From contig JAHITE010000007.1 of the NCBI GenBank assembly GCA_018817585.1, positions 25,251 through 89,250 on the forward strand: a stretch of DNA of 64,000 nucleotides, read 5' to 3'. Numbering within the stretch: position 1 is the stretch's first letter; every line of letters begins with the position of its first letter. The DNA is from Candidatus Omnitrophota bacterium. GTDB lineage: Bacteria > Omnitrophota > Gorgyraeia > B26-G9. The notes beneath the pieces were generated by a model. It worked only from the letters and a program-made list of their open reading frames with translations. It was not told the DNA's origin and did no database searches. Below, piece after piece: positions 1 to 64,000 of this stretch. The translations under genes and the position numbers were made by a program.

Positions 1-416
1 TGCCAGAAGGCGAAGTTTCTTTTGCTCCTTTTGATTGTAATGGACAATATATTGTTGATGTTTCTTTTCCCGGTTTAGGAATTTTAGACTCACCAATAAC
101 TTTTAAAGTGAAAAACGGCTTTGCTTATGAGATAACTGGCAAAGGAAGTGATCAGATAATTAAGCGTTTGAATTCAGTTGGTCCCAAAGCGTACAAAATC
201 GCGGAATTAGGCATAGGGCTTAATCCGAAGGCAAAAGTGAGAGGTCTTGTTTTAGAAGATGAAAAAGTTTGCGGAACAATTCATATTGCTTTGGGTAATA
301 ATATGTCATATGGGCAGGATAATGATGTGCCGTTGCATTTAGATGGAGTTATTAGTTTTCCGGATATTTACGCTGACGATAAATTAATTATGAAAAGTGG
401 CCAATTAACAAATTAG
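1..416 (+). CDS. M29-family aminopeptidase (aminopeptidase T/PepS-like), C-terminal part; 5' end lies outside the window
   Basis: The frame is open from nt 3 with no stop. The tail ELGIGLNPKA...LEDEKVCGTIHIALGNN...HLDGVI matches the conserved M29 C-terminus as I recall it. Confidence 0.55.
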   Translation, partial: PEGEVSFAPFDCNGQYIVDVSFPGLGILDSPITFKVKNGFAYEITGKGSDQIIKRLNSVGPKAYKIAELGIGLNPKAKVRGLVLEDEKVCGTIHIALGNNMSYGQDNDVPLHLDGVISFPDIYADDKLIMKSGQLTN

Positions 417-442
417 TTTTAGTTCAAGGATTATATAAATAA

Positions 443-709
443 ATGAACAGATTAGATGATAAAGGAAAAATCCAGTATCCATGTCTCTGGTTGTATAAAA
501 TTATTGGTGTAGATAGAGATAAAGTGGAAAATGCTTTGATGAAAATTCTTACCAATGATCAGGATAAGATAAAAATGAGTTTTTCAAATATTAGTAAAAA
601 GGGAAAGTATCTTGCTTTTAATGTAGAGCTAAAAGTTGAAAATGAGCAAGCAAGAGACTTGATTTACACAAAACTAAAAAAAAATCCGGATATTAAGGCG
701 GTACTTTGA
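443..709 (+). CDS. DUF493/YbeD-like small protein
   Basis: 88 aa with a YbeD-like pattern: YPC...KIIG, S.KG.Y near the middle, and a ...VL C-terminus. Confidence 0.45.
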   Translation: MNRLDDKGKIQYPCLWLYKIIGVDRDKVENALMKILTNDQDKIKMSFSNISKKGKYLAFNVELKVENEQARDLIYTKLKKNPDIKAVL

Positions 710-727
710 TTATCTTTGGAGTGAATA

Positions 728-1099
728 ATGGCTGAAAATGAAACTATCAAAAATTTATTTTCACAGATCCCTGATCGTATTCCTGAAGAAATTTTTAATA
801 CTCTTTTTGAAACTGATGGGTTGAAAATAGAAAGAATTATTTCTAATGGTCATTCTACGGCAAAAGATCAATGGCTTGAACAGAATAGAAGTGAATGGGT
901 ATTAGTTGTTCAGGGATCAGCTGAATTATTATTCCAAGAACCAGTCATGTCCGTTATGCTTAAAGCTGGGGATTATGTTTTGATTCCCGCGCATTGTAAA
1001 CATCGGGTCGCATGGACAGCTGCAAATCAAAAAACAGTTTGGCTGGCTGTTCATGGCCAGGAGATAAGAAAACAAACAGTTTATAAGGAGCAAATTTGA
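728..1099 (+). CDS. cupin-domain protein
   Basis: 123 aa with a cupin_2-like core (VLVVQGSAELLF...GDYVLIPAHCKHRV). Its stop overlaps the thiM start. Confidence 0.45.
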   Translation: MAENETIKNLFSQIPDRIPEEIFNTLFETDGLKIERIISNGHSTAKDQWLEQNRSEWVLVVQGSAELLFQEPVMSVMLKAGDYVLIPAHCKHRVAWTAANQKTVWLAVHGQEIRKQTVYKEQI

Positions 1100-1881
1100 A
1101 AATATCGAGTTTATTGGAAAAAGTCAGACAGCAAAAACCGCTGATACATCATATAACAAATTGGGTGACAATTTATGATTGTGCTAATATAGTTAAGGTT
1201 TTGGGCGCATCCCCGGTTATGGCGCATGCGCCTGAAGAAGCTGCGGAAATGACTGGTATTGCTGATGCTTTAGTATTAAATATCGGGACATTAACTAATG
1301 AGCTAATTAAGGTAATGATTATAGCGGCTATGCGCGCGAATAAAAAAAACATACCGATTGTCCTTGATGTTTGCGGAGCTGGTGCGACAAAATTTCGCGA
1401 TGAAAAAATAGTTGAATTGCTTGACCACGCAAAGATTAATATCATTAAAGGCAATGCTTCGGAAATTGCCCGGGTTGCGGGTATTGATGTTTGTACCAAA
1501 GGCGTGGATAGTACTGAAGTATATGCTGATTTGATTCTGGTTGCTCAGAATTTAGCAGTGCAAAGAGAATGTGTTGTGGTAGTAACAGGAGAAATTGATA
1601 TTATTGTCAGCAAAGACAAATGTTTTAAAGTAAAAAATGGTAATAAAATGATGAGTCAGGTTGTGGGTACTGGATGCATGGCTGCTTCTGTTATTGGGAC
1701 ATTTGCTGCTGTGGGTGATGATTTAGCTGAAGCTGCCTGCGCGGGACTGTGTGCTTATGAAATAGCGGCAGAACAAGCAGCAGCATTAGCGTCAGGGCCA
1801 GGTACATTTAAAGAGAGATTGTTTGATTGTTTATGCTGTCTGGATTCGGCTACAGTTGATGCCGCTCAAAGGGTTGAATAA
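1096..1881 (+). CDS. thiM: hydroxyethylthiazole kinase
   Basis: N-terminus LIHHITNWVTIYDCANIVKVLGASPVMA is typical ThiM. Followed immediately by thiE. Confidence 0.85.
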   Translation: MKISSLLEKVRQQKPLIHHITNWVTIYDCANIVKVLGASPVMAHAPEEAAEMTGIADALVLNIGTLTNELIKVMIIAAMRANKKNIPIVLDVCGAGATKFRDEKIVELLDHAKINIIKGNASEIARVAGIDVCTKGVDSTEVYADLILVAQNLAVQRECVVVVTGEIDIIVSKDKCFKVKNGNKMMSQVVGTGCMAASVIGTFAAVGDDLAEAACAGLCAYEIAAEQAAALASGPGTFKERLFDCLCCLDSATVDAAQRVE

Positions 1882-2481
1882 ATGCGGGGTTTTTATTTTA
1901 TTACAGATGACGCGCTGAGTGTTAATGGGACAATAAATGATGTAAAATCAGCGGTAAGCGCCGGAGTTGAGGTTGTTCAATATCGCTGTAAAAATCGATC
2001 TGTAAAATATATGTGCTGTCAGGCTATGGAATTAAGGCAAGCGGCTAAAGGGGCTTTATTCATAATTAATGACAGGGTTGACATTGCTTTGGCCGTGGAT
2101 GCAGCTGGGGTGCATTTAGGGCAAGATGATATGCCTTGTGATTTAGCAAGGAAAATCCTGGGACCTGATAAAATTATTGGGATTAGTATTCATAATGCAG
2201 ACCAAGCTCTTTTGGCGCAGAAACAAGGAGCAAGCTATATAGGTATCGGAGCGGTATTTGCCACTAATACGAAGTCTGAATCTGTGGCCTTGGGTATTGA
2301 GATAATTGCTCAGGCAGCAAAGCAGGTCTCGATACCGATTGTGGCAATTGGCGGTGTTAATTTAGAAAATGCTAAACAAATCATAGCTGCAGGCGCGAGT
2401 GCAGTCTGCGCAATATCTGCTGTGATAACTAAACAGGATGTTACTCTGGAAATTTTAAAATTTCAAAAATTATTTGAATGA
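1882..2481 (+). CDS. thiE: thiamine-phosphate synthase
   Basis: FYFITD...INDRVDIALAVDAAGVHLGQDD...IGISIHN...GIGAVFATNTK motifs of ThiE. Confidence 0.85.
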   Translation: MRGFYFITDDALSVNGTINDVKSAVSAGVEVVQYRCKNRSVKYMCCQAMELRQAAKGALFIINDRVDIALAVDAAGVHLGQDDMPCDLARKILGPDKIIGISIHNADQALLAQKQGASYIGIGAVFATNTKSESVALGIEIIAQAAKQVSIPIVAIGGVNLENAKQIIAAGASAVCAISAVITKQDVTLEILKFQKLFE

Positions 2482-3035
2482 AAAAACTATTAAATACTTC
2501 ACTTGATGAGATTGATTTCGCGGTTGTTGATTTAGAAACAACTGGTTTTTGTTCGCAGCGGGATTGTGTTATTGAAGTTGCTGCTGTAAAAATAAAAAGC
2601 GGTAATATAAAGGAGCATTATCAATCTTTGATCTATGCGGAATACATTCCTTATCAGGCAACCCGGGTTCATGGTATAGATTTACAGATGGTGGCAGATG
2701 CTCCATCTTTAAATACAGTGAGAAATGATTTTCGGGAATTTATTCAGGGATGTGTTTTGGTTGGGCATAATATTAAGTCATTTGATATGCCTTTTTTGTG
2801 CAATGCTTTTAATATTGAAGAAAATGCTTTTTGTGTTGATACTCTAAAACTATCTAGATTGTTGTTTGCCAAAGAGCGTACGCATAAATTATCAGTAGTA
2901 GCGCAAAGACTGGGTATAAAAAACGATAGATATCATCGGGCATTAGATGATACCTTGGTAACTGCAAATGTTTTTCTCGAGTTTTTAAAAATAGGCAACA
3001 GGCAGTTTAAAGTTTTAAAAGATATTATTGCCTGA
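2478..3035 (+). CDS. DnaQ-like 3'-5' exonuclease (DEDDh family)
   Basis: Exo I motif FAVVDLETTG, Exo II VGHNIKSFDMPFL, Exo III YHRALDD. 185 aa, overlapping the thiE stop. Confidence 0.7.
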   Translation: MKKLLNTSLDEIDFAVVDLETTGFCSQRDCVIEVAAVKIKSGNIKEHYQSLIYAEYIPYQATRVHGIDLQMVADAPSLNTVRNDFREFIQGCVLVGHNIKSFDMPFLCNAFNIEENAFCVDTLKLSRLLFAKERTHKLSVVAQRLGIKNDRYHRALDDTLVTANVFLEFLKIGNRQFKVLKDIIA

Positions 3036-3077
3036 TTAATAATAAAACATTATAATAAACTTTCAGGAGGAGAAAAT

Positions 3078-3500
3078 ATGAAAAAAGGATCAATAATAGT
3101 ATTTTTTATGGTTTTAATCAGTGGATTTTGCGGTTTTACGGTTCAGGGTAATGCTCAGCAAATAGATAAAGAAATAGCAAATAATCAGGTTGAGCAGGTA
3201 AAGTTAGAATTGGAAATTGTGAATAATGAAATATTAGATTTTGATTCAGCGAATGAAAATGAATACTTAGAATCGCAAGCCCAAGCGCAAAAAGATGCTG
3301 CGCTTGCTCAGCAGCAGTTAGATGTTGAAATAGAATCATTGCTGGAGCAGGTAAATCAAGATTCTGAACAACTTGGAGAAACTTTTTCAAAAGAAGCGCA
3401 AGAGAATACGCGGCAAATTAAGCAGGAAACTGTACAGCAGGTTGAAGAAATAGAAGTTCAGGCCCAAAAGGTAGAATCAGATAAATTAGATCAAGAGTAA
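3078..3500 (+). CDS. secreted Q/E-rich coiled-coil protein (hypothetical)
   Basis: Signal-peptide-like N-terminus, highly acidic Gln/Glu-rich low-complexity body, and a strong RBS (AGGAGGAG). Confidence 0.4.
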   Translation: MKKGSIIVFFMVLISGFCGFTVQGNAQQIDKEIANNQVEQVKLELEIVNNEILDFDSANENEYLESQAQAQKDAALAQQQLDVEIESLLEQVNQDSEQLGETFSKEAQENTRQIKQETVQQVEEIEVQAQKVESDKLDQE

Positions 3501-3521
3501 ACAAAGAGTATAATATTTAAA

Positions 3522-3740
3522 ATGGATAATAAACATAAAAAACAAGCGCAAAGAGAAGAAGAAAAAAAACAGTTTATCGTGCTGATTATCTTCTTAATTG
3601 TTTTGTTTTGTGGTTTATTGTTTATGAATAAACGGTTTCACCCGAGATTTGAACATAAACCTCCGGAGTTTGAGGAAGATGTAAAGACATATGATGGTTC
3701 TTTGCATCGGAATATATCGAATCCTTTTGGATCGGAGTAA
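3522..3740 (+). CDS. small single-TM membrane protein (hypothetical)
   Basis: 72 aa with a K/E-rich N-terminus followed by one hydrophobic helix. Confidence 0.3.
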   Translation: MDNKHKKQAQREEEKKQFIVLIIFLIVLFCGLLFMNKRFHPRFEHKPPEFEEDVKTYDGSLHRNISNPFGSE

Positions 3741-3799
3741 TATATTACTATTTAATTCTTGTTTTTCTGGTTTTTTTTGGGAAATGGGTTAAAAACGAT

Positions 3800-3830
3800 A
3801 AAAATGCTTAGTTTTTAAGCATTTTTATTG
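3800..3830. terminator. perfect 11-bp hairpin (AAAAATGCTTA / TAAGCATTTTT, loop GTTTT) flanked by an A-run and a T-run; likely bidirectional intrinsic terminator
   Basis: The two arms are exact reverse complements, followed by TTTTTATTGTTTT. Confidence 0.6.
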
Positions 3831-4012
3831 TTTTAAGGCCTAAAATATAAATTTTTTAAAAAAAAGCTTTATCGCAGAGATTAATTGTATTATAATTACT
3901 AACATTGTAAACCCTTCAAAACTCCTGTTTTATATTAAGGTTCTGTTTACTATATGTTAACAAATACCTTTAATATAATTAATTTAAAAATATAGAAATA
4001 TTCAATTTTTTT

Positions 4013-5125
4013 ATGAATGAGATAAATAGCGCGCATAAAAGCATAAAAGCGAAAATTGTTCTAGAAGATGGTAGAATTTTTCAAGGCTATTCTTTTGGCG
4101 CAACTGGTACTACCTTTGGTGAAGTTGTTTTTAATACGAGCATGTCTGGTTACCAGGAAATTCTTACTGATCCTTCATACAAAGGTCAAATTGTTACAAT
4201 GACCTATCCTCTTATCGGAAATTATGGTGTAAACAAACAAGATGTTGAATCGAGTAAACCTTTTGTTGAGGCTTTGATTGTTAAAGAATGTTCTCGGATT
4301 GCCAGTAATTGGCGCTCAAATGATACCTTAGCTTCATATCTTAAAAATAATAATATTATCGGTATAGAAGGCGTGGATACTCGTGCGATTACTCGTCACA
4401 TCCGGTTAAAAGGGGCTTTGAAAGCAGTTATATCCACAGAGGATTTAGACGATAAAAGCTTGCTTGAAAAGGTTACTGTGTCTTCTGGTCTTTTGGGTAT
4501 TGATTTGGTCAAAGAAGTTACTTGTGCTAAAGCCTATGCGTGGAATAATCAGGGAAAATATCATGTTGTTGTTCTTGATTGTGGCGTAAAATTAAATATC
4601 CTCCGCTCTCTGGCCTTAAACAACTGTAAGGTAACGGTTGTGCCGGCTCAGACAAGCGCGGAAGATATTTTAAAATTTAAACCAGACGGCTTAATGCTTT
4701 CCAATGGTCCTGGAGATCCGGAGCCGGTTACCTATGTAATTGAAACTGTAAGTAAATTGCTGGGTAAACTGCCGATTTTCGGAATATGCTTGGGGCAGCA
4801 GATGATTGGCTTGGCTTTGGGCGGTAAAACTTATAAACTTAAATTCGGTCATCATGGCGGTAATCAGCCTGTTAAGGATTTAAAAACAGGCAAAATTGAT
4901 ATTACTGTCCAGAATCATGGATTTTGTGTTGATATTGATTCGCTAAATAAAAATGATATTGAGATTACGCATATGAATCTTAATGATAAAACTCTAGAGG
5001 GGATCAAGCATAAAAAACTGTCAGTGTTTTCTGTTCAGTTTCATCCAGAAGCTTGTCCCGGTCCGCATGATTCAGCTTATTTATTTACAAATTTTGTAGA
5101 AATGATTAAAAACCATAAAAAATAA
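4013..5125 (+). CDS. carA: carbamoyl-phosphate synthase small subunit
   Basis: Conserved CarA N-domain followed by a glutamine amidotransferase domain ([20 protein letters not shown]). Confidence 0.9.
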
Positions 5126-5135
5126 AAGAGTTATT

Positions 5136-8100
5136 ATGCCGAAAAGAACAGATATAAAAAAAATATTAATTATTGGTTCTGGTCCGATTATTATTGGACA
5201 AGCTTGTGAATTTGATTATTCCGGAACTCAGGCTTGCAAGGCATTGCGTGAGGAAGGGTTTGAAGTTGTTTTGATTAATTCCAATCCAGCTACAATAATG
5301 ACTGATCCGGAAATAGCAAATGCTACTTATATCGAGCCGATTACTCCGGAAGTATTGGAGAAAATCATTGCCAAGGAGCGTCCCGACGCGCTTTTACCTA
5401 CTTTAGGGGGGCAGACTGCGCTTAATACAGCAATGAAAGCTGCTGAAATGGGTATTTTAGAAAAGTATAATGTGCGGATGATCGGAGCTAATACAACGGT
5501 TATCCGAAAAGCAGAAGATAGAAAATATTTTAAAGAAGCAATGCTGAAAATTGGGCTTGATTTACCAAGAAGTGCTTTGGCTTATAACATGCCGGAAGCA
5601 ATGGAGGCTTTAAAACAAATCGGGTTGCCGCTGATTATCCGTCCCAGTTTTACCATGGGGGGGACTGGCGGAGGGATCGCGCAAACTGAGGAGGAATTTG
5701 AAAAAATTTGTCAGTTAGGTTTGCGCAATAGTATGATTAATGAGATCTTGGTTGAAGAGTCAATCTACGGCTGGAAAGAATACGAGCTGGAGGTAATGCG
5801 TGATTCTAAGGACAATGTGGTTATTATTTGTTCAATTGAAAATTTTGATCCAATGGGTATTCATACAGGAGATTCTATAACCGTAGCGCCCGCGCAGACT
5901 TTGACTGATCAGGAATATCAAAAAATGCGCGATGCGGCTTTGGCGATTATCCGGGAAATCGGAGTTGAAACCGGTGGATCGAATATTCAGTTTGCGGTGA
6001 ATCCTAAAGATGGCAGAATGATTGTTGTTGAAATGAATCCGCGTGTTTCCCGCAGTTCTGCTTTAGCCAGTAAAGCTACGGGCTTTCCGATTGCCAAGTT
6101 CGCGGCGAAGTTAGCAGTAGGGTTTACGCTGGATGAAATTCAGAATGATATAACCAAAGAAACTCCGGCTTCCTTTGAACCGACAGTTGACTATTGTGTT
6201 GTGAAAATTCCCCGGTTCACTTTTGAAAAATTTCCCGAAGCGCAGGATATTCTCGGGATATCTATGAAGTCAGTCGGTGAAACAATGGCCATTGGCAGAA
6301 CGTTTAAAGAAGCTTTGCAAAAAGGTTTAAGAGGCTTGGAAATTGGACATATTGGATTTGATAATAAAAATGATTTTCGAGAGATTGAACAGGAAAAGCT
6401 ATTGCACCGACTTAAAGAACCTAATGCTTCGCGGATCTTTTATATAAAATATGCTTTTCAGAAGGGGATGAGTTCTGAAGAGATTTGTAAATTAACTGAT
6501 ATTGATCCGTGGTTTATTGATAATTTAAAGCAGATTGTTGAATTAGAAGAAGAGATAAAAAATCAGGGGAAAGATATTTTTCATATTGACGCAGGATTGC
6601 TGCGCAAGGCAAAGGAATATGGATTTGGCGATGAGCAGCTGGCAAAACTTTTAAATACAGATGAAGTGACTGTACGCAATCAAAGGAAAAAACTCGGGAT
6701 TATAGTAACCTATAAATTAGTTGATACTTGCGGTGCGGAATTTGAAGCCTATACGCCTTATTATTATTCAACTTATGAGCAGGAAGATGAAACCCGTATT
6801 TCAAATAAGAAAAAAATTATGATCTTAGGCGGCGGTCCTAATCGAATCGGGCAGGGAATAGAATTTGATTATTGTTGCTGTCATGCCTCCTTTGCTTTAA
6901 AAGAGCTGGGATTTGAAACAATAATGGTTAATTCAAATCCAGAGACTGTTTCTACTGATTATGATACTTCGGACAAACTTTATTTTGAGCCATTGACATT
7001 TGAAGATGTAATGAATATTGTTGACAGAGAAAAACCAGATGGAATTATTGTCCAATTTGGTGGGCAAACTCCATTAAATTTGGCAAGAAAACTTAAGAAT
7101 GCCGGAGCCCCGATAATTGGAACTTCTGTAGAGTCAATTGATCGCGCTGAAGATAGGGACAAATTTTCGCAATTAATTAAAGAATTGGGGATTAATCAGC
7201 CGCCGAATGGATCAGCTACATCAAGAGATCAGGCAATCGCCATTGCCAAGGAAATTGGATATCCGATATTGGTTCGACCTTCATATGTTTTAGGTGGTAG
7301 AGCGATGAGGATTGTTTATAATGAAAAAGATTTAACAAAATTCATGATTGAAGAAGCTGAAGCAATTGATATCTCAAGTGAAAAACCGATTTTGATTGAT
7401 AAGTTTTTAGAAGACGCGGTTGAAGTTGATGTTGATGCTTTATCTGATGGGCATACTACGATTATTGGCGGGATCATGGAACATATCGAAGAAGCCGGAG
7501 TGCATTCTGGAGATTCTGCATGTGTGCTGCCTCCGCATACTTTAAGTGACAAGATTCTGGATATTATTAGACATAATACTAAGCTATTATCAAAAAAATT
7601 AGAAGTAAAAGGACTTTTAAATATACAATTCGCGATAAAAAATAGCATTGTTTATGTGCTTGAAGTTAATCCTCGGGCATCACGCACTGCTCCTTTTGTA
7701 AGCAAGGCAACAGGAATTCCTCTAGCAAAAATTGCCGCAAAAATAATGGCAGGCAAAACACTAGATCAGTTAGGAATAAAGGATGAGAAAAAAATAAAAC
7801 ATGTTGCGGTAAAAGAATCAGTATTGCCTTTTTCTCGATTCTCCGGAGTAGATATAATCCTTGGGCCGGAGATGAAATCAACAGGCGAAGTAATGGGCAT
7901 AGACAAAACTTTTGGGATTGCTTTTTATAAGTCACAATTGGCCGCTGGGTCAGTGCTTCCGACAAAAGGCAAGATATTTATTAGTGTTAAAGCCAATGAT
8001 AAAAAATCTATAGTAGCTGTTGGGAAGAAACTGGTTAATTTAGGTTTTGAGATTATTGCGACAAAAGGAACGTATAATGTTTTAAACTCAAACAATATTC

Positions 8101-8375
8101 AAGCTACGGTTATTGATAAGATCAGTGATAAGATTAGTGATAATAATGTGCTTGATTTAATTAGACAGGGACAAATTAAGCTGATTATAAATACCCCGAC
8201 TGGACATAAAAGCCAGTCAGATATGAAGTCGATAAGAAACGCGGCAGTAATGCACGGTATTTCATGTATAACAACTATACAGGGAGCGCAGGCTGCCGTA
8301 AATGGAATAGAGGCAATACTGGAAAAAGATTTTTCTGTTACATCAATTCAGGAATTCATCAAGAATTCAGGATAA
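5136..8375 (+). CDS. carB: carbamoyl-phosphate synthase large subunit
   Basis: 1079 aa with two ATP-grasp halves, an oligomerisation domain and an MGS-like C-terminus. Confidence 0.95.
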
Positions 8376-8385
8376 AGAGGCTAGT

Positions 8386-9762
8386 ATGTGTGGAATATTT
8401 GGTATTGCTGGACATAAAGAAGCGGCTCGTTTAACCTATTTAGGTTTGTACGCGCTGCAGCACCGCGGAGAAGAAAGTGCTGGTATTGTCAGTTATGATC
8501 TAGGCAGAATAAATGCTCATCAGGGAATGGGCTTGGTTGAAGACGTTTTTGATGAAAGCGCGATCCGTTCTTTAAAAGGTCCAATAGCTGTTGGTCATGT
8601 TCGCTATTCAACAACTGGATCAAGCCTGGAACGAAATATACAGCCGTTTCTTGTAAATCATAAAAAAGGACATATTGCGATCGCGCATAATGGTAATTTG
8701 ACTAATACCAGCCATTTGCGGGAAACATTAGAAGAGCAGGGATCTATATTTCAGACAACAATGGATTCAGAAGCAATTGTTCATTTTGTCGCGCAATCAA
8801 AGGATCGGGATTATCGTAAAAGAGTAATCCATTCTTTATCTAATTTAGAGGGAGCATACTCATTAGTTATGCTGCTTGATGATGTTTTAGTTGGTGCGCG
8901 TGATCCACATGGTTTTAGGCCTTTATGTTTAGGGAAATTAAACGGGGCTTATGTGCTGGCCAGTGAAACTTGTGCTTTAGATTTGATTCAGGCTGAATAT
9001 ATCCGCGAAATTGAACCAGGCGAGATTGTTTTTATTCGGGATAAAAAATTGGAATCAATGAAACCATTTCCTGAACAAAAACACGCGTTCTGTATTTTTG
9101 AATACATATATTTTGCCAGACCGGATAGTAATATTTTTGGTAAGAATGTTTATCTCACGAGAAAGCGTTTGGGGGAAGAGATGGCAAAAGAATCACCAGC
9201 TGAATGTGATTTGGTTATGCCCATCCCCGATTCAGGTAATTCCGCGGCATTAGGGTTTGCTAAAAAATCAAAAATTCCTTATGAAGTAGGGATGATTAGA
9301 AATCATTATGTCGGTAGAACCTTTATCCAGCCTTCTCAGTTTATAAGAGATTTTCGCGTAAAAGTAAAACTCAATCCAATTAAAGATGTAATAAAAGGTA
9401 AGCGGTTGGCAATTATCGAAGATTCTATTGTTCGCGGGACAACAAGTAGAGCAAGAATAAAGACTATTCGTGAATCCGGAGCAGAAAAAATGCATATGCG
9501 AATCAGTTGTCCTCCGATTAAAGCGCCGTGTTTTTATGGAATTGATTTTCCCACAAAAAAAGAATTAATCGCCGCTAATTATACGGTGAAAGAAATAGAA
9601 AAATTTATGGGCTTAGACAGCTTAAAATATTTAAGCCAAGAAGGTTTATTAAAAGCAATGCTTTTGCCAGCATGTGAATTTTGCACCGCGTGCTTTGATG
9701 GTAATTATCCGACTAAAATCCCTAAGAAATTTTCCAAAAAAATGCTGGAAAAAAAGCGTTAA
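8386..9762 (+). CDS. purF: amidophosphoribosyltransferase
   Basis: MCGIFGI N-terminal nucleophile, PRTase domain, and C-terminal Fe-S cysteines (CEFCTACFDG). Confidence 0.9.
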   Translation: MCGIFGIAGHKEAARLTYLGLYALQHRGEESAGIVSYDLGRINAHQGMGLVEDVFDESAIRSLKGPIAVGHVRYSTTGSSLERNIQPFLVNHKKGHIAIAHNGNLTNTSHLRETLEEQGSIFQTTMDSEAIVHFVAQSKDRDYRKRVIHSLSNLEGAYSLVMLLDDVLVGARDPHGFRPLCLGKLNGAYVLASETCALDLIQAEYIREIEPGEIVFIRDKKLESMKPFPEQKHAFCIFEYIYFARPDSNIFGKNVYLTRKRLGEEMAKESPAECDLVMPIPDSGNSAALGFAKKSKIPYEVGMIRNHYVGRTFIQPSQFIRDFRVKVKLNPIKDVIKGKRLAIIEDSIVRGTTSRARIKTIRESGAEKMHMRISCPPIKAPCFYGIDFPTKKELIAANYTVKEIEKFMGLDSLKYLSQEGLLKAMLLPACEFCTACFDGNYPTKIPKKFSKKMLEKKR

Positions 9763-9906
9763 ACAGAATAGTTTATTTAGAAATTCTCAAAAGTGATGAC
9801 TTGTGGTAGGCTAATAGTAGCGCATAAATAAAGTGGATAGTGATATATTAAAGCAGATGAGTATAGTTAAATAAGCTTTTTGTGTAGTATCTTAAGAAAC
9901 GAGTAA

Positions 9907-11508
<1,602 letters not shown>

Positions 11509-11512
11509 TAAT

Positions 11513-12211
11513 ATGGTAAAGTCAGAAAAATTATATATTAATGCTTTGAGTGAAATTAGCAAAGCAATCACAAGCGATCTTTATCTTGAAGACATGTTAA
11601 AGCTTATTGTAACTGTAACCGCGAATGTTATGCATACGAAAATTTGCGCACTTTGGCTTTTAGATGAAAAGAAACAAACTTTAAAAATTAAAGCCACTCA
11701 AGCCTTGAGCAGTGAATATTTAAAAGAAAGAAGTATAAATATCGGGGAAGGTGTAGTGGGAATGGTCGCGAAAACTAAGCAATCGATTATCATTGCCGAT
11801 GTTCTTCTGGATCCGCAGTACAAAGAAAAAAAACTAGCAAAAAAAGAAAAGCTTGTTTCAATGCTTAGCGTTCCGATGATGGTTAAGCAAAAAGTGATAG
11901 GTGTTATTAATTGTTATACTACAAAAAAATATGATTTTGAAAAAAGCGATGTGGAAGTTTTAATTACTGTGGCTAATCAGGCTGCTGTTGCAATCGAAAA
12001 TACAGAGCTGCTAGTTAAGACTAGAGTTATTCAGGAAGAGTTAGAGACTAGAAAAAAAGTTGAAAAAGCAAAAGGAATATTGATGAAGGAACAGAAGGTT
12101 GATGAGGATGAAGCTTATAATCTGCTAAGAAAATCAAGTATGTCTAAACGCATGTCTATGAAAGATATCGCTGAAGCAATTATTCTTTCCTTTGAGATCA
12201 AAAGGGGGTAA
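11513..12211 (+). CDS. GAF-ANTAR RNA-binding antiterminator-like regulator
   Basis: GAF-like N-domain plus a C-terminal ANTAR signature (EKAKGILMKEQKVDEDEAYNLLRKSSMSKRMSMKDIAEAII). I prefer the ATG at 11513 (RBS AGGTGA) over the track start at 11483, which overlaps pyrG. Confidence 0.7.
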   Translation: MVKSEKLYINALSEISKAITSDLYLEDMLKLIVTVTANVMHTKICALWLLDEKKQTLKIKATQALSSEYLKERSINIGEGVVGMVAKTKQSIIIADVLLDPQYKEKKLAKKEKLVSMLSVPMMVKQKVIGVINCYTTKKYDFEKSDVEVLITVANQAAVAIENTELLVKTRVIQEELETRKKVEKAKGILMKEQKVDEDEAYNLLRKSSMSKRMSMKDIAEAIILSFEIKRG

Positions 12212-12454
12212 TTAAAAACTGAAAATATTTAAAAAAACGATAAAGAAAGTTCTGGTGAAAAAATTTTTAAAAAGTTTTTTCATTTTTTTTCATTTTTTTC
12301 TTGAAATTAGTATTTATAATGTTGTATATTATAAATTGTAGATACAATATATAGTACAAACATATATTGTGCTTAAAGTGAAGGACATACCAAGATATTG
12401 TGTAGGGGCAAACTTTTAGTGTAAAATATTACTGAAAGAAAGGGGGTGAATATT

Positions 12455-12577
12455 TTGGTAGTCAAAAAGAAAGTAGCAAAGAAGGTAGTAGCTAAGAAAG
12501 TGGTAAAGAAAGTAGCTAAGAAAGTAGTAAAGAAAGCAGTAGCTAAGAAAGTAGTAGCTAAGAAAAAGAAAAAATAA
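12455..12577 (+). CDS. candidate 40-aa lysine/valine-repeat peptide, M(L)VVKKKVAKKVVAKKVVKKVAKKVVKKAVAKKVVAKKKKK; histone-H1-tail-like or cationic amphipathic
   Basis: TTG start 7 nt after a strong RBS (AAAGGGGGTGA) and TAA stop at 12575-12577. Missing from the ORF track because it is short. The DNA is a tandem AAGAAAGTAGTAGCT-type repeat. Confidence 0.3.
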   Translation: MVVKKKVAKKVVAKKVVKKVAKKVVKKAVAKKVVAKKKKK

Positions 12578-12647
12578 ACTTGGCTAGTTCATCTTTGATG
12601 AATACAGGATCCCGATTTTGATTAATTAAACAAGGATGTTATCAATT

Positions 12648-12705
12648 CCCAAGGGCGGGGAAATTAAGCGATCAATAACCCGAAATTTTGTTCCCTGCCT
12701 TTGGG
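12648..12705 (+). ncRNA. stable RNA hairpin: 13-bp stem CCCAAGGGCGGGG / CCCTGCCTTTGGG with two G-U pairs and a 32-nt loop; outer 6-bp helper stem GATCCC/GGGATC (12608-12613 / 12707-12712)
   Basis: Pairing checked by hand. The G-U wobbles work only on the + strand transcript. Confidence 0.35.
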
Positions 12706-12805
12706 AGGGATCAAAGAAAAACCACCTAAAAATCCGCAATCATATTTTGTGATATCTCTTTTTTAATGTTTTTAAGATATATAATTTATAAGTATATATT
12801 CTTTC

Positions 12806-12835
12806 TTGACAATTTTAGTCTTAAGGTTTTAAAAT
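12806..12835 (+). promoter_or_regulatory. sigma70-like promoter TTGACA-17/18-TAAAAT for the PAS-HD-GYP gene
   Basis: Consensus -35 hexamer and AT-rich -10 about 45 nt upstream of the ATG at 12880. Confidence 0.45.
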
Positions 12836-12879
12836 ATATTGATTGAAGCCGTTTACCGCTTTTCTTAGAAAGGAAAACA

Positions 12880-14091
12880 ATGAGTGACTTGCCTGAATCG
12901 CGTGAAAAAATACTTTTAGAAATTAATCAATTGCGTAAAAGAGTAGAAGAACTTCAAGGTTCAGAATTGAAATTTCAAAAAGCAGAGCAAGAATTAAGAC
13001 AATCTAAGGAATATGCGGAATTTGTTTTTCGATCTACTCCGAATGCGATTTTCACACTTGATCTCAACCGTATTGTAACAACTTGGAATAACAAAGCTGA
13101 AGAAATAACGGGTTATTCATACAAGGAGATTATCGGTAAACAGTGCACTGTTTTTGCTGATAGCCCCTGTAAGGATATGTGTCCGGTTTTTTCTGATAAT
13201 GTCGAAAAGCCTATTGTTAATGCCGAGTGCTCGATTAAGAGAAAAGATGGGAAGATAATCGTTATTTCAAAAAATGCTGAAATATTAAAAGATGAACAGG
13301 AAAATACTATTGGCGCGATAGAATCATTTGAAGATATTACCGGGAGAAAAAAAGAAGAACAATCGTTTCAAAAATCATATCAAAATTTAGAAATGCAGAT
13401 TCAGGAACGGACTGCGGAACTTTCTAAGATGAATGAAGCTTTACTTGTTGAAATTATGCAAAGAAAAAAAGTACAGAAAAATTTTGAGGATGGCAATGAA
13501 AAATTACAGAGAGTGTTAAATGAAACAATCAGTGCTCTTGCTTTTACAGTTGAAAAAAGGGATCCATATACTGCGGGGCATCAGGAACGAGTAACTCAAC
13601 TGGCAGAAGCAATTGCTCGAGAGATGAAATTATCTACTGATCAGATATTGGGTGTTAAAACCGCGGCAATGATTCATGACATAGGCAAAATTTGTATCCC
13701 TGCGGAAATTTTAAGCAAGCCTTCTAAACTAACTACTTATGAATTTAATATTATTAAAGCCCATCCGGAAGTTGGTTACGATATATTAAAGGACATTGAA
13801 TTTCCTTGGCCTGTTTCTTCAATTGTTGCTCAGCATCATGAAAGAATGGATGGTAGCGGTTATCCTAATTCTTTAAAAGGCAATGAGATATTAATTGAGG
13901 CTCATATCCTAATTGTTGCCGATGTGGTTGAAGCAATGGCTTCTCACCGGCCTTATAGGCCTGCCTTGGGGATTGAGCGGGCTTTAGATGAAATAGTTAG
14001 TAAAAAAGGAACGCTCTATAATGAAGATGTTGTAGTGGCTTGTATTAAGCTATTTATGGAGCAGGGCTTTAAGCTAGAGCAAATAATATAG
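12880..14091 (+). CDS. PAS-domain HD-GYP c-di-GMP phosphodiesterase
   Basis: N-terminal PAS, a coiled-coil linker, and an HD-GYP core (HDIGKICIP ... HHERMDGSGYP). Confidence 0.8.
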   Translation: MSDLPESREKILLEINQLRKRVEELQGSELKFQKAEQELRQSKEYAEFVFRSTPNAIFTLDLNRIVTTWNNKAEEITGYSYKEIIGKQCTVFADSPCKDMCPVFSDNVEKPIVNAECSIKRKDGKIIVISKNAEILKDEQENTIGAIESFEDITGRKKEEQSFQKSYQNLEMQIQERTAELSKMNEALLVEIMQRKKVQKNFEDGNEKLQRVLNETISALAFTVEKRDPYTAGHQERVTQLAEAIAREMKLSTDQILGVKTAAMIHDIGKICIPAEILSKPSKLTTYEFNIIKAHPEVGYDILKDIEFPWPVSSIVAQHHERMDGSGYPNSLKGNEILIEAHILIVADVVEAMASHRPYRPALGIERALDEIVSKKGTLYNEDVVVACIKLFMEQGFKLEQII

Positions 14092-14156
14092 AGTTAATTT
14101 AGTTCTCATAACTATATTTATTTTGACGTTTGGAAGCTTTTCTATCTTTAAAATAA

Positions 14157-14201
14157 TTGACTTTTTATTTGTTTTAGTGTATCTTGAAAGTGTATCTTGA
14201 A
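14157..14201 (+). promoter_or_regulatory. promoter TTGACT-17-TATCTT whose -10 lies in the first of two perfect tandem 12-mers GTGTATCTTGAA (14177-14188, 14190-14201); operator-like
   Basis: Direct read. The repeats span the -10 and the predicted transcription start about 25-45 nt upstream of the 14226 start. Confidence 0.4.
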
Positions 14202-14225
14202 TAATCATAGATGGGGGAGGCTTAA

Positions 14226-14540
14226 TTGAAGAAAAAAATAATGTTTGTAGGTGTGTTTGCTTTGGTTCTGGGCGCAATTTGTATTTCTACATCTTTTGCT
14301 GCAATGCCGGATGCGAATAATGTTAAGGAATTTCATGAAGGAGCGACTGTGGGATGTACAGTTTGTCATACAGAAGGAAACTTTAAAGAACTTAACAGCT
14401 ATGGTAATGCATACAATGATGCTGGTAGAAATGTGGATGCAGTCAAAGCTATTGATGACGAAGATAGTGACGAAGATGGTGTTTCCAACTATGACGAAAT
14501 CAAAGCTGGTACTAATCCAGGTGATGCTACAAGCAAATAA
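14226..14540 (+). CDS. small secreted monoheme c-type-cytochrome-like protein with an acidic Ca-binding (thrombospondin type-3-like) C-terminus
   Basis: TTG start after RBS GGGGGAGG, a signal peptide, a single CxxCH (CTVCH), and a C-terminal DEDSDEDGVSNYDE run. Confidence 0.45.
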   Translation: MKKKIMFVGVFALVLGAICISTSFAAMPDANNVKEFHEGATVGCTVCHTEGNFKELNSYGNAYNDAGRNVDAVKAIDDEDSDEDGVSNYDEIKAGTNPGDATSK

Positions 14541-14605
14541 TATAAACGGTATTTATTAGTCGGATGGCTAGAACATATGCAATGTTCTAGCCATTTTACT
14601 ATTTA

Positions 14606-15325
14606 TTGGATGAAGGAAATGATTTGATGGAAAATGAAAAATTCAGAGCGACTATTTTTGAGGATAAAGATATTCTTATTGTTAATAAGCCCAGCGGTTT
14701 GCTGACTGTGGCTGCTCCAAATGATAAAGAGGAGAATCTAAGCGCATTATTAAATGATTTAAATCTACGACAAAATAACACTTTTAAAATTTTCCCATGT
14801 CATCGCCTCGATAAAGAGACTTCGGGTGTATTGATTTTTGCAAAGGGAAAAGCTGTCCAGCAGACTATTATGGATCAGTTTAGAGCCAAGAATGTCAATA
14901 AAGTATACATTGCTTTTGTTCAGGGCTTGATAAATAAGCCATCAGGAGTTCTGAAAAGTTATATTCAAGGATCTTGGCCTTATCGGCGAAATGAGCAAAA
15001 AAAACTCGCGATTACTAAATTTAAACTTATCTCTTGTGGTGAAAATTTTAGTGTATTGAAGCTAGAGCCGATTACTGGAAGAACTAATCAAATCAGAATA
15101 CAATTTAAGGATATAGGTCATCCTTTAGTGGGAGAAAGACGCTTTGTTATGGCCCGTGATTGGCCGGTAAAGTTTAAACGCGTTGCTTTACATGCTTTTA
15201 GTGTTACATTTACACACCCAACTAAAAATGTTCCAGTTACTTTTAATGCTGAATTACCCCGTGACATGATTAATTTCTTAATCAATAACGGAATTGATGA
15301 TTTTAATAATAAATTTCTTTTATAA
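14606..15325 (+). CDS. RluA-family pseudouridine synthase
   Basis: Catalytic motif HRLDKETSGVLIFAKGK and the RluA fold length (239 aa). Confidence 0.8.
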   Translation: MDEGNDLMENEKFRATIFEDKDILIVNKPSGLLTVAAPNDKEENLSALLNDLNLRQNNTFKIFPCHRLDKETSGVLIFAKGKAVQQTIMDQFRAKNVNKVYIAFVQGLINKPSGVLKSYIQGSWPYRRNEQKKLAITKFKLISCGENFSVLKLEPITGRTNQIRIQFKDIGHPLVGERRFVMARDWPVKFKRVALHAFSVTFTHPTKNVPVTFNAELPRDMINFLINNGIDDFNNKFLL

Positions 15326-15413
15326 GCATTAGCTTGTACCTGTTTATTGAGTATGTTACAATAAAATAACTAATAATAAGGTTTAGCAGCGGTTAAGTCT
15401 TAGGAGCAAGGGA

Positions 15414-16232
15414 TTGAAGTACTTATATTTAGCGCTATTGCAAGGTTTAACAGAATTTCTGCCAGTATCCAGTTCTGGTCATTTGGTTTTTTATCAAAAG
15501 GTTTTTGGTTTTCAGGAGCCGCTTCTTTGCTTTGATATTATTTTACATTTGGCTACAGCTTTATCAGTTATAATTTTCCTTAAAAAAGATTTAAAAACAA
15601 TAATGGCGGAAACTTTTATTTCTCTTAAACAAATAATTAGCGGAAAAAAATTTATATTTATTTGGCAGGAAAATAGTAGTTTTAGGTTGGGAATACTTAT
15701 TTTTATTGCCATTTTGCCTGCGATTGTTTTTGGATTATTATTTAGTAATATAATTGAAGTAATGTTTGGGTCTTTAAAACTTGTGGGCATAACATTTTTA
15801 TTTACTGGTACAATTTTATTTTTAACTAAATATGCAAATCAAAAAACCCGAAGTGAGTTTAATTTAAAAGATGCTTTGATTGTCGGCTTGGCTCAAGCTG
15901 TGGCAATAATCCCTGGCATATCACGTTCAGGATCAACGATAGCATGTGGAATGTTTAGGGGAATAGATAAAAATTTAGCAGCAAGGTTTTCTTTTATCCT
16001 GGCAGTTCCGACTATAATTGCGGCAGGGATATACAAGCTTAAGCATGGTATAGGTGAAATTAATCTAAGTATATTAATGATTATTATCTCTTTTTGTGTT
16101 GCTTTTCTTAGCGGATATATATCATTAATATTCCTTTCCAAAATGATTGCTAAGGCTAAATTTCATTATTTCGCGTATTATTGCTGGTTAATGGGCGCAA
16201 TAAGTATATACTTAACTATTTTTTATTATTGA
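15414..16232 (+). CDS. uppP: undecaprenyl-diphosphatase
   Basis: LLQGLTEFLPVSSSGHL and PGISRSGSTI motifs of BacA/UppP, with a polytopic membrane body. Confidence 0.85.
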   Translation: MKYLYLALLQGLTEFLPVSSSGHLVFYQKVFGFQEPLLCFDIILHLATALSVIIFLKKDLKTIMAETFISLKQIISGKKFIFIWQENSSFRLGILIFIAILPAIVFGLLFSNIIEVMFGSLKLVGITFLFTGTILFLTKYANQKTRSEFNLKDALIVGLAQAVAIIPGISRSGSTIACGMFRGIDKNLAARFSFILAVPTIIAAGIYKLKHGIGEINLSILMIIISFCVAFLSGYISLIFLSKMIAKAKFHYFAYYCWLMGAISIYLTIFYY

Positions 16233-16257
16233 AAACGGTTTTAACAAGAGGTACTGT

Positions 16258-17517
16258 GTGAATAATAATGCAGGCTGTTCGGTATTAATCCTGGGTGGTG
16301 GAAGAGGTACCCGTCTTTTCCCTTTAACATTGGAAAGAAGTAAGCCGGCTATTGGATTTGCCGGTAAATATAGATTAATTGATATTCCTATTTCTAATTC
16401 AATAAATTCTGGCTATAATAAAATTTTTGTTTTAACTCAGTTTCTTTCAGCAAGTTTGCATGGACATCTTATGCAAACTTATCGTTTTGACAATTTCTCA
16501 AAAGGGTTTGTTGAAATCCTTTCCGCTGAGCAGTCGCATAAAAGTTCTGAATGGTTTCAGGGGACAGCTGATGCTGTTCGCTGTGTTTTAAGACATTTGC
16601 GCTATATGCCGGAAGAACATGTATTGATTTTATCCGGCGATCATCTTTACAAAATGGATTACAGAAAAATGCTAAATTACCATGTTCAGAAAAACGCGGA
16701 AGTAACTGTTTCTTCTATTTTTGTGGATGAAAGCGAAGCCTCGCGTATGGGCATTCTTGATGTATCTGCTTTCGGAAGACTGAATCGGGTAATTGAAAAA
16801 CCGGCTAATGTTAAAAAACTAAAAATTTCATCAAAATCAATTAAACAAGATGACGGGATGCATAAAGAGTATTGCGCGTCCATGGGGATATATTTATTTA
16901 ATAAAGATGTTTTATTTAATATTTTATCAACGACAAAATCAGCTGATTTTGGTAAACATATACTTCCTTTACTGGTTAAAAATAAAGCTAAAGTGTTTTC
17001 CTATGATTTTAATGGTTATTGGCGTGATATTGGTACAATAAAGAGCTATTATGATGCAAGTATGGATTTATTGAGCGATAAACCAGGCTTTGATTTGTTT
17101 GACGCTAATATGCCGTTGCTTACTCGAGCGCGGCTTTTACCTCCGAATAAAATAATTGACTCTAAAATAACAAGATCAATTATCTCGGAAGGTTGTTTAA
17201 TAAAAAAGGCTAGCATCGAAAATTCAATTATCGGATTGCGAAGTTATATTAAGGATAATGCGATAATTAAAAACTCTGTGATAATCGGTAATGATTATTA
17301 TAGTGATCCATTAAACAAAGATCATTCAACTTCCTTTATTGGTAAGGGCGTTATTTTGGAAAGAACAATTGTTGATAAGAATGTTACAATTTGTGATTTT
17401 ACCCAGATTACTGACAAAAGGAATCATAAAGATATGGATGGAGATCTCTATTATATTCGCGATGGGGTAACTATCGTAAGGCGGGGAGTTGTTATCCCTC
17501 CGCATTCAATAATATAG
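16258..17517 (+). CDS. glgC: glucose-1-phosphate adenylyltransferase
   Basis: LILGGGRGTRLFPLT...K...GTADAV N-terminal nucleotidyltransferase domain plus a C-terminal left-handed beta-helix region. Confidence 0.85.
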   Translation: MNNNAGCSVLILGGGRGTRLFPLTLERSKPAIGFAGKYRLIDIPISNSINSGYNKIFVLTQFLSASLHGHLMQTYRFDNFSKGFVEILSAEQSHKSSEWFQGTADAVRCVLRHLRYMPEEHVLILSGDHLYKMDYRKMLNYHVQKNAEVTVSSIFVDESEASRMGILDVSAFGRLNRVIEKPANVKKLKISSKSIKQDDGMHKEYCASMGIYLFNKDVLFNILSTTKSADFGKHILPLLVKNKAKVFSYDFNGYWRDIGTIKSYYDASMDLLSDKPGFDLFDANMPLLTRARLLPPNKIIDSKITRSIISEGCLIKKASIENSIIGLRSYIKDNAIIKNSVIIGNDYYSDPLNKDHSTSFIGKGVILERTIVDKNVTICDFTQITDKRNHKDMDGDLYYIRDGVTIVRRGVVIPPHSII

Positions 17518-17560
17518 TTATGGTTAAGTTTGTTTATAATTAAAAGAAAGGGGGATTAAG

Positions 17561-17875
17561 ATGTTTGAAATTTTAGAAAAATTAGTTTTAGCGGGTGTGG
17601 GATTTGCTAGTTTAACTAAGGAAAAAGCAGAAAAAATAGTTGACGCGTTGATTGCTAAGGGGCAGGTTAAAGCCAAGGATAAAAAGGCGATGTTAAGTCG
17701 ATTGCTTAAGCATACGCAAAAACTAGATAAAGATATTGAAAATAAAATGAGACAGGTATCTTTAAATGTAGTAAAAAGTTCGCAAAAACAAATAGATGCT
17801 TTAAATCGGAAATTAGCGCAGTTAAATAAAGATATAAGCAGCGTAAAACAGAAAAGTGGCAAGAAGAAAAAATAG
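17561..17875 (+). CDS. phasin-family (PhaF/PhaI-like) granule-associated protein, copy 1
   Basis: LVLAGVGFASLTKEKAEKIVDALI resembles the phasin WLAGLGA motif. Coiled-coil body, strong RBS AAGGGGG. Confidence 0.5.
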   Translation: MFEILEKLVLAGVGFASLTKEKAEKIVDALIAKGQVKAKDKKAMLSRLLKHTQKLDKDIENKMRQVSLNVVKSSQKQIDALNRKLAQLNKDISSVKQKSGKKKK

Positions 17876-17907
17876 TTTGTGGGTAACTTACAATAAGGAG
17901 GATAATA

Positions 17908-18270
17908 ATGTTTGAATTGATTGAAAAAATTATACTCGCTGGTGTTGGCTTGGCAAATTTAACTAGAGAAAAAGCGGAAAGTCTTGTTGATGCTTTGATT
18001 AAAAAAGGGCAAATACAGGCAAAAGATAAAAAGGCAGTTTTAAGCCGGTTGTTAAAAAGCACAGAGCAATTAGATCGTGATCTTGAGAAAAAGATGAAAC
18101 AAGTATCTTTGAGTGTAGTGAAGAATTCCCAGAAGCAGATTGATGCTTTGAATAATAAATTAGCGCAGCTTGCTAAAGCTTTAGAATCAGAAAAGAAAAA
18201 AAGTAAAGTTGTTAAGGCTCCTTTGGCTGTAAAGAAAAAAGTAAAGGCTCAAGCAAAGAAAAAAGTCTAA
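17908..18270 (+). CDS. phasin-family protein, copy 2, with a lysine-rich histone-H1-like tail (KKKSKVVKAPLAVKKKVKAQAKKKV)
   Basis: About 70% identical paralogue of copy 1 plus a basic tail like PhaF. Its stop overlaps the next gene start (TAATG). Confidence 0.5.
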   Translation: MFELIEKIILAGVGLANLTREKAESLVDALIKKGQIQAKDKKAVLSRLLKSTEQLDRDLEKKMKQVSLSVVKNSQKQIDALNNKLAQLAKALESEKKKSKVVKAPLAVKKKVKAQAKKKV

Positions 18271-19958
18271 TGCCTTTTAGAATCAAAGCAATGGTCGGAG
18301 ATATTAACCGATTAAGAGTAATATTAGTTATTCTTTTTGAAGAAGGATTTGGCTTCCTTATTGAGCGAGTAAGGTTGGCCTATTTACTACCGTTTAAATT
18401 AAGATTGCTGAGAATGTTTCGGCGGTGTAAGCCAGTATGCAAATTGAATGAAAAGGTTGTTTCGCTACCTGAACGTCTTTGTAGAGTATTTGAACGATTG
18501 GGGCCTACGTATGTAAAATTTGGACAAGTTTTAAGTTTACGTTCAGATATTATCCCTCTGGAATATATTAATCAATTAGAGAATCTACAAACAAATGCCA
18601 ATACTTTTGCTTATGAAAAAGTAAAAGAAATTATTCTCGAAGAATTTGATAAAGACATTGGCCAAGTTTACAAAACATTTTCCGAAAAACCTTTTGCCGC
18701 GGCAAGTCTAGCTCAGGTGCATGCCGCAAAATTAGCTGATGGAACAGACGTTGCGGTTAAGGTTCAAAGGCCTGATATCAGAGGAATCATAGAAAATGAT
18801 ATTCATATTCTATTTTTTTTGGCCGCGCTTGTAGAAAAATATGTCAAAGAAATAATGTATATCCAGCCGGTACAATTGGTAAGAGATTTTTCAGAGTGGA
18901 CAATGAGAGAATTAGACTTTAGTATCGAAGCTGCTAATGGTGAGAGGTTCCGTCAAAATTTTTTAGATGATCAACGTTTTTATTTTCCTCAAATACACTG
19001 GGATTATTCCACAAAGAGAGTTCTGACAATGGAATTAATTAAGGGTATAAAACTGTCAGATGCCTCGGAAATTGTAAAATCAGGGGGTGATCCATATGTC
19101 TTGGCAATAAACGGCTTAGACTTAGGACTTAGACAGTTTTTTATCCATGGTTTTTTTCAGGCAGATCCCCATCCAGGAAATTTTTTAGTTTTAAAAGATA
19201 ATGTTCTATGTTTGCATGATTTTGGAATGGTGGGATATTTGGATAGGCATATGCGTGATACCCTAGCCGCTGTTTTTATGTCTTTTGTGGAAAAAAATGC
19301 AGAGTTAACTTCCCAAAAGATGCTTCATTTAGCGCCGAATTTTTCTCTACAAGCTGGGGAAGAATTTGCGCAAAGGGCAATGCCCATTTTAAGCACATGG
19401 TTTTATTCTAAAAAGCTGGAAAAAAGTTTTGCTAAGATGTTCTATCATCTTGTAATCGAAGGAGCAAAAAGCGGTTTATATTTTCCCCGAAACTTGGTAT
19501 TATGTTCTAGAGCACTATTAATAATGGAAGGAACTGGACTTAAATTGTGCCCGGAGTTTAAATTGTATGATGAGGTTGCTCCTTTGTTTGAAAATGTGAT
19601 AAAAGAAAAATTTAATCCAAAACTGGTATTAAAAGATATGGAAATGGGAATTATTGAATATTTGAATATTTTACAGCAATTACCAGAAAACACTTTAAAG
19701 CTTATTGAAAAAATAGAAAAAGGTCAAATTGATGTAAAAATTGATAAAAGTGAAATAATGGCAATTAAAGACGAAATGGAGAGAGTTAATAATATTCGGT
19801 TAATTTCAATAATTATTATCACTTTTCTTGTTTCAGCTGCTATTATATTAAGGCTTGAACAGCAGACTCTAATTTTTGGGTTTTCAGTGGCAAAGATCGA
19901 GCTTGTAGTCTCTTTTGTACTATCGGTTTGGTTGGCATTAATAATCAGAAAAAAATAA
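18270..19958 (+). CDS. ABC1/UbiB-family atypical kinase
   Basis: LGPTYVKFGQVLSLRSD, AAASLAQVH and HADPHPGN motifs, plus a C-terminal TM segment. Confidence 0.8.
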   Translation: MPFRIKAMVGDINRLRVILVILFEEGFGFLIERVRLAYLLPFKLRLLRMFRRCKPVCKLNEKVVSLPERLCRVFERLGPTYVKFGQVLSLRSDIIPLEYINQLENLQTNANTFAYEKVKEIILEEFDKDIGQVYKTFSEKPFAAASLAQVHAAKLADGTDVAVKVQRPDIRGIIENDIHILFFLAALVEKYVKEIMYIQPVQLVRDFSEWTMRELDFSIEAANGERFRQNFLDDQRFYFPQIHWDYSTKRVLTMELIKGIKLSDASEIVKSGGDPYVLAINGLDLGLRQFFIHGFFQADPHPGNFLVLKDNVLCLHDFGMVGYLDRHMRDTLAAVFMSFVEKNAELTSQKMLHLAPNFSLQAGEEFAQRAMPILSTWFYSKKLEKSFAKMFYHLVIEGAKSGLYFPRNLVLCSRALLIMEGTGLKLCPEFKLYDEVAPLFENVIKEKFNPKLVLKDMEMGIIEYLNILQQLPENTLKLIEKIEKGQIDVKIDKSEIMAIKDEMERVNNIRLISIIIITFLVSAAIILRLEQQTLIFGFSVAKIELVVSFVLSVWLALIIRKK

Positions 19959-19968
19959 AGGGGGGGAG

Positions 19969-20190
19969 ATGGAAAAAAAGATTTTAAAAAAAATTCCTCA
20001 GAAGGCAGTTAAAATATTTAAAATAGCTAATCGCAAAGGATATGGAGCGTTGTGTATAAATAATCTTACTGAAGGTTTAACTCCGGCACTAGCTTATATG
20101 CGGATGCTAAAGGCTGTTAAAAGAAGTGGTTTCGAACTGCCTGAAATTACTTCAGAACAAGTTAAAAAATGCGTTGTTTCTGAGATTTAA
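19969..20190 (+). CDS. hypothetical 73-aa basic protein
   Basis: Strong RBS (AAAGGGGGGGAG) directly upstream. No recognisable domain. Confidence 0.3.
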   Translation: MEKKILKKIPQKAVKIFKIANRKGYGALCINNLTEGLTPALAYMRMLKAVKRSGFELPEITSEQVKKCVVSEI

Positions 20191-20196
20191 TTTTCC

Positions 20197-20225
20197 TTGA
20201 TAAATAAGCTTTATTGTGCTAGTAT
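20197..20225 (+). promoter_or_regulatory. promoter TTGATA-17-TAGTAT; shares the 12-mer TTGTGCTAGTAT with the uvrA promoter
   Basis: Direct read. The track ORF start at 20216 falls inside this promoter, so I moved the CDS start to the ATG at 20300. Confidence 0.4.
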
Positions 20226-20299
20226 TGGGAAGAATTTCATCATTTTCAAAATTAAGTACATTCCTTGGGTTATTTTCTTTAATTTTAACAGAAGGTCAT

Positions 20300-20950
20300 A
20301 TGAATACACAATATAGAGCGATTGAGCGTATTGAGACAAATATGGAATCAATAGAAGTTGGTAGTTTGCGTTATTCTATTTTAAATTGCGCTAAGAATTT
20401 TAAAAGTTCCTGGCTTGAACTTGGACAGCATTTGGTTTCAGTATATAACGATAAATTATACAAAGAGTGGGGTTATCTTACATTTGAAGCTTATTGTTCC
20501 AAGGAAATCGGGATAAGAAAGCAAACTGGTTTTAAGCTTTTAAGATCGTATCACTTTCTTGAGCAAGAGGAACCCCAATACATTAAAAAAGAATATATCG
20601 ATTCCGCGGATGGTAAAAATATTCCCTCTTTCGAGGCAGTGCATACGCTTAGCCAGGTAAAGGCTAATAAAAATTTAGGCAATGATGATTATGAGAAAAT
20701 GAAACGGCATATATTTGAAGAAGGTAAGCCTGATAAAGAAGTAAAAGATGTTTATCAGTCTATGGTTAAGCAAGTTAAAGAAAACAGCCCGGAAGAAGAG
20801 CATAAGTTAAGAAGATTAAAATATTTACGTCGCGTTGTCGGCTCGTTAAATTCAATTAGAAAAGAGATACAGTTAAGTAAATTTCTTTCTGACGATATTC
20901 TTAAAGAATTAGATGTTATAATTATAAAAATTGAAGTTGAAATCGGATAA
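20300..20950 (+). CDS. hypothetical protein (216 aa from the ATG at 20300, RBS AGAAGG)
   Basis: Conserved-looking core W.ELGQHLVSVYNDKLYKEWGYLTFEAYCSKEIGIRKQTGFKLL and an acidic/basic C-terminus. I do not recognise the family. Confidence 0.4.
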   Translation: MNTQYRAIERIETNMESIEVGSLRYSILNCAKNFKSSWLELGQHLVSVYNDKLYKEWGYLTFEAYCSKEIGIRKQTGFKLLRSYHFLEQEEPQYIKKEYIDSADGKNIPSFEAVHTLSQVKANKNLGNDDYEKMKRHIFEEGKPDKEVKDVYQSMVKQVKENSPEEEHKLRRLKYLRRVVGSLNSIRKEIQLSKFLSDDILKELDVIIIKIEVEIG

Positions 20951-20977
20951 AATCCGTTCCTATTTTTTGGAGGAGTA

Positions 20978-22624
20978 ATGATTCAAGAGCTTATTTTTAG
21001 CGTGTTTGGTGGTTTAGGATTATTTATTTATGGCATACACCTCATGGGAGAGGGCCTGCAGAATGCTGCTGGTGACAGAATGCGCAGGCTGCTTAAAGCT
21101 TTAACCAGCAATACTTTAGCTGGAACAGTAGTGGGTGCGGGAATAACCGCGATTATTCAAAGCTCATCGGCAACAACGGTTATGGTAGTTGGTTTTGTTA
21201 ATGCTGGTTTAATGGGTCTAGAGCAAGCGATTGGAGTTATTTTCGGTGCTAATATCGGAACAACGATTACTGCTCAGATAATTGCGTTTAAATTAACAAA
21301 CTATGCTTTGCCAACTATTGCTATTGGCGCGTGCTTATATTTATTTGTCCATAAAAGATTTTGGAAATTTTTTGGTTTGTTTTTATTGGGATTCGGGATT
21401 TTGTTTTTAGGGTTAAAAACCATGACTTCGGTTATTAAGCCATTTTCCGATAATCCCGCGGTTATTTCTGCTTTTGTATCTTTTAGTAAAAATCCTGCTT
21501 TAGCAATTTTGACAGGCGCAGTGGTTACAGCGATATTTCAAAGTTCTAGCGTGACAACTGGTATGATTATAACATTGGCTTCTTTGGGTTTGTTTGATTT
21601 GCAGGGAGCAATTCCTTTGATATTTGGCTGTAATATCGGGACTTGTATAACAGCAATCCTTGCTTCAATTGGAACAACAATCTCCGCTAGGCGTGCGGCT
21701 CTTGCCCATGTTTTGTTTAATGTATTGGTTACTATTATTTTTTTACCAACTATAGGGTTTTATCATAAGATTATAGCTCTGACCTCAACTGATATTGCCC
21801 GGCAAGTTGCGAATGCTCACACCATATTTAATGTTATCGGTACTGTGATTTTTGTGCCGTTTGCTGCTGTTTTTGCGAGAGTTGTAAAAAAAGTTTTGCC
21901 TGGTAAAGATGTAATTGTCGACACTCAACCAAAATTTTTGGAAAAACATTTATTAGCTACGCCTATTGCTGCCTTTGAAGCAGCAATGAAAGAAACCATG
22001 AGAATGGCAGAACTTACTCGCGAGATGATTGATGACGCGATGAATGGTTTTTTTGAAAATGATATAAAACTGCTTGCATTTGTAAGTAAAAAAGAGTTAG
22101 CTGTAGATAGTTTACAGGAAGGAATTACTAATTATTTGATGGAAATAATGCAAAAAGAACTTTCACCTGCTATTGCTAATAAAATTCCTTCTCTACTTCA
22201 TAGCGTTAACGATATCGAAAGGGTTGGTGACCATTCGGAAAACCTTAAAGAGCTAGCGGAGCGAAAAATAGTTAATAATCTGCCTTTTTCTACAGATGCA
22301 TTAGCTGATATAAAATCAATGTTTAAATTAGTGGATGCAATGGCACAAGCTACTATAAAGTGTTTGGATACTGATGATATAAAAGATGCTGGGGTTGTTT
22401 TAGAAATGGAAGAAAAGGTAAACTCGATCACTCTCAAATTAAGAGAAAATCATATAAAACGTTTGTCTAAAGGTAAATGTAAAGTTTTGTCTGGAATTAT
22501 TTTTCTAGATATTGTTAGTAATTTTGAAAAGATCGCGGATCATTTTACTAATGTTGCTGAGGCAGTTGCGGGTAAGTTGCAATGGACGAATCCAGGGCCG
22601 TCTCTAAAACCGCAGAAAAAGTAA
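20978..22624 (+). CDS. Na/Pi-cotransporter family protein with C-terminal PhoU-like domains
   Basis: Two Na_Pi_cotrans repeats (QSSSATT / QSSSVTTG) followed by PhoU-like helices. Confidence 0.8.
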   Translation: MIQELIFSVFGGLGLFIYGIHLMGEGLQNAAGDRMRRLLKALTSNTLAGTVVGAGITAIIQSSSATTVMVVGFVNAGLMGLEQAIGVIFGANIGTTITAQIIAFKLTNYALPTIAIGACLYLFVHKRFWKFFGLFLLGFGILFLGLKTMTSVIKPFSDNPAVISAFVSFSKNPALAILTGAVVTAIFQSSSVTTGMIITLASLGLFDLQGAIPLIFGCNIGTCITAILASIGTTISARRAALAHVLFNVLVTIIFLPTIGFYHKIIALTSTDIARQVANAHTIFNVIGTVIFVPFAAVFARVVKKVLPGKDVIVDTQPKFLEKHLLATPIAAFEAAMKETMRMAELTREMIDDAMNGFFENDIKLLAFVSKKELAVDSLQEGITNYLMEIMQKELSPAIANKIPSLLHSVNDIERVGDHSENLKELAERKIVNNLPFSTDALADIKSMFKLVDAMAQATIKCLDTDDIKDAGVVLEMEEKVNSITLKLRENHIKRLSKGKCKVLSGIIFLDIVSNFEKIADHFTNVAEAVAGKLQWTNPGPSLKPQKK

Positions 22625-22672
22625 TTACTTTGACATTATTTAATTATAGAGTTTTTTGTCAAAACAAACAAA

Positions 22673-22700
22673 AAATAAATAAATAAATAAATAAATAAAT
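22673..22700. repeat. (AAAT)7 tetranucleotide microsatellite between a TTGTCA -35-like hexamer and the mgtE start
   Basis: Seven perfect AAAT units, read directly. Confidence 0.8.
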
Positions 22701-22715
22701 ATTCACTTAATCTGA

Positions 22716-24125
22716 ATGAGACTTATGACTAAAAAAAATAAAAAAAACTCAATGAACGTGACTGCTCTTTTTGTCCCGGAATTAAGAGAGTTAATAAACG
22801 CAAAGAACTTTTCTGAGGTCAAGGAGATCATATCAAAAATTCCACCGATAGATATAGCTGAACGCTGGAATGACTTTTCCTCTAAAGAAAAAATGCTGAT
22901 ATTTAAACTTCTAAAGACACGTCTGGCTGTAGATGTTTTTGAGTCTTTGCAGTTTGAAGAACAATCATTTCTCTTAGATAATTTAGGTAATACTGAAGTT
23001 TCCCAAGTCCTTAATGAAATGTCCCCTGACGATAGAGCTAATCTTTTTAGAGATCTACCTCCTAAAGTGATCAAGAAATTCTTTAAACTCATGAAAAAAG
23101 AAGAGGTTGAAGATGTTAGAGAATTGATGACTTATGAAGAGGGTATTGCAGGGGCAATAATGACTACTGACTATATTGAGCTTCGAAAGGAAATTACTGC
23201 TAGAGCGGCTATTCTGAAGCTGCAGGATACATTAAGTTTTGATGATGATTCAGATATCAGTTCCATATATGTTACTGATGTTGAACATAAACTTCTAGGG
23301 GTTGTTGAATTGCAGGATTTGATTAAAGCTCCGCCGGATATGTTGATTAAAGATATTATGGAAAGTACGGATTTTATTAAAATAAATGAATATTCTCCTG
23401 ATGACGAAGTAGCGCAGCTTTTTAAACGATATGATTTGATCGACGCTCCGGTAGTGGATGAAAATGAAGAATTGATCGGGGTAATTACGATTGATGATAT
23501 CGTTGATGTTATGGAAAAAGAAGCAAATAAAGCGATTTATGAAGTCGGTAAAATGACTCCCGGTGAAGGGGAAATTATTAGTTATGCCACAGCGACTGTT
23601 AAAGAACTGATAAGTCGTCGGGCAGGATGGCTGATGTTTTTGCTTGTGTTTGATTTCTTGACCGGGACTGTTCTGAAAACATTTCAAGATACATTAAGCA
23701 GTGTTGTTGCTCTAGTCTTTTTTATTCCGATGATTTTGGATACAGGGGGAAATGCCGGGGCTCAGAGTTCCATCACAGTAATTAGGGGGTTGGCTACAGG
23801 CGATGTGTCGTTTGATAATGTAAAACGTGTCATAAAACTGGAACTTATGACAGCGTTATTAATGGGGCTTATAGTAGGAATTGTGGCTTTTGTCCGGGCT
23901 ATTCTTCTCCAGGGAGAGGTTATTATTGGTTTAGTTGTGGGGGTCACGATGTTTCTCGTAGTTTTACTGGCTATTTGCACGGGGGTTTCATTGCCCTTTA
24001 TATCAAAAAAAATGGGTTTAGACCCTGCAGTTTTGGCAGGCCCGATTACAACCAGTGTGGTTGATATCATAGGATTAATTATATATTTTAAAGTTGCTCA
24101 AGCATTCCTGCCCATATTAAAATAA
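22716..24125 (+). CDS. mgtE: magnesium transporter MgtE
   Basis: MgtE N-domain, tandem CBS domains, and a C-terminal TM domain with the GGNAGAQS motif. Confidence 0.85.
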   Translation: MRLMTKKNKKNSMNVTALFVPELRELINAKNFSEVKEIISKIPPIDIAERWNDFSSKEKMLIFKLLKTRLAVDVFESLQFEEQSFLLDNLGNTEVSQVLNEMSPDDRANLFRDLPPKVIKKFFKLMKKEEVEDVRELMTYEEGIAGAIMTTDYIELRKEITARAAILKLQDTLSFDDDSDISSIYVTDVEHKLLGVVELQDLIKAPPDMLIKDIMESTDFIKINEYSPDDEVAQLFKRYDLIDAPVVDENEELIGVITIDDIVDVMEKEANKAIYEVGKMTPGEGEIISYATATVKELISRRAGWLMFLLVFDFLTGTVLKTFQDTLSSVVALVFFIPMILDTGGNAGAQSSITVIRGLATGDVSFDNVKRVIKLELMTALLMGLIVGIVAFVRAILLQGEVIIGLVVGVTMFLVVLLAICTGVSLPFISKKMGLDPAVLAGPITTSVVDIIGLIIYFKVAQAFLPILK

Positions 24126-24194
24126 TCATTTAAAGACAATAGGAAACATTTTTAAAAATAAACCGCTAATTTGCTAATTTAATAGAGGTATGCT

Positions 24195-24926
24195 ATGAAT
24201 CTTTATGGGAAAAACCAAGTTGCAGAACGTTTAAAATCAAATCCAAATAGTATTAAAAAAATATTTTTCAATCAAAAATGTGACTTATCTGCAATGAAAA
24301 TCATAGCTAATGAAAAAAAAATACCGTATATATTTTTGCAGGATAAAGATTTTCTGATTATGGCAAAAGACGCGAATACCCAAGGAGTTATTGCTCAGGT
24401 TGTTGAATTTTGTTATGAAGATTTAGATGATATTTTAAAACAAAGTAAGCCTGATAAGTATGTTTTGATTGCTTTAAGTAATATTACAGATCCCCAAAAC
24501 CTCGGATCAATTCTGAGGACTGTGGCATGTTTTGGTAATTTTGCTTTGATTATTCCTAAGCATAGAACTGCAAGCATTAATGAAACTGTTTTGCGAGTTG
24601 CCTGTGGAGGTGAAAATTATGTTCCAATAGTTCAGGTAACCAACCTTATATCGGCAATTCAATCAGCTAAAGATGCTGGATATTGGGTGGCTGGTAGTGT
24701 TCTTGAGGATGGAGAAGATATGACTAATTTTAAATTTCCCTTTCCTCTGTGTTTAGTCATTGGGGCTGAAGATAAGGGGATAAGACAGGGATTGCTCAAT
24801 CATTTAGATTATAAACTTACCTTGCCTATGCCAGGGAAAGAGCTTTCTTTAAATGCTGCTGTTGCTACAGCAGTTTTTTGTTATGAGATAATGAAGCAAA
24901 GATTAAGAGCAAGTGATGTTAAGTAA
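24195..24926 (+). CDS. TrmH/SpoU-family RNA 2'-O-methyltransferase (RlmB-like)
   Basis: SpoU substrate-binding N-domain plus SPOUT motifs (NLGSILRT, VIGAEDKG). Confidence 0.75.
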   Translation: MNLYGKNQVAERLKSNPNSIKKIFFNQKCDLSAMKIIANEKKIPYIFLQDKDFLIMAKDANTQGVIAQVVEFCYEDLDDILKQSKPDKYVLIALSNITDPQNLGSILRTVACFGNFALIIPKHRTASINETVLRVACGGENYVPIVQVTNLISAIQSAKDAGYWVAGSVLEDGEDMTNFKFPFPLCLVIGAEDKGIRQGLLNHLDYKLTLPMPGKELSLNAAVATAVFCYEIMKQRLRASDVK

Positions 24927-24993
24927 ATATATTATTATTGCTTTTTTATGCTATAATGATTAAAATTAGATTATGGAGTTCATATAAAACTTT

Positions 24994-25389
24994 ATGATTA
25001 AAACTAGTCTGAAAAAAATTAGTACTGAGGTTGTTTTTGGATATCTTTTTTTTATTATTACAGTTTCTGCATTTGCTAATGGGGCTGATATTGAAAAAAA
25101 TCCTCCAACTCCTCAATCTTATGTTTCATCATCCTGGCAGGTTACGATGAATAAGCCAGAGGAAAAAAATGATAAATATCCTGAAAAGAGAAAAATAACT
25201 CCAGAAACACTAAGGGTAGCGCTGGATGAATATTATGTGCCTCAGATTTCAGAATTATTAAGCAAGGGAGTAGATTGTTTTGAGTGGGTTAACCATTTGG
25301 ATGACCCATACCTTAATCGTTATAAACTTGATTTAAGAGTTGATCCAGACGATGATAGAGTTAATTTATTCTGGAAAAGACAGTTTTAG
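24994..25389 (+). CDS. hypothetical secreted protein
   Basis: 131 aa with an N-terminal signal/TM segment. No known domain. Confidence 0.35.
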   Translation: MIKTSLKKISTEVVFGYLFFIITVSAFANGADIEKNPPTPQSYVSSSWQVTMNKPEEKNDKYPEKRKITPETLRVALDEYYVPQISELLSKGVDCFEWVNHLDDPYLNRYKLDLRVDPDDDRVNLFWKRQF

Positions 25390-25439
25390 AATAAATTTTT
25401 TAAGCTTGTTGTAAACTTGTTGTAACTATTTCTATTTTC

Positions 25440-25468
25440 TTGACGTTAGTTTTAAATAATGCTATACT
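25440..25468 (+). promoter_or_regulatory. strong sigma70-like promoter TTGACG-17-TATACT with a roughly 175-nt leader
   Basis: Direct read. The leader contains an 8-bp inverted repeat AGAGATTT...AAATCTCT. Confidence 0.45.
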
Positions 25469-25644
25469 TTACATAACTTTTTTGTATAATATTGTAAATT
25501 AATTTAAGCTTAATATTACTAATTTTGGTAGAATTAGCTAGAAATACTGAAACGCAATCAGAGATTTAATGCCGTAATCACCTAAAATCTCTATAATGTA
25601 TAGATACACTAGGTTAGAGATTGTAGACTCATCAGGGAGGGAAA

Positions 25645-26022
25645 ATGATGAAAAAAATTCTTGGGTATTGTTTTGTGCTCTCATTATGTTTAAGTATATT
25701 TAATTGCTCATCTGTATTGGCTGAAGATGCGGTAATTACATTGCCTTCAGTTGGAATGGGGTCTAAAGCTCAGAATGTTTTTGGGGTCGTTGGAAATGTG
25801 GAATATACTGAATTAAAGGCTCGTGGAGAATCATCGATTGTAATTAAGGATAAAAAGGGTGAATCTGTTGAAGTTTCACTTCAACAGATAGAACCTGGAG
25901 CAATAATTTTAGCAACTTATCGTAAGGAAAAGGATAAGAAGGGTAAAGAAAAAAATGTCCTTATTTCTTTAAGTATAGTAAAACCTGCACAAAAAATAAA
26001 AACAGCTGATCGAAAAAAATAG
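25645..26022 (+). CDS. hypothetical secreted protein (125 aa)
   Basis: RBS GGGAGGG, a signal peptide and a K-rich C-terminus. Followed by a hairpin terminator (GTGTAGAGA...TCTCTACAC plus a T-run) around 26055-26095. Confidence 0.4.
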   Translation: MMKKILGYCFVLSLCLSIFNCSSVLAEDAVITLPSVGMGSKAQNVFGVVGNVEYTELKARGESSIVIKDKKGESVEVSLQQIEPGAIILATYRKEKDKKGKEKNVLISLSIVKPAQKIKTADRKK

Positions 26023-26105
26023 TATATTTTAATACTAAATTAAAGCACTTAAGTGTAGAGAATTATATATTTTCTCTACACTTTTAATATTGATATGGTT
26101 TTCTT

Positions 26106-26184
26106 CGGGGCATGGCTCAGCTTGGCTTAGAGCGCTTGGTTTGGGACCAAGAAGTCGGTGGTTCGAATCCACCTGCCCCGACCA
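26106..26184 (+). tRNA. tRNA-Pro (anticodon TGG)
   Basis: Acceptor CGGGGCA/TGCCCCG, GCTCAG...AGAGC D-arm, anticodon loop TTTGGGA, GGTTCGAATCC T-arm, and an encoded CCA. Confidence 0.85.
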
Positions 26185-26268
26185 AAAAATAATTGTAGAG
26201 TTTGGGGATAAGGACTTTAAAGGATTTGCTTTTAGCTTACCATTTTGCTGTCCTTAGTTCCTAAAAAT

Positions 26269-26345
<77 letters not shown>

Positions 26346-26408
26346 ATTTAACAGGATGAGAGTCCCCGCGCTCTATAATTGAGTTTTTGGATTAAGATTA
26401 ATGGCGTA

Positions 26409-26486
26409 TGGTGGATGTAGCTCAGTTGGTTAGAGCTCATGATTGTGGTTCATGAGGCCGGGGGTTCGAGTCCCCTCATCCACCCC
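26409..26486 (+). tRNA. tRNA-His (anticodon GTG) with an encoded G-1 and 3' CCA
   Basis: The extra 5' G pairs with discriminator C. Anticodon loop TTGTGGT and GGTTCGAGTCC T-arm. Confidence 0.85.
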
Positions 26487-26617
26487 ATTTAACTATGGGT
26501 TTTATATTTATGCTTTGGGTTGTAAGGTGTGGTTGAGGATTAGTAATATATACTTGACTCAACAAATATAATCTTGCTAAAATGATTTAAATATAACAAT
26601 CAGAAAGATAGGTTAAA

Positions 26618-27697
26618 ATGTTAAAAAAATTAAGCCCCCTTATGCTCGGAGATCTAAAAGTTGATGTACCGATCGTGCAAGGTGGAATGGGAGTTGCCGT
26701 ATCAACAGCTTCTTTAGCAAGTGCAGTGGCCAACTATGGCGGGGCAGGAACAATAGCTAGTGTTGGGTTGGGATATAATTCAGCAGAAAACGAAACCAAT
26801 TTTATTAAAGCTTCTCGTGAAGGACTGGAAAAAGAAATTCGCCAATCAAAACAATTAACTACAGGGGTTGTGGGAGTTAATATACTTGTCGCTGTTACTA
26901 ATTATGAGGACTTGGCAAGAACAGCTGCTAAGGAAAAAGCTGATTTTATAGTTTCCGGCGCAGGTTTGCCGATTAAACTACCCGAGTTTGTTGAAGGAAC
27001 ATCTATTAAAATTATTCCGATTATTTCTTCACCTAGAGCAGCAGCATTAATTATTAAAACCTGGAAAAAAAGATATAATCGTCTGCCTGATGCTATTGTT
27101 GTCGAAGGGCCTATGGCTGGTGGACATCTTGGTTTTAGTTTCGAGGAACTGATAGCGCCTAAAGAGCAGGTATTAGAAACAATGGTTATTGAAGTTTTAA
27201 AAATTGTAGCTGAATTTGAAAAAGAATATAAGCAGAAGATTCCAGTTATTGCTGCTGGGGGGATATATACCGGGCAGGATGCGGCTCGTTTTTTTAAGTT
27301 AGGAGTGAGCGCGATACAAATGGCTACTCGTTTTGTCGCAACAAAAGAATGCTCAGTTTCTGATGAATTTAAAAAATTATATATTGAATCGACCGAGGAT
27401 GATATTGAAATCATTAAAAGTCCTGTTGGTATGCCTGGAAGATCGCTGAAGACCGCATTAATCAAAAAAGTAGTTGGCGGAAAAAAAGAATTGGTTAAAT
27501 GCGGGTATAGATGTTTAAAAACTTGTGACCCTTCATCAGTGCCTTACTGTATAGCCAAAGCCCTATTTAACGCGGTTATTGGAAAAATTGATGATGCCGT
27601 TGTGTTTGCCGGCAGCAATGTTTATAGAATTAAAAAAATAATTACAGTTAAAGAACTTATGGATGAGATTGTAAATGATGCGCTTGCCGTCCTTTGA
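26618..27697 (+). CDS. nitronate monooxygenase / FabK-like FMN-dependent oxidoreductase
   Basis: NMO-family motifs (VPIVQGGMGVAVS, FIVSGAGLP, GGHLG, IAAGGI). Confidence 0.7.
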   Translation: MLKKLSPLMLGDLKVDVPIVQGGMGVAVSTASLASAVANYGGAGTIASVGLGYNSAENETNFIKASREGLEKEIRQSKQLTTGVVGVNILVAVTNYEDLARTAAKEKADFIVSGAGLPIKLPEFVEGTSIKIIPIISSPRAAALIIKTWKKRYNRLPDAIVVEGPMAGGHLGFSFEELIAPKEQVLETMVIEVLKIVAEFEKEYKQKIPVIAAGGIYTGQDAARFFKLGVSAIQMATRFVATKECSVSDEFKKLYIESTEDDIEIIKSPVGMPGRSLKTALIKKVVGGKKELVKCGYRCLKTCDPSSVPYCIAKALFNAVIGKIDDAVVFAGSNVYRIKKIITVKELMDEIVNDALAVL

Positions 27698-27736
27698 TTT
27701 AAAATTTTAAATATAAAATTAAAGGGATTCCTCTCC

Positions 27737-27773
27737 AGTCTTCTCTGTAGTCTTCTCTGTAGTCTTCTCTTGT
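27737..27773. repeat. 3x tandem 12-mer AGTCTTCTCTGT in a C/T-rich, G-poor tract just after the NMO stop
   Basis: Direct read. Copy 3 has one extra T. Confidence 0.8.
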
Positions 27774-27797
27774 AAATTAGAAAATTTATGCTATACT
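27770..27797 (+). promoter_or_regulatory. promoter TTGTAA-16-TATACT for the PilZ gene
   Basis: Direct read, about 60 nt upstream of the ATG at 27860. Confidence 0.4.
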
Positions 27798-27859
27798 TAA
27801 TCAGTTTAAGTAGCATTTGCTCTGCGATCTTTTGATCTATGAAAAAAGGAAGGTAACTG

Positions 27860-28243
27860 ATGGTAGATGAGAGAAGAAAACATATGCGTTTTAATACCGA
27901 TATTAGTGGCGAATTTCAGGTCCGTAATAGTGATATACAAGGAGTTTTAAGTACTGATAATTTTAGCAGAGGCGGATTTAAAGCTACTATAAACAAAAAA
28001 GTAGATTTAGGACAAATAATTGAATGTGAAATGATATTTCCAGAGACAATTATGCCGTTTTTTTCAGCAGGAAAAGTTGTTTGGGTAAAAGAAAATAATG
28101 CTAGTACTCAGCATAAATATGATATAGGTATTCATTTAGATCAAATTGATCCTGTTGAAAAGCAATGCCTTATAGATCATTGCTATAAAAAATGGAATGA
28201 TTCAAGACAGGATAATAAGACAGAATTTGAATTGGATTTATAA
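27860..28243 (+). CDS. stand-alone PilZ-domain protein (c-di-GMP receptor)
   Basis: RxxxR (RRKHMR) near the N-terminus and NFSRGG (N/DxSxGG) motifs. 127 aa, RBS AAGGAAGG. Confidence 0.6.
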   Translation: MVDERRKHMRFNTDISGEFQVRNSDIQGVLSTDNFSRGGFKATINKKVDLGQIIECEMIFPETIMPFFSAGKVVWVKENNASTQHKYDIGIHLDQIDPVEKQCLIDHCYKKWNDSRQDNKTEFELDL

Positions 28244-28637
28244 TTTTCACTTAATTGATTTAGAAGAATTTGTTTTATTCTAACCGCTTTCCCTCTCCAC
28301 TGTTTTATGCAAAATTAAATTCTGGAAATAAATAATGGTTTTAATATCAAAGAAGTACGGCCTATGGCGTATACCCTAACTACTGTACCATTTTCAGTGG
28401 CGTATTTTTCAACTTTTTCAGAATTTATAATCTTGTGATAATATAATAAGTTTTTAAATTTGTAATGCAAAATAGTATGTTTTTGTTTTTGAAAAGTGAA
28501 GTTGTTTTTTTGAAGAAGATGGTATAATATGAAAGAATAATATATGTAATAAATATACGTATTTGGTCGAATAGCGATATATCAGGTGATTTTATATTTA
28601 ATTTGGAGAGTTTTTTATTTTACAAGGAGGGGGTAAA

Positions 28638-31067
28638 GTGAATCGTTATTTATGTGTGCATGGACATTTCTATCAGCCACCCAGAGAAAATCCTTGGTTA
28701 GAGGAAATAGAAATTCAGGATTCAGCTTATCCTTATCATGATTGGAATGAGAGAATAACAATTGAATGCTATGCGCCTAATGGGGCTTCAAGAATCTTAG
28801 CTAAGGAAGATAAAATCCTTAATATTGTTAATAATTACGCAAAGATAAGCTTTAATTTTGGGCCTACGCTTCTTTCTTGGATGGAAAAAAAGAGACCTGA
28901 GAATTACCAAGCTATTTTATCTGCAGATACACAGAGTAAAGAAAGCTTTGGCGGTCATGGAGCAGCAATTGCTCAGGTATATAATCATATGATAATGCCG
29001 CTAGCCAACAGCCGTGATAAACTTACCCAAATATTATGGGGAATAAAAGATTTTGTTCACAGATTTGATCGTTTTCCTGAAGGCATGTGGTTAGCTGAAA
29101 CAGCAGTTGATTTTGAAACCCTTGATATTATAGCCCAACAAGGAATTAAATTCACAATACTTTCTCCTTATCAGGCGCGTAGTTTTAGAAAAATAGGAAC
29201 AGAGCATTGGCAGGATGCTAGCGAAGGCAAAATTGACCCTAAAAAGGTTTACCTGTGCAAGCTTCAGACAGGGAGAGAAATTAGTATTTTCTTTTACGAT
29301 GGTCCGGTTTCTCAAGAGGTTGCTTTTGGAGATTTATTAAAAAGCGGCGTGAAATTTGCAAACAGATTAATTGGAACATTTTCCTCAGACAGCGATGCTC
29401 CGCAGCTTGTGCATATTGCTACTGATGGGGAGACCTATGGGCACCATCATAATTATGGAGAAATGGCCTTAGCTTATGGTTATTCTCATATAATTGATAA
29501 TAACTTAGCAAAGATAACTATATACGGGCAGTACTTAGAAAAATTCCCTCCTGAATACGAAGTTCAAATTATTGAAGACTCGTCCTGGAGCTGTTTTCAT
29601 GGTGTTCAAAGATGGTATGCTGATTGCGGATGTAATGTAAACACAAACTCATCCTGGAATCAGAAGTGGCGGACCCCTTTGCGCCAGGCAATGGATTGGC
29701 TGCGGGATAAGCTGGTAAAAATATATGAAAAGGAAATGTCCAAATATACATCCGATTGCTGGAAAGTGCGCAATGAATACATATCCGTATTGCTTAATCG
29801 TTCCCCTGAAAACATCTTAGGTTTTATTGTAAATAATTTCAATAAAGATTTATCTGAGGAAGAAAAAAACAATTTATTAAAAATGCTGGAAATGCAGCGT
29901 CATGCAATGCTTATGTACACCAGCTGCGGCTGGTTCTTTGATGATCTTTCCGGAATAGAAACTATCCAGGTAATCCAGTACGCTTGTCGGGCGATTCAAC
30001 TAGCAAAAGAAGTCAGCGGTCTTGATTTAGAACAAGGATATCTGGAAATATTAAAAGAAGCAAAGAGCAATATAGCTGAATATGAAGACGGAGCAAAAAT
30101 ATACAATAAAATAATCAAGCCCACTTGTCTTGATTTAAAAAGAGTCGCTGCTCACTACGCGGTTTCTTCGATTTTTCATGACTATGCGGGTGTTGACAAT
30201 GTGTATTCATATACAGTTAACAGTATTAGTATTGAACACGAAAAGATGACTGTCGGAAAACAGCAGATGGTTATGGGTACAGTAAAAACTATTTCCCGCA
30301 TAACCTTGGAGCAGGGCGAATTCAGCTATGCCATATTACATTTAGGAGATCACATTATTTTTGGCGGAGTTGCTGAAGCATTAAACATGAATATTTTTTC
30401 AGAGATGCGTAATGATATAAGCCAGGCTTTTGAAAAAAGCGATGTTCCCGAAATAATTACATTGCTTGATCAATATTTCGGAACTCATGACTGCTCAATA
30501 GCAAACTTGTTTAAAGATGACCAGAGACAGGTTTTGAATAAAATACTGGATAAGGCGCTTAACGAAATAGAAATATCATTTAGACATGTAAAAGAAAATC
30601 ATTATCCGATTCTGCTGGCAATAAAAGAAAATGGCATGCCTATGCCAACTGTTTTCTTAAACACATTTGAATTTATTTTTAATACAGATATTAGAAAAAT
30701 TTTAGAAGCTGAACATATAGAAATAAAAAACCTTATTGAAACAGTAAAACAAGCAAAGCGCTGGTGTCTTAAGATCGATAAACAGACAATTGGGTTTATA
30801 GCCAGTAAGCGGATAACCAAATTGATGGAAGAATTTAAGGTGAATCCTGGGGACTTTATGCAGATGAAAACTATTGAAAATATTTTCAAGGTTCTAAGGC
30901 CTCTAGATCTGCCCTTGCGCATATGGGAAGCTCAAAATATATATTTTTTCATAAGAAAAGAACAGTTTGACAGAATGAACGCAAAATCAAAACAAGACGA
31001 TAAAGAAGCAAAAAGATGGTGTGTGAATTTCAATGCTTTAGGAAATATGCTTTCAATTAGAGGTTAA
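28638..31067 (+). CDS. glycoside hydrolase family 57 protein (alpha-amylase / glucanotransferase-like) with a long C-terminal extension
   Basis: GH57 N-terminus HGHFYQPPRENPW, ...AETAVD..., GETYGHHH. 809 aa, GTG start after RBS AGGAGGGGG. Confidence 0.85.
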   Translation: MNRYLCVHGHFYQPPRENPWLEEIEIQDSAYPYHDWNERITIECYAPNGASRILAKEDKILNIVNNYAKISFNFGPTLLSWMEKKRPENYQAILSADTQSKESFGGHGAAIAQVYNHMIMPLANSRDKLTQILWGIKDFVHRFDRFPEGMWLAETAVDFETLDIIAQQGIKFTILSPYQARSFRKIGTEHWQDASEGKIDPKKVYLCKLQTGREISIFFYDGPVSQEVAFGDLLKSGVKFANRLIGTFSSDSDAPQLVHIATDGETYGHHHNYGEMALAYGYSHIIDNNLAKITIYGQYLEKFPPEYEVQIIEDSSWSCFHGVQRWYADCGCNVNTNSSWNQKWRTPLRQAMDWLRDKLVKIYEKEMSKYTSDCWKVRNEYISVLLNRSPENILGFIVNNFNKDLSEEEKNNLLKMLEMQRHAMLMYTSCGWFFDDLSGIETIQVIQYACRAIQLAKEVSGLDLEQGYLEILKEAKSNIAEYEDGAKIYNKIIKPTCLDLKRVAAHYAVSSIFHDYAGVDNVYSYTVNSISIEHEKMTVGKQQMVMGTVKTISRITLEQGEFSYAILHLGDHIIFGGVAEALNMNIFSEMRNDISQAFEKSDVPEIITLLDQYFGTHDCSIANLFKDDQRQVLNKILDKALNEIEISFRHVKENHYPILLAIKENGMPMPTVFLNTFEFIFNTDIRKILEAEHIEIKNLIETVKQAKRWCLKIDKQTIGFIASKRITKLMEEFKVNPGDFMQMKTIENIFKVLRPLDLPLRIWEAQNIYFFIRKEQFDRMNAKSKQDDKEAKRWCVNFNALGNMLSIRG

Positions 31068-31102
31068 ATAATATTTCAATAACTAAAATTTCAGGGGGAG
31101 TA

Positions 31103-32596
31103 ATGCCTAAAAGGGGAAGTGGATTATTATTACATATTAGTTGTCTAAACTCAAAGTTTGGAATTGGGGATATTGGTCCTAAAGCATTTGAATTTATTAA
31201 TTTTTTAGAAAAAACAAAACAAAGTTATTGGCAAATATTACCGCTTAATCCGACAAATTTAATCAGCGGAAACTCTCCTTATAGCAGTGCCTCTGCTTTT
31301 GCGGCAAACCCCTTATTGATAAGTCCAAAGCTTATGGTAGAGGATGGATTAATTAAAGAAAAAGACTTAGCAGTGTTTGCTGGAATTGTTCAAGATAAAG
31401 TTGACTATTATGCGGTTAGTGATGCTAAATCTGAAATTTTCGCAAAAGCTTTTGAGCAATTTAAGGTAGTCGGGCTTGATGATAATTTCAAAAATTTCTG
31501 TGGAGATAATGCTTTTTGGCTGAATGACTTTGCTGACTTCATGGTTTTTAAAGCTCATTTCGAACAAAAGTGCTGGAGTGAATGGCCAATTGAAATCAGA
31601 GATCGTAATCAGCAGGCCATGCGGGAATTAAGAGAATCCAAGGCAGACAGCATATTAAAAGAAAAGTTTCTCCAGTATTTATTTTATAAACAATGGAATA
31701 ATTTAAAAAAATATGCCAAACAAAAAAATGTGCGAATAATAGGGGACATTCCTATCTATGTGACCTATGACAGCGTGGATGTTTGGACAAATTCAGAAAT
31801 TTTTAAACTTAATCAGGAGAAAAAACTTGAATTTTTAGCAGGAGTACCGCCGGATTATTTTAGTAAAACCGGACAACTATGGGGTAACCCGGTATATGAT
31901 TGGGATAAACTAAAAGAACTAGATTATGCTTGGTGGCTGCAAAGAGTCGAGCATAATCTTAAACTTTTCGATCTGATAAGAATTGATCATTTTCGGGGTT
32001 TTGTTGATTTTTGGGAGGTGCCTGCTGGTCAGGAAACCGCGATTAACGGCCATTGGGTTAATGCTCCGGCAAGGGATTTTTTTAGCAGGTTGGTGAATGA
32101 ATTTCCTGATCTGCCGATTTTAGCTGAAGATCTGGGAATTATTACTGATGCAGTGAGGCAGACAATGAAAGACTTTTCCTTTTCAGGGATGAAGATTCTT
32201 TTATTTGCTTTTTATGAAGAGCTGGTAAAGCATCCTTATTTGCCGCATAATTATATTGAAAACTGCGTAGCATATACAGGGACTCATGATAATAATACTT
32301 TAAGGGGTTGGTTTGAGCAGGAACTGTCACCTGAAGACAAAAAAAGACTTTTTGAATATCTAAAGGCGGAGGTTTCTGTTGAGGACTTAAATTGGGTCCT
32401 GATCAAGCTTTTAATGGATTCCGTAGCGAATCTTGTAATTATCCCGGTTCAGGATATCCTGAATCTAGGACAAGAGCATAGAATGAATATTCCTGGTATT
32501 GCTCATGGTAATTGGCAATGGAGGATAAATTGTGAATATATTGGGGAAAACATTAGTGAAAATCTTTTGTCCTTAACTTTAAACTCAAACAGATAA
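31103..32596 (+). CDS. malQ: 4-alpha-glucanotransferase (amylomaltase, GH77)
   Basis: RGSGLLLHISCL...GIGDIG, YWQILPLNPT and GDIPIYV motifs. Confidence 0.85.
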   Translation: MPKRGSGLLLHISCLNSKFGIGDIGPKAFEFINFLEKTKQSYWQILPLNPTNLISGNSPYSSASAFAANPLLISPKLMVEDGLIKEKDLAVFAGIVQDKVDYYAVSDAKSEIFAKAFEQFKVVGLDDNFKNFCGDNAFWLNDFADFMVFKAHFEQKCWSEWPIEIRDRNQQAMRELRESKADSILKEKFLQYLFYKQWNNLKKYAKQKNVRIIGDIPIYVTYDSVDVWTNSEIFKLNQEKKLEFLAGVPPDYFSKTGQLWGNPVYDWDKLKELDYAWWLQRVEHNLKLFDLIRIDHFRGFVDFWEVPAGQETAINGHWVNAPARDFFSRLVNEFPDLPILAEDLGIITDAVRQTMKDFSFSGMKILLFAFYEELVKHPYLPHNYIENCVAYTGTHDNNTLRGWFEQELSPEDKKRLFEYLKAEVSVEDLNWVLIKLLMDSVANLVIIPVQDILNLGQEHRMNIPGIAHGNWQWRINCEYIGENISENLLSLTLNSNR

Positions 32597-32642
32597 ATAA
32601 GTTGCACTAATCACACCTTTTAAAACAATTATGATTTTTATT

Positions 32643-32671
32643 TTGCAATAATCAGTTTGATGTGGTATAAT
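32643..32671 (+). promoter_or_regulatory. near-consensus promoter TTGCAA-17-TATAAT with an extended -10 TG
   Basis: Direct read: TG at -15/-14 (32663-32664), TATAAT at 32666-32671. Confidence 0.5.
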
Positions 32672-32721
32672 TAATAAGATTTAAAAAGATATAAATAAGT
32701 TTTAAGACATTAAAGGAGAGT

Positions 32722-32901
32722 ATGCGAGACACAAGAAAACTTTTTAATGCTGATTTTTCTAAATCGACTTTTGTGTATTGTTTTCATAAAGATACATTCT
32801 TTAAAGTTGCCTACATGGTTTTAATTTGTTATTTGTTTTTTATTTCTATTATTATGCTTGTTGATGCTTTAAGAGAAAAGCAGATTTTTTCTTCCTTCTA
32901 A
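32722..32901 (+). CDS. candidate 59-aa small membrane protein (MRDTRKLFNADFSKSTFVYCFHKDTFFKVAYMVLICYLFFISIIMLVDALREKQIFSSF)
   Basis: Strong RBS AAAGGAG 6 nt before the ATG, about 44 nt after the consensus promoter. One hydrophobic helix. Just under the ORF-track size cutoff. Confidence 0.35.
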   Translation: MRDTRKLFNADFSKSTFVYCFHKDTFFKVAYMVLICYLFFISIIMLVDALREKQIFSSF

Positions 32902-33000
32902 CCTCCTGTTTTATATTCAGATTAAAGCCGATTTTTTAAAATCCGATTTCTAATGTTTGAGCAAAGATAGGCTGATCATATAAATATATTAGTCAAAGTT

Positions 33001-33029
33001 TTGCTGGACATAGGCAGGCAGTGTAATAT
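33001..33029 (+). promoter_or_regulatory. candidate promoter TTGCTG-17-TAATAT placing the hflX ATG (33040) about 4 nt after the transcription start (leaderless?)
   Basis: Direct read. No RBS before the 33040 ATG. Confidence 0.3.
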
Positions 33030-33039
33030 AATACCCTGT

Positions 33040-34293
33040 ATGGAAAAAATTATTACTGTTACAGTAAATATCACTGAAAATCGGCATATTGTCGATGATT
33101 GGTCTTTAGCGCAATCATCGCAGGAGCTGGCGCTTTTAATCGGCACAGTAAAAGGCCAGATTGTTGGGCAAATGCTTGTTAACCGTAAAAGTCCAACACC
33201 CTATTCCTATTTAGGTAAAGGCAAGATTGAGGAATTATCTGAATTAGTAAAAGAATCTAAGGCGCAAACTGTTATTTTTAATAATGACTTAACTCCTACT
33301 CAGCAGCGAAATCTTGAACAAATAATCGGGATTAAAATAATTGATCGCACTCAATTAATTCTGGATATATTCGCGCAGCATGCAAGAAGCAGCGAGGGAA
33401 AAGTCCAGGTAGAGCTTGCTCAGCTGCAATATCTTTTACCGCGTTTATCAGGTAAGGGTGTTGTTTTATCCAGGTTGGGCGGTGGTATCGGTACTCGCGG
33501 TCCAGGCGAACAAAAGCTTGAAATTGATAGACGTCGGATTCGGACGCGAATTGATCGCCTGAAAAAAGAGATCCAAATTTTAAGCAAAAGACGTTTGCAG
33601 TTAAGAAAAAGACGCTTGGATAATTCTTTGTCCACAGTTGCTTTGGTTGGATACACAAATGCCGGCAAATCAACATTACTAAATGCTTTGGCTGGCGCAA
33701 GTGTGAAAATTAAAAATGAAATGTTTAGTACACTAGATCCTGTTACCAAACAAGTGGCTTTGCCGGGATGTAAATTAAAAATTCTGCTATCTGATACCGT
33801 TGGATTTTTGCATAAACTGCCGCATGATTTAATCGAAGCTTTTCAGGCAACGCTTGAAGCAGTAAAAGACGCGCAGTTAATAGTTGTAGTTTTGGATGTT
33901 TCTGATGATCTTGTTTACCAGCATAATGATGCTATTTGGGAAGTTCTAGGCCAGCTAAAGGTGCAAGATACTCCCATTGTCTATGCTTTTAACAAAATAG
34001 ACATTATTGATAATCCCAGCTTAATTGAGCGTTTAAAAAGAAGATTTAATCCCTGCGTAGCTGTGTCTGCTAAAAACAATCTAAATATGGGTAAGCTTTT
34101 AAAAGTTATTGAGGATTTATTATTCAGCGAGTCTACGATTAGTGAATTTTATATCAAACATAATCAAATGAATATATTGAATACTATTTATGAGCAAGGC
34201 AAGGTGCTTAATTTTGAGCATCTGCCTGATGGTATTTCGCTAAAAGTAAGGCTGCCTGTGCAAATAGCAAAAAAGCTCTTGACAGAAATTTAA
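33040..34293 (+). CDS. hflX: GTPase HflX
   Basis: HflX N-domain ([22 protein letters not shown]) plus G-domain [14 protein letters not shown] and NKID. I prefer the ATG at 33040 over the upstream TTG. Confidence 0.85.
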
Positions 34294-34308
34294 GCCTCAT
34301 GTTAATAT
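34279..34308 (+). promoter_or_regulatory. sigma70 promoter TTGACA-17/18-TAATAT of the hrcA operon
   Basis: Direct read. It sits inside the 3' end of hflX. Confidence 0.7.
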
Positions 34309-34309
34309 A

Positions 34310-34336
34310 TTAGCACTCTTACGTAGAGAGTGCTAA
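34310..34336 (+). promoter_or_regulatory. CIRCE operator TTAGCACTC-N9-GAGTGCTAA (perfect consensus)
   Basis: Exact match to the canonical HrcA-binding inverted repeat, immediately downstream of the -10 and upstream of hrcA. Confidence 0.9.
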
Positions 34337-34348
34337 AGCGGAGAAGAC

Positions 34349-35401
34349 TTGAAAGTAGATGTAGATCTAAGAAGAGAAACAATTTTAAGAATTGTAATTA
34401 ATAATTATATTTCAACAGGTAGTCCTGTTAGTTCAAGAACTATTTGTAATAAATATAAAATAGCTTTGTGTCCGGCTTCAGTGAGAAATGTATTAGCTGA
34501 TTTAGAAGAACAGGGAATGATAACTCATTTACATACATCAGCGGGCAGAATTCCTACTGATAAAGGCTATCGTTATTATGTTGACCGGCTGATTAAGTAT
34601 TCCGGGCTTACGCCCCAGGAGCAGGGATTTATTAATAATGAGTATTTAAGTAATCATATTGCTTTAGAAGAAGTAATGAGCAAGACATCTAAGTTGTTAT
34701 CGAGCATGACAAGCTATGCGGCAGTGGTGTCGCAGCCGGAAATCAATAGAACGGCTTTTAAACATATACAATTTACTTTGCTGGATTCTAAAAAAGTTTG
34801 CGTTACTTTAATTGCCAATACAGGCATGACTAAAAGCGCGGTAGTGCAGTTTGATTCACAAATTGACAAACAGCAGCTAGTAAGAATTCAGAATTTTATG
34901 AATGAGCAGCTGGAAGATGTGCCATTATCTCACGTAAAAATGAAATTGCGGAAGATGATGATCCAGCAAAGAGATTCTTTTTTTCAGGTTTTACAGCAAG
35001 CGATTGATCTGGTTAATTTAAGTTCGCTTATTGATGACAGTATGCGTTTTTATCTTGAAGGAATAAGTAATATTCTTGATTTTCCTGATTTTGAAGACGC
35101 TGGGATGATTCGTTCTTTAATTAAAGTTTTGGATCAAAAAATCAGGCTTGTTGACATGCTCAATGATATTATAAGCGAGACTGATAATACAAAAAAAATA
35201 AGGGTTTTTATTGGACAGGAAAATCCTTATGATATGGGAAATAATTGTACAATAATTATGAGCAGCTACGCGCTTGATGATAAAACAGTTGGCGGCTTGG
35301 GGATTATCGGTCCAAAACGTATGGATTATGGAAAGGCAATTGCTCTTGTCCGATATGTTTCTGAAGTGCTTAGTGATGCTTTAAACCGATACAGTTTTTA
35401 A
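34349..35401 (+). CDS. hrcA: heat-inducible transcription repressor HrcA
   Basis: N-terminal wHTH (ILRIVINNYISTGSPVSSR), HrcA length, and the CIRCE-hrcA-grpE-dnaK-dnaJ context. Confidence 0.85.
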   Translation: MKVDVDLRRETILRIVINNYISTGSPVSSRTICNKYKIALCPASVRNVLADLEEQGMITHLHTSAGRIPTDKGYRYYVDRLIKYSGLTPQEQGFINNEYLSNHIALEEVMSKTSKLLSSMTSYAAVVSQPEINRTAFKHIQFTLLDSKKVCVTLIANTGMTKSAVVQFDSQIDKQQLVRIQNFMNEQLEDVPLSHVKMKLRKMMIQQRDSFFQVLQQAIDLVNLSSLIDDSMRFYLEGISNILDFPDFEDAGMIRSLIKVLDQKIRLVDMLNDIISETDNTKKIRVFIGQENPYDMGNNCTIIMSSYALDDKTVGGLGIIGPKRMDYGKAIALVRYVSEVLSDALNRYSF

Positions 35402-35413
35402 GGGAAATTTATT

Positions 35414-35998
35414 ATGAATAAAAAGAAAGAGAATGAAATTAATAAAGAATCTGATCAGAAAGAAGATGCGGTCAATGATCAGGAAAAAAATAATGATGAA
35501 AATGCTGAAGAACAAATAATATCAATTCCTAAAGCTGAATATGATCAATTATTGCTTAGCCGTGACAATGCGGCTAAAGCTTTGGAAAAAATGCTGCGGA
35601 TTCAGGCTGATTTTGAAAATTCAAGAAAACGGCTTGAACGGGATAAAATTGATTTTATCAAGTATGCAAATGATCAAATAATTAGTCAATTAATTCCGTT
35701 TGTTGATGATTTTAAACGTGCGTTTGCATCTGCGGATCAAACAAAAGACTTTGATGTTTTGCATAAAGGTGTCGAGATGATATTAAAGCATTTGCTTGAT
35801 TTATTAAAAGAAAAGGGAGTTGTGGAAATAGAAGCAGTGGGGAAGTTGTTTGATCCGGCTTTTCATGAAGCAATGTTACAGGTTGAAACAGATGAATATC
35901 CCGAAAATACTGTAGTCGAGGAGTTTCAGAAAGGATATCTTTTGAACGACCGGGTTTTAAGAGCGGCAAAAGTTAAAGTTGCTAAAGCAAAAGAATAA
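35414..35998 (+). CDS. grpE: nucleotide exchange factor GrpE
   Basis: Coiled-coil body plus C-terminal beta-domain motifs (GFDPAFHEAM). Confidence 0.9.
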   Translation: MNKKKENEINKESDQKEDAVNDQEKNNDENAEEQIISIPKAEYDQLLLSRDNAAKALEKMLRIQADFENSRKRLERDKIDFIKYANDQIISQLIPFVDDFKRAFASADQTKDFDVLHKGVEMILKHLLDLLKEKGVVEIEAVGKLFDPAFHEAMLQVETDEYPENTVVEEFQKGYLLNDRVLRAAKVKVAKAKE

Positions 35999-36047
35999 TA
36001 ACAAGAACATAATCACACTTAAACTATAAAATAGGGAGGTAGGAAAA

Positions 36048-37934
36048 ATGGCAAAAGTAATTGGAATTGATTTAGGTACATCTAATTCAGCGGCATCGAT
36101 ATTAGAAGGCGGAAGACCAGTGATAATTCCTTCAGCAGAAGGAACAACAGTTGGCGGCGGGAAGGCTTTTCCATCTATTGTTGCTTTTACAAAAGATGGA
36201 CAAAGATTGGTTGGCGAGCCAGCACGTCGTCAGGCTTCGATAAATGCACAAGGAACCATTCAGGCAGCTAAAAGAAAAATGGGACTTGATTACCATTTTG
36301 AAGCTCATGGAAATAAGTATACTCCGCAGCAGATATCAGCTTTCATCTTGCAGAAAATAAAAGAAGACGCGGAAGCTTATTTGGGCGACAAAGTGGAAGA
36401 AGTGGTTATTACTTGCCCGGCATACTTTGATGATAATCAAAGGCAGGCAACCAAAGATGCAGGTCAGATCGCTGGCTTAAAAGTGTTACGAATTATAAAT
36501 GAGCCAACAGCAGCTTGTCTGGCTTATGGATTGGACAAATCAGGCAAAGAACGAAAAATTCTGGTTTTTGATCTGGGCGGCGGTACTCTTGACGTAACAA
36601 TCATGGAAATGGCCGATGGGGTATTTGAAGTAAAATCCACACATGGTGATACCCATCTTGGCGGTACTGATATGGATAATGTGTTAATTGACTACATTGC
36701 TGATCAGTTTAAAAAAGAAAGCGGTATTGATCTGCGTGGCGATAAAATGGCTGTGCAAAGATTAAGAGAAGCCGCGGAAAAAGCAAAAATTGAACTTTCC
36801 GGAGCTTTGGCTACAGATATTAATCTGCCGTTTATTACTGCAGATGCAACTGGACCAAAACATCTTACTTTAAATATCAGCCGAGCTAAATTGGAAGATC
36901 TGATCAATCCGATAGTTGAGCGCTGTCGTGGTCCGATTGAAAAAGCAATTGCTGATTCTAAAATTCTGGTCAACAAGATTGATAAAATAATTATGGTTGG
37001 CGGTCCGACTCGGATGCCGATTGTCCAGAAATTTGTCGAAAGCGTTATTGGCACAAAAATTGAAGGTGGAGTTGACCCAATGGAATGCGTTGCCATGGGC
37101 GCGGCTATTCAGGCTGGAATTATCAAAGGTGATGTAAAAGATATCTTGTTGCTTGACGTTACTCCTTTATCACTGGGAATCGAAACTCTGGGCAGTATTT
37201 GCACAAAATTAATTGAGCGCAATACAACAATTCCTACGAAAAAGAGCCAGATATTCTCAACCGCGGCTGACAATCAAACAGAAGTAACAATCAGAGTATT
37301 GCAGGGTGAACGCCAGATGGCAAACGATAATGTGGAGCTTGGCCGATTTAATCTGGTTGGCATTCCTCCGGCGGCACGCGGTATTCCGCAAATAGAAGTT
37401 GCCTTTGATATTGACGCGAATGGTTTAGTGCATGTCGCGGCTAAGGACCTTGGTACAGGTAAAGAACAGTCAATAAAAATTACTGCTCCGAAAAAACTCT
37501 CAGAAGAAGAAATTGCCAAAATGGTAAAAGACGCGGAGGTTTTTGCTGAAGCAGATAAAAAGAAAAAGGAAGAAGTAGAAACTCGTAACCAGGCAGAAAA
37601 TCTGGTTTATAGCACTGAAAAATCGCTAAAAGATTTTGGCGATAAAGTAAAAAAAGAAGATAAAGAAAATATTGAGAAAAAATTAGCTGAGCTTAAAGAA
37701 GTATCAAAAGGAACAGACATAGAGAAAATAAAAACAGCTATAGAAGAAGTTTCAAAAGCAGCACATTCCTTGGCCGAAGAAATATATAAAGCTCAGGCCG
37801 CTCAGCAACAGGCGCAAGCCGGGGCTCAGGCAGCTGGCGGACAGGCACAACAGGAAGAAGATAGCCAGTCAGATCAGAAAGCCAAAGAAGATGTGGTTGA
37901 TGCTGAGTATAAAGTAGAAGACGAGAAGAAATAA
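36048..37934 (+). CDS. dnaK: chaperone DnaK (Hsp70)
   Basis: [18 protein letters not shown] and [10 protein letters not shown] motifs. 628 aa. Confidence 0.95.
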
Positions 37935-37948
37935 ACTAACTAACCAAG

Positions 37949-38009
37949 AGACAGTAGCTAATACAGCAAACATGTTATATATCGCTTATTAGCTACTGTC
38001 TGTTTTATG
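37949..38009 (+). terminator. perfect 15-bp hairpin AGACAGTAGCTAATA / TATTAGCTACTGTCT (23-nt loop) plus GTTTTATG; partial terminator/attenuator between dnaK and dnaJ
   Basis: The arms are exact reverse complements, with a U-rich tract following. Confidence 0.6.
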
Positions 38010-38035
38010 CTTATTAATATTGTTAGGATAAAAAA

Positions 38036-39175
38036 ATGACTAATCGCGATTATTATGAAATATTAGGTGTTAGCAAGGGCTCTGAAGTTGAGGAAATTAA
38101 AAAAAGTTATCGAAAACTGGCAATGAAATATCATCCAGACAGGGCTGAGCCTGAAAAGCGTAAAGAGTCTGAAGAAAAATTTAAAGAAATATCAGAAGCT
38201 TATGCAGTACTGTCTGATGATAATAAGCGTGCTCAATATGATCGTTTTGGTCATGCCGGAATAAATAATCAATATAGCTCAGAAGATATATTTAAAGGCG
38301 CTGATTTTGGTTCTATTTTTGAGGAAATGGGTTTTGGCGGCGGGATTTTTGATGAACTGTTTTCTGGCGGCAGAGGCGGCAGCCGGCGTTCACAAAGAGG
38401 TCCAAGACGCGGTGCTGATCTGGAATATCAGTTAGAGATTAGTTTTGAAGAAGCGGCCTTAGGAATAGAAAAAACAATATCAATCCGCCGCGGAGAATCC
38501 TGCAGCGACTGTAATGGCGAAGGGGCTGCTCCTGGCACAAAGAAAATTACCTGCCCTGCTTGTAAAGGCAGCGGACAAATCGGACAATCAGCGGGATTTT
38601 TCACAATTGCCAGAACATGTGATAGTTGTCATGGCCAAGGCCAGATTATAACCACTCCTTGTAAAAAATGTCAAGGCCGGGGAAAAGTTTCGATAGACCG
38701 GAAAATAAATGTTAAAATTCCTGCTGGCGTGGACAATGGTTCACATTTACGCGTACGCTCCGAAGGTGAAGCCGGAGATAAAAATGGGCCGAACGGAGAT
38801 TTATATATTTTAATCCGGCTTAAAAAACATGAAACATTCGAGCGGAATAATGCCGATATATACTGTACTGTTCCGATTAGCTTTGTCGGGGCTGTGTTGG
38901 GAACTGAAATTGAAGTACCCACGCTCTATGAGTCTAAAATTAAAATGAAGATTCCCGCGGGAACTCCCAGCGAAAAGATATTTCGAGTTTCCGGCAAGGG
39001 ATTTTCGGATCTTCGCGGTCACGGTAAAGGGGATCAGTTTGTAAAAGTCAGAGTTCAGGTTCCGACAAACCTTAACCCAAGCCAGAAAAAATCTTTACTT
39101 GAATATGCTAAGCTTACAGGTGAGGATATATCCAACGAATCTATAGCTCAGAAAATTAAAAAAGCATTTAAGTAA
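38036..39175 (+). CDS. dnaJ: chaperone DnaJ
   Basis: J-domain with HPD, a G/F region, four CxxCxGxG zinc-finger repeats and C-terminal domains. Confidence 0.95.
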   Translation: MTNRDYYEILGVSKGSEVEEIKKSYRKLAMKYHPDRAEPEKRKESEEKFKEISEAYAVLSDDNKRAQYDRFGHAGINNQYSSEDIFKGADFGSIFEEMGFGGGIFDELFSGGRGGSRRSQRGPRRGADLEYQLEISFEEAALGIEKTISIRRGESCSDCNGEGAAPGTKKITCPACKGSGQIGQSAGFFTIARTCDSCHGQGQIITTPCKKCQGRGKVSIDRKINVKIPAGVDNGSHLRVRSEGEAGDKNGPNGDLYILIRLKKHETFERNNADIYCTVPISFVGAVLGTEIEVPTLYESKIKMKIPAGTPSEKIFRVSGKGFSDLRGHGKGDQFVKVRVQVPTNLNPSQKKSLLEYAKLTGEDISNESIAQKIKKAFK

Positions 39176-39206
39176 AAACGAGATTGATTTAGAAAGGATG
39201 ATTTAA

Positions 39207-39545
39207 TTGCCTACATATGATTATGAATGTTTATCTTGCGGGTATCTGTTTGAGCTGTTTCAGCAAATGAGCGAGAACCCGATTAAGAAATGTCCTGAAT
39301 GCGGAAAAAATACAGCGAAAAGACATATTGGCGCGGGCATGGGGATTATCTTTAAAGGCTCAGGGTTTTATGAAACTGATTATAAGCGCACAGATACAGC
39401 CGGATCAGGAGGAAGATCTCCTCAAAATAATATAGGAAAAGATTCTACAAAAAAAGAAACCGCTGAAAAAAGCGAAACAGCTAAACCAGTTGCTGAGAGT
39501 AAAGTAGAAAATAAGTCTCAGAGCAAAGAGAAAGATAAAAAATAA
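39207..39545 (+). CDS. FmdB-family zinc-ribbon protein
   Basis: MPTYDYECLSCGY...KCPECG N-terminal zinc ribbon (TIGR02605-like) and a low-complexity tail. Confidence 0.6.
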   Translation: MPTYDYECLSCGYLFELFQQMSENPIKKCPECGKNTAKRHIGAGMGIIFKGSGFYETDYKRTDTAGSGGRSPQNNIGKDSTKKETAEKSETAKPVAESKVENKSQSKEKDKK

Positions 39546-39546
39546 T

Positions 39547-39909
39547 ATGGGCAGGCATTTTCGTTTATACTGGCTGCCTGTAATAAGTTGGGCAATTTTG
39601 ATCTTTATCCTGTCATCGATTTCCCGATTCCCCAAGCAGCTTGAACCTGTATTTTCAGTGGATAAGCTGGCGCACACTATAGAATATGCTATTTTTGGTT
39701 TTTTGTGGGCAAGAGCATTTAGTAATTCTCAAACTGAAAACTTTAAAAAATTCTTTCGCATTTTAGCAATAATTTGTGTTATTGTATATGGAATAACTGA
39801 TGAGTGGCATCAGAGTTTTGTGCTCTATCGTACGGCCAGTGTCATGGATTTATTATATGATAGTTTGGGCGGGATAATCGGTCAAATGTTTTACAGGAAA
39901 ATAAGCTAA
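39547..39909 (+). CDS. VanZ-like membrane protein
   Basis: 120 aa with 3-4 TM helices and a DEWHQ motif typical of the VanZ family. Confidence 0.5.
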   Translation: MGRHFRLYWLPVISWAILIFILSSISRFPKQLEPVFSVDKLAHTIEYAIFGFLWARAFSNSQTENFKKFFRILAIICVIVYGITDEWHQSFVLYRTASVMDLLYDSLGGIIGQMFYRKIS

Positions 39910-39927
39910 TAAACCTAGGAGCTAAAG

Positions 39928-41181
39928 ATGGCAGATATTTTACCTTTTAATGGATTGCGCTATAATAAGAAAAAAGTTAAAGATATAAACAAAACTTTTG
40001 CTCCGCCTTATGATGTTATTTCCGAGCAGGAACAAAAAGATTTGTATAAACAACATGAATTTAACGTAATAAGATTGATCTTAGGCAAGATAACAGCCGC
40101 GGATAATCAAAAAAATAATCGTTATACAAGAGCAGGAAAATTGTTTTCCAAATGGATAAAAGACCAAGTTTTAATTCAGGATGAAAAGCCGTCAATTTAT
40201 TTATATACTCAGGACTATCAATTTGAGGGAATTGTTAAAAAAAGAATCGGGTTTATTGCCAAAATGCATTTTGAAGGAAAAGGTTGTTTGCCGCATGAAC
40301 ATACACTGGCTAAGCCTAAGGTAGATAGAGTGAATTTAATCCGGGCGGTTAGAGCGAATCTTAGTCCGATATTTTCTTTTTATATTGATAATAAAAACGA
40401 AATCGATAAAGTCTTATTGCCGTTTGCTGAGAAAAAGCCAGAAATAAGCTATAAAGATAGTGAAAAAATAACGCATCGTTTCTGGAAAATAGATGATCAA
40501 GCAGCGATAGAAAAAGTTAAAAAGCTGATGAGCAAAAAAGAGACTTTTATCGCGGATGGGCATCATCGCTATGAAGTAGCAAAATCTTTTCATGAAGAAT
40601 CTCTTAAAAACGGGCAGATGGGCGCTGATGGGGTAATGGTATATTTCACCGGGTTTAATGAACAGAACCTGAGCGTTATGCCGACACATAGAATGGTTAA
40701 AGATATTCCGGATCTTGAGAAAAAAATAGATTTGTTAAACAATTATTTTAAAATCACGAAAGTTGATGATTTAAACGCTATGCTTAAAATGCAGAAAGAC
40801 GCATCGGGATTTTCTTTGGGCATGTGTTATGCCGATGATTTTTATGTTTTAAAAATGAAAGATAAAAAATTACTTAATAAAATAATGGAAGAATCTCCTG
40901 AACAATGGCGAAAACTCGATGTTGCCATGTTAAATAAAGTGGTTTTTGAACATATTTTCAAACTTAATGAAACCGAGAAAGAAGAGAAAGTAACATATAC
41001 CAGAGATCTTTTATTTGCTGTAAAATGCGTGAAAAATAAAAAAGTGGGAGTTGTGTTTTTCCCCAATACAACCAAGGCGGATCAGGTTAAAAAAATCGCG
41101 TTATCTGGAAATCGCATGCCGCAAAAATCAACTTATTTTTATCCAAAACCAATAACCGGACTTGTTATCAATAAGTTTTAA
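39928..41181 (+). CDS. DUF1015-family protein
   Basis: MADILPFNGLRYN N-terminus and ADGHHRY motif, characteristic of DUF1015. Confidence 0.65.
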   Translation: MADILPFNGLRYNKKKVKDINKTFAPPYDVISEQEQKDLYKQHEFNVIRLILGKITAADNQKNNRYTRAGKLFSKWIKDQVLIQDEKPSIYLYTQDYQFEGIVKKRIGFIAKMHFEGKGCLPHEHTLAKPKVDRVNLIRAVRANLSPIFSFYIDNKNEIDKVLLPFAEKKPEISYKDSEKITHRFWKIDDQAAIEKVKKLMSKKETFIADGHHRYEVAKSFHEESLKNGQMGADGVMVYFTGFNEQNLSVMPTHRMVKDIPDLEKKIDLLNNYFKITKVDDLNAMLKMQKDASGFSLGMCYADDFYVLKMKDKKLLNKIMEESPEQWRKLDVAMLNKVVFEHIFKLNETEKEEKVTYTRDLLFAVKCVKNKKVGVVFFPNTTKADQVKKIALSGNRMPQKSTYFYPKPITGLVINKF

Positions 41182-41285
41182 TATATAATAATTAACAGCT
41201 CAAAGTGATAAATATACAGCCAAAGCCAAGATTAAATAAGCATCTTGGCTTAGGTTATTTTTATTCATTTTATTAATCTGTTTTA

Positions 41286-41897
41286 TTGAGGGGTCAGATG
41301 ATGAGGAAAAATAAAAAATCCAAAGAAAATGAAAATATTTATGATTTTTTTGCTGAATCCGGACTGCTTAAAAGAGTAAAGCGAAGCGGCTGGTGGGTGG
41401 TTGGAATAAAAGATCCGGAAAGCGTTGCTGATCATTGCTATCGCTGCGCTGTAATCGGCTACGTGCTGGCTAAAATGGAACAAGCTGACGCGCATAGCGT
41501 TACAATGATGTGCTTGTTCAATGATTTACACGAAGCAAGAATAAATGACGCGCATAAAGTAGCTTCAACTTATTTGAATTATCGGGAAGCGGAAAATAAA
41601 GCTTTTTTTTATCAAATTGAAAATTTGCCAAAATCAATCAGCAGTGAAATGGCTGATTGGCGCAAACAATACATTAAACAGGAAAATTTGGAGAGTATTA
41701 TTGCTCGGGACGCGGATATCTTTGAATGCTTGATGCAGGCAAAAGAATATTCAGATCAAGGTAATACCCAAGCAAAACTGTTTTTCAAAAAAGCCCCGAG
41801 TTTTTTAAAAACAAAAAGCGCGAAAAAACTTTGGAAAGATTTAAGAAAATGGGACAGCAGTCATTGGTGGCAGAAGATTACAGAATTTGAAAGATAA
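41286..41897 (+). CDS. HD-domain hydrolase (YfbR-like 5'-deoxynucleotidase family)
   Basis: LKRVKRSGW, H...HCYRCAVIGYVLA, NDLHEARINDA and DADIFECLMQA motifs. Confidence 0.6.
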   Translation: MRGQMMRKNKKSKENENIYDFFAESGLLKRVKRSGWWVVGIKDPESVADHCYRCAVIGYVLAKMEQADAHSVTMMCLFNDLHEARINDAHKVASTYLNYREAENKAFFYQIENLPKSISSEMADWRKQYIKQENLESIIARDADIFECLMQAKEYSDQGNTQAKLFFKKAPSFLKTKSAKKLWKDLRKWDSSHWWQKITEFER

Positions 41898-42074
41898 CTT
41901 AGCTAATAACTTATGGCTCATAGCTAATAGCTCATGGAAAAAGCAGAGAACAGAAAACAGAAAAAAGCAGCGAATCGGGATTAGGACTTAGGAATTAGGA
42001 ATTGCAATTGTCCTGTGACCTTGTGACCGAAAGTTTTTAACTATTGACCATTAGCTATTGACTATCAACTATTA
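41898..42074. repeat. composite intergenic repeat element, copy A (GCTCATAG/AGCTCATGG direct repeats ... CTGTGACCTTGTGACC ... CTATTGAC x2)
   Basis: Shares the 14-mer CTGTGACCTTGTGA and the TAGCTCATGG / GCTCATAGC motifs, in the same order, with copy B at 60760-61004. Confidence 0.5.
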
Positions 42075-42560
42075 ATGAAAGGGTTTATTATGGGTGACAT
42101 ATTTTTGACCAGAGAAGGTTATGAAGAAATTAAAAAAGAGCATGAGTTATTAGTTCAAAAGAAAAGACATGAAATTTCCCGGGCAATCGGTGTGGCGCGG
42201 GAGTTGGGAGATTTAAAAGAAAATGCTGAATATCATTCAGCTAAGGACGCGCAGGGGTTGAACGAAGCTCGGATCAGAGATCTTGAAAATACTCTTAGCC
42301 GGGCAAGAATCCTTGATAATGAGAATATCGACAAAGATAAAGTTTTACTCGGGGCAAAGGTTAAAATCAGGGTAGTTAATGATAATGAAATAGAAGAATA
42401 TACCCTTGTATCAGAAGCCGAAGCGGATTTTAGCAAAAATAAGATTTCCGCTGCCTCCCCATTAGGTCAAGGCATGCTCGGGCATAAAGTGGGCGAAACA
42501 TTACAAATAAAAATCCCCGCAGGATTTATGGTGATCGAGATTTTGGAAATAAGCCGCTAA
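42075..42560 (+). CDS. greA: transcription elongation factor GreA
   Basis: LTREGYEEIKKEHE...LKENAEYHSAKD N-terminal coiled coil plus a C-terminal FKBP-like domain. Confidence 0.9.
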   Translation: MKGFIMGDIFLTREGYEEIKKEHELLVQKKRHEISRAIGVARELGDLKENAEYHSAKDAQGLNEARIRDLENTLSRARILDNENIDKDKVLLGAKVKIRVVNDNEIEEYTLVSEAEADFSKNKISAASPLGQGMLGHKVGETLQIKIPAGFMVIEILEISR

Positions 42561-42575
42561 ATAGGTTTTAATTTT

Positions 42576-43562
42576 ATGCAGAAAAAAGTTCGCGCGCTGG
42601 GTTTATTATCCGGAGGATTAGATAGTATTCTTGCGGTAAAAGTATTAGAGTCTCAAGGAATTGAGGTAACTGGTTTATCTTTCGTTACTCCATTTTTTGG
42701 AGCCAGCCTTGCCCAAAAAGCCGCGGAGGACCTTAAGATCAAGCTGATTATTCAGGATATTACAGCTGCCCATTTTAAGATGCTGAAAAATCCAGAGCAT
42801 GGATATGGTAAGACGATGAATCCTTGTATTGATTGCCATGCCTTGATGCTGAATATAGCAGGCCAGTTAATGCGGGAAAAAGGCTATAATTTTATCTTTA
42901 CCGGAGAAGTCCTGGATGAGCGGCCAATGTCGCAAAACCGGCGCTCTTTAGAAATAGTTGCCCGCGCATCAGGTTATGCTGAATATATTCTTCGGCCGCT
43001 GAGCGCTAAGTTACTTGATCCGACAAAACCGGAAATCAGCGGAATTGTTGACCGGGAAAAACTAGAGAATATCCGCGGCCGATCACGCAAACCCCAAATG
43101 GCCTTAGCCGCGCGATTTAAGGTTATTGAATATCCTAATCCCGCTGGCGGATGTTTGCTTACAGATAAAGGGTTTTCAAACAGACTAAGAGAATTGCTGG
43201 CAAAAAATAGCAATCCGGAAATAAGGGATTTGCAATTATTAAGCGTGGGTAGGCATTTTCGTTTAGGCGATGCTTATAAACTAATATTAGGCCGAGATCA
43301 GGTCGAGAATCAAAAAATAGAAAGTTATTTCACTCCAGATGACTATTTGCTGACTGTTAAAGGTATCCCCAGTCCATATTGTTTGCTTTTAGCCCAGCCG
43401 GGAGCAGGGATGTTGCTGGGCAAAGCAGCGCATATCTGTGCTGCTTATGGGGACACAGTTGATCGGCAGCAATGCATTGTTATTATAGAGCATAAAAATC
43501 AAAAAAGTGAAATTGAGGTTATTGTAAATAAAAATGATCGGACAGAGTTTAGGATTAATTAG
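42576..43562 (+). CDS. THUMP-less ThiI-like PP-loop ATPase (probable tRNA sulfurtransferase-related)
   Basis: PP-loop SGGLDS, NPCIDCH...FTGE.L...SQ...ILRPL pattern like the ThiI catalytic domain. No N-terminal THUMP domain. Confidence 0.5.
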   Translation: MQKKVRALGLLSGGLDSILAVKVLESQGIEVTGLSFVTPFFGASLAQKAAEDLKIKLIIQDITAAHFKMLKNPEHGYGKTMNPCIDCHALMLNIAGQLMREKGYNFIFTGEVLDERPMSQNRRSLEIVARASGYAEYILRPLSAKLLDPTKPEISGIVDREKLENIRGRSRKPQMALAARFKVIEYPNPAGGCLLTDKGFSNRLRELLAKNSNPEIRDLQLLSVGRHFRLGDAYKLILGRDQVENQKIESYFTPDDYLLTVKGIPSPYCLLLAQPGAGMLLGKAAHICAAYGDTVDRQQCIVIIEHKNQKSEIEVIVNKNDRTEFRIN

Positions 43563-43576
43563 AAAATTCAGGAAAT

Positions 43577-43616
43577 AAAAAAGCGGAAAAACTTATTTAT
43601 CGTTTTTCCGCTTTTT
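43577..43616. terminator. bidirectional intrinsic terminator AAAAAGCGGAAAAAC-loop-GTTTTTCCGCTTTTT between convergent genes
   Basis: Reverse-complementary arms flanked by an A-run and a T-run. Confidence 0.65.
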
Positions 43617-43626
43617 CTATTAGTGT

Positions 43627-43956
43627 TTATTCTTTTGATTTGTAAGTTGGCGCATGCAGTTCGGGAAAAGAATTTAAATCTTCGCTGCTTCCCCATTGAG
43701 AAACTTTATCATTTAAAAAGAATATTTGATAAGTCTCCTTTGTTTTTGGATCAGTTATTTCCCAAAGATCCAGTACATTTCCGTCGGCATTAACCTTTGA
43801 TCCTTTAGCAACAAAATTATTGCCAATCAGAGTCCTCACCTCGTCTTTGTGCATGCTGATCGAAAGCCGATTAATCTTTTGTCCGATTCCCGCGCAGCCT
43901 ACAAGGCTTACTGCTAAAGTTATGATAACAATAAGTGAGAAAAATTTGTGATGCAT
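43627..43956 (-). CDS. hypothetical lipoprotein
   Basis: Signal peptide with lipobox LVGC, RBS AAGGAG. 109 aa. Confidence 0.4.
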   Translation of the reverse strand: MHHKFFSLIVIITLAVSLVGCAGIGQKINRLSISMHKDEVRTLIGNNFVAKGSKVNADGNVLDLWEITDPKTKETYQIFFLNDKVSQWGSSEDLNSFPELHAPTYKSKE

Positions 43957-44373
43957 TATAAAACTCCTTTCTTTGAATTAAATTTTACTAGATAAATGAT
44001 CAATTAAATTACAATACATAGATAGCAATAATCATACCATAATTCTAAATTTAACTTAATAAACCAGTTATCGTATCTGCGTATATTTAAACGAGTTAAC
44101 TGAATACTAAAAAGTAACTATAAAACTAAAAAAAAATAACACAGGAAATTGAGAAAATTCTTTCTAAATATGAAAATTTCTTCTAGTTTATTTTATATAT
44201 TACTAAATTTGTTTTTTTTGGCAAGTAGAAAATTAAAATTTTGTAAAAGCAAAAATAAGGTTTAAACCCGATTAATCAACAAAGCTTGAATTGACTTATC
44301 CGATGACAAAGGTTAAACTAAGGGCATGTAAATATATGGGCTAAAGGCTGGAAATGACAAAAAAGGATCAGTA

Positions 44374-44490
44374 ATGAAAAGAAAATTAAAAAAGTATGAG
44401 ATTGGCGAAAAAAAGATCGATACTTTAATCAATAAACTTGCTAAGCAGTCCAGTTCTTTGGAAACAGAATATCTGCAGCAGCAGTTTTAA
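44374..44490 (+). CDS. candidate 38-aa basic peptide (MKRKLKKYEIGEKKIDTLINKLAKQSSSLETEYLQQQF)
   Basis: Preceded by promoter-like TTGACT-17-TAAACT (44291-44319) and RBS AAGGATC, inside a roughly 580-bp gene-free AT-rich tract. Confidence 0.2.
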   Translation: MKRKLKKYEIGEKKIDTLINKLAKQSSSLETEYLQQQF

Positions 44491-44540
44491 CCACAGTAGC
44501 CAAATTTGGTCAGGAGTCAAATGATCTGGCTGATTTAAAG

Positions 44541-45053
44541 ATGGTTAACAATACGCTTAAAGAATTGCGCTATTCTTTTAAAATATTCGCGCCGTATCGA
44601 AGTGTTAAGAAAGTAATAATATTTGGCTCAGCAAGATCAAAAAAAAGCTCAGCAGAATACAAACTGGCAGAACAGTTTGCTAAAAAAATTACAGCCAAAG
44701 GATATATGGTCGTAACTGGCGGCGGGCCAGGAGTCATGGAAGCTGGCAATAAGGGTGCTGAATCAGGAAAAGAATTTGCTTTAAATATTAGACTCCCCTT
44801 TGAACAATCAGCAAACCCCTATATTGACGAAAAAGATAAAATAATTAATTTTAAATACTTTTTTACCCGAAAACTGATGTTTGTCAAAGAAACAGACGCG
44901 ACTGTACTTTTTCCCGGAGGATTCGGCACCCATGATGAGGGTTTTGAAATGCTGACCTTGGTTCAGACCGGCAAAGCCAAACCGCGCCCGATAATTTTTA
45001 TAAAGTATATCATTCTATCCGTTATATTGGACAGGATACAATATTGCGCTTAA
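44541..45053 (+). CDS. LOG/TIGR00730-family Rossmann-fold protein, apparently truncated
   Basis: GGGPGVMEAGNKGA, IRLPFEQ, FKYFFTRK and PGGFGTHDE motifs. The frame ends shortly after KPRPIIF where homologues continue. Confidence 0.6.
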   Translation: MVNNTLKELRYSFKIFAPYRSVKKVIIFGSARSKKSSAEYKLAEQFAKKITAKGYMVVTGGGPGVMEAGNKGAESGKEFALNIRLPFEQSANPYIDEKDKIINFKYFFTRKLMFVKETDATVLFPGGFGTHDEGFEMLTLVQTGKAKPRPIIFIKYIILSVILDRIQYCA

Positions 45054-45259
45054 ATAAAGAAATTTCGGACAAAAAGTTAAAATCGTTGAATAAAAATTTT
45101 AAAGACATATTAAAACAAGGAGTAATTCAAAGAGCGGGACCCGCTGAAATTGAACTTGCGGCTAAAGAGTATATTGATTTGCCGCGCTTGAGTATGCGCT
45201 TTAACATGCATGATTTTTCAAGATTAAGTCAATTAATTAATGCGATTAATAAGGACTGA
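45044..45259 (+). pseudogene. displaced C-terminal fragment of the same LOG-family gene in another frame
   Basis: LKSLNKNFKDILKQGVIQRAGPAEIELAAKEYIDL resembles the LOG C-terminus. It sits in frame +2 relative to the upstream part, after roughly 38 extra nt. Confidence 0.35.
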
Positions 45260-45327
45260 TTTTGAACCTATTTTTTAATATTAAAGCATAATTAAACTTA
45301 TACAGAGAATACAAAGGAGCCTTAGCA

Positions 45328-46356
45328 TTGGAAAACCAGAAAATAAAAAAAATACTGATCTTCGGGCACAGCAATCTTGGCGATATTTGCTATGATATGG
45401 TCGTGGTTAGCCCCTTAAAAAAAGCTTTTCCCAAGGCCTTGATTAGTTTGATTACTTCTCCCAAAGGCGCTGATATCGGAAACTCGATCAAGGGTGTTGA
45501 TCAGGTGATTATCTTTGATAAGCATGGCAAGGATAAGGGTTTGCTTGGCTATTTGCGGTTCATTGCCATGGTTCGGGCTCATAAATTTGATTTAGCGATT
45601 ATTTTGCGCGATATGCAGATGCATTATTTTCTTGGTATCCGAAAAATATTAAAGTACAGAAAGAGCGCGATTGCTATAAAAGACGCGCATGTGGCGGAAA
45701 AATATCTGATGTTTTTGGAAAAACAGGGAATAAAAGTTGGCCCGGCTGAGTTTGAATTTAAATTCGCGGAGCATGCTTCGCGGTATGCGGCAAATTTATT
45801 TAAAGACAATAGTGTGGATACAAAAGCATTAAAGGTGGGAATAATGCCTTTGGCTGCCTGGCCGCTTAAATGCTGGCCAATTGAAAATTGGAATAAGATA
45901 ATTGAAAAATTAAATACCGAGTTTAACGCGAAAGTTTTCTTATTTGGCAAAACCGGGGACAGTGAATGGGATAAGCAGGTTGTTCCGAATATTTCTAAGC
46001 AAGCAATCTTAACTATTGATCAAAGCACTGTATCGCAGACAATGCCTTTGATAAAAGCTCTGGATATTTTTATTGGTTTGGACAGCAGTTTTCTCCATTT
46101 TGCCAGCTGCATGGGCATTGAAACCATTGGATTGTACGGGGCAACTGATCCGAATTTTATTTATCCTTTATTTCATAAACAGAACATTATTTTTTCAAAC
46201 GCGGGTTTGAAATGCATGCCCTGTTATCCCGGGCTGCGTGGAGGAATCTGTAATGCCCATGAGCCGGCTGAATGCATGAACGCGATATCAGTAGAGCATG
46301 TATGGCAAAAGATAACTAATATCTTAAATCAGCAGAAAAAACAAACCGCATTCTAA
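45328..46356 (+). CDS. glycosyltransferase family 9 (heptosyltransferase-like)
   Basis: ILIFGHSNLGDICYDMVVV N-terminus and the GT9 C-terminal fold. TTG start after RBS AAAGGAG. Confidence 0.65.
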   Translation: MENQKIKKILIFGHSNLGDICYDMVVVSPLKKAFPKALISLITSPKGADIGNSIKGVDQVIIFDKHGKDKGLLGYLRFIAMVRAHKFDLAIILRDMQMHYFLGIRKILKYRKSAIAIKDAHVAEKYLMFLEKQGIKVGPAEFEFKFAEHASRYAANLFKDNSVDTKALKVGIMPLAAWPLKCWPIENWNKIIEKLNTEFNAKVFLFGKTGDSEWDKQVVPNISKQAILTIDQSTVSQTMPLIKALDIFIGLDSSFLHFASCMGIETIGLYGATDPNFIYPLFHKQNIIFSNAGLKCMPCYPGLRGGICNAHEPAECMNAISVEHVWQKITNILNQQKKQTAF

Positions 46357-46372
46357 TTAAGGATCGAATCCA

Positions 46373-47191
46373 ATGCTGCTTATTGCTAAAGCAATGCTGA
46401 TTTTTATTACCGCTATTTTATTTTTATTTTTCTATGCTCGCTATTTAGAAAATAAAAGTTTGTATTATCCTGTTTTGCAGATGGAAAACACACCGGCAGC
46501 GATTGGGCTGGAATACCAGGATCTATTTTTCAATACGCAGGATCAAGTAAGGCTCAATGCCTGGTTTATTAAAGCGAAAAATTCTAAAGCAACTCTGATT
46601 TTCGCCCATGGCAATGGCGGTAATATCAGTCATCGCCTGGAAAAAATTGCTTTTTTAAATCAGCTTGGCTTGAATATTTTCATGTTTGATTATCGGGGAT
46701 ATGGTAAAAGCCAGGGAGTTCCCAGTGAAAGGGGGCTTTATCTTGATATTCGGGCAGCGTATGAATTTATTAAAAACCAAAAAATAGCAGGTCCGCTGGT
46801 TATATATGGAGAATCATTAGGCGGCGCGATCGCCATTGATCTTGCAGGGCAAAGCGATATTGTTATAGATGGTTTGATTTTAGAAGGCACATTTACCAAT
46901 GTCCAGGATATGGCCAGAACAATCTATCCTTTTTTGCCAGCGGTTTTTCTGAAAACTAAATTTGCTTCGATTGATAAAATTTCCAAAGTGAAAGTTCCCA
47001 AACTGCATTTGCATTCTCAGGATGATGATATTGTGCCGTTTGCTTTAGGCAGGAAATTGTTTAACGCGGGAAATAATCCGAAAAAATTCATTGCTTTAGA
47101 CGGTGGACACAATGACTGTTTTTTTATTTCCCAGAATTTAGTGGCAAGCAGTATAGAAGAGTTTATTGATTCTGTTTGTTCTGGATTATAA
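46373..47191 (+). CDS. alpha/beta hydrolase (Hydrolase_4 / ABHD-type)
   Basis: N-terminal TM, FAHGNGGN, nucleophile elbow GESLGG, and D/H residues downstream. Confidence 0.65.
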   Translation: MLLIAKAMLIFITAILFLFFYARYLENKSLYYPVLQMENTPAAIGLEYQDLFFNTQDQVRLNAWFIKAKNSKATLIFAHGNGGNISHRLEKIAFLNQLGLNIFMFDYRGYGKSQGVPSERGLYLDIRAAYEFIKNQKIAGPLVIYGESLGGAIAIDLAGQSDIVIDGLILEGTFTNVQDMARTIYPFLPAVFLKTKFASIDKISKVKVPKLHLHSQDDDIVPFALGRKLFNAGNNPKKFIALDGGHNDCFFISQNLVASSIEEFIDSVCSGL

Positions 47192-48476
47192 GATACCCGC
47201 GGATTGACTCCAGCTTTTTCTTGCCAATACCGTTTACTTTTATCAGATCATCAATACTTTGGTAAGGCCGTCCGGCAATGATCTTATCTGCCAGAACTTT
47301 TCCAATTCCGCTTATTGCCATAAGTTCTTTTTTAGTGCCGATATTTAAATCAACAAGCCCTTGGGTTTGGATTGCTTGATTGTTTACGGAAAGATCATCC
47401 GCTAACAGCGGTTTATTTGCTTTTTTGAAACTAAATGGTTCAGCTGAAAATAAGGCAAAAATCGGCAGATGGTCAGAATATCCTGATCCGAGATGCATGC
47501 CGGCCCCGTTTTTTGCTTTCTGCCATCTGAATACTTCTCCATGTTTAAATAAATAAGCAGGAGTAAACCGGCTGAAAGAATTATCAATATAGGCGATTCC
47601 TTTATTGTCATAAAGCCCTTGATTTAAGATTATTGAATCAGGGCTGTCTTTGGATCCGGTGGAATCATATGACCATCTTTGCGCTGCCGGTATTTCCAGC
47701 CAGAGATTATAAAGCAGCGGATTGCTTTGCTCTTGGGATAATAATTGTTCAGTGACCATTTTTGAATCAGCTGTGGTTTTAAGAATATGATTGATTCCGG
47801 TTAGACCGTCGCGGTTGTTTAAGCGCTTTATTTTCTTAATACTCTGGTATTCATTGTAGTTTGAATTAAAATCCCCTAAGATTATAAAGTCAGTATCCGC
47901 GGGTAGATGCTCAATATCTTTGCGCAGAGCCTGAGCTGATTCAATTCTCAGACTCTCAGGTCCGCTTTTTGATTTCCAGTGATTGATGTATAAGATTAGC
48001 GGGTTGTTTTCCAAGTCAATTAGCACTTTTAAAATATTTCTAGTTTTACTGTCTGGAATAAGGATTTCCTGAGTTTTTATTATCGGGTATTTGGACAGCA
48101 CAGCGCATTTTACAGTTGTATTTTTAACTTTCGCGATCGCGGAATATTTATATTCTAAATTCTTTTCCCGCAGCCTTGTCTGTAGTGATTGCAGGGCGCT
48201 TTCAGATTCAATTTCCTGTAAAGCAATAATATCAGCGTTTAAGTCTTTAAGCACAGCGGAAATATTATTCAGTTTTAAGTTAAAATTTTTTTCATTCCAG
48301 CAGAATATATTATTCGGAACATATTCAATGTATTCATTACCGGACTTTTCCAGATCAAACAGATTTTCAATATTATAAGTAGCGATTTTAAAAGTTTTGG
48401 CCTGGACTAAAGACAGAGGATTGATAAATAAAGATAATCCGATAAAAAATATTAATTTATTCTTTAACTTAAACAT
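47163..48476 (-). CDS. secreted endonuclease/exonuclease/phosphatase-family nuclease fused to a C-terminal ComEA-like helix-hairpin-helix DNA-binding domain
   Basis: Signal peptide, EEP motifs (ATYNIENL...LQEIE...GDFN...SDHLP), and a C-terminal tandem HhH (ISGIGKVLADKII...VNGIGKKKLE). Confidence 0.6.
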   Translation of the reverse strand: MFKLKNKLIFFIGLSLFINPLSLVQAKTFKIATYNIENLFDLEKSGNEYIEYVPNNIFCWNEKNFNLKLNNISAVLKDLNADIIALQEIESESALQSLQTRLREKNLEYKYSAIAKVKNTTVKCAVLSKYPIIKTQEILIPDSKTRNILKVLIDLENNPLILYINHWKSKSGPESLRIESAQALRKDIEHLPADTDFIILGDFNSNYNEYQSIKKIKRLNNRDGLTGINHILKTTADSKMVTEQLLSQEQSNPLLYNLWLEIPAAQRWSYDSTGSKDSPDSIILNQGLYDNKGIAYIDNSFSRFTPAYLFKHGEVFRWQKAKNGAGMHLGSGYSDHLPIFALFSAEPFSFKKANKPLLADDLSVNNQAIQTQGLVDLNIGTKKELMAISGIGKVLADKIIAGRPYQSIDDLIKVNGIGKKKLESIRGYLIIQNKQNQ

Positions 48477-48584
48477 AAATATTATTAAATTAATAATTAG
48501 AAATTAGATGTATAATTCAAGAGTCAAGTTTACATAAAAAGTTAGGGTTAAACCTTACACATCTCCCAAATAATACAAATTTAA

Positions 48585-49076
48585 TCAGCATATTCTTAAT
48601 TGCCTTAAAGCTTCTTTTGCCGCGTCTTTAATGTTTATGATTTCATCAGGATCAGCAATTAATTTAGTTAATGCGCCGATAGCTGATTTGTCTCCGATTT
48701 TAGCAAGATTAAAGGCAATTAACCAGCGGACATGTTGGGATTCATCGTTTAATGCCGCGCATAAATCGGCAACTGCCGATCTATCCTTGATTGTGCCTAA
48801 GGCGCTGGCAGCCGCGCCGCGCACGCTTTCATCAGTGTCTTTTAAAGCCTGAATCAAAGCCGGAACACTGCTTTGATCAGATAACCCTTTTTGAAAGCAC
48901 TGAGCTGCAGCTTGGCGGACTAGAGCGGAGCCATCTTTTAAGAGCATTTCAGTAAGTTTGGGGATAACTGATTTGTCACCTAAATAAGCTAAGTTTTTTA
49001 TTGCCCGTTTGCGGGTAACAGGATGAAAGTCTTCTAAATTAGCTAATAATTTTGAAAGTGGATTGTCAGCAGCCAT
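48585..49076 (-). CDS. HEAT-repeat (PBS-lyase-type) protein
   Basis: Repeated ..VR..AA.ALG.IGD..A...L motifs across 163 aa. Confidence 0.55.
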   Translation of the reverse strand: MAADNPLSKLLANLEDFHPVTRKRAIKNLAYLGDKSVIPKLTEMLLKDGSALVRQAAAQCFQKGLSDQSSVPALIQALKDTDESVRGAAASALGTIKDRSAVADLCAALNDESQHVRWLIAFNLAKIGDKSAIGALTKLIADPDEIINIKDAAKEALRQLRIC

Positions 49077-49081
49077 GGAGC

Positions 49082-49624
49082 TTATTGCCTTATTTGTTTT
49101 GCCGGAGGAGCTGGCGGCGGAATATATACTGGTTGTTGTCTGAGTGTTTGCAATAGCTGCTGAGTCTGTATTTGCATCTGCGTGTTTTGGTAAAACTGAT
49201 AAGTGCGGATAATATCCATGGTTCTTCTGTTTTCTTCGGCTTTGGTCGCCGCGTTTTGCAAAGACTCCTGGTTTTCCAGTAAAGTTATTTCCTCATCGTC
49301 AAATACTCCGAGATTAAGCAGTTCCTGGAAAATTTTATCCGGATTATCTTCAGTGCATAAATATAATTCTGAGTCAACAAAAATCAAGACCCATTCTTCT
49401 GGTTTGCCGGAAAGAGAATGGCCTTTTTTAAAACTATATTTCCATAATTCTACAGGATAATTTTTTGGCGTAGAGCCAGCCTGGATTTTTTCCAAAGGAT
49501 TTCCCCAAAGTTCGATTACGGCTTTGGGCGTAAGACTATTTTTAAGCATAGGGATTCTGGCTGTAGTTTTGCAGCCGCCAAGGAACAAAGCACTGATCAT
49601 AAAGATAAGAAGTAATTTTTTCAT
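49082..49624 (-). CDS. hypothetical lipoprotein
   Basis: I prefer the internal start MKKLLLIFMISALFLGGC (lipobox) at 49624, which leaves only a few nt between the -10 and the start (near-leaderless). Confidence 0.4.
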   Translation of the reverse strand: MKKLLLIFMISALFLGGCKTTARIPMLKNSLTPKAVIELWGNPLEKIQAGSTPKNYPVELWKYSFKKGHSLSGKPEEWVLIFVDSELYLCTEDNPDKIFQELLNLGVFDDEEITLLENQESLQNAATKAEENRRTMDIIRTYQFYQNTQMQIQTQQLLQTLRQQPVYIPPPAPPAKQIRQ

Positions 49625-49745
49625 ATATACTGAATCTAGCATAAAAAAATGCAATTGTCAAAAAAAGCAAAAACATATTACACAATTGCGCGGTATCTGC
49701 TTCAGGTTTGCAGGCGAAGCAGTGAAAAATAGAGTCGCGAAAGGT

Positions 49746-50627
49746 TTATAATGTATTTAGCTTCTGAAGGTTTTCACTATTCTCGTTATCGGGTACAGGC
49801 CATGCGCCGTTTGCTGAGATTATAGCCTGTCCTGCTTCGCTGCACTCAAACTTCAGGAAATCTTTAACTGCCGGGGTCAGCTTATCAATAGGTATATATT
49901 GATACATTTTTCTTTTTAAAGGATAAATCCCGTTGCTGATAACCGTCTGATCAAAAGGGTTAAGCGGCGTATACCCGGTTTTTAATGCTAAATCAAGGGT
50001 AGCAATCGCGGGATATTTTGCGTAGGCTAATCCGACAAATCCGATTGCCGCGGCATTAGTTTTAATTATTTCTGTTTCAGCAGCGTCAGTTATCTGCTGC
50101 ATTGATTTGTCGTATGCGTCAATTTTTAGCTTTTGTTGGAAAAATAAGGCTTGGGCGGAACTTAATTCTCTTCCCAAAAGAACAATCAAAGAGTCATTGC
50201 CGCCAACTTGCTTCCAGTTTTTTATTTCTCCAGAGTAAATTTGCCGGACTTGTTCCAGGGTAAGGGCTTTTACCGGATTTGCTTTATTAACAATAACGCA
50301 GACATTATCATGCGCCAGGATTAATTCAATAAATTTGCGTTTGCTTTCCATAAGAGCCAGGATATCTTTGTTCTGTATCCGGCTGGAAGCATTGGCAATT
50401 GTTATTGTGCCATTTTGTAATTGGATAACTCCATCGGCTGTATTGCCGCCCTTAACGTCAATATTTATTCCAGGATGCTTTAGAGTATAATTAGATGCTA
50501 AAATATCAACAAGCTGAAGCATAGGTTCTGAACCCGATATTTTAATTTCCTCAGCATGAGTATTTTTAGAACTTAAGCTTAGAAACAAGACAATTACTAA
50601 AAGACATAGAAAATAGTTATTTTTCAT
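49746..50627 (-). CDS. PstS-family (PBP-like) periplasmic substrate-binding protein
   Basis: Signal peptide plus a PBP_like_2 pattern (KISGSEPMLQLV...GGNTADGVIQL...IANASS). RBS AGGAGG. Confidence 0.6.
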   Translation of the reverse strand: MKNNYFLCLLVIVLFLSLSSKNTHAEEIKISGSEPMLQLVDILASNYTLKHPGINIDVKGGNTADGVIQLQNGTITIANASSRIQNKDILALMESKRKFIELILAHDNVCVIVNKANPVKALTLEQVRQIYSGEIKNWKQVGGNDSLIVLLGRELSSAQALFFQQKLKIDAYDKSMQQITDAAETEIIKTNAAAIGFVGLAYAKYPAIATLDLALKTGYTPLNPFDQTVISNGIYPLKRKMYQYIPIDKLTPAVKDFLKFECSEAGQAIISANGAWPVPDNENSENLQKLNTL

Positions 50628-50793
50628 TTTAAATTCCTCCTATGCTTTATTATTAGCATAAAAAAAAATAATTGTCAAAGAATACAGTTTATTTTTCAAG
50701 ACCAAAGCAATATATATCACAGCAGGTTGGTTTATAAATATCAGAAATTCTCGCCCAGCCCAGTAAAATATAGTGGCAGGCTTTTAAATAATG

Positions 50794-50902
50794 TGGTATA
50801 TTTTAAATAGAGGATAGGCGAGTAGTAAAGTACGTTTAATGTTTGGATCTTGAATAAGTTCGGAAATTTAACTGTAACAACCTCGTCTATCCTCGTTTTT
50901 TT
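50794..50902 (+). ncRNA. candidate small RNA: extended -10 (TGgTATATT) followed by a 13-bp stem GAGGATAGGCGAG / CTCGTCTATCCTC (one G-U) enclosing about 59 nt, then G plus a U7 tail
   Basis: Promoter and terminator geometry read directly. The G-U pair and the T-run fit only the + strand. Confidence 0.35.
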
Positions 50903-51012
50903 ATGCCCAAATCGTCCTTGCGTCAATGTTTTCGCGTTAGCGCGTGCGCGAGTTAGAAACAAAATACCTTTCAACGCGTGAACCCGTGAACTTTTTCCTG
51001 CTTTTTCCCCAT

Positions 51013-51041
51013 TGCTACACTGCCTGCTTTGTGCTAGTATA
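51013..51041 (+). promoter_or_regulatory. uvrA promoter TTGCTA-17-TAGTAT; shares TTGTGCTAGTAT with the promoter at 20197-20225
   Basis: Direct read. A perfect direct repeat CGTGAAC-C-CGTGAAC lies about 25 nt upstream at 50973-50990. Confidence 0.45.
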
Positions 51042-51099
51042 TTATTTAAGTTAACAATTAGGAAACCATCCTTTTATCTGCTTTATTTGAGTGTGAACT

Positions 51100-53925
51100 A
51101 TGGACAAACAATCAATTATTATTAAAGGGGCAAAAGAGCATAATTTAAAGTCTCTGGATTTGGAATTGCCGCGGAATAAACTTATTGTAATCACTGGTTT
51201 ATCCGGATCCGGTAAGTCTTCCTTGGCTTTTGACACAATCTATGCCGAGGGCCAGCGGAGATATGTGGAAAGTCTTTCGGCTTATGCCCGCCAATTTCTC
51301 GAGCAATTGCATAAGCCGGATGTGGAATATATCGAAGGCCTTTCTCCGGCAATTGCCATTGAACAAAGAGTTGCTGGAGCTAATCCGCGTTCCACAGTTG
51401 CCACGCAAACCGAAATCTATGACTATTTAAGATTATTATTTGCCCGGATCGGCATTGCATACTGCTATCGCTGTAATCGGAAAATAACCCAGCAGTCTGT
51501 GCAGCAGATTGTCAGCCAGATTATGCAATTACCGGAAAATTCCAAACTCTATGTTTTAGCACCTTTGGTGCGAGGCCGAAAAGGGGAATATCGGAAAATT
51601 TTTGAGGAAGTATCTAAATCTGGTTTTGTCAGGGTGCGGGTGGATAATCAGATCTATGATATAAATGAACCAATTAATCTGGATAAGAAAAAAAACCATT
51701 CCATTGAAGTTGTGGTTGATCGCTTGATCTTAAAGCCGGATATTAAAAAGCGTCTGACTGATTCCGTGGAAACAGCTTTAAAAGTCGGCAAAAGCACAAT
51801 GCTTTTGGCAATTGAAGGCAAAGACGCGAACTTAGAGGAAATGATCTTTAGTGAAGTCTATGCCTGCACGCATTGCGGAATAAATTATGAAGAATTTCAG
51901 CCGAGAATGTTTTCCTTTAACAGTCCTTATGGCGCCTGCGCTGCCTGCGGTGGTTTGGGAACAAAAGTAGAAATAGATGAAGACCTGGTGGTTCCGGAAC
52001 GAACCCGCACTCTCAGAGAAGGCGCGCTTGAGCCTTGGCGCAGAGGCGGCAAGGGCTATATCATGTATTATCGCAGCTTGCTCTATGAATGCGCGGCAAA
52101 AGTTGGTTTTAGTCTGGATGTTTCCTTTAATAAATTAACTAAAAGTGTGCAAAAATTAATCTTATACGGAGATCAAAACATAAATATCTGGGGCAAGCCT
52201 TTTGAAGGAATTATTCCTAATCTCGAAAGATTATTTAAAACCACGGACAGTGAATTCAGAAAAGAAGAAATAAATAAATACATGAGCAATCTGCCGTGTC
52301 CCAGCTGTCAGGGGGCAAGACTTAAGCCGGAAAGTTTAGCGGTTAAGGTAGGAGGATTATCAATCTATGCTATTACCCGGCTGTCAATTGTTAATGCCGC
52401 GAAATTTTTTAAAGATTTAGAACTCAATGATAAAGAAAAACAGATTGCCAATCAGATTTTAAAAGAAATCAGACAGCGGATTGATTTTATGGAAAATGTA
52501 GGACTTAGCTATCTCAGTCTTGACCGCCAGAGCAGTACTTTATCCGGAGGCGAGGCACAGCGGATCCGTTTGGCCACACAGATCGGATCACGGCTGCGGG
52601 GAGTGATCTATGTTTTAGATGAGCCGAGTATTGGTCTGCATCAGCGGGATAATGATAAACTGCTCGATACATTAAAAGTATTAAGAGATATTGGCAATAC
52701 TTTGATTGTCGTTGAACATGATGAGGCCACAATCAAACAAGCCGATTATATTGTTGACCTGGGACCTGGCGCCGGCAAGCAGGGCGGATATATTGTTGCC
52801 CAGGGAACATTAGCCGATATTCTTAAATCCAAAGATTCGCTTACTGCCCAGTATATAAACGGAGACTTTAAAATCCTTCCTGACTATCTGCGGAGTAAAA
52901 AACCAGCGGATAAAAAACCCAAAGCCAAAACAATTGAAATAATCGGCGCGCGGGAGCATAATCTTAAAAATATTAATGTAAGCATTCCTTTGGGAAATTT
53001 TGTTTGTATCACCGGAGTTTCCGGCTCAGGCAAATCAACATTGATCGATGATATTCTTTATCGCGGCCTGGCTAAGAAATTGTATTTTTCCAAAGAAAAG
53101 CCGGGTTTGCATAAAACAATTAAAGGCATTGAAAATATTGATAAAGTAATTGTCATTGATCAATCGCCGATCGGCCGAACTCCTCGTTCCAATCCGGCAA
53201 CCTATACTAATTTATTTTCTCCGATCCGCGATTTTTTCAGCCAAATGCCGGAAGCCAAGATCAGAGGTTATAAGCCGGGAAGATTCAGCTTTAATGTTAA
53301 AGGCGGCCGCTGTGAATCCTGTCAGGGCGATGGAATTAAAAAAATAGAAATGCATTTTCTCTCGGATGTTTATGTGCAGTGCGAAGTCTGTAAAGGCAAG
53401 CGGTATAATGAGCAGACTTTGGAAGTTAAGTACAAAGGCAAGACAATCTCCGATGTGCTGGAGATGACAGTTGCTGATGCCCTGCTGTTTTTCACTGCTA
53501 ATTCCCGGGTTACCTCAAAGCTCCAGGTTTTAAATGATGTGGGTTTGGGTTATATTCAGCTGGGCCAGGCCGCGACCACGCTTTCCGGAGGCGAGGCGCA
53601 AAGAGTAAAACTTTCCACTGAGCTTGCTAAAAAAGCCACTGGGAGAACTTTGTATATTCTCGATGAGCCGACCACTGGCCTGCATTTCGCCGACATTGAT
53701 AAACTGTTAAAAGTTTTGCACACTTTGGTGGATTATGGTAACACAGTGTTAGTGATTGAACATAATCTTGACGTGATCAGAACCGCGGACCATATTATTG
53801 ATTTAGGGCCTGAAGGCGGGGACAATGGGGGGCAGATAATTGCCCTGGGCACGCCGCGGCAAGTAATGAACAGTAAAAAATCGTATACCGGTAAATATTT
53901 AAAACAACATTTAACGCAGCATTAG
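51100..53925 (+). CDS. uvrA: excinuclease ABC subunit A
   Basis: Two ABC ATPase modules ([24 protein letters not shown]), zinc-finger cysteines, LSGGEAQR signatures. 941 aa. Confidence 0.95.
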
Positions 53926-53937
53926 AGACGCATAATA

Positions 53938-56451
53938 ATGATTATGAATAAAAATCCTGATAAAACTTTTAATAAAATCCTGAAGGCAGGTTTAGTTTTA
54001 ATCCTGGGGATGATGTTTTTAAATAATAGCATTGTGTTCGCGGAAGATAATGAATTTAAAGATCTTTTTTTATCCAAGCAGGTATTTAAAGATGGGTTTT
54101 ATGACAGCGCGATCCGACAGCTGAAGCAATTTCAAAAAGACTATCCCTATAGTAAAAGAATGTTTGAGGTGGAATTTCTGATTGCCCGCTGCTATTTAAA
54201 ACAAGGGCATTTATACAAAGCTTCTTCGGCTTTTGAAGAACTGTTTAAAAAAAGCAAGGAATCAGCGCCGGATAAAACCGATGAGATTATGTTCTGGAGC
54301 GGCGAGACATATTTTAAAGGCAAAGACTATAAGCGGGCGCGGGTGTTTTATCAGAAAATAGTCAATGAATTTCCTCAGTCGCGTTTTACCAGCTATGCCA
54401 GCTATAACAGCGCCTGGGCATCATATGAATCAAAAGATTTTTCGCGGGCGAAAAAAGAGTTTGAATATTTTATAAATAAATTTCCCAATCATGAATATGT
54501 TCCGGAAGCGCAGTTTAAAATCGGAGAAATTTTATTTGAATCAAATCAGCAGGCTCAGGCTCAGACTTTTCTCTTAGTCTATTTAAAAAAACATCCCAAG
54601 CCGGAAAATCTGGCCAGAGTGCATTGTCTGCTGGGTGAGATTTTTTACCGCAGGGGCGATTATCCCAAAGCAATCGAGCATTATAAGGTTTCTTTGGAAA
54701 ATGGCCCGCACTCAAATTACGCGCCTTATGCCCGCTATGGAATCGGCTGGGCTTATTTTGACGCTGCGGATTATCCGGCAAGCTTAAATGCTTTTATGGA
54801 TTTTCTCGAGTTTTTTTCCGGGCATAAATTAGCGGAAATAGTTTATCTCCAGGCCGGTGAATCTAACCGGAAATTAGAGCAATATGGTAAAGCTTTACAG
54901 CTTTATGAAGAAATGATAAAAAAATTTCCCAACGGCAAATGGGCAGCCAGGGCTTTTTTCGCCAAGGCCAAAACGCTTAATGATTTAAATCAAATCAATG
55001 AGGCGATAACCTGTTATCAAGATATGCTCAAACAATTTCCCCAGAATCAGCTGCTTCCGGAGGTGCATTATAACTTAGGGATTTTGTATTTAAATAAACT
55101 AAAGGATAAAAACAGCGCTTTAAAAGAATTAAAGCTGGTTGTCCAGACATCCCCTGAGCCGAAAATTAAAGTTAATGCTTTGAGTAAAATCGCGGATATT
55201 TATTTAGAGTCCGGAGATGTTGAGCTGGCGCAAAAAGAATATGATAAGATCTTAATTGAATTCGCGGACAGTTCGTACGCGGATTATGCCCAATTCCAAT
55301 TAGGGATCAGTTTTTTAAAGCAAGGCCGATTTGACGCGGCAATATTAGCGTTTAATAATGTGATAAATAGCTTTCCGCGAAGCGCTTCGCTGGCTGAGGC
55401 GAGATTTCAATTGGGAATGGCTTATTTTAAAAAAAGGGATTATGAAGCCGCGATTAAAGAACTTAATTTAACAATTGAAAAGCATCCGGATCGGGATTTT
55501 AAAGAACAAGCTTTGTTTTACATCGCGACTTCATTTTATAATCTGAAAAAATTTGATGAAGCGCTGAACGTCTACAATCAGCTTATAAAAACCGCTAAGG
55601 ACAAAGAACTGCTTTGGCGCTGTCTGCATCAGCGCGCCTGGGCATATTATAACAGCGGCAAAGAAAAAGAAGCAATAAACGCGTTTACGGAATTTATTAC
55701 CAAGTGCCCGGAAGCACCGATTATCAGTGATACGCAGTTTTGGCTGGGACAGTATTATCTGCAGAGCGGACAATGTAATAAGGCCAGAGGATACTTTAAT
55801 CAAATTATTCAAAGCAGCGATGATCAGAATGAATTAAAAGACGATGCGATGTTTCAACTTGGGGTTTGCTTTTTAAAATCAGATAACAAAGATCTTGCCT
55901 TGCGGCAATTCATAATGCTTAAACAGGATTTTCCGAACAGTGATTTTGTTCCTGAAGCGGTATTAAAAATAGTCGAGATCTTAAATGAACAGGGAAAAAT
56001 TGAAAGAGCTGAATCAGAGCTAAAACAATTGATCAAAAACCATCCTGATTCAATGTATGAAAATATTGCATATAAAAAACTGGCGGATATCGATCAAAAA
56101 GAAGGTGAATATAAAAAAGCGATTTCTTATTTGGAAAAAGCTTTGCAGTCTAAACAGGCAGTTGCCGAATTTAAAGTTCAGCTGCAGTTTCAAATCGCGA
56201 TGATCAGAGAAGAACTGAAAGATTATGATCAGGCAATGGATGACTATTTAAAAGTGATCTATCTGTATCCGGATCTGGATCAATGGGTCGCTCAAGCCTA
56301 TCTTAAAATCGGCGGATTGTTTGAACTGCAGAAAAATTATGAAAAAGCGCTGGATGCTTACAACAAAATTATAATCGACAATTTACCAAAACAGGAAATC
56401 GCTAAAGAGAGGCTGGAATGGATCAAGCTAAATGTAAACACAGCTTATTAA
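53938..56451 (+). CDS. large secreted tetratricopeptide-repeat protein
   Basis: Signal/TM N-terminus, then more than 15 TPR-like repeats (A..Y..A.....G.Y..A...F.....FP pattern) across 837 aa. Confidence 0.7.
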   Translation: MIMNKNPDKTFNKILKAGLVLILGMMFLNNSIVFAEDNEFKDLFLSKQVFKDGFYDSAIRQLKQFQKDYPYSKRMFEVEFLIARCYLKQGHLYKASSAFEELFKKSKESAPDKTDEIMFWSGETYFKGKDYKRARVFYQKIVNEFPQSRFTSYASYNSAWASYESKDFSRAKKEFEYFINKFPNHEYVPEAQFKIGEILFESNQQAQAQTFLLVYLKKHPKPENLARVHCLLGEIFYRRGDYPKAIEHYKVSLENGPHSNYAPYARYGIGWAYFDAADYPASLNAFMDFLEFFSGHKLAEIVYLQAGESNRKLEQYGKALQLYEEMIKKFPNGKWAARAFFAKAKTLNDLNQINEAITCYQDMLKQFPQNQLLPEVHYNLGILYLNKLKDKNSALKELKLVVQTSPEPKIKVNALSKIADIYLESGDVELAQKEYDKILIEFADSSYADYAQFQLGISFLKQGRFDAAILAFNNVINSFPRSASLAEARFQLGMAYFKKRDYEAAIKELNLTIEKHPDRDFKEQALFYIATSFYNLKKFDEALNVYNQLIKTAKDKELLWRCLHQRAWAYYNSGKEKEAINAFTEFITKCPEAPIISDTQFWLGQYYLQSGQCNKARGYFNQIIQSSDDQNELKDDAMFQLGVCFLKSDNKDLALRQFIMLKQDFPNSDFVPEAVLKIVEILNEQGKIERAESELKQLIKNHPDSMYENIAYKKLADIDQKEGEYKKAISYLEKALQSKQAVAEFKVQLQFQIAMIREELKDYDQAMDDYLKVIYLYPDLDQWVAQAYLKIGGLFELQKNYEKALDAYNKIIIDNLPKQEIAKERLEWIKLNVNTAY

Positions 56452-57950
56452 TTATCTTTATTAGCTGCTTATTCTGGGTAAACCCAGGCCATGCTGAGGA
56501 ATTGGAAAAGCCTTTAATCAAACTGCCGCAGGTAAATATTATTGGTCAGCAAGACACGGATTATCCCTTTGAAAACAGCGGGATTATTTCTGCTGATCTG
56601 GTGGCCCAGTCAAGCTTAAATGAATCTCCCAAGCAGGATGAATCCCAGGGTTTTCTTACCAGCTCCTATGGAAGTTTTGATTCTAAATTATTTGAGGTAG
56701 AACATTCGCTAAAGTCAGAAATGTTCTACTATAATGCCTATATCCAAATCAAAGGCAGTGACGGGGATAGAGATAATTCCCAGTTTATCGCGTATAAACC
56801 TAACCTGAGCGTAGGTATTCCGTTTTATCAGGAGAATGAACTGTTGTTTAATTTTGATTATTTTGATAAAAAAATGGGCCTGCCTGGCAGAACAACTCTG
56901 CCGAGCTTAAACGCCGAAAGAAGAAACAGCGATATGGTTTCATCTTTCAGCTTGATCCACAAACAGGATGATAGCAGCTTTAAATTTACGCCCTATTACG
57001 ACCTGTCGATCTTTAATGATGATCTGGTCCGGGAGGATTTTAAAAACAAACTATATGGTTTGAAATTAGAACTGGCTAATGAAGCGCTGATTTTGGATAT
57101 CAATGCCTATCAGAATCGGCTGGTAAACCATTATAAAGCAGGCGCTGGGAGTGCGGACATTAAAACAAATTCAATTGATTTAAATGACCAATGGAGAGCT
57201 GTTTTGGGAATTAATCTTTTTGCCCAGGAAGAGTTTGGGCAAAGACAGTCTCCGTTTGTTGAACTGGTTTATGAGGAAAATGAGGATTGTCTGCATAAAT
57301 TCACCATCAGCCGCAAGTATGCTCCGATTCAGTTTAATCAAACCTATTTGGAAGATAATTATATTGAAGTCAATCCCGAGCTAATGCGTCCGGTGCGCAG
57401 TTCTGAGATTGCTTATAATCTGGATAAACACATCAGCACACAATGGCGGGCCAATATTTTAGTCTATTATCGTCAGTCTAAAGATTACTGGTTTTTAACC
57501 GATAATGATAATGACGGGTTTTATGCTCCCTTGGCAATTGAGCAGGCTAATCTTAGCGGAATAAATCTGTCCACAGAATATAATTGGAGTGAAGAATTTA
57601 ATTATTTTTTAAGTTTAGATATCCGAAAAATAAGAAGCAAGGATTCGGATTATGAGTTTGTTCCCTTTGAGCCAAAACAAAAAATATCAGTGGGCCTGAC
57701 CTATCAAATGACGGAAAAAACCAAGATTGATTTTGTCGGTGATTACTTTGGCCGGAGATACTATTCCGGCAATGCCAAAGAGAGCTCAAGCGCCTATTTT
57801 CTTTTAGGCTCAAAGCTTACATACAACCGGAAAGATTCCTTGACTTTTTTTGCTTTAATTGATAATTTATTAAATGATCACTACGAAATAGTTAGAGGAT
57901 ACCCTAGTCAGAGCAGAAGTATATTGTCTGGAGTAACGCTCAGATTTTAA
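56418..57950 (+). CDS. outer-membrane beta-barrel protein with a TonB-dependent-receptor-like C-terminus
   Basis: Signal peptide, alternating amphipathic beta-strands, and a C-terminus ...LNDHYEIVRGYPSQSRSILSGVTLRF ending in F. 510 aa, so short for a full TonB-dependent receptor. Confidence 0.45.
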   Translation: MDQAKCKHSLLIIFISCLFWVNPGHAEELEKPLIKLPQVNIIGQQDTDYPFENSGIISADLVAQSSLNESPKQDESQGFLTSSYGSFDSKLFEVEHSLKSEMFYYNAYIQIKGSDGDRDNSQFIAYKPNLSVGIPFYQENELLFNFDYFDKKMGLPGRTTLPSLNAERRNSDMVSSFSLIHKQDDSSFKFTPYYDLSIFNDDLVREDFKNKLYGLKLELANEALILDINAYQNRLVNHYKAGAGSADIKTNSIDLNDQWRAVLGINLFAQEEFGQRQSPFVELVYEENEDCLHKFTISRKYAPIQFNQTYLEDNYIEVNPELMRPVRSSEIAYNLDKHISTQWRANILVYYRQSKDYWFLTDNDNDGFYAPLAIEQANLSGINLSTEYNWSEEFNYFLSLDIRKIRSKDSDYEFVPFEPKQKISVGLTYQMTEKTKIDFVGDYFGRRYYSGNAKESSSAYFLLGSKLTYNRKDSLTFFALIDNLLNDHYEIVRGYPSQSRSILSGVTLRF

Positions 57951-58121
57951 GCTTTCATTTTGCGGTGCGACAATTCAGGCTAAATTCGCTATTAGCCTGA
58001 AAAACTTCAGATATCTTCCTGTATAATTTCGCGATTATAGATTATATATCAAAGAAAAAAAGTATTTTATTTAGATTAATAGCTTTTAAAAAATAGAAAA
58101 AGTTATTCATAAGGAGGAAAA

Positions 58122-58808
58122 ATGCAAAGCATAATATTTAAACTGGTTTGTCTTATCGCGTCTTGTCTGATCTCAACAGGATTATATCTAAAGGTGGATG
58201 TTATCAATAAGGGCGGACCAGTGATGATTCCGATAATTCTCTGCTCAATATTTTCCTTCGCGATTATCCTGGAAAGAGTGGTAAATATATATCGTTCAAA
58301 AATCGATACATCGAGATTTATGGATGAGATCACCGCGGCCTTAAAGCGCAATCGGATCGCGGACGCTTTAGAAATCTGTGAACAGACTCAAGGCCCGATC
58401 GCTCAGATCATAAAAGCGGGAATTGCCAAGCATGATTGTCCCAAGGCTGAGATCCGGGAAGCAATTGAAGATGCTGGTCTGCATGAAGTTCCAAAACTGG
58501 AAAAGAACCTGAGCGCTCTGGCAACAATCGCTCATGTCAGCCCTTTGCTGGGATTACTGGGCACAGTTACCGGAATGGTCAGCACTTTTCAGATCATCCA
58601 GCAAAAAGCGCAGGCAATGTATCCGGTTGATGCTTCCGTGCTCGCTCAGGGAATCTGGGAAGCGCTGATTACCACAGTAGCGGGTTTATTAGTGGCGATT
58701 CCGAGTTTTGTGGCTTATAATTATTTGGTGGCAAAAGTAGGAAGCCTGATTGTGGAAATGGAAATAATGGCCACAGACCTTGTGAATATTCTTACGCAGA
58801 GAAAGTAG
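58122..58808 (+). CDS. MotA/TolQ/ExbB proton-channel protein
   Basis: Three TM helices and the conserved C-terminal region (GLLGTVTGMV...TTVAGL). Confidence 0.8.
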   Translation: MQSIIFKLVCLIASCLISTGLYLKVDVINKGGPVMIPIILCSIFSFAIILERVVNIYRSKIDTSRFMDEITAALKRNRIADALEICEQTQGPIAQIIKAGIAKHDCPKAEIREAIEDAGLHEVPKLEKNLSALATIAHVSPLLGLLGTVTGMVSTFQIIQQKAQAMYPVDASVLAQGIWEALITTVAGLLVAIPSFVAYNYLVAKVGSLIVEMEIMATDLVNILTQRK

Positions 58809-58820
58809 GAGGCAGATCCC

Positions 58821-59234
58821 ATGCGGTTTAGAAAGCATTTAGAGCTGGAGAAAGGGCAAAAAGAAATCAATATCACTCCTTTGGTGGACATGGTATTTCT
58901 TTTGCTTGTTTTTTTCATGCTGACCTCCAGCTTTATCGTTATGCCGGGAATAAAAATCAATCTTCCCAAAGCCGTTACTTCAGAAGTTATAAAAGATAAA
59001 AATATTATTATTACAGTTAACAGTGATAATGTTATTTACCTTAATGAAAAACCAATCAGTTCCGCGGAGCTGACAAGTCATCTGAGTGAAATGGTAAAGG
59101 CAGATAAAGAAATACCTTTACTAATTAAAGCTGATAAAAATACACAGCTGGGATCAGTGGTTATGGTCTGGGATATTTGCCGGAAAGTAGGGATTTCCCA
59201 GATAAATATCGCGACTTTACAGGAAGTCAGATAG
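58821..59234 (+). CDS. ExbD/TolR biopolymer transport protein
   Basis: INITPLVDMVFLLLVFFM N-terminal TM motif. 137 aa. Confidence 0.8.
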   Translation: MRFRKHLELEKGQKEINITPLVDMVFLLLVFFMLTSSFIVMPGIKINLPKAVTSEVIKDKNIIITVNSDNVIYLNEKPISSAELTSHLSEMVKADKEIPLLIKADKNTQLGSVVMVWDICRKVGISQINIATLQEVR

Positions 59235-59236
59235 CA

Positions 59237-59875
59237 ATGCGAGAAAAAAATATATTTGCTATTGCCTTAACATTTTCTTTGGCATGGCATCTTGTTGGCG
59301 GAGAAGCAGTGCATATTGTCTGGCCGGAAAAAATCGTGGAACATAAGTTCCCGGCGATAAATTTCTGGGGATCTTTGCGCGATCTGCCGGGTTTAGATGC
59401 TGTGGATATTGACAAATCTTTAAATCCTCAGAAAAAAGAAAGCACTGTTGTTTCAACTAAAAAACCGCGCGGGGATATGGAATTTAATGTTTTAGCCAAA
59501 GAAGCTTTGCCGGTTTTTGAGCTTTCGGAAAAAAAAGATCCGGTAATTGTTCTGGATTCGGCAGGATCCGCGGATTTTCTTGTTTCCGAAAGCATAAAAG
59601 GCGAGTTAAAACGAAGCATTTTAATCAAACCCGCTTTACCTAAATATCCGGAATGGGCCAAAGCACTGGGCAATTACTTTGAAGTGGAGTTAAAATTTTT
59701 GATCCTAGCCGATGGGACAGTGGGAACAGTGAAAAAAGTGACTTCTGCCGGATATCCTGAACTGGATGAAATCGGGATTCGCTATATTCGAAAATGGAAA
59801 TTTATGCCTTTACCTGAGGGAGCGAAACCCGCGGAGCAATGGGGAACAGTGAAACTGGTTTTTAATCTTAAATGA
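59237..59875 (+). CDS. TonB-family energy transducer (C-terminal TonB domain)
   Basis: N-terminal TM, a Pro/Lys linker, and a C-terminal TonB fold (YPEWAKALGNYFEVELKFLILADGTV...). I prefer the ATG at 59237 over the track start, which overlaps exbD. Confidence 0.55.
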   Translation: MREKNIFAIALTFSLAWHLVGGEAVHIVWPEKIVEHKFPAINFWGSLRDLPGLDAVDIDKSLNPQKKESTVVSTKKPRGDMEFNVLAKEALPVFELSEKKDPVIVLDSAGSADFLVSESIKGELKRSILIKPALPKYPEWAKALGNYFEVELKFLILADGTVGTVKKVTSAGYPELDEIGIRYIRKWKFMPLPEGAKPAEQWGTVKLVFNLK

Positions 59876-60135
59876 TAAATTTATCCTTTGATCAAGCAGT
59901 CGCGTACTATATATTGTTTTTTATCATAATATTCGCGGGAAGTCTCGTATTTGCTTTTTGCCTTAAAGATAAACAATGGTATCCTAAAGAATTTACGTTT
60001 TGGCAATGCTCGATTTGCGGATTTGTTTATTCCTGTATGTTTGATAATAATATAACTGTTTGTCCGCAATGCGGCAGTTTTAATAAAAGAGTTGTTTTAG
60101 AAACTTCAGAGGAAACAAAGAAAAATTTTAAGTAA
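59872..60135 (+). CDS. small membrane protein with a C-terminal zinc ribbon (CSICG...CPQCG)
   Basis: One TM helix followed by two CxxC pairs. Overlaps the tonB stop by 4 nt. Confidence 0.4.
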   Translation: MINLSFDQAVAYYILFFIIIFAGSLVFAFCLKDKQWYPKEFTFWQCSICGFVYSCMFDNNITVCPQCGSFNKRVVLETSEETKKNFK

Positions 60136-60209
60136 AAGAGTTAAGGGTGATCATTAATTAACAAAGCTAATTTTAAAAGGGGTTATTAGACAAATAAGGA
60201 GGGGTTATT

Positions 60210-60422
60210 ATGATTATGGAGATTGGGATTGTGGCAGGAGACATCTGGCATTATCTGGATGAAAATGGAGCTGTTGATCTGGAAAATTTGATCAGCGGCG
60301 TAAATAAGCCGAGAAATTTAGTATTAATGGGCCTGGGCTGGTTAGCCAGAGAAGGACATGTCAGCGTGTGCAATGAACATGAAAAAACTTGCCAGATAAG
60401 ACTTAGAGAAAAAAAGGTATAA
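60210..60422 (+). CDS. small winged-helix protein (DUF2582-like)
   Basis: 70 aa with IGIVAGDIWHYLDENG...LGWLAREG, which I recall as the DUF2582 pattern. RBS AAGGAGGGG. Confidence 0.4.
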   Translation: MIMEIGIVAGDIWHYLDENGAVDLENLISGVNKPRNLVLMGLGWLAREGHVSVCNEHEKTCQIRLREKKV

Positions 60423-60429
60423 ATTTAAA

Positions 60430-60759
60430 ATGAGCAAAGAAAACAAGGAATGTATTGTTGTTTTTGTTACTGCCGGCTCAGATCAGGAAGCTGATCTGCT
60501 CAGAGAAAAGTTGCTTGCAGCTAAACTGGCAGCATGTGTAAGCAAAACCAATGTTAATTCCATGTTTTTCTGGGAAAATAAAATCCAGACAGAAAATGAA
60601 GTGCTGCTGATCATCAAAACAAAATATAGTTTATATTCAGAGCTTGAGGCTTTGGTCAGACAGCTGCACAGCTATGATCTGCCGGAGATTATCGCCTTAC
60701 CGATTATCAGCGGTAGTAAACCGTATCTTGAATGGATAAACGAAAACACGAAAAAGTAA
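60430..60759 (+). CDS. cutA: divalent-cation tolerance protein CutA
   Basis: CutA1 fold motifs (IVVFVTAGSDQEA...LAAC...IKTK...PEIIALPI). 109 aa. Confidence 0.75.
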   Translation: MSKENKECIVVFVTAGSDQEADLLREKLLAAKLAACVSKTNVNSMFFWENKIQTENEVLLIIKTKYSLYSELEALVRQLHSYDLPEIIALPIISGSKPYLEWINENTKK

Positions 60760-61004
60760 AAAGCACTTTTAGCTCATAGTTGATAGCTCATGGCTCATAG
60801 CAAAAGCAAAAAAACAAAATAAAGTAAAAAGGCTGGGATTAATTATCCCGGTCTTTTTTTTGTAGGGGCGCTGCTTGCCTGCGCCTGTATCATAATTATT
60901 CCACCGATTATTACGGGCCGAGGCAAGCGCGGCCCCTACGCTGTGACCTTGTGATTTTTAAACATTTTTTCTAAAAATGTTTAACTTGTGATATAATAAA
61001 TAAA
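60760..61004. repeat. composite intergenic repeat element, copy B; contains an intrinsic terminator (60833-60861), a GC-rich imperfect 24-nt-arm palindrome (60862-60940), CTGTGACCTTGTGA, and a perfect 12-bp hairpin TTAAACATTTTT/AAAAATGTTTAA
   Basis: Motif order and sequences match copy A (41898-42074). The palindrome is roughly 70% GC in an AT-rich genome. Confidence 0.5.
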
Positions 61005-61616
61005 ATGAAAAAAGGATTTACTCTCTTAGAGCTGCTTATCGGTATAACCATCTTCGCGATTATTTCCGGAGCGGTTTATACCAGTCTTTATCTGGGGGTA
61101 AAGGTTTGGAAGCATGAAGAAAAAAATAATTCCAGCCTTCAGGAGATTATCCTGACCTTTGAACTGATCGAAACAAATCTGTTCAGTACGTTTATCAACC
61201 CGGAAAATGAGAATATAAAATTCAAAGGCAGCGCGGACCGCCTGGAATTTTTCCGGGTGAATAATGCCGAGCAATTAGAATCAGTTTGTTTTTATTTGGA
61301 TTCCGCGGCAGAAAAAGATTCAGCTGAATTATTGGTTTTAAGGAAAAGATATTCTTTGCCTGATCAGCAGCAGCCGGAAGTCAGCCCGGAGATTGTGAAT
61401 AATCAGATCAAAAATTTTAAATTAAGCTATTTTAATAATAAAGAAAATAAATGGAATGAGGATTGGCCTGAGGAATTATTACTGCCCAGTCAGGTAAAAG
61501 TTGAGATTGATTTTAAGCTAAATGATTCCGCGGACAGTGCTTTGCACTTCGAAAAATACATCAGCATTCCCGCGGCAAATAAAATAGAATTAGCAACTGA
61601 TGATATCGCGGCTTAA
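61005..61616 (+). CDS. GspJ-like minor pseudopilin (prepilin-type N-terminal signal)
   Basis: KGFTLLELLIGITIFAIISGAV class-III signal peptide. 203 aa. Confidence 0.6.
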   Translation: MKKGFTLLELLIGITIFAIISGAVYTSLYLGVKVWKHEEKNNSSLQEIILTFELIETNLFSTFINPENENIKFKGSADRLEFFRVNNAEQLESVCFYLDSAAEKDSAELLVLRKRYSLPDQQQPEVSPEIVNNQIKNFKLSYFNNKENKWNEDWPEELLLPSQVKVEIDFKLNDSADSALHFEKYISIPAANKIELATDDIAA

Positions 61617-61618
61617 TT

Positions 61619-62482
61619 GTGTTAAAATATAAAAAGATGATTAAAAGCGTTAAACGAAAAAAAGGGATTATTCTAATCATTGTTTTATGGGTAATGTTTT
61701 TTCTTTCTGTGGTTGTGCTGGTTTTAGGGGCGAAAAACAGAATGAATGTAAGACTGCGCTCATTGAATAATGAAAGTTTGCGCATGTTTTATTTAGCCAA
61801 ACAGGGGATTAACCAGGCAATTGATATTCTGATCAAAGATGACTGGCAGTTTGATTCCCTGAATGAAAACTGGTCTGAGAAAATCAGTTCAGAGCAGGAT
61901 GAGGGAAAACTTACGGTTCAGATTATTGATGAGAACCGGTTTATAAATATAAATAATGTTTCCGAAGAAATTCTAAATAATGTTAAAACTTTTTTTCCGG
62001 AAATAACCGTTGAGCAGGTAGCGGCAATTCTTAAGAATCGGCCGTTTAATCTTAAAAGCGAAGTTATTGATTTATTAGCCTTAGCTGATACAGGTTTGGT
62101 TGCCAATCAATTTAACCAAACCCGGCTGATTGATCTGCTGACGACTTTTTCCGACGGGAAGCTGAACATTAATACTGTTTCCGAAGCGGTTTTGGTTGTG
62201 CTTCCCGGGATGACTGAATCAGCAGCGCAGGCAATTGTTGCGCATAGACAGTCAAATCCGTTTATCAGCAATGACGCGCTTTCCGGAGATTTATCGCTTT
62301 TAGGCTTAACTCCCGGGCAGGTTAGCTCCCTGATTAAGTGTGTTAAGGTTAATTCCAATGTATTTCGGATCTTAGTTTCAGCGCAGTCAAATAATCGGCA
62401 TATTGCTAAAAATCTGGAAGTAGTGCTCAGCCGGCAGGATAATCAGCTTAAGATTTTATTATCAAAGGAGAATCAGGATTGA
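61619..62482 (+). CDS. GspK-like minor pseudopilin
   Basis: N-terminus GIILIIVLWVMFFLSVVV and an internal HhH-like GspK domain. 287 aa. Confidence 0.6.
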   Translation: MLKYKKMIKSVKRKKGIILIIVLWVMFFLSVVVLVLGAKNRMNVRLRSLNNESLRMFYLAKQGINQAIDILIKDDWQFDSLNENWSEKISSEQDEGKLTVQIIDENRFININNVSEEILNNVKTFFPEITVEQVAAILKNRPFNLKSEVIDLLALADTGLVANQFNQTRLIDLLTTFSDGKLNINTVSEAVLVVLPGMTESAAQAIVAHRQSNPFISNDALSGDLSLLGLTPGQVSSLIKCVKVNSNVFRILVSAQSNNRHIAKNLEVVLSRQDNQLKILLSKENQD

Positions 62483-63810
62483 TTAAAACAATAATTTATT
62501 TCACCAATAAAAAAGCCCGGATTGCCCGGTTTAGCCTGAACAAACAAGCGCTTAAGCTGGTTAAAGATCAAAGCATTGCTTTAGCGGATAAAGAAATTGA
62601 TCCTTTAGCAATCAAGGATTTTCTGGCAAAGCAGGGAATTGGAAAAACAAATATTATCGGCTGCTTATTTCGCTATCAGGTCAGCGTAAGATTCTTTTCT
62701 TTTCCTTCTCATGAAAACGCGGAAATCGAGCGCATGGTTCAATACGAAGCCGCCGAGCTGCTGCCTTTAAAACCCGAAGAAACAATCACCCGTTATCTGG
62801 TTCTGAATAAAAAACCCAATGGCTATGCTGATACTTTGCTGGTCGTTACCCATAAAGAAGAAGTCAGCAAACTGCTGGATAAAATTAAACAAGCGGGCTT
62901 GGGCATCGAAGCGCTTAGTCTGAGCAGTCTGGCTTTGCTCAAATGTCTGGAACATGCTCTGGGTAAAAATAAAACAGATGATCCGGTTTTATTGGTTTAT
63001 ATCGAAGACAATGCCGCGGAAATCATTATTGCCAGAAATGGGATTATTGAATTCAGCCGCGGTTTTTTAACTGGAGATATCGAGCGTTTTCCCCAGGTTT
63101 TAATCAGTGAAATCCGCCACAGCATGGAATTGTTTTTTAATAATGCCGAAGAAAATAAACTGAAAAAAATCATTCTTGGTTCTCCGGACAATGATCTTAA
63201 ATCAATCGCCGAAGACCTAAAGCAAAGGTTTGCCATACCGCTAGAGGAAGTGCCAATGGATATTGCGTATGGTTTAGCGGTTTTAGATGGCGCGGAGATT
63301 AATTTACTGAGCAATGAATTTGTCTTAAGCAAACAGCAGCAGGTTTTTAAAAAACGGATTCTGTTTGGGCTCGGGTTGTTATTTATAAATATTTTATTGC
63401 TGGCTGGAATATTTACACTGCAGATAAACCGTAAACAGGCTTATCTGGAAAAAATAAATCAGGAAATAAGCAAACTTAAGCCGCAGGCCCATACAGTTCA
63501 GAGTAAATTAAGAAAACTGGAAATAGTTAAGCAACAGTTAAGTTCCCAGCTGCGGATCCTAGACGCGATTACGGATATTGCTGATATTATACCTGTGTCG
63601 GCTAATCTGAATATGCTGTCAATCAATGAACAAGGCATTTTCCTGATCAGAGGCCAGTCCAAGACTTTACAGGAAGTGCTGGATTTTGTCAGCGTGATCG
63701 AAAAATCAGAGTATTTTATCAACAGTCATTTAAATTACTCTAACAGAAGAAAAATAAAAGACTTAGAACTGATTGATTTTGAAATCCAGGCAATGATTCA
63801 ACAGCAGTAA
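62479..63810 (+). CDS. GspL-like / PilM-PilN-fusion-like bitopic assembly protein
   Basis: Cytoplasmic actin-like domain, a single TM (ILFGLGLLFINILLLAGIFTL), then a coiled-coil periplasmic domain. Confidence 0.55.
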   Translation: MIKTIIYFTNKKARIARFSLNKQALKLVKDQSIALADKEIDPLAIKDFLAKQGIGKTNIIGCLFRYQVSVRFFSFPSHENAEIERMVQYEAAELLPLKPEETITRYLVLNKKPNGYADTLLVVTHKEEVSKLLDKIKQAGLGIEALSLSSLALLKCLEHALGKNKTDDPVLLVYIEDNAAEIIIARNGIIEFSRGFLTGDIERFPQVLISEIRHSMELFFNNAEENKLKKIILGSPDNDLKSIAEDLKQRFAIPLEEVPMDIAYGLAVLDGAEINLLSNEFVLSKQQQVFKKRILFGLGLLFINILLLAGIFTLQINRKQAYLEKINQEISKLKPQAHTVQSKLRKLEIVKQQLSSQLRILDAITDIADIIPVSANLNMLSINEQGIFLIRGQSKTLQEVLDFVSVIEKSEYFINSHLNYSNRRKIKDLELIDFEIQAMIQQQ

Positions 63811-63915
63811 AACCTGAAATTTTTGATTAAAACAGATAGTGGTTAGCGAAAACTAAAACCGGTTTTCGGCTTTGATTGCTTCTGTTTTTTATTTTAAATT
63901 GAAAAAAGAGAGAAT

Positions 63916-64000
63916 ATGCGGATCATCAGCGGGCAATTCAAAAACCGAAACATAAAAATGCCGGCTTCACGCGATGTCCGGCCAACCAGCCAAAAAGTGC
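63916..64000 (+). CDS. rsmD: 16S rRNA (guanine966-N2)-methyltransferase RsmD, N-terminal fragment (runs off the window)
   Basis: MRIISGQFKNRNIKMPASRDVRPTSQKV matches the conserved RsmD start (MRIIGG..RGR.L..P....RPT.D.V). Confidence 0.55.
   Translation, partial: MRIISGQFKNRNIKMPASRDVRPTSQKV

Follow-up and report, generated by a model that had tools for sequence, protein, structure and literature searches.

Between the genes for a GAF-ANTAR regulator and a PAS-HD-GYP protein, the 64,000-nucleotide stretch of DNA analysed here (the window) carries a short, lysine-rich open reading frame (ORF) composed of repeats. Is this repeat a gene, does it belong to the leader of the HD-GYP gene, and what might its product do? 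The features needed for the first two questions are as follows.

11513-12211, + strand: GAF-ANTAR regulator gene, 232 amino acids (aa) if translated from the ATG at 11513, or 242 aa with the TTG at 11483 as start
12440-12449, + strand: Shine-Dalgarno (SD) sequence AAGGGGGTGA, near-perfect, 5 nt before the TTG start codon
12455-12577, + strand: oligolysine mini-protein gene; in the ORF list TTG start, 40 aa, 20 Lys, TAA stop at 12575-12577
12880-14091, + strand: PAS-HD-GYP gene, downstream of the small-gene unit

Position and annotation of the small gene

The ORF, its TTG start, its strong ribosome-binding site and the product of its 40 codons, MVVKKKVAKKVVAKKVVKKVAKKVVKKAVAKKVVAKKKKK, were all found at 12455-12577 as an earlier note on this DNA had described them. 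An alternative GTG at 12446 falls within the SD sequence, so that the TTG at 12455 is the credible start. The peptide in the window has a charge of about +20 and a mass of 4.4 kDa, and trypsin would destroy it. TRF detected an imperfect tandem repeat at 12466-12565 with periods of 12, 15, 27 and 39 nt and 72-84% matches; the 15-nt unit previously proposed is thus among the periods, but is just one of several registers.

The same note had held the gene to be unannotated and too short for ORF callers. This proved wrong: a 40-residue gene is called precisely here on the source contig (ENA ERZ27247128 k141_257512) and is present in a position index of gene calls. Homologues are also called in JGI/ENA tables, and the public gene-call tables give the small gene neither a family nor a name. 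An exact look-up of ten peptide versions in a protein cluster collection found none of them. A homology search of the peptide against 5.8 billion proteins returned 758 word-sharing candidates, none at E<=0.001, and an NCBIfam search returned no family at E<=10. In hmmscan, the Pfam HC2 profile (PF07382) matched the peptide below threshold (E=0.87; 10.1 bits against a cutoff of 40 bits). With this sub-threshold match and the empty NCBIfam and homology searches, homology to any protein family cannot be shown.

Conservation of the reading frame

Homologous ORFs occupy the same position in Candidatus Omnitrophota contigs. There are 19 distinct versions, 18 of them complete, encoding 12-86 aa. Sixteen different lengths were seen (39-261 nt), every one divisible by 3, and these include single-codon steps (60, 63 and 66 nt). 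Changes of repeat number that break the frame in homologous loci had been named beforehand as evidence against a real coding frame; repeat number varies from 12 to 86 aa, yet the frame is never broken in the loci compared here. All 19 versions have the SD sequence GGGGGTG(A/G) and, after a gap of 4-6 nt, a TTG or GTG start codon. All end in a run of lysines.

The composition pooled over the 19 versions (688 codons) is K407, V158, A110, T6, E3, P3 and I1. Seven amino acids are used in total, K, V and A together filling 98% of the codons and Lys 59%. The repeat pattern is KK(K) followed by 1-3 residues, nearly all of them V, A, T or P (the exceptions are the E and I codons, 3 and 1 of 688). The distant versions consist almost wholly of K and A, as in MAKKKKAKAKKK.

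The third-position pattern tracks the genetic code: AAN codons end only in purines (pyrimidine 0%, against 17% in the remaining codons; P about 4e-33), while GTN and GCN codons take all four bases. The remaining two forward frames are blocked by TAG or TAA in each repeat, and the reverse-strand frame over the repeat is not conserved as an ORF. Judged by this coding signature, 12455-12577 is a genuine, conserved, coding gene.

Two further properties of the ORF bear on its interpretation. Arg is absent from all 407 basic positions; in the genome, it accounts for 4% of codons, with AGA the commonest Arg codon. Codon choice within the ORF (GTA 74%, GCA 71%) departs from that of the genome (23% and 24%), which suggests that RNA-level or repeat-expansion effects contribute to the ORF sequence. 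The last codons, AAGAAAAAGAAAAAATAA, are kept at the nucleotide level in most lineages.

Promoters and neighbouring genes

The earlier note had placed the small gene in a 670-bp leader region between the GAF-ANTAR and HD-GYP genes. Two separate promoter-like sites and two features of the 5′ untranslated region (5′UTR) were found instead.

12274-12330, + strand: T-rich tract and sigma-70-like promoter of the small gene, with -35 TTGAAA at 12301-12306, an 18-nt spacer and -10 TATATT at 12325-12330
12344-12370, + strand: 5′UTR hairpin ACAATATAT-AGTACAAAC-ATATATTGT, an inverted repeat of 9 bp that is confined to the window-like clade
12390-12408, + strand: 5′UTR box CCAAGATATTGT..GGGG, conserved in the window and in loci L001-L005, L011, L013 and L081
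12806-12835, + strand: promoter-like site of the PAS-HD-GYP gene, TTGACA-18-TAAAAT (11/12 matches), at the boundary of the small-gene unit and outside it

The promoter of the small gene is a predicted site with 10/12 matches in a consensus scan. Its block, cTTGAAAt...TTGTATATTATAAATTGTA, is conserved exclusively at loci with the small ORF. The T-rich tract, the conserved -35 and -10 and the nearly complete SD sequence make high expression of the small gene plausible. The stem of the 5′UTR hairpin is retained in homologues as judged by eye, with A-U replaced by G-C in L003 and L005 and a G-U pair in L081; the hairpin was not found in L014, L046, L057, L082 and L083. The box at 12390-12408 repeats the ATATTGT of the 3′ arm of this hairpin.

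The gene downstream varies by locus: it is a full HD-GYP gene, a truncated one, or none. A sequence similar to the HD-GYP promoter-like site is present in L002. In three lineages (L006, L046 and L091) HD-GYP is missing downstream and the small gene and its RNA element (below) are retained. These absences and the conserved promoter of its own indicate that the small gene is not part of an HD-GYP leader, and with separate promoter-like sites at 12301-12330 and 12806-12835 the 670-bp spacer is not one leader.

A conserved structured RNA element downstream of the ORF

Alignments, RNAalifold and minimum free energy (MFE) folds of individual loci revealed a structured RNA element that follows every complete copy of the small gene.

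12593-12599, + strand: CTTTGAT box, 13-28 nt past the stop codon across loci
12608-12712, + strand: structured RNA element
12608-12613 and 12707-12712, + strand: helix P1 (GATCCC with GGGATC), which encloses the element
12629-12640, + strand: hairpin P2, within the element
12648-12662 and 12691-12705, + strand: helix P3, 15 bp (CCCAAGGGCGGGGAA with TTCCCTGCCTTTGGG), with a variable apical region

Of the aligned positions assigned to helices, 92% were paired, against 44-62% for slid partners, and eight pairs were altered on both sides. None of 500 shuffles reached the observed percentage paired, the number of double-sided pairs or the covariation score. The many G-U pairs in the element imply that the + strand is the one that folds. 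The G-U-containing hairpin reported before does exist, but it is just helix P3 of this larger conserved element.

A covariance model of the element matched exclusively loci with the small ORF. A metagenome search with the RNA motif alone gave four true matches, each with a K-rich ORF before it; an ANTAR gene lies upstream in two of them (L082 and L083). Rfam returned no family at gathering thresholds for 12200-12900, and at E<=10 chance-level matches alone. The element is a previously undescribed one, without a family in Rfam 15, and could become a new family.

In the CTTTGAT box the TT is invariant and the GA nearly so (alignment A2). The box could form an outer helix, P0, with ATCAAAG at 12710-12716, and the pairing is good in the window clade. 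Over 14 loci, P0 was not above shuffles (mean z -0.5). P1 begins a variable 30-61 nt past the stop codon.

A U-tract after P1 is missing from all the tails printed, most of which are A-rich (AUCAAAGAAAAA), and a terminator scan found no terminator here. On these two grounds, P3 was ruled out as a canonical terminator. In L003, a canonical terminator was seen by eye about 70 nt past the element, so that the element falls within the transcript of the small gene.

Two other ideas about this region were rejected. A released 3′ strand of P3 (CCUCC-like) might pair with the SD sequence of the ORF; the duplex energies were no better than those of shuffles in 14/14 loci. A 38-aa ORF lies inside the element (12636-12752); its start codon varies, being ATG here and ACG in L013, and its frame is disrupted by variable insertions. 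A 43-aa gene is called at the place of this ORF in L091.

An ANTAR-type dual hairpin within the element

In the published definition, the RNA target of an ANTAR protein has two stem-loops, each with a stem of 3 bp or more and a hexaloop in which position 1 is A (A1) and position 4 is G (G4), joined by a linker of 5-12 nt (PMC3369931). Such a motif lies across P2 and the 5′ strand of P3.

12629-12659, + strand: ANTAR-type dual hairpin, consisting of AAC[AAGGAT]GTT (12629-12640), the linker ATCAATT (12641-12647) and CCC[AAGGGC]GGG (12648-12659)

The motif is kept in 12 of the 14 aligned loci, L005 and L014 departing from the pattern in hairpin 2; 96% of the alignment cells in the stems are paired, and both stems show double-sided changes. 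Loop 1 is A-N-G-G-A-Y in 14/14 loci. Loop 2 is AA(A/G)GG(C/U) in 13/14, the exception being AAGGAC in L014, and hairpin 2 keeps its hexaloop fold in 12/14. The linker is 6-8 nt long in all loci.

Hairpin 2 occupies the 5′ strand of P3, so that hairpin 2 and P3 are mutually exclusive. Both have been preserved in L003, where hairpin 2 is CUC[AAGGGC]GAG and the 3′ strand of P3 carries matching changes, four coordinated changes in all. What the earlier note missed is that the hairpin next to the ORF probably belongs to an ANTAR-type RNA switch that would link the small gene to the GAF-ANTAR gene upstream.

We also considered CsrA. The ACA-NGGA-UGU hairpin resembles the CsrA SELEX consensus. A tblastn search of the window and the loci, which are a small part of each genome, did not find csrA or hfq. 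The CsrA reading of the AGGA hairpin, of which there is a single one, was set aside, since the ANTAR motif accounts for this loop and for the second hairpin as well.

The element shares much with ANTAR leaders of the eutP, nasF and amiE type: a pair of mini-hairpins, both with A1/G4 hexaloops and stems no shorter than 3 bp, an adjacent ANTAR gene, and competition between hairpin 2 and a stronger downstream helix. Stems, hexaloops, linker and a nearby ANTAR gene were all found; overlap with a U-tract terminator was not. Unlike in those leaders, the competing helix here has no U-tract, the motif is enclosed by P1, and its place is on the 3′ side of a small translated ORF rather than directly before the regulated operon.

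Another related system is EutX/Rli55, a terminator-free ANTAR site with a constitutive-type promoter, downstream of another module on the same RNA (PMC5821096). The element resembles it as a terminator-less ANTAR site 3′ of another functional module on one RNA, with a promoter-like site of its own on what is a predicted transcript. It differs in having a translated lysine-rich ORF rather than a B12 riboswitch as its upstream module, and an internal helix able to mask the ANTAR site.

The GAF-ANTAR regulator and nitrogen assimilation

The regulator gene encodes a protein with Pfam matches to GAF_2 (2.2e-22) and ANTAR (2.1e-20), and a 100% identical protein (P0001) is named GAF domain protein of Candidatus Omnitrophica. 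At every locus with upstream sequence, the GAF-ANTAR gene is directly 5′ of the small gene. Its product is the presumed trans-acting partner of the RNA switch.

In sister lineages, GAF-ANTAR orthologues are followed by canonical leaders, with a dual hairpin and a U-tract terminator, before amt, carA and gdh (glutamate dehydrogenase). The first hairpin, RAC-hexaloop-GUY, is common to these leaders and to our RNA element. In L014 and L091, glnA lies directly upstream; no ANTAR leader was seen before it in either. No canonical ANTAR leader was seen in the loci with the lysine-rich ORF or in the 64-kb window.

Comparison of the peptide with known polycations

The earlier note had compared the composition of the peptide to histone H1/Hc-like tails, and this comparison stood: the closest match is to histone-H1/Hc2-type lysine repeats. 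Hc2 consists of pentamers of two basic residues and three A/V/T/P residues, uses both Lys and Arg, and gains and loses repeats in frame (PMC2848022). Chlamydial Hc2 (HctB) and Hc2-like/BpH1 proteins (PF07382) share with the mini-protein short units of two basic and two or three A/V/T/P residues, evenly spaced charge, and a repeat number that often changes in frame between close relatives. Omnitrophota, like chlamydiae, are in the PVC group. The mini-protein differs in its size (12-86 aa, against 165-237 aa for Hc2), in having no non-repetitive flanking domains, in using Lys only, in its tetramer or pentamer units and in its ANTAR-switch context. It thus has the repeats of two basic and A/V/T/P residues with in-frame polymorphism; a match to the family profile is what it lacks.

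Protamines, the C-terminal tails of H1 and AlgP are likewise extremely basic, of low complexity and fast in length change, and in all of these function would lie in composition and not in sequence. There is no common descent with the mini-protein; protamines are Arg-rich, and AlgP has KPAA repeats and is much longer. AlgP, which is H1-like, associates with polyphosphate granules (PMC9239181).

Possible functions of the locus

Our best reading, to which we give a probability of about 0.45, is that the peptide is a polycation like Hc2, H1 tails or protamine, its mRNA being under the control of a nitrogen-sensing ANTAR protein. We infer protein binding, the direction of regulation and the function of the peptide as follows. 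A strong-looking promoter of its own would give the oligolysine gene a short mRNA with an ANTAR-responsive RNA switch in its 3′ portion. The GAF-ANTAR protein, which in sister lineages behaves as an antiterminator of nitrogen assimilation, most likely binds both hexaloop hairpins (12629-12659) co-transcriptionally. Such binding would block the 15-bp P3, which would otherwise form the closing helix at the 3′ end of the mRNA. How much of a nitrogen-expensive polycation is made, or how stable it is, could in this way depend on the signal sensed by GAF. The peptide itself would most likely be soluble and, as a polycation, coat or condense polyanions such as DNA, RNA and possibly polyphosphate, much like the lysine repeats of chlamydial Hc2, of BpH1 from Bordetella, of AlgP and of H1 tails, or like protamines. 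Several observations speak against this reading. At 12-20 aa, the shortest versions would make a very small nucleoid protein to be stable, and the complete exclusion of Arg is stricter than a pure electrostatic role requires. Homology to a protein family cannot be shown, the codon choice of the ORF is unlike that of the genome, P3 lacks a U-tract behind it, and its released strand pairs with the SD sequence no better than shuffles do.

The main rival takes the ORF as a translated sensor in a regulatory RNA, which would be a non-canonical attenuator or a decoy for ANTAR of the EutX/Rli55 kind; the peptide product would be irrelevant. As it moves over the Lys codons and the KKKKK-stop at the end, the ribosome would decide between P3, with the ANTAR sites masked, and the dual hairpin, with the sites exposed. 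We consider this unlikely, although it explains a good deal. An ANTAR site that has no canonical terminator and has a constitutive-looking promoter is what the EutX/Rli55 sponge has (PMC5821096). ORF and RNA always co-occur, and the conserved TTGAT of the box starts just 13-28 nt past the stop codon. The nucleotide-level conservation of the end codons, the Lys never swapped for Arg, the versions down to 12 codons and the conserved non-AUG start would all suit a sensor, as would the place of the regulator in a nitrogen regulon, Lys being nitrogen-rich. Against it, the seven-fold range of lengths, up to 86 codons, would be wasteful for a sensor, and the non-Lys positions are restricted almost wholly to V, A and T where free drift might be expected. 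P1 lies at a variable distance from the stop codon that is too far for direct ribosome contact, and P0, which might serve as a relay, lacks statistical support. A decoy would also need canonical ANTAR leaders to compete with, of which none were seen at these loci or in the window. We know of no Lys-sensing leader peptide that has been described.

Classical ANTAR antitermination is improbable. Here P1/P3 would terminate transcription, and ANTAR binding would give read-through into HD-GYP and the genes beyond, with the lysine ORF carried along incidentally in a long leader. The order of the locus fits this (regulator, promoter, dual hairpin over a strong helix, and beyond it genes in the same orientation), and exactly such logic is found in sister lineages directly 3′ of the orthologous regulator. 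Those related canonical leaders have clear U-tracts, however, whereas the tails here have none and are mostly A-rich. The downstream gene differs among loci and has its own promoter-like site, and the canonical terminator of L003 lies beyond the element. An incidental ORF would not hold frame, SD sequence and composition over 19 versions.

A cationic antimicrobial or toxin peptide that is exported or acts on membranes is very improbable. The product is small and highly cationic, with Lys alternating with hydrophobic Val and Ala, and a cationic amphipathic peptide had been suggested before. The hydrophobic moment of the whole peptide is low at the alpha-helical angle of 100 degrees (0.13) and peaks at 80-90 degrees (0.59 at 80), and the distant, nearly pure K/A versions have no hydrophobic face. 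No signal or leader sequence was seen by inspection, and no transporter, immunity or maturation gene is among the Pfam-matched neighbours.

Equally hard to credit is an untranslated tandem DNA or RNA repeat, such as a purine-rich protein-binding RNA with the open frame a by-product of 12/15-nt units: the TRF periods, the strongly purine- and A-rich sequence, the unusual codon choice and the fact that 12- or 15-nt slippage alone would keep lengths divisible by 3 agree with it, but the single-codon length steps, the SD sequence at ideal spacing and start codon kept in each version, the third-position pattern, the closed forward frames and the unconserved reverse-strand ORF do not.

A bolder proposal spans the polycation and the sensor: a "bacterial protamine", or translation itself as the signal, either of them wired to nitrogen sensing through a terminator-less 3′ ANTAR switch. 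We regard it as doubtful. In its sharpest version, the mRNA would be a translation-gated decoy, ribosome flux over the Lys codons setting how many ANTAR sites are exposed, and the nitrogen-assimilation regulon would receive feedback from the supply of lysyl-tRNA or nitrogen.

Significance

Omnitrophota are uncultured and often have ultra-small cells. If our best reading is true, they carry a minimal, repeat-only polycation gene with very fast length evolution, which would be an extreme new member of the H1/Hc2/protamine-like class.

ANTAR regulators act mostly by antitermination, and by translational repression in mycobacteria. An ANTAR site that works 3′ of a small ORF without a terminator would widen the outputs of this family. 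A translation-gated decoy would combine, in a new way, RNA that sequesters a protein with a sensor resembling a leader peptide. The locus would in either case offer a compact, testable link from nitrogen sensing to a nitrogen-rich structural polycation or to a translation sensor built from Lys codons.

Conservation and translation of the small ORF

The small ORF lies directly downstream of the GAF-ANTAR regulator gene, whose protein has a 100% identical counterpart, a GAF-domain protein, in Candidatus Omnitrophota, the phylum of the source contig.

12440-12577, + strand: Shine-Dalgarno sequence and start, AAGGGGGTGA-ATATT-TTG, then 39 sense codons and TAA (sequence, ORF list)

Its product is MVVKKKVAKKVVAKKVVKKVAKKVVKKAVAKKVVAKKKKK. 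The GTG at 12446, chosen as the start by the ORF lister, falls within the Shine-Dalgarno sequence, so the TTG preferred in the earlier note is the credible start. An imperfect repeat occupies 12466-12565 with periods of 12, 15, 27 and 39 and 72-84% matches (Tandem Repeats Finder). Elsewhere in the window, a short tandem repeat of about three GTCTTCTCTGTA-like copies was seen at ~27725-27769, in the flank of a pattern-search match.

The gene had been described as unannotated and too short for routine ORF callers. However, a 40-residue gene is called at exactly this position in public tables, where the locus corresponds to ENA ERZ27247128 k141_257512, and so are homologues, some with wrong upstream starts; at the homologous loci L088 and L089 the lysine ORF is called from an upstream GTG or ATG, in or before the Shine-Dalgarno sequence. 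None of the called copies in these tables is named or matches Pfam, and a look-up in a clustered protein collection did not find the peptide.

With the neighbouring GAF-ANTAR protein as bait, 80 loci were collected from genomes that represent their species; nearly all carry the label Omnitrophota or PVC group. With further loci from a scan of metagenomes for the RNA-motif pattern and from exact-protein matches to close homologues of GAF-ANTAR, they yielded 19 distinct ORF versions, all in this position and 18 of them complete. In all 19, GGGGGTG(A/G) was followed after 4-6 nt by the start (TTG in 17, GTG in 2) and the N-terminus was M-(V/A)-(V/A/T)-K-K. Every complete version closed with consecutive lysines (KKKKK-stop in 16, KKK-stop in 2), mostly with the final codons AAGAAAAAGAAAAAATAA. 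Lengths ranged from 12 to 86 aa, with 16 different lengths, all divisible by three, among the 18 complete versions; repeat number varies across homologous loci without the frame breaks that would have told against the earlier note's reading. Complete versions of 60, 63 and 66 nt differ by single codons, so slippage of 12- or 15-nt units alone cannot explain the kept frame.

The 688 codons of the 19 versions encode only K (407), V (158), A (110), T (6), E (3), P (3) and I (1). A pyrimidine occupied the third position in none of the 407 AAN codons, versus 17% of GTN, GCN and other codons (P ~ 4e-33 at equal rates). Purine-only AAN wobble is the pattern that the genetic code predicts if lysine must stay lysine and valine and alanine wobble is free. 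Every repeat carries a TAG or TAA in the other two forward frames, and no ORF is conserved on the reverse strand. Because Shine-Dalgarno sequence and start, frame, composition and wobble pattern are kept and the other frames are closed or not conserved, the small ORF is very likely translated, and the gene noticed in the earlier note is real.

Two 86-aa versions, L095:3442-3711 and that of L081, are distinguished within the repeat body by K-to-E and K-to-I changes. In long versions at least, non-lysine residues therefore do appear and can be retained. Two Omnitrophota loci (L016:11926-12033 and L076:2910-3041) share a conserved tiny ORF rich in Arg and Lys, MPCGRKRKLKKVKRHWFKKRRKQQRHKS(K/R). 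It resembles bS22, a very small basic ribosomal protein, and is unrelated to the lysine-repeat gene.

Nature of the peptide

No demonstrable homology to known proteins was found in Pfam, NCBIfam or a protein homology search. Closest by architecture are the H1-like proteins of the Hc2/BpH1 type, built of pentamers with two basic and three A/V/T/P residues and subject to in-frame repeat gain and loss (PMC2848022), whereas the peptide here is much smaller, repeat-only and Lys-only. The suggested histone-H1/Hc likeness thus holds for composition, but homology could not be demonstrated.

At 17561-17875 and 17908-18270, the window carries tandem, weakly phasin-like or DUF6847-like paralogues with Lys-rich C-terminal tails (Pfam E ~ 1e-3, below threshold). 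The pair is kept in synteny in the homologous locus L013 (L013:10220-10915) and is a second genomic use of oligolysine tails, possibly on storage granules.

A structured RNA element follows the ORF

A conserved structure, 12608-12712 in the window, lies 30-61 nt 3' of every complete ORF (all parts from alignment and folds):

12608-12613 / 12707-12712, + strand: P1, GATCCC / GGGATC
within 12629-12640, + strand: P2 hairpin, AACA-AGGA-TGTT
12648-12662 / 12691-12705, + strand: P3, CCCAAGGGCGGGGAA / TTCCCTGCCTTTGGG

P3 bears an apical insert of 12-47 nt. In a 14-sequence alignment with the variable apex swapped for GAAA, 92% of cells were paired, versus 44-62% with slid partners, and double-sided changes occurred at 8 pairs, versus 1-4 in slid controls. 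None of 500 shuffles matched the observed percentage paired, double-sided pair count or covariation score. The many G-U pairs identify the + strand as the folded one. Rfam 15 has no family for the element.

Covariance-model matches were confined to loci with the ORF (0 of ~60 other GAF-ANTAR loci), and a metagenome search with the RNA motif alone gave four true hits, each with a K-rich ORF ahead; ORF and RNA therefore form one unit. The 3' end of an ANTAR gene lay upstream in two of these four (L082, L083), so the linkage to the regulator is not a sampling product. Public gene calls inside or beside the element, L091:3528-3659 (+, 43 aa) and L088:3725-3817 (-, 30 aa), are probably spurious.

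Transcription unit

12301-12330, + strand: promoter-like site of the small gene, TTGAAA-18-TATATT, after a long T-rich tract (consensus match)
12344-12370, + strand: 5'UTR hairpin, 9 bp, conserved AGUAC loop, stem kept in homologues via G-U and compensatory changes
12395-12401, + strand: AUAUUGU box, second copy of the hairpin's 3' arm (repeat in the 5'UTR)
12806-12835, + strand: promoter-like site of the HD-GYP gene (11/12 match)

The upstream promoter block is conserved only at loci with the small ORF. The HD-GYP gene is missing in L006, L046 and L091 and truncated or different in L013, L014 and L057, with the small gene and its flanks unchanged. Since the small gene persists without an intact HD-GYP gene downstream, and the two have separate promoter-like sites, it is not part of an HD-GYP leader, where the earlier note had placed it.

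In the window-like clade the 5'UTR is ~115 nt; the hairpin and the repeated AUAUUGU box are restricted to this clade and missing from more distant versions. The AUAUUGU copy could pair with the hairpin's 5' arm, and 12344-12408 may act as another switch or bind a protein. In L003, a canonical stem and U-tract terminator (CTCTTCTT...AAGAAGGGTTTTTTATTTG, L003:7240-7290) ~70 nt past the RNA element suggests that in this lineage the small gene's transcript includes the element; the window showed no obvious equivalent.

At 14226-14540 lies a gene whose small, secreted product has a CxxCH-like TVCH motif and matches TSP3_bac/Temptin_C weakly. It is found downstream in synteny at almost all loci, followed by genes for an RluA-type pseudouridine synthase, UppP and GlgC. 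At loci lacking HD-GYP, the RNA element is followed first by this gene.

The element resembles an ANTAR substrate

An ANTAR substrate is defined by two mini-hairpins in tandem, each with a stem of 3 bp or more and a hexaloop bearing A1 and G4, joined by a linker of 5-12 nt; the 5' base of a terminator forms the second hairpin (PMC3369931). The element contains:

12629-12659, + strand: ANTAR-type dual hairpin, AAC[AAGGAU]GUU, 7-nt linker, CCC[AAGGGC]GGG

Among the 14 aligned loci, loop 1 was A-N-G-G-A-Y in all and loop 2 AA(A/G)GG(C/U) in 13 (AAGGAC in L014); the hexaloop fold of hairpin 2 was intact in 12 (exceptions L005 and L014). Linkers were 6-8 nt, and 96% of cells were paired, with double-sided changes in both stems. 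Hairpin 2 is built wholly from the P3 5' strand, which makes the two folds mutually exclusive. In L003, hairpin 2 reads CUC[AAGGGC]GAG and the P3 3' strand has changed to match at two positions, four coordinated substitutions that preserve both alternative folds. Because the generic pattern occurs by chance ~0.19 times per kb, conservation and context carry the case rather than any single match.

No U-tract follows P3, the tails being mostly A-rich (AUCAAAGAAAAA), although these organisms do have U-tract terminators elsewhere, in canonical leaders; the output is therefore probably not classical antitermination. Precedents for another output are the EutX/Rli55 sponge, with an ANTAR site but no terminator (PMC5821096), and mycobacterial ANTAR RNAs, reported to act in translational repression (10.1101/660928). 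As relays, base pairing between the ORF's Shine-Dalgarno sequence and the P3 strand, once released, was no better than in shuffles, and an outer helix of the conserved CTTTGAT box (12593-12599) with ATCAAAG (12710-12716) was not significant overall.

Nitrogen link of the regulator

In sister lineages without the small ORF (L015, L018, L025, L026, L047, L050, L056, L062 and L065), canonical ANTAR leaders follow the orthologous regulator or sit within a few kb:

L047:6724-6800 and 9398-9470
L056:529 and 2838
L062:4392 and 6712
L050:6741
L018:4180
L026:8846
L015 and L065: just downstream of the ANTAR gene

These leaders have a RAC-hexaloop-GUY first hairpin, as in the RNA element, a linker of 4-8 nt, a GGC-hexaloop-GCC second hairpin and a U-tract terminator. 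Genes behind them include those for an unknown secreted protein together with an ammonium transporter (Amt), and those for CarA and for glutamate dehydrogenase; in L014 and L091, the gene immediately upstream of the regulator is glnA. These leaders and the adjoining glnA point to an apparent nitrogen-assimilation antiterminator family, its nitrogen regulon run by antitermination. Judged from this context, the element after the small ORF is probably one of the family's targets.

Proposed model and alternatives

As the best-supported model we propose, with a probability of roughly 0.45 for the whole chain, that the small ORF is translated into an oligolysine polycation, and that the 3' part of its mRNA would be an ANTAR switch operated by the adjoining nitrogen-linked GAF-ANTAR regulator. 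Taken singly, translation and the element's role as an ANTAR target are each more probable than the full chain.

A translated sensor ORF that gates an ANTAR decoy or attenuator is the main alternative, though less probable. It would fit a codon usage that departs from the genome (GTA 74% vs 23%, GCA 71% vs 24%, AAG 39% vs 22%), the lack of arginine at all 407 basic positions (genome Arg, 4% of codons), versions as short as 12-20 aa, and the nucleotide-level conservation of the terminal codons. However, the restriction of non-lysine positions almost wholly to V, A and T, lengths up to 86 aa, and a strong-looking promoter and Shine-Dalgarno sequence favour a product under selection. Classical antitermination into the HD-GYP gene is improbable, as P3 lacks a U-tract. 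Hardly credible are an antimicrobial peptide, since the hydrophobic moment peaks at 80-90 degrees (0.13 at 100 degrees) and distant versions are nearly pure K/A, which also speaks against the amphipathic peptide once suggested, and a non-coding repeat, given the single-codon steps, code-like wobble and conserved Shine-Dalgarno sequence and start.

H1/Hc2-like polycations and ANTAR riboregulation are known kinds. What would be new is their combination and the terminator-less 3' placement of the ANTAR site, neither described so far to our knowledge, in an RNA element absent from Rfam.

What the first reader, a model, noticed from the sequence alone, without database searches (positions are those of the whole stretch)
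17561..18270. Tandem phasin-like paralogues after glgC, one with a histone-like lysine tail, in a window with glycogen but no PHA genes
Two roughly 70% identical genes with a phasin/PhaF-like N-terminus (VLAGVGFASLT...) follow glgC. Copy 2 carries a KKKSKVVKAPLAVKKKVKAQAKKKV tail like the DNA-binding tail of PhaF. No PHA synthase is nearby. The neighbours are glycogen genes (glgC here, GH57 and malQ at 28.6-32.6 kb). They may organise a different storage granule (glycogen?) or act as nucleoid-tethering proteins.
Basis: partly seen in the sequence, partly recalled or inferred. Interest (0 to 1): 0.5.

Follow-up and report, generated by a model that had tools for sequence, protein, structure and literature searches.

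The report
Phasin-like gene pair coupled to ABC1 kinase
Two small helical proteins related to the PhaF/PhaI bioplastic-granule "phasins" are real, but across many bacterial phyla their conserved partner is the ABC1/UbiB-type membrane ATPase gene that starts at their stop codon. That points to a lipid-handling role, not one in glycogen or bioplastic storage.

Summary
ORFs 17561-17875 (104 aa) and 17908-18270 (120 aa) are 73% identical paralogues under strong purifying selection. The second has a 28-residue lysine-rich tail. They follow glgC, and the window has no PHA genes.

They are divergent members of the PhaF/PhaI phasin family (PF05597). Each scores below the Pfam cutoff on its own. Their cross-phylum orthologues pass it, and the family profile matches Pseudomonas PhaF/PhaI at 98.5% probability.

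The stop codon of copy 2 overlaps the start of a 562-aa ABC1/UbiB-family gene.
- Outside Omnitrophota, 56 of 69 homologous loci from about a dozen phyla have an ABC1 gene directly downstream on the same strand, usually 0-15 bp away.
- Of 78 metagenome loci chosen by ABC1 similarity alone, about 40% carry a phasin-like gene next to it. No other neighbour recurs comparably.
- The glgC adjacency is confined to close Omnitrophota relatives.
- In Pseudomonas, phaF/phaI lie beside ubiE-ubiJ-ubiB, and in P. fragi this holds without any phaC nearby.

Best reading: coiled-coil amphipathic partners of a membrane ABC1 ATPase that handles hydrophobic lipids. This is inferred from gene context, not shown. 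The glycogen-granule idea is not supported, and nucleoid tethering by the tail is untested.

The parts
17561..17875 (+). Phasin-like paralogue 1 (104 aa), with a short basic end (SSVKQKSGKKKK). It has a GGGGG-type ribosome-binding site upstream and lies 43 bp after the glgC stop.
   Evidence: ORF. PF05597 19.6 bits (cutoff 28.8), TIGR01837 30.9 bits, NF047773 31.0 bits (cutoff 35). 73% identical to copy 2. dN/dS 0.03-0.04 against orthologues.
17908..18270 (+). Phasin-like paralogue 2 (120 aa). The AF2 model has helix 3-13, a Gly-rich turn, helix 20-32 and one long amphipathic helix 38-103 with a heptad pattern.
   Evidence: ORF. 100% identical to the NCBI MAG protein KKD05_00650, Candidatus Omnitrophica. 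AF2 pLDDT 78.8 (earlier model). Hydrophobic moment 0.45-0.58 over residues 43-90. Residues invariant across phyla: G14, T19, E21, K22, A23, E24.
18184..18267 (+). Lysine-rich disordered tail of copy 2 (residues 93-120; 12 K/R of 28).
   Evidence: pLDDT is below 50 from residue 104. Every downstream copy in Omnitrophota carries a 19-29 residue tail with 10-13 K/R, while upstream copies have short tails. Most homologues in other phyla lack a long tail.
18270..19958 (+). ABC1/UbiB-family atypical kinase-like ATPase (562 aa). Its start codon overlaps the stop of copy 2. It has two C-terminal transmembrane helices at about residues 510-530 and 538-558.
   Evidence: PF03109 255 bits. TIGR01982 UbiB 361.8 bits, below the 487.55 cutoff. 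29% identical to E. coli UbiB over 475 aa, with the KFGQ, AAAS/QVH, VAVKVQRP, DPHPGN and DFG motifs present. Transmembrane segments.
16258..17517 (+). glgC (glucose-1-phosphate adenylyltransferase). This is a syntenic upstream neighbour only, not part of the conserved module.
   Evidence: PF00483 + PF25247. The adjacency is limited to Omnitrophota loci L001-L016 and is absent in L010 and in all other phyla. No terminator-like site lies between glgC and copy 1, so co-transcription cannot be excluded.

Best explanation
The two genes encode divergent PhaF/PhaI-type (PF05597) helical proteins. Each has a small N-terminal helix-turn-helix carrying an invariant G-x-G...T-x-E-K-A-E motif, followed by a long amphipathic coiled-coil helix. 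They act together with the ABC1/UbiB-family ATPase encoded immediately downstream, which is anchored in the membrane by two C-terminal helices.

Shown: homology to the PhaF/PhaI N-terminal domain; the start-stop overlap with the ABC1 gene; and a reciprocal, cross-phylum conservation of the phasin-like/ABC1 gene pair that no other neighbour shares.

Inferred: the proteins oligomerise through the coiled coil, possibly as a heteromer of the two paralogues. They may act as an amphipathic adaptor or carrier that binds a hydrophobic surface or lipid (isoprenoid quinone, neutral lipid or similar) which the ABC1 ATPase extracts from or delivers to the membrane. This would be analogous to UbiJ/UbiK working with UbiB. 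The lysine-rich tail, which is specific to Omnitrophota, would hold the complex on an anionic surface such as acidic phospholipid or DNA. They are not dedicated PHA or glycogen granule proteins.
For: 1. Context when loci are chosen by the phasin-like gene. Of 69 non-Omnitrophota loci from about a dozen phyla, 56 have an ABC1 gene directly downstream on the same strand. Three of the other 13 are cut by a contig end. In 37 of 53 measurable cases the gap is 15 bp or less, or the genes overlap.
2. Clustering of all neighbours shows that only these two families recur (50 and 43 loci; the next family has 10).
3. Context when loci are chosen by ABC1. Of 78 informative metagenome loci, 27 have the phasin-like gene within 500 bp upstream on the same strand, 3 have it directly downstream and 2 have it nearby. 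The next most common neighbour occurs in 6 loci.
4. Phasin-linked ABC1s cluster in the ABC1 tree: 29 of 49 outside the block nearest canonical UbiB, against 1 of 26 inside it.
5. In the window the genes overlap (TAATG), the same layout as E. coli ubiJ-ubiB, which overlap by 4 bp.
6. Lipid-related neighbours recur: patatin-like phospholipases and TetR regulators.
7. In P. aeruginosa, phaF and phaI lie beside ubiE-ubiJ-ubiB. In P. fragi, phaF stays there with no phaC within 10 kb.
8. Eight of 36 members give weak hits to BMFP/UbiK (PF04380). hhalign against E. coli UbiK gives 62.7% over 33 columns.
9. No PhaC or PhaZ was found in the window or in any of the other fetched loci searched (165 loci, about 1.3 Mb).
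10. The long helix is amphipathic and the ABC1 protein has transmembrane helices.
Against: Gene adjacency is not function. In 6 of 12 distinct Omnitrophota loci (L001/L014, L004, L010, L011, L013, L016) the phasin-like genes persist without an adjacent ABC1. About 60% of ABC1 loci lack a phasin-like neighbour. Homologues in Bacillota and Armatimonadota sit upstream of cooC-CODH-ACS genes instead. The UbiK similarity is weak and UbiJ shows none. No natural fusion of a phasin-like domain to ABC1 was seen among the top hits. The cargo is unknown, and the biochemical role of the ABC1 family is itself unsettled. The Pseudomonas adjacency is divergent rather than operonic and counts as one lineage.
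Confidence: 0.55

Rival explanations
1. They are classical phasins. A PHA synthase is encoded elsewhere in this Omnitrophota genome, and the two proteins coat PHA granules, with the basic tail tethering granules to the nucleoid as PhaF does.
For: The family is homologous to PhaF/PhaI. The architecture of phasin domain plus basic tail parallels PhaF (PMC5658603). Databases name the relatives 'phasin family protein'.
Against: No PHA gene lies in the 64-kb window or in any of the other fetched loci searched (165 loci). The conserved neighbour is ABC1, not phaC. Carriers include contigs labelled Parcubacteria or Saccharibacteria, groups that (from general knowledge) are not known to make PHA. P. 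fragi keeps phaF without a nearby phaC. The whole genome could not be checked.
Confidence: 0.12
2. They are substrates or regulatory subunits of the ABC1 'kinase'. The invariant Thr19 in the LT(R/K)EKAE motif would be phosphorylated, switching oligomerisation or binding, rather than the proteins carrying lipid themselves.
For: The same gene-pair evidence applies. T19 and the EKAE motif are invariant across phyla. From general knowledge, plastoglobule ABC1K kinases have been reported to phosphorylate granule proteins.
Against: From general knowledge, protein-kinase activity of UbiB-family members is disputed and ATPase activity is better supported. T19 sits at the N-terminal cap of helix 20-32 in the model, so it may be structural. 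No data bear on phosphorylation.
Confidence: 0.13
3. They are nucleoid-associated, histone-like or general stress proteins that act independently of ABC1. The neighbourhood would reflect only co-expression.
For: The lysine-rich disordered tail is exceptional for this genome and is retained in every downstream copy in Omnitrophota, including loci that lack ABC1.
Against: Most homologues in other phyla lack a long tail, so the tail cannot be the family's core function. Tight coupling to ABC1 across phyla is not explained. A polybasic tail binds acidic membranes as readily as DNA.
Confidence: 0.1
4. They organise or regulate glycogen granules and are co-transcribed with glgC.
For: glgC lies 43 bp upstream with no terminator-like site between. 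The adjacency holds in 11 of 12 distinct Omnitrophota loci.
Against: The adjacency is part of a longer syntenic block that includes unrelated genes (rluA-like, uppP). It is missing in L010 and in all 69 loci from other phyla. Glycogen is hydrophilic, which is a poor match for an amphipathic phasin-type helix. GH57 and malQ lie 10 kb away among housekeeping genes.
Confidence: 0.04

Closest known systems
PhaF / PhaI phasins of Pseudomonas (Pfam PF05597, TIGR01837)
   Same: The family is homologous over the whole roughly 100-residue N-terminal domain: the LAGLG motif, an amphipathic helix and a C-terminal leucine-zipper segment (hhalign 98.5%). Copy 2 adds a basic C-terminal tail in the same position as the DNA-binding tail of PhaF. 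Tandem paralogues occur in both, like phaF-phaI. A TetR regulator is adjacent in some lineages, like phaD. An ABC1/UbiB gene lies close by in both.
   Different: The window proteins score below the family cutoffs. They lack the 'hP(S/T)R' turn before the zipper. They carry a subfamily-specific LT(R/K)EKAE motif that PhaF lacks. The tail is 28 residues without AAKP repeats. No PHA synthase is nearby. The conserved operon partner is ABC1.
UbiJ / UbiK accessory factors with UbiB (E. coli ubiquinone pathway)
   Same: A small helical or lipid-binding accessory gene sits directly upstream of a UbiB-family gene and overlaps it (ubiJ-ubiB overlap 4 bp; copy 2-ABC1 overlap 1 bp). UbiK is a roughly 96-aa coiled-coil protein. 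Some family members weakly hit its Pfam family BMFP.
   Different: There is no detectable homology to UbiJ and only marginal similarity to UbiK (62.7%, 33 columns). The window ABC1 is not an equivalog of UbiB. No ubiE or ubiJ was found in any of the fetched loci searched. The host lineages are mostly anaerobes that, from general knowledge, are not expected to make ubiquinone.
Plastoglobule / cyanoglobule ABC1K kinases with structural coat proteins (fibrillins)
   Same: ABC1-family proteins work on a lipid body that is coated by small structural amphipathic proteins (general knowledge; PMC12223511 read).
   Different: Fibrillins are unrelated in sequence to PF05597. The cyanoglobule paper treats phasin only as a marker of separate PHB granules. 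No lipid body is known in Omnitrophota.
PhaM (Ralstonia) and MLDS/TadA (Rhodococcus) granule or lipid-droplet proteins with lysine-rich DNA-binding tails
   Same: An amphipathic body plus a short lysine-rich C-terminal tail that tethers an inclusion to the nucleoid. This comparison is recalled from general knowledge and was not tested here.
   Different: No sequence relationship was tested or claimed. Here the binding target of the tail is unknown.

Membership tests
PF05597 / TIGR01837 phasin (PhaF/PhaI N-terminal domain family) | Score at or above the curated HMM cutoff | tested here: not met
   Copy 1 scores 19.6 bits and copy 2 scores 17.7 bits against a cutoff of 28.8. TIGR01837 gives about 31 bits against 94.7. 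Cross-phylum orthologues do pass PF05597 (37-50 bits), and 34 of 36 hit it at E<=1e-3.
PF05597 / TIGR01837 phasin (PhaF/PhaI N-terminal domain family) | Profile-level homology to authentic PhaF/PhaI over the full domain | tested here: met
   hhalign of A2 against the PhaF/PhaI alignment A4 gives 98.5%, E 2.3e-15, 98 columns. The Omnitrophota-only alignment A1 gives 84.9%, E 6.5e-6.
PF05597 / TIGR01837 phasin (PhaF/PhaI N-terminal domain family) | Genomic association with PHA synthase or depolymerase genes | tested here: not met
   None in the 64-kb window and none in the other fetched loci searched (165 loci). The rest of the genome was not available.
PF05597 / TIGR01837 phasin (PhaF/PhaI N-terminal domain family) | Binding to PHA granules | not testable with these tools
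   Needs localisation or binding experiments.
PhaF-type histone-like DNA-binding tail | Long C-terminal domain of about eight AAKP-like repeats (PMC5658603) | tested here: not met
   The tail is 28 residues with 12 K/R and a single KAP. No repeat unit is present.
PhaF-type histone-like DNA-binding tail | Non-specific DNA binding | not testable with these tools
   Needs EMSA or localisation experiments.
BMFP / UbiK (PF04380) | HMM match above cutoff, or profile homology to E. coli UbiK | tested here: inconclusive
   The window copies give no hit. Eight of 36 relatives hit below the cutoff (for example L024, 27.8 bits against 37.2). hhalign against UbiK gives 62.7% over 33 columns.
UbiB equivalog (TIGR01982), for the downstream partner gene | Score above the equivalog cutoff, and ubiE/ubiJ context | tested here: not met
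   361.8 bits against a cutoff of 487.55. No UbiE or UbiJ homologue was found in the window or the fetched loci searched.
ABC1 atypical kinase-like domain (PF03109), for the downstream partner gene | Domain match with conserved nucleotide-binding and catalytic motifs | tested here: met
   255 bits. The KFGQ, QVH, VAVKVQRP, DPHPGN and DFG motifs align with E. coli UbiB.

The most novel reading that the evidence does not exclude
The small PF05597-type protein and the ABC1/UbiB-family ATPase form an ancient two-component lipid-handling module found across many bacterial phyla. It would be the counterpart, in bacteria that lack ubiquinone, of UbiJ/UbiK-UbiB and of coat-protein/ABC1K pairs on plastoglobules. 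On this reading the Pseudomonas PHA phasins PhaF and PhaI are a derived offshoot of the module, still sitting next to ubiB. The phasin-like protein would then be the missing physical partner, or substrate, that makes the function of bacterial ABC1 proteins experimentally tractable.
Probability: 0.3. Interest if true: 0.75.

Novelty: new variant of a known kind. Interest (0 to 1): 0.55.

Why it matters
ABC1/UbiB-family proteins occur in all domains of life and are linked to human CoQ-deficiency disease and to plant stress tolerance. Their molecular job is still debated, with lipid extraction, kinase activity and, most recently, decarboxylation all proposed. Outside ubiquinone producers, no partner or substrate for them is known to me or was found in the literature searched. 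A small, conserved, translationally coupled partner gene gives a concrete handle for co-purification, complex modelling, ATPase assays and lipidomics. It also cautions against the automatic 'phasin / PHA synthesis regulator' label. Many genes named this way in anaerobic and candidate phyla probably have nothing to do with PHA, so PHA-storage potential inferred from that label in metagenome studies may be overstated.

Tried and rejected
- Foldseek of the AF2 model against the PDB gave nothing below E = 2. The fold is mostly one long helix, so this is uninformative.
- A profile search of PDB sequences found no relative.
- hhalign against E. coli UbiJ showed no similarity. Against DUF6781, which precedes another ABC1 clade, there was also none.
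- tblastn with E. coli and P. aeruginosa UbiE and UbiJ against the window and the fetched loci gave no hits. The ABC1 loci that lack a phasin-like gene are therefore not canonical ubiE-ubiJ-ubiB operons.
- The promoter and terminator scan was no better than shuffled sequence, so operon boundaries with glgC are unresolved.
- Literature searches for phasin together with ABC1, UbiB, AarF or COG3937, and for phaI/phaF together with ubiE/ubiB, found no paper that links the two families. Searches on PHA in Omnitrophota were uninformative.
- A cluster-member look-up for cultured hosts returned only MAG or metagenome sources.
- Weak Pfam hits to DUF6847/DIP1984, CtsR_C and Band_3 were rejected as coiled-coil noise.

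Full report
**Observation.** They share 66 of 90 residues (73%, E 1e-46). At the nucleotide level they are 71% identical, and synonymous sites are saturated. Each copy compared with its orthologue in related genomes has dN/dS of 0.02-0.05. They are therefore old duplicates, and both are under purifying selection. Copy 2 is 100% identical to an NCBI MAG protein, KKD05_00650 of Candidatus Omnitrophica. A public gene call on another contig finds the same 104- and 120-aa genes. Copy 2 ends in a 28-residue tail with 12 K/R. Only 1 of 17,003 25-residue windows in the other proteins of the window is as basic, so the tail is not just a by-product of the 36.6% GC content.

**The rest of the window.** glgC is directly upstream. 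A GH57/DUF3536 gene and malQ lie at 28.6-32.6 kb. Pfam annotation of the 46 proteins scanned in the window shows housekeeping genes: thiamine, pyrimidine and CTP synthesis, hrcA-grpE-dnaK-dnaJ, uvrA, ExbB/TonB and pilus/T2SS-like genes. No PhaC, PhaE, PhaR or PhaZ is present. tblastn with P. aeruginosa PhaC1, PhaC2 and PhaZ finds nothing.

**Family.** On their own, the two proteins score below every curated cutoff:
- PF05597: 19.6 and 17.7 bits against a cutoff of 28.8.
- TIGR01837: about 31 bits against 94.7.
- NF047773: 31.0 and 29.6 bits against 35.

The word-indexed search found only Omnitrophota relatives, several of them in tandem pairs. A profile scan of species-representative genomes retrieved 80 loci. 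An exhaustive profile search found 1,032 cluster representatives at E<=1e-3.

The cross-phylum alignment A2 shows a sharply conserved N-terminus, K-x-x-L-A-G-L-G-x-x-S-L-T-(R/K)-E-K-A-E...G-E, with G14, T19, E21, K22, A23 and E24 invariant. In most phyla a C-terminal 'h-P-(S/T)-(R/K)-x-(D/E)...L...LE' zipper follows. The Omnitrophota proteins have lost the four-residue turn before that zipper. Of the 36 members, 34 hit PF05597 and all 36 hit TIGR01837 and NF047773. Non-Omnitrophota members pass the Pfam cutoff (37-50 bits).

I retrieved authentic Pseudomonas PhaF/PhaI and aligned them (A4). The family profile matches them at 98.5% probability (E 2.3e-15, 98 columns). The Omnitrophota-only profile gives 84.9%. 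The proteins are therefore divergent homologues of the PhaF/PhaI N-terminal domain. Public sources label their relatives 'phasin family protein' or 'polyhydroxyalkanoate synthesis regulator phasin'.

**Anatomy.** AF2 with a 72-sequence alignment (pLDDT 78.8) predicts helix 3-13, a Gly-rich turn, helix 20-32 and a single long helix 38-103. The tail is disordered (an earlier model is). Residues 1-18 are hydrophobic. The long helix has a hydrophobic moment of 0.45-0.58 and a 3-4 spacing of L, I, V and M that fits a coiled coil, which can be read directly from the sequence. Elsewhere, fused proteins carry two copies of the N-terminal module before one zipper, which is consistent with the module working in pairs. 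No solved structure is related by sequence or fold.

**The neighbour that matters.** The stop codon of copy 2 overlaps the ATG of a 562-aa ABC1/UbiB-family gene (TAATG). That gene scores 255 bits on PF03109. It falls below the UbiB equivalog cutoff (361.8 against 487.55 bits). It is 29% identical to E. coli UbiB with the signature motifs intact, and it has two C-terminal transmembrane helices.

*Loci chosen by the phasin-like gene.* Among the 69 loci from outside Omnitrophota, 56 have an ABC1 gene immediately downstream on the same strand. The record titles name Ignavibacteriales, Acidobacteriota, Neomarinimicrobiota, Aminicenantes, many Planctomycetota/Phycisphaerae, Rikenellaceae/Porphyromonadaceae, Syntrophaceae/Thermodesulfobacteriota, Lentisphaerae, TA06, Parcubacteria-labelled MAGs and one 'archaeon'. 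Three of the remaining 13 loci are truncated. In 37 of 53 measurable pairs the gap is 15 bp or less, or the genes overlap. All-against-all clustering of neighbours shows that only these two families recur: 50 and 43 loci, against 10 for the next.

*Loci chosen by ABC1.* As a reverse test I scanned metagenomes with an ABC1 alignment. Of 78 informative loci, 27 carry a phasin-like gene within 500 bp upstream, 3 carry one directly downstream and 2 have one nearby. That is about 40%, and the next most frequent neighbour occurs in 6 loci. In a neighbour-joining tree the phasin-linked ABC1s fill a large region: 29 of 49 ABC1-ascertained leaves there are linked. The block nearest E. coli and Pseudomonas UbiB has 1 of 26.

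*Other neighbours.* A TetR regulator sits directly upstream in several lineages. Patatin-like phospholipases flank the pair in others. Both are compatible with a lipid context.

**glgC.** The glgC adjacency is seen in 11 of 12 distinct Omnitrophota loci. There it is part of a longer collinear block (PAS-HD, rluA-like, uppP, glgC ... 73-aa ORF, 244-aa ORF, Na/Pi-PhoU). It is absent from L010 and from every locus of another phylum. Within Omnitrophota the ABC1 gene is present in the window, L002/L012, L006-L009 and L015. It is missing in L001/L014, L004, L010, L011, L013 and L016, where the phasin-like genes remain. This is a real caveat for an obligatory partnership. The downstream copy always carries the long basic tail (19-29 residues) and the upstream copy a short one. 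The tandem arrangement is retained in two clades.

**Pseudomonas.** The archetype itself sits next to ubiB. In P. aeruginosa the order is phaC1-phaZ-phaC2-phaD(TetR), then phaF, phaI and a PF09650 gene, then a divergent ubiE-ubiJ(SCP2)-ubiB(ABC1). In P. fragi, phaF and the PF09650 gene are still beside ubiE-ubiJ-ubiB, but there is no phaC within 10 kb. This is one lineage and the orientation is divergent, so it is suggestive only.

**UbiK.** Some relatives hit the UbiK family BMFP below its cutoff. E. coli UbiK aligns weakly, at 62.7% over 33 columns. UbiJ does not align at all. The E. coli ubiJ-ubiB overlap of 4 bp has the same layout as copy 2-ABC1.

**Interpretation.** The best-supported reading is that these are PF05597-type coiled-coil amphipathic proteins that work with the membrane ABC1 ATPase. 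The homology and the gene linkage are shown. The oligomerisation, the hydrophobic cargo, and the binding of the tail to acidic membrane or DNA are inferred. The inference rests on what phasins do (they coat hydrophobic surfaces) and on what UbiB-family proteins are thought to do (ATP-driven handling of isoprenoid lipids; see bioRxiv 10.64898/2026.03.05.709815). I put this at about 0.55.

The rivals are:
- classical PHA phasins, with phaC elsewhere in the genome (0.12);
- substrate or regulator of the ABC1 'kinase' through the invariant Thr19 (0.13);
- an ABC1-independent nucleoid protein (0.10);
- a glycogen-granule organiser (0.04).

**Novelty.** Full-text searches found no paper that links phasin-family proteins with ABC1/UbiB. 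The only co-mention uses phasin as a marker for PHB granules that are distinct from ABC1K-containing cyanoglobules. The proteins themselves are new, divergent members of a known family. The non-PHA, ABC1-coupled context looks like an undescribed variant. It also implies that many database 'phasins' in anaerobic and candidate phyla are misnamed by function.

Noticed in passing
window 14226-14540 (+): A 104-aa ORF with a signal-peptide-like N-terminus, one CxxCH haem-binding motif (CTVCH) and an acidic DEDSDEDG stretch. It has no Pfam hit at 1e-5. A 104-aa gene occupies the same position in L001 and L004.
   Followed up: partly
window 19969-20190 and 20216-20950 (+): A 73-aa and a 244-aa protein with no significant Pfam match. 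They are conserved in the same order downstream of the phasin-like/ABC1 genes in most Omnitrophota loci (p73 in 11 and p244 in 9 of 12 distinct loci), whether or not ABC1 is present.
   Followed up: partly
L036, L061, L074, L075, L080 (and L060): In MAGs from Bacillota and Armatimonadota the phasin-like gene sits just upstream of cooC-CODH-ACS (acetyl-CoA synthase) genes instead of ABC1. In L060 it sits next to CdhD. This is a second recurring context for the family.
   Followed up: partly
L168 (Pseudomonas fragi) 8081-10657: phaF and a PF09650 granule-protein gene are retained beside ubiE-ubiJ-ubiB, with no PHA synthase gene within 10 kb. In P. aeruginosa (L169) the phaC1-phaZ-phaC2-phaD genes lie on the other side of phaF.
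   Followed up: partly
L017-L019, L037, L038, L094, L140: Patatin-like phospholipase genes recur directly beside ABC1 or the phasin-like/ABC1 pair. A TetR regulator lies immediately upstream of the pair in L024, L069 and L081, and close by in others.
   Followed up: partly
L122 2262-2963; also L144, L151, L152: A different ABC1 clade is preceded by a DUF6781 (PF20572) gene that ends a few bases before the ABC1 start. It is not homologous to the phasin-like family by hhalign. It may be an analogous small partner.
   Followed up: partly
P0056, P0057, P0063, P0082: Single proteins carry two copies of the N-terminal LAGxG...T-x-E module followed by one C-terminal zipper. This is a fused counterpart of the tandem gene pair.
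   Followed up: no
window 56418-57950 (+) and 49082-49654 (-): A 510-aa ORF between a large TPR protein and exbB/tonB-like genes, and a 190-aa ORF next to a HEAT-repeat protein. Neither has a Pfam match.
   Followed up: no
window 1-47000: Every ORF of 150 aa or more in the first 47 kb is on the + strand, apart from one probably spurious antisense ORF. Shared strand therefore says nothing about operon membership here.
   Followed up: no

Follow-up and report, generated by a model that had tools for sequence, protein, structure and literature searches.

Lineage-specific mosaics of heptamer micro-arrays, probably dispersed and selfish, and a REPIN-like doublet in gene spacers of Omnitrophota

The cyanobacterial STRR repeats, a heptanucleotide family, were reportedly described by Mazel in 1990. 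In several bacteria, heptameric repeats are over-represented in intergenic regions, near stop codons, and their length varies among close relatives (PMC4692102). They sometimes make up genome-wide word families (PMC4679880, PMC2700814); known examples are TAACTGA in Beggiatoa (PMC4679880), GGGAATC and GGGGAYT (PMC4692102), and the heptanucleotide elements of Geobacter metallireducens (PMC2700814), for which a role as "global regulator sites" has been proposed. Both PMC4679880 and PMC4692102 cite Mrazek 2007 for long SSRs. Descriptions exist of GTAG REPs, single and dimeric (PMC3733652), as well as of REPINs and BIMEs (PMC3116915, PMC2817692, PMC8266576). The hallmark of a GTAG-type REP is an unpaired GTAG tetranucleotide at one end, and some REP families lie within recurrent "target" sequences (PMC3733652). 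REPs of this type are imperfect palindromes of 20-40 nt that fold into stem-loops, their inverted doublets have spacers of 20-100 nt, and REPs typically flank the cognate RAYT gene.

We analyzed 64 kb of one Omnitrophota genome (the window, the whole stretch of DNA presented) together with about 200 kb from relatives, which were graded by UvrA identity (91-95% for close relatives, 82% for L124, and 79% for L125). The UvrA protein matches one from an Omnitrophica MAG at 100% identity, which supports the taxon. A Pfam scan covered 18 genes of the window. An earlier note had described positions 41898-42074 and 60760-61004 as two copies, here A and B, of one composite intergenic repeat element. 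The neighbors of both spacers are housekeeping genes. Copy A is almost wholly a chain of five micro-arrays of 7 to 8 nt, as delimited by TRF, and it is the one full composite in the window. Its features and neighbors are as follows.

41895-41897: stop codon TAA of the HD-domain gene, the upstream neighbor of copy A
41900..41937, plus strand: module 1, imperfect heptamer array TAGCTAA TAACTTA TGGCTCA TAGCTAA TAGCTCA TGG (TRF period 7, 4.7 copies)
41938..41972, plus strand: module 2, A-rich heptamers AAAAAGC AGAGAAC AGAAAAC AGAAAAA AGCAGCG (TRF period 7, 3.6 copies)
41977..42004, plus strand: module 3, heptamers GGGATTA GGACTTA GGAATTA GGAATTG (TRF period 7, 3.4 copies)
42013..42028, plus strand: module 4, octamer array CTGTGACC TTGTGACC, which holds the 14-mer common to A and B
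42037..42074, plus strand: module 5, heptamers TTAACTA TTGACCA TTAGCTA TTGACTA TCAACTA TTAA (TRF period 14/7)
42077-42083: RBS gaaaggg, between module 5 and the putative greA start at 42090

Module 1 begins 2 nt past the stop codon of the HD-domain gene and has an exact 15-nt match, GCTCATAGCTAATAG, to the related locus L085. A module of the second type comes after one of the first type also in copy B, in spacer A of L123, and in L085; it was found reversed upstream of uvrA in L122 and once more in the window at 50995-51008. Module 4 of copy A has no attached REPIN, and its array type was confined to this Omnitrophota lineage among about 1 Mb of DNA examined. Module 5 consists of words of the module 1 type in reverse complement (read on the minus strand, 42048-42069 fits the module 1 pattern with 3 mismatches) and forms a 3′ arm that ends just ahead of the RBS. 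An equivalent arm precedes the RBS in L085 and L084, at a distance of 5 to 25 nt in A, L085, and L084. No terminator or promoter brackets copy A. Judged from its sequence and from the matching gene call in L123, the greA start is most likely ATGGGTGAC at position 42090; spacer A therefore extends to 42089, and the greA start codon annotated at 42075 is probably spurious. Exact-protein look-ups of GreA (read from 42075, a start that is probably wrong) and of the pseudopilin downstream of copy B returned no match.

Copy B is a partial member of the family. Its features and neighbors are as follows.

60757-60759: stop codon of cutA, the upstream neighbor of copy B
60770..60801, plus strand: module 1′, heptamers TAGCTCA TAGTTGA TAGCTCA TGGCTCA TAGC (TRF period 14/7)
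60802..60830, plus strand: module 2′, degenerate A-rich AAAAGCA AAAAAAC AAAATAA AGTAAAA A, which aligns to module 2 of A
60831..60861, plus strand: cutA intrinsic terminator, GGCTGGGAT-taatt-ATCCCGGTC, then T8 (RNA fold of -18.5 kcal/mol, z -6.2)
60862..60939, no strand assigned: REPIN-like doublet, two GTAG-tagged REP units with GTAG ends outward and a 30-nt AT-rich spacer
60862-60885, plus strand: REP arm 1, GTAGGGGCGCTGCTTGCCTGCGCC
60916-60939, minus strand: REP arm 2, GTAGGGGCCGCGCTTGCCTCGGCC
60941..60954, plus strand: module 4′, CTGTGACC TTGTGA, which adjoins the ...GGCCCCTAC end of the REPIN
60958..60984, no strand assigned: perfect 12-bp AT palindrome, TTAAACATTTTT tct AAAAATGTTTAA (arms 60958-60969 and 60973-60984)
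60989..60997, plus strand: extended -10 promoter TGaTATAAT of the pseudopilin gene, read from the sequence, 7 nt ahead of the ATG
61005: ATG of the pseudopilin gene, downstream of copy B

The suggestion of two copies of one composite stood for modules 1, 2, and 4, which are the only ones that B has in common with A, but not for a full second copy. Module 1′ starts 10 nt past the cutA stop; L123 keeps it, L122 has a TAATTAC-type array in its place, and L124 and L125 lack it. The terminator, the GC-rich palindrome, and the perfect AT hairpin attributed to copy B were all confirmed by sequence and folds. A hairpin and T-run equivalent to the cutA terminator are present in L122, L123, L124, and L125; this terminator is ancestral and outside the repeat family. 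GGGATTA, common to A and B, was considered as a family link and rejected: in B it belongs to the ancestral terminator stem, and the match is therefore probably coincidental. The AT palindrome (fold of -7.3 kcal/mol, z -4.0) is specific to this genome and is missing in the orthologous L122 and L123 spacers. A third CTTGTGA copy is accounted for by the extended -10 promoter of the pseudopilin gene, which lies outside the family; TGTGRTATAAT is kept there in L122 and L123, and TGTTATAAT is found in L124. The REPIN follows the ancestral terminator of cutA and precedes the promoter of the pilin gene.

The shared motifs were located in the sequence where they had been reported. GCTCATRG was found at 41916, 41930, 60772, 60786, and 60793; CTATTGAC is present twice in copy A, at 42041 and 42055; and two sites in the 64 kb, 42013 and 60941, and no others have an exact copy of the 14-mer CTGTGACCTTGTGA. 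When up to 2 mismatches were allowed to the 14-mer, shuffled sequences averaged 0.15 matches, and none of 100 shuffles reached 2. For GCTCATAG-YTR-ATAGCTCATGG, 20 of the 22 positions agree between 41916-41937 and 60772-60793. Local alignment of A and B gave 74% identity over 62 nt (E 6e-9), with a score of 30 versus 12.1 +/- 1.9 for shuffles (z of about 9.6). Together with the composites of relatives described below, these results place the likeness beyond chance, as had been proposed. The repeats are not helical-turn spaced, as the earlier note had it, but lie 7 and 14 nt apart. Self-identity at a lag of 7 was 0.57 in A and 0.56 in 60760-60830, versus 0.27 to 0.32 in shuffled sequences (0 of 2,000 reached the observed values), and these two regions are the top lag-7 sites of the window. 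At lags of 10 and 11, self-identity in copy A was 0.26 and 0.25, which is no signal; this result, the 7/14-nt period, and the housekeeping neighbors speak against the iteron-like array that had been offered as one interpretation, for which direct repeats about 10.5-11 or 21-22 nt apart, beside a replication gene or origin, would be expected. The individual arrays are 2 to 5 imperfect units with TRF matches of 73 to 88%, significant as a block while each is short alone.

Related genomes carry both the arrays and the composites. In the orthologous spacer A, TGTGACC has 2 units here versus 4 in L123, and GGAATTA has 3.4 units here versus 2 in L123. Spacer B of L123 has a CTTGTGT array at the place of the 14-mer, L124 and L125 have no arrays in spacer B, and spacer A of L125 has a different heptamer array, GGGTGWA. 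Array words and copy numbers differ between relatives at 91-95% UvrA identity. Among close relatives the arrays gain and lose units and exchange words, which is the pattern that replication slippage predicts. L085, from the same assembly as L123, is a spacer homologous to A over about 180 nt at a non-orthologous locus, with the module order and the orientation to transcription of copy A. The window's copy A matched L085 at 63.5% over 181 nt (E 1e-13; MAFFT column identity, 75%), and copy B matched it at 76% over 74 nt. L149 aligned with spacer A of L123 at 74% over 166 nt and at 79% over 123 nt; with the DNA upstream of uvrA in L122, the value was 73% over 197 nt. A, B, and L085 are alike in their orientation to transcription, as L084 apparently is too. 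Homologous composites at non-orthologous loci of related Omnitrophota indicate a real lineage-specific family, and since entire composites recur in non-orthologous spacers with an unchanged irregular succession of variant units, they were copied and not re-invented. The supposed genome-specificity is not supported, as arrays of the AGCTCAT type are spread over many phyla.

The GC-rich palindrome of copy B, for which a REP-like nature had been among the suggestions, is a GTAG-tagged REP doublet whose motif was matched in more than 120 metagenome contigs. Both arms open with GTAGGGG (at 60862 on the plus strand and at 60939 on the minus strand). Within its 24 nt, arm 1 forms a GGCGC/GCGCC stem and arm 2 a GGCCG/CGGCC stem, and the differences between the arms are compensatory inside each arm's own hairpin. 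The DNA fold of the doublet is -26.1 kcal/mol (z -5.9), and its host DNA is Omnitrophota with 36.6% GC. Arm statistics were taken from 153 arms in 120 contigs among the matches listed. Positions 9/21 in these arms were G-C in 118, A-T in 14, and C-G in 12, and positions 10/20 were G-C in 123 and C-G in 22; both variable pairs were Watson-Crick in 142 of the 153 listed arms, with three pair types. Fifteen GTAG-outside doublets with 20- to 46-nt spacers were present among the listed exact-arm pairs. A conserved REPIN unit of 78 to 94 nt recurs in L122, L149, and L210. The related contig L210, 14.5 kb long, has 10 arms that make up about 7 REPINs, every one of them intergenic; the 64-kb window has one doublet. 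The loop, GCTTGCC, resembles that of Pseudomonas REPs. We know of no earlier description of Omnitrophota as a REP-bearing phylum. PVC relatives of Omnitrophota are known to bear REPs (PMC3733652). No RAYT (Y1 transposase, PF01797) gene was found among 10 L210 ORFs or among 6 ORFs bracketed by REP arms in metagenome loci (translations judged by eye), and the sequence covered by this search is too little to expect such a gene.

An array of the (Y)TGTGNCC type stands at one specific REPIN end in 8 of the approximately 10 REPINs of this lineage, and its unit count at orthologous sites is 2 in L149 and 6 in L210. The 14-mer in B is better explained as the habitual flanking array of the REPIN than as a piece of a transposed copy A. 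A general link between REPs and tandem arrays was considered as well and rejected: arrays numbered 0.37 per kb near REP arms versus 0.20 elsewhere, coding DNA included, a difference that is not convincing, and the link holds for the Omnitrophota lineage only.

We consider it rather probable that these spacers are lineage-specific, dispersed, and probably selfish mosaics of 7- to 8-nt arrays, shaped by slippage, to which a REPIN has been added. A full element, copy A, begins behind the stop codon that closes one gene and reaches the RBS of the next co-directional gene. Its modules follow a fixed order, namely, TAGCTCA type, A-rich AAAACAG type, GGAATTA or TAATTAC type, TGTGACC, and, as the mirror image of the first, an inverted TAGYTNA array. 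The REPIN may move via a RAYT or an IS200-like single-strand hairpin mechanism, and the TGTGACC array may be its preferred target or a carried tail. The array mosaics themselves would be largely selfish or neutral DNA, affecting the flanking genes at most as spacers or through a weak hairpin formed over a long range in polycistronic RNA. A role in the RNA would be equally compatible with the steady orientation and with the 3′ arm just ahead of the RBS. We found no evidence of control of greA or the pseudopilin operon by these elements, and no relevant paper was found in the literature for the exact repeat sequences.

It is unlikely, though worth setting out, that the arrays are binding sites of a lineage-specific DNA- or RNA-binding regulator, with composite spacers co-regulating the downstream genes. 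In favor of such sites are the recurrence of identical words, always in one order, at several spacers that are unrelated, the 3′ arm 5 to 25 nt ahead of the RBS in A, L085, and L084, and the biased use of an alternate unit, AGCTGAT; a role of this kind has been offered for other heptamer families, those of Geobacter and Beggiatoa (PMC2700814, PMC4679880). The genes downstream, however, are unrelated (uvrA, greA, the pseudopilin gene, and a PIG-L-like gene), words and copy numbers shift at 91-95% UvrA identity, and the arrays of spacer B are gone at 79-82%. Across phyla, AGCTCAT arrays show no strand bias (34 "++" versus 27 "--" gene contexts), and no candidate binding protein was identified.

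No more probable is an RNA element in polycistronic transcripts, in which a stem of modules 1 and 5 would serve as a processing site, mRNA stabilizer, or translational insulator. Spacer A has no terminator, orientation follows transcription in A, B, L085, and apparently L084, and the minimum-energy fold of A pairs 41921-41938 with 42046-42063. An inverted partner lies within 300 nt in 35 of 120 listed cross-phylum AGCTCAT arrays, and REPs have been reported as functional RNA hairpins (PMC3733652). Against such an element, the array arms fold no better than shuffles (z 0.03 for A and -0.67 for L084) and show little conservation, and modules in the interior are freely exchanged. No Rfam family was matched: at the gathering score only tRNAs were found in the whole window and 17 related loci, and a permissive search of spacer B gave sub-threshold matches only. 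The same folds and Rfam result, with the lack of a dedicated promoter and terminator, also argue against the sRNA family that the earlier note had listed.

The degenerate AGCTCAT pattern was matched in more than 120 genome stretches from many phyla. We doubt, but think it worth stating as a long shot, that array-built hairpin elements (heptamer array, spacer, and inverted array, with further arrays chained between the arms in Omnitrophota) form a distinct and widespread class of non-autonomous mobile DNA, present in many phyla in the AGCTCAT/AGCTGAT type. A conserved enzyme or binding protein that acts on single-strand DNA would recognize them, and REPINs would use slippage-prone arrays, TGTGACC for one, as landing pads. 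If such a class were real, simple-sequence repeats and REP-type transposition would be mechanistically linked. AGCTGAT is the middle unit in 37 of 120 listed cross-phylum loci, and this recurrence is unexplained by simple slippage. AGCTCAT as a special cross-phylum word was rejected, since it is not exceptional in viral contigs: (AGCTCAT)3 occurs there in 5 contigs versus 1, 6, 6, and 15 for permuted heptamers. A rationale for the words as stop codons in all frames was weak, being expected of non-coding DNA; 65% of other period-7 units have a stop on either strand versus 57% of shuffled ones, and stops on both strands show no excess.

Very unlikely is insertion of A and B as a classical MITE with TIRs and target-site duplications moved by a DDE transposase, a class that had also been proposed. 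The elements are about 180 to 250 nt long, non-coding, with inverted terminal arrays and with copies at non-orthologous loci. The flanks at the A/L085 homology boundaries nevertheless share no direct repeat, and no target-site duplication was visible there (left, GATAA and AAGCG; right, CAACT and TGGGG). The "TIRs" are degenerate heptamer arrays without defined termini, no sharp element ends being definable for the array mosaics; B lacks the 3′ half, and module content is unequal among copies. Chance likeness between two AT-rich low-complexity spacers can be put aside almost entirely, for although simple match/mismatch scoring ranks A-B fifth of 342 comparisons, other AT-rich spacer pairs of the window scoring as high, the 14-mer and the 20-of-22 match are of mixed base composition and kept in order, the alignment score lies far above shuffles, and relatives carry homologous composites.

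The analysis shows that gene spacers in at least one uncultured phylum can hold copied mosaics of heptamer micro-arrays in place of unique sequence, and a REP-type element in this lineage associates with a specific slippage-prone array. Should that array be the target or tail of the REPIN, it would offer a concrete handle on REPIN site choice, and simple repeats and hairpin transposition would feed each other. The elements would explain oddities in the assembly and annotation of Omnitrophota MAGs, such as variable spacer lengths and spurious starts (greA at 42075), and may serve as fast-evolving strain markers.

Compared with known systems, these elements are closest to heptanucleotide SSR families in having tandem 7-nt units that are intergenic, usually tens of nucleotides from a stop codon, and sometimes in inverted pairs, in the preference of a lineage for particular words, and in positions that are kept among close relatives while length and sequence vary. 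Unlike those families, the arrays here are very short (2 to 5 units) and imperfect, several words are chained in fixed order into a composite of 180 to 250 nt, this composite is itself copied into other spacers, and the word TGTGACC is associated with the end of a REPIN. MITEs are likewise small, non-coding, and dispersed with inverted ends, but the elements here have no target-site duplication, ends made of degenerate tandem units, and a modular, variable interior. The doublet agrees with GTAG REPs and REPINs in its 24-nt units with 5′ GTAG, GC-rich stem, compensatory variants, and short loop, in the GTAG-outside arrangement with 20- to 46-nt spacers, and in lying outside genes, behind coding regions, while relatives carry many copies. 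It differs from them in that its partner is a slippage-prone octamer array and not a fixed palindrome, in being a single doublet in 64 kb, and in that RAYT was not located in the ORFs examined. The REPIN is reminiscent of BIMEs in being associated with further short motifs inside mosaic spacers.

The window has a G+C content of 36.6%. A protein encoded on a 96-kb contig of a Candidatus Omnitrophica MAG is 100% identical to the window's UvrA (51100-53925). TRF resolved copy A into a chain of micro-arrays. Copy B runs in the order module 1, degenerate module 2, cutA terminator, GC palindrome, 14-mer (CTGTGACCTTGTGA), AT hairpin and extended -10 box.

Features of the two spacers (window positions)
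41895-41897: stop codon of the HD-domain phosphohydrolase gene; greA lies on the other side of copy A
41900-41937: copy A module 1, TAGCTMA-type array, 4.7 units (TRF)
41938-41972: copy A module 2, AAAACAG-type array, 3.6 units (TRF)
41977-42004: copy A module 3, GGRMTTA-type array, 3.4 units (TRF)
42013-42028: copy A module 4, octamer pair CTGTGACC TTGTGACC
42037-42074: copy A module 5, units that are reverse complements of module-1-type words
60757-60759: stop codon of cutA
60770-60801: copy B module 1
60802-60830: copy B module 2, degenerate
60992-60997: hexamer of the copy B extended -10 box, TGaTATAAT, 7 nt before the ATG
61005: ATG of the type II secretion J-like pseudopilin gene

Read on the minus strand, module 5 of copy A fits the module-1 pattern apart from 3 mismatches. 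The mechanical greA ORF begins at 42075, but an RBS (gaaaggg, 42077-42083) points instead to ATGGGTGAC at 42090. This is the equivalent of the greA start, also ATGGGTGAC, in the gene call of the relative L123, so spacer A probably ends at 42089. An exact-protein look-up with GreA translated from 42075 gave no match. At 60985-61007, the pseudopilin gene has its extended -10 box (TGTGaTATAAT) 7 nt before the ATG and no Shine-Dalgarno sequence, which suggests a leaderless mRNA; the -10/ATG arrangement is kept in the relatives L122, L123 and L124.

The earlier note had described the spacers as two copies of one composite element, and every motif that it listed was found in the window. Their likeness exceeds chance. 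The exact 14-mer occurs only at 42013 and 60941, and with 2 mismatches allowed no shuffle reached 2 matches. Both spacers contain GCTCATAG-YTR-ATAGCTCATGG (20/22 match), and they align locally at 74% over 62 nt (E 6e-9), with a score of 30 versus 12.1 +/- 1.9 in shuffles. The third CTTGTGA copy in B is present because the extended -10 box region supplies that word. The structures of copy B were likewise borne out: its terminator folded at -18.5 kcal/mol (z -6.2), its GC palindrome, as DNA, at -26.1 kcal/mol (z -5.9), and its AT hairpin had a z of -4.0. The observation was real but partly misdescribed; the repeats are 7 or 14 nt apart, not spaced by a helical turn. Lag-7 self-identity was 0.57 in copy A and 0.56 in 60760-60830, against 0.27-0.32 in shuffles (0/2000), and these are the two strongest lag-7 sites of the whole window. 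The perfect 12-bp AT palindrome (60958-60984), which separates the array at the REPIN flank from the pilin promoter, was found in this genome only, with no counterpart in L122 and L123. It may be an operator, or it may have been inserted recently.

The proposed repeat family exists, as homologous composites lie at non-orthologous loci of relatives (L085, L149 and L122). L085 and L123 belong to one assembly (GCA_043805415.1) but to different contigs and loci. A spacer in L085 aligned with copy A end to end (MAFFT, 75% column identity; blastn, 63.5% over 181 nt, E 1e-13). Module order is identical, and the 15-mer GCTCATAGCTAATAG is exact in both. Modules 2 and 3 of spacer A in L123 matched L149, a locus not orthologous to HD-greA, at 74% over 166 nt and 79% over 123 nt. 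For the same modules, the uvrA-upstream region of L122 matched L149 in reverse (73% over 197 nt) and L123 spacer A at 95% over 58 nt. At unrelated loci, variant units follow one another in the same irregular order (for example TAATTAC TAATTTC TAAACTC TAA), which argues for copying and not independent slippage. No duplicated flanks were visible at the homology boundaries of copy A and L085. A reversed module-2 fragment (GGAAAAAGCAGGAA / GGAAAAAGCAGAGACAGAA) was also seen just upstream of the uvrA promoter region, on the window's minus strand (50995-51008) and on that of L122 (9887-9908); the L122 fragment is part of a larger reversed composite.

Orthologous spacers were compared among relatives with differing UvrA identity (L121 and L122, 95%; L123, 91%; L124, 82%; L125, 79%). 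In spacer A, L123 has four TGTGACC units versus two in the window, two GGAATTA units versus 3.4, and a mid-spacer insertion of ~300 nt; L125 has a heptamer array of another word, GGGTGWA. In spacer B, L123 carries a CTTGTGT array in place of the 14-mer and a short GTAGGGCCACG...CGTGGCCCTA hairpin in place of the long palindrome, and L122 a TAATTAC-type array plus (AGTCACA)2 in place of the TAGCTCA array. L124 and L125 have terminator and promoter only; the terminator and TGTGRTATAAT box are the parts kept among relatives. In this instability the arrays behave as slippage-prone simple repeats that arose recently.

A dispersed element of ~250-300 nt was seen in L123 spacer A (~345-615), in L149 (~3025-3390) and in part in L210 (3120-3240), and not in the window. 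Within it lies the hairpin GCGGCTGAGACTGCA-cgat-GCAGRCTCAGGC, and GGCAAAAA...TTTTTGCC at the element's ends is a candidate closing stem. It had no Rfam match and could be an ncRNA or another mobile element.

"REP-like" was apt for the GC palindrome, a GTAG-tagged REP doublet. One arm reads GTAGGGGCGCTGCTTGCCTGCGCC and the other, on the minus strand, GTAGGGGCCGCGCTTGCCTCGGCC. Five positions distinguish them, and at four of these the change is compensatory within each arm's own stem. The pattern GTAGGGGCNNNGCTTGCCTNNGCC matched at least 120 metagenome contigs of 32 to 76% G+C. Both variable stem pairs were Watson-Crick (variants G-C, A-T and C-G) in 142 of the 153 arms among the matches listed, where GTAGGGGCGGAGCTTGCCTCCGCC was the most frequent form (76 arms) and GTAG-outside doublets with 20-46-nt spacers the commonest arrangement. 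Written as GTAGGGGC-NNN-GCTTGCCT-NN-GCC, the motif has a conserved foot and loop and covarying stems across at least 120 contigs (L126-L245). L210, a low-GC contig that shares its metagenome with L121, holds ~7 REPINs of the same 94-nt unit within 14.5 kb, each of them flanked by housekeeping genes. A search for a RAYT gene, over a small amount of sequence (L210 ORFs and ORFs between REP arms of metagenome loci), found none. A second REP type, GTAGGGCCACGGCGTGACGTGGCC, accompanies the first in this lineage (L123 19783-19810, L210 13329-13352, L242 1074-1097) and, in L123, takes the long doublet's place at the orthologous cutA-pilin site.

Of ~10 REPINs in this lineage, 8 have a (Y)TGTGNCC-type array that begins one base past the ...GCGCGGCCCCTAC end and is usually followed by TTTTAA. 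The copy B junction is exactly of this kind (60939, G, then CTGTGACCTTGTGA TTTTTAAAC). The array varies at one orthologous site (two units in L149, six in L210), occurs in copy A without a REPIN (CTGTGACCTTGTGACC gaaag TTTTTAAC), and, in ~1 Mb of fetched DNA, TGTGAC-type tandems were limited to this lineage. It is either the REPIN's preferred target or a tail carried along with it.

We consider it fairly probable that the spacers are slippage-driven, copied and probably selfish mosaics, together with a REPIN that has a habitual array flank. Arrays would change by slippage, and composites would spread by being copied to other spacers. A modest RNA-level role for the composite seems unlikely. 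In its favor, orientation to transcription is consistent, L085 lying between co-directional genes as oriented in copy A, and the 3' arm directly precedes the RBS: the inverted array of L085 stops immediately before it, and in L084, which belongs to a different Omnitrophota MAG, ggag...ATG comes after the two arms with their 16-nt spacer. Against this role, and against the suggested sRNA, the arrays had no Rfam match and folded with z values of 0.03 (A) and -0.67 (L084). A binding-site role is improbable; nothing in the analyses of copies A and B supported phased protein-binding sites. Of the earlier interpretations, the family and the REP-like palindrome stood, and the sRNA and helically phased sites were not supported. 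Stop-codon content of the heptamer units was barely above expectation.

Other repeats were noted in the window. Short direct repeats (8-13 nt, 2-3 copies; 27737-27770, 25401-25425, 14176-14201 and 50973-50991) lie directly upstream of, or overlap, promoter-like TGnTAtaaT boxes in several spacers, for example AGTCTTCTCTGT x2.8 followed by TTGTAA-17-TGcTATACT. Judged by eye, a tandem 12/15-nt repeat region (12446-12575) looks like a small lysine-rich ORF, roughly LVVKKKVAKKVVAKKVVKKVAKKVV...KKKKK; it is absent from the list of ORFs of at least 80 aa and reminiscent of small histone-like or ribosome-associated basic proteins.

The AGCTCAT word of module 1 is widespread. The degenerate pattern GCTCATRGNNNATAGCTCATRG matched at least 120 genome stretches, with hosts including Desulfobacterota, Nitrospirota, Omnitrophota, Myxococcota, Chloroflexota, Bacteroidota, Planctomycetota, Acidobacteriota and Gemmatimonadota. 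Among the matches listed, these short, imperfect arrays lay outside long ORFs in 112/120, in all gene orientations and usually less than ~30 nt from a stop codon; 35/120 had an inverted partner array within 300 nt, and period 7 dominated the tandem repeats (393 of 951 TRF rows). The imperfect middle unit was AGCTGAT in 37 of the 120 (next single substitutions: TTC 14, CTT 4, CCC 4), an excess that hints at a 14-nt alternating unit. In the Aminicenantes MAG CS4-C025, a ~95-nt hairpin of AGCTCAT array and inverted array was seen on three contigs (L018 ~1900-1990, L111 ~3230-3340, L115 ~6520-6615), inside an apparent adenylate-forming enzyme gene and immediately 5' of its LYKTGDL motif. With the frame judged by eye, the final ATGAGCT unit gives an in-frame ATG; the gene may be split, or the hairpin may have inserted into it.

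In viral contigs AGCTCAT is not an exceptional word: (AGCTCAT)3 occurred in 5, and permuted heptamers in 1, 6, 6 and 15. Each of these numbers greatly exceeds our chance estimate for a 21-mer, so arrays of heptamers are common whatever the word. In line with this, heptameric repeats are reported to be over-represented in bacterial intergenic regions, where they are found near stop codons, differ from one close relative to another and in some cases make up genome-wide word families (PMC4692102, PMC4679880, PMC2700814). The features of the REP arms, with stem pairs kept as Watson-Crick pairs and GTAG-outside doublets with 20-46-nt spacers, are those that define GTAG-tagged REPs and REP dimers (PMC3733652) as well as REPINs (PMC3116915). 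REP families that regularly lie within recurrent short sequences, some of these with many copies left unoccupied, are described in PMC3733652.
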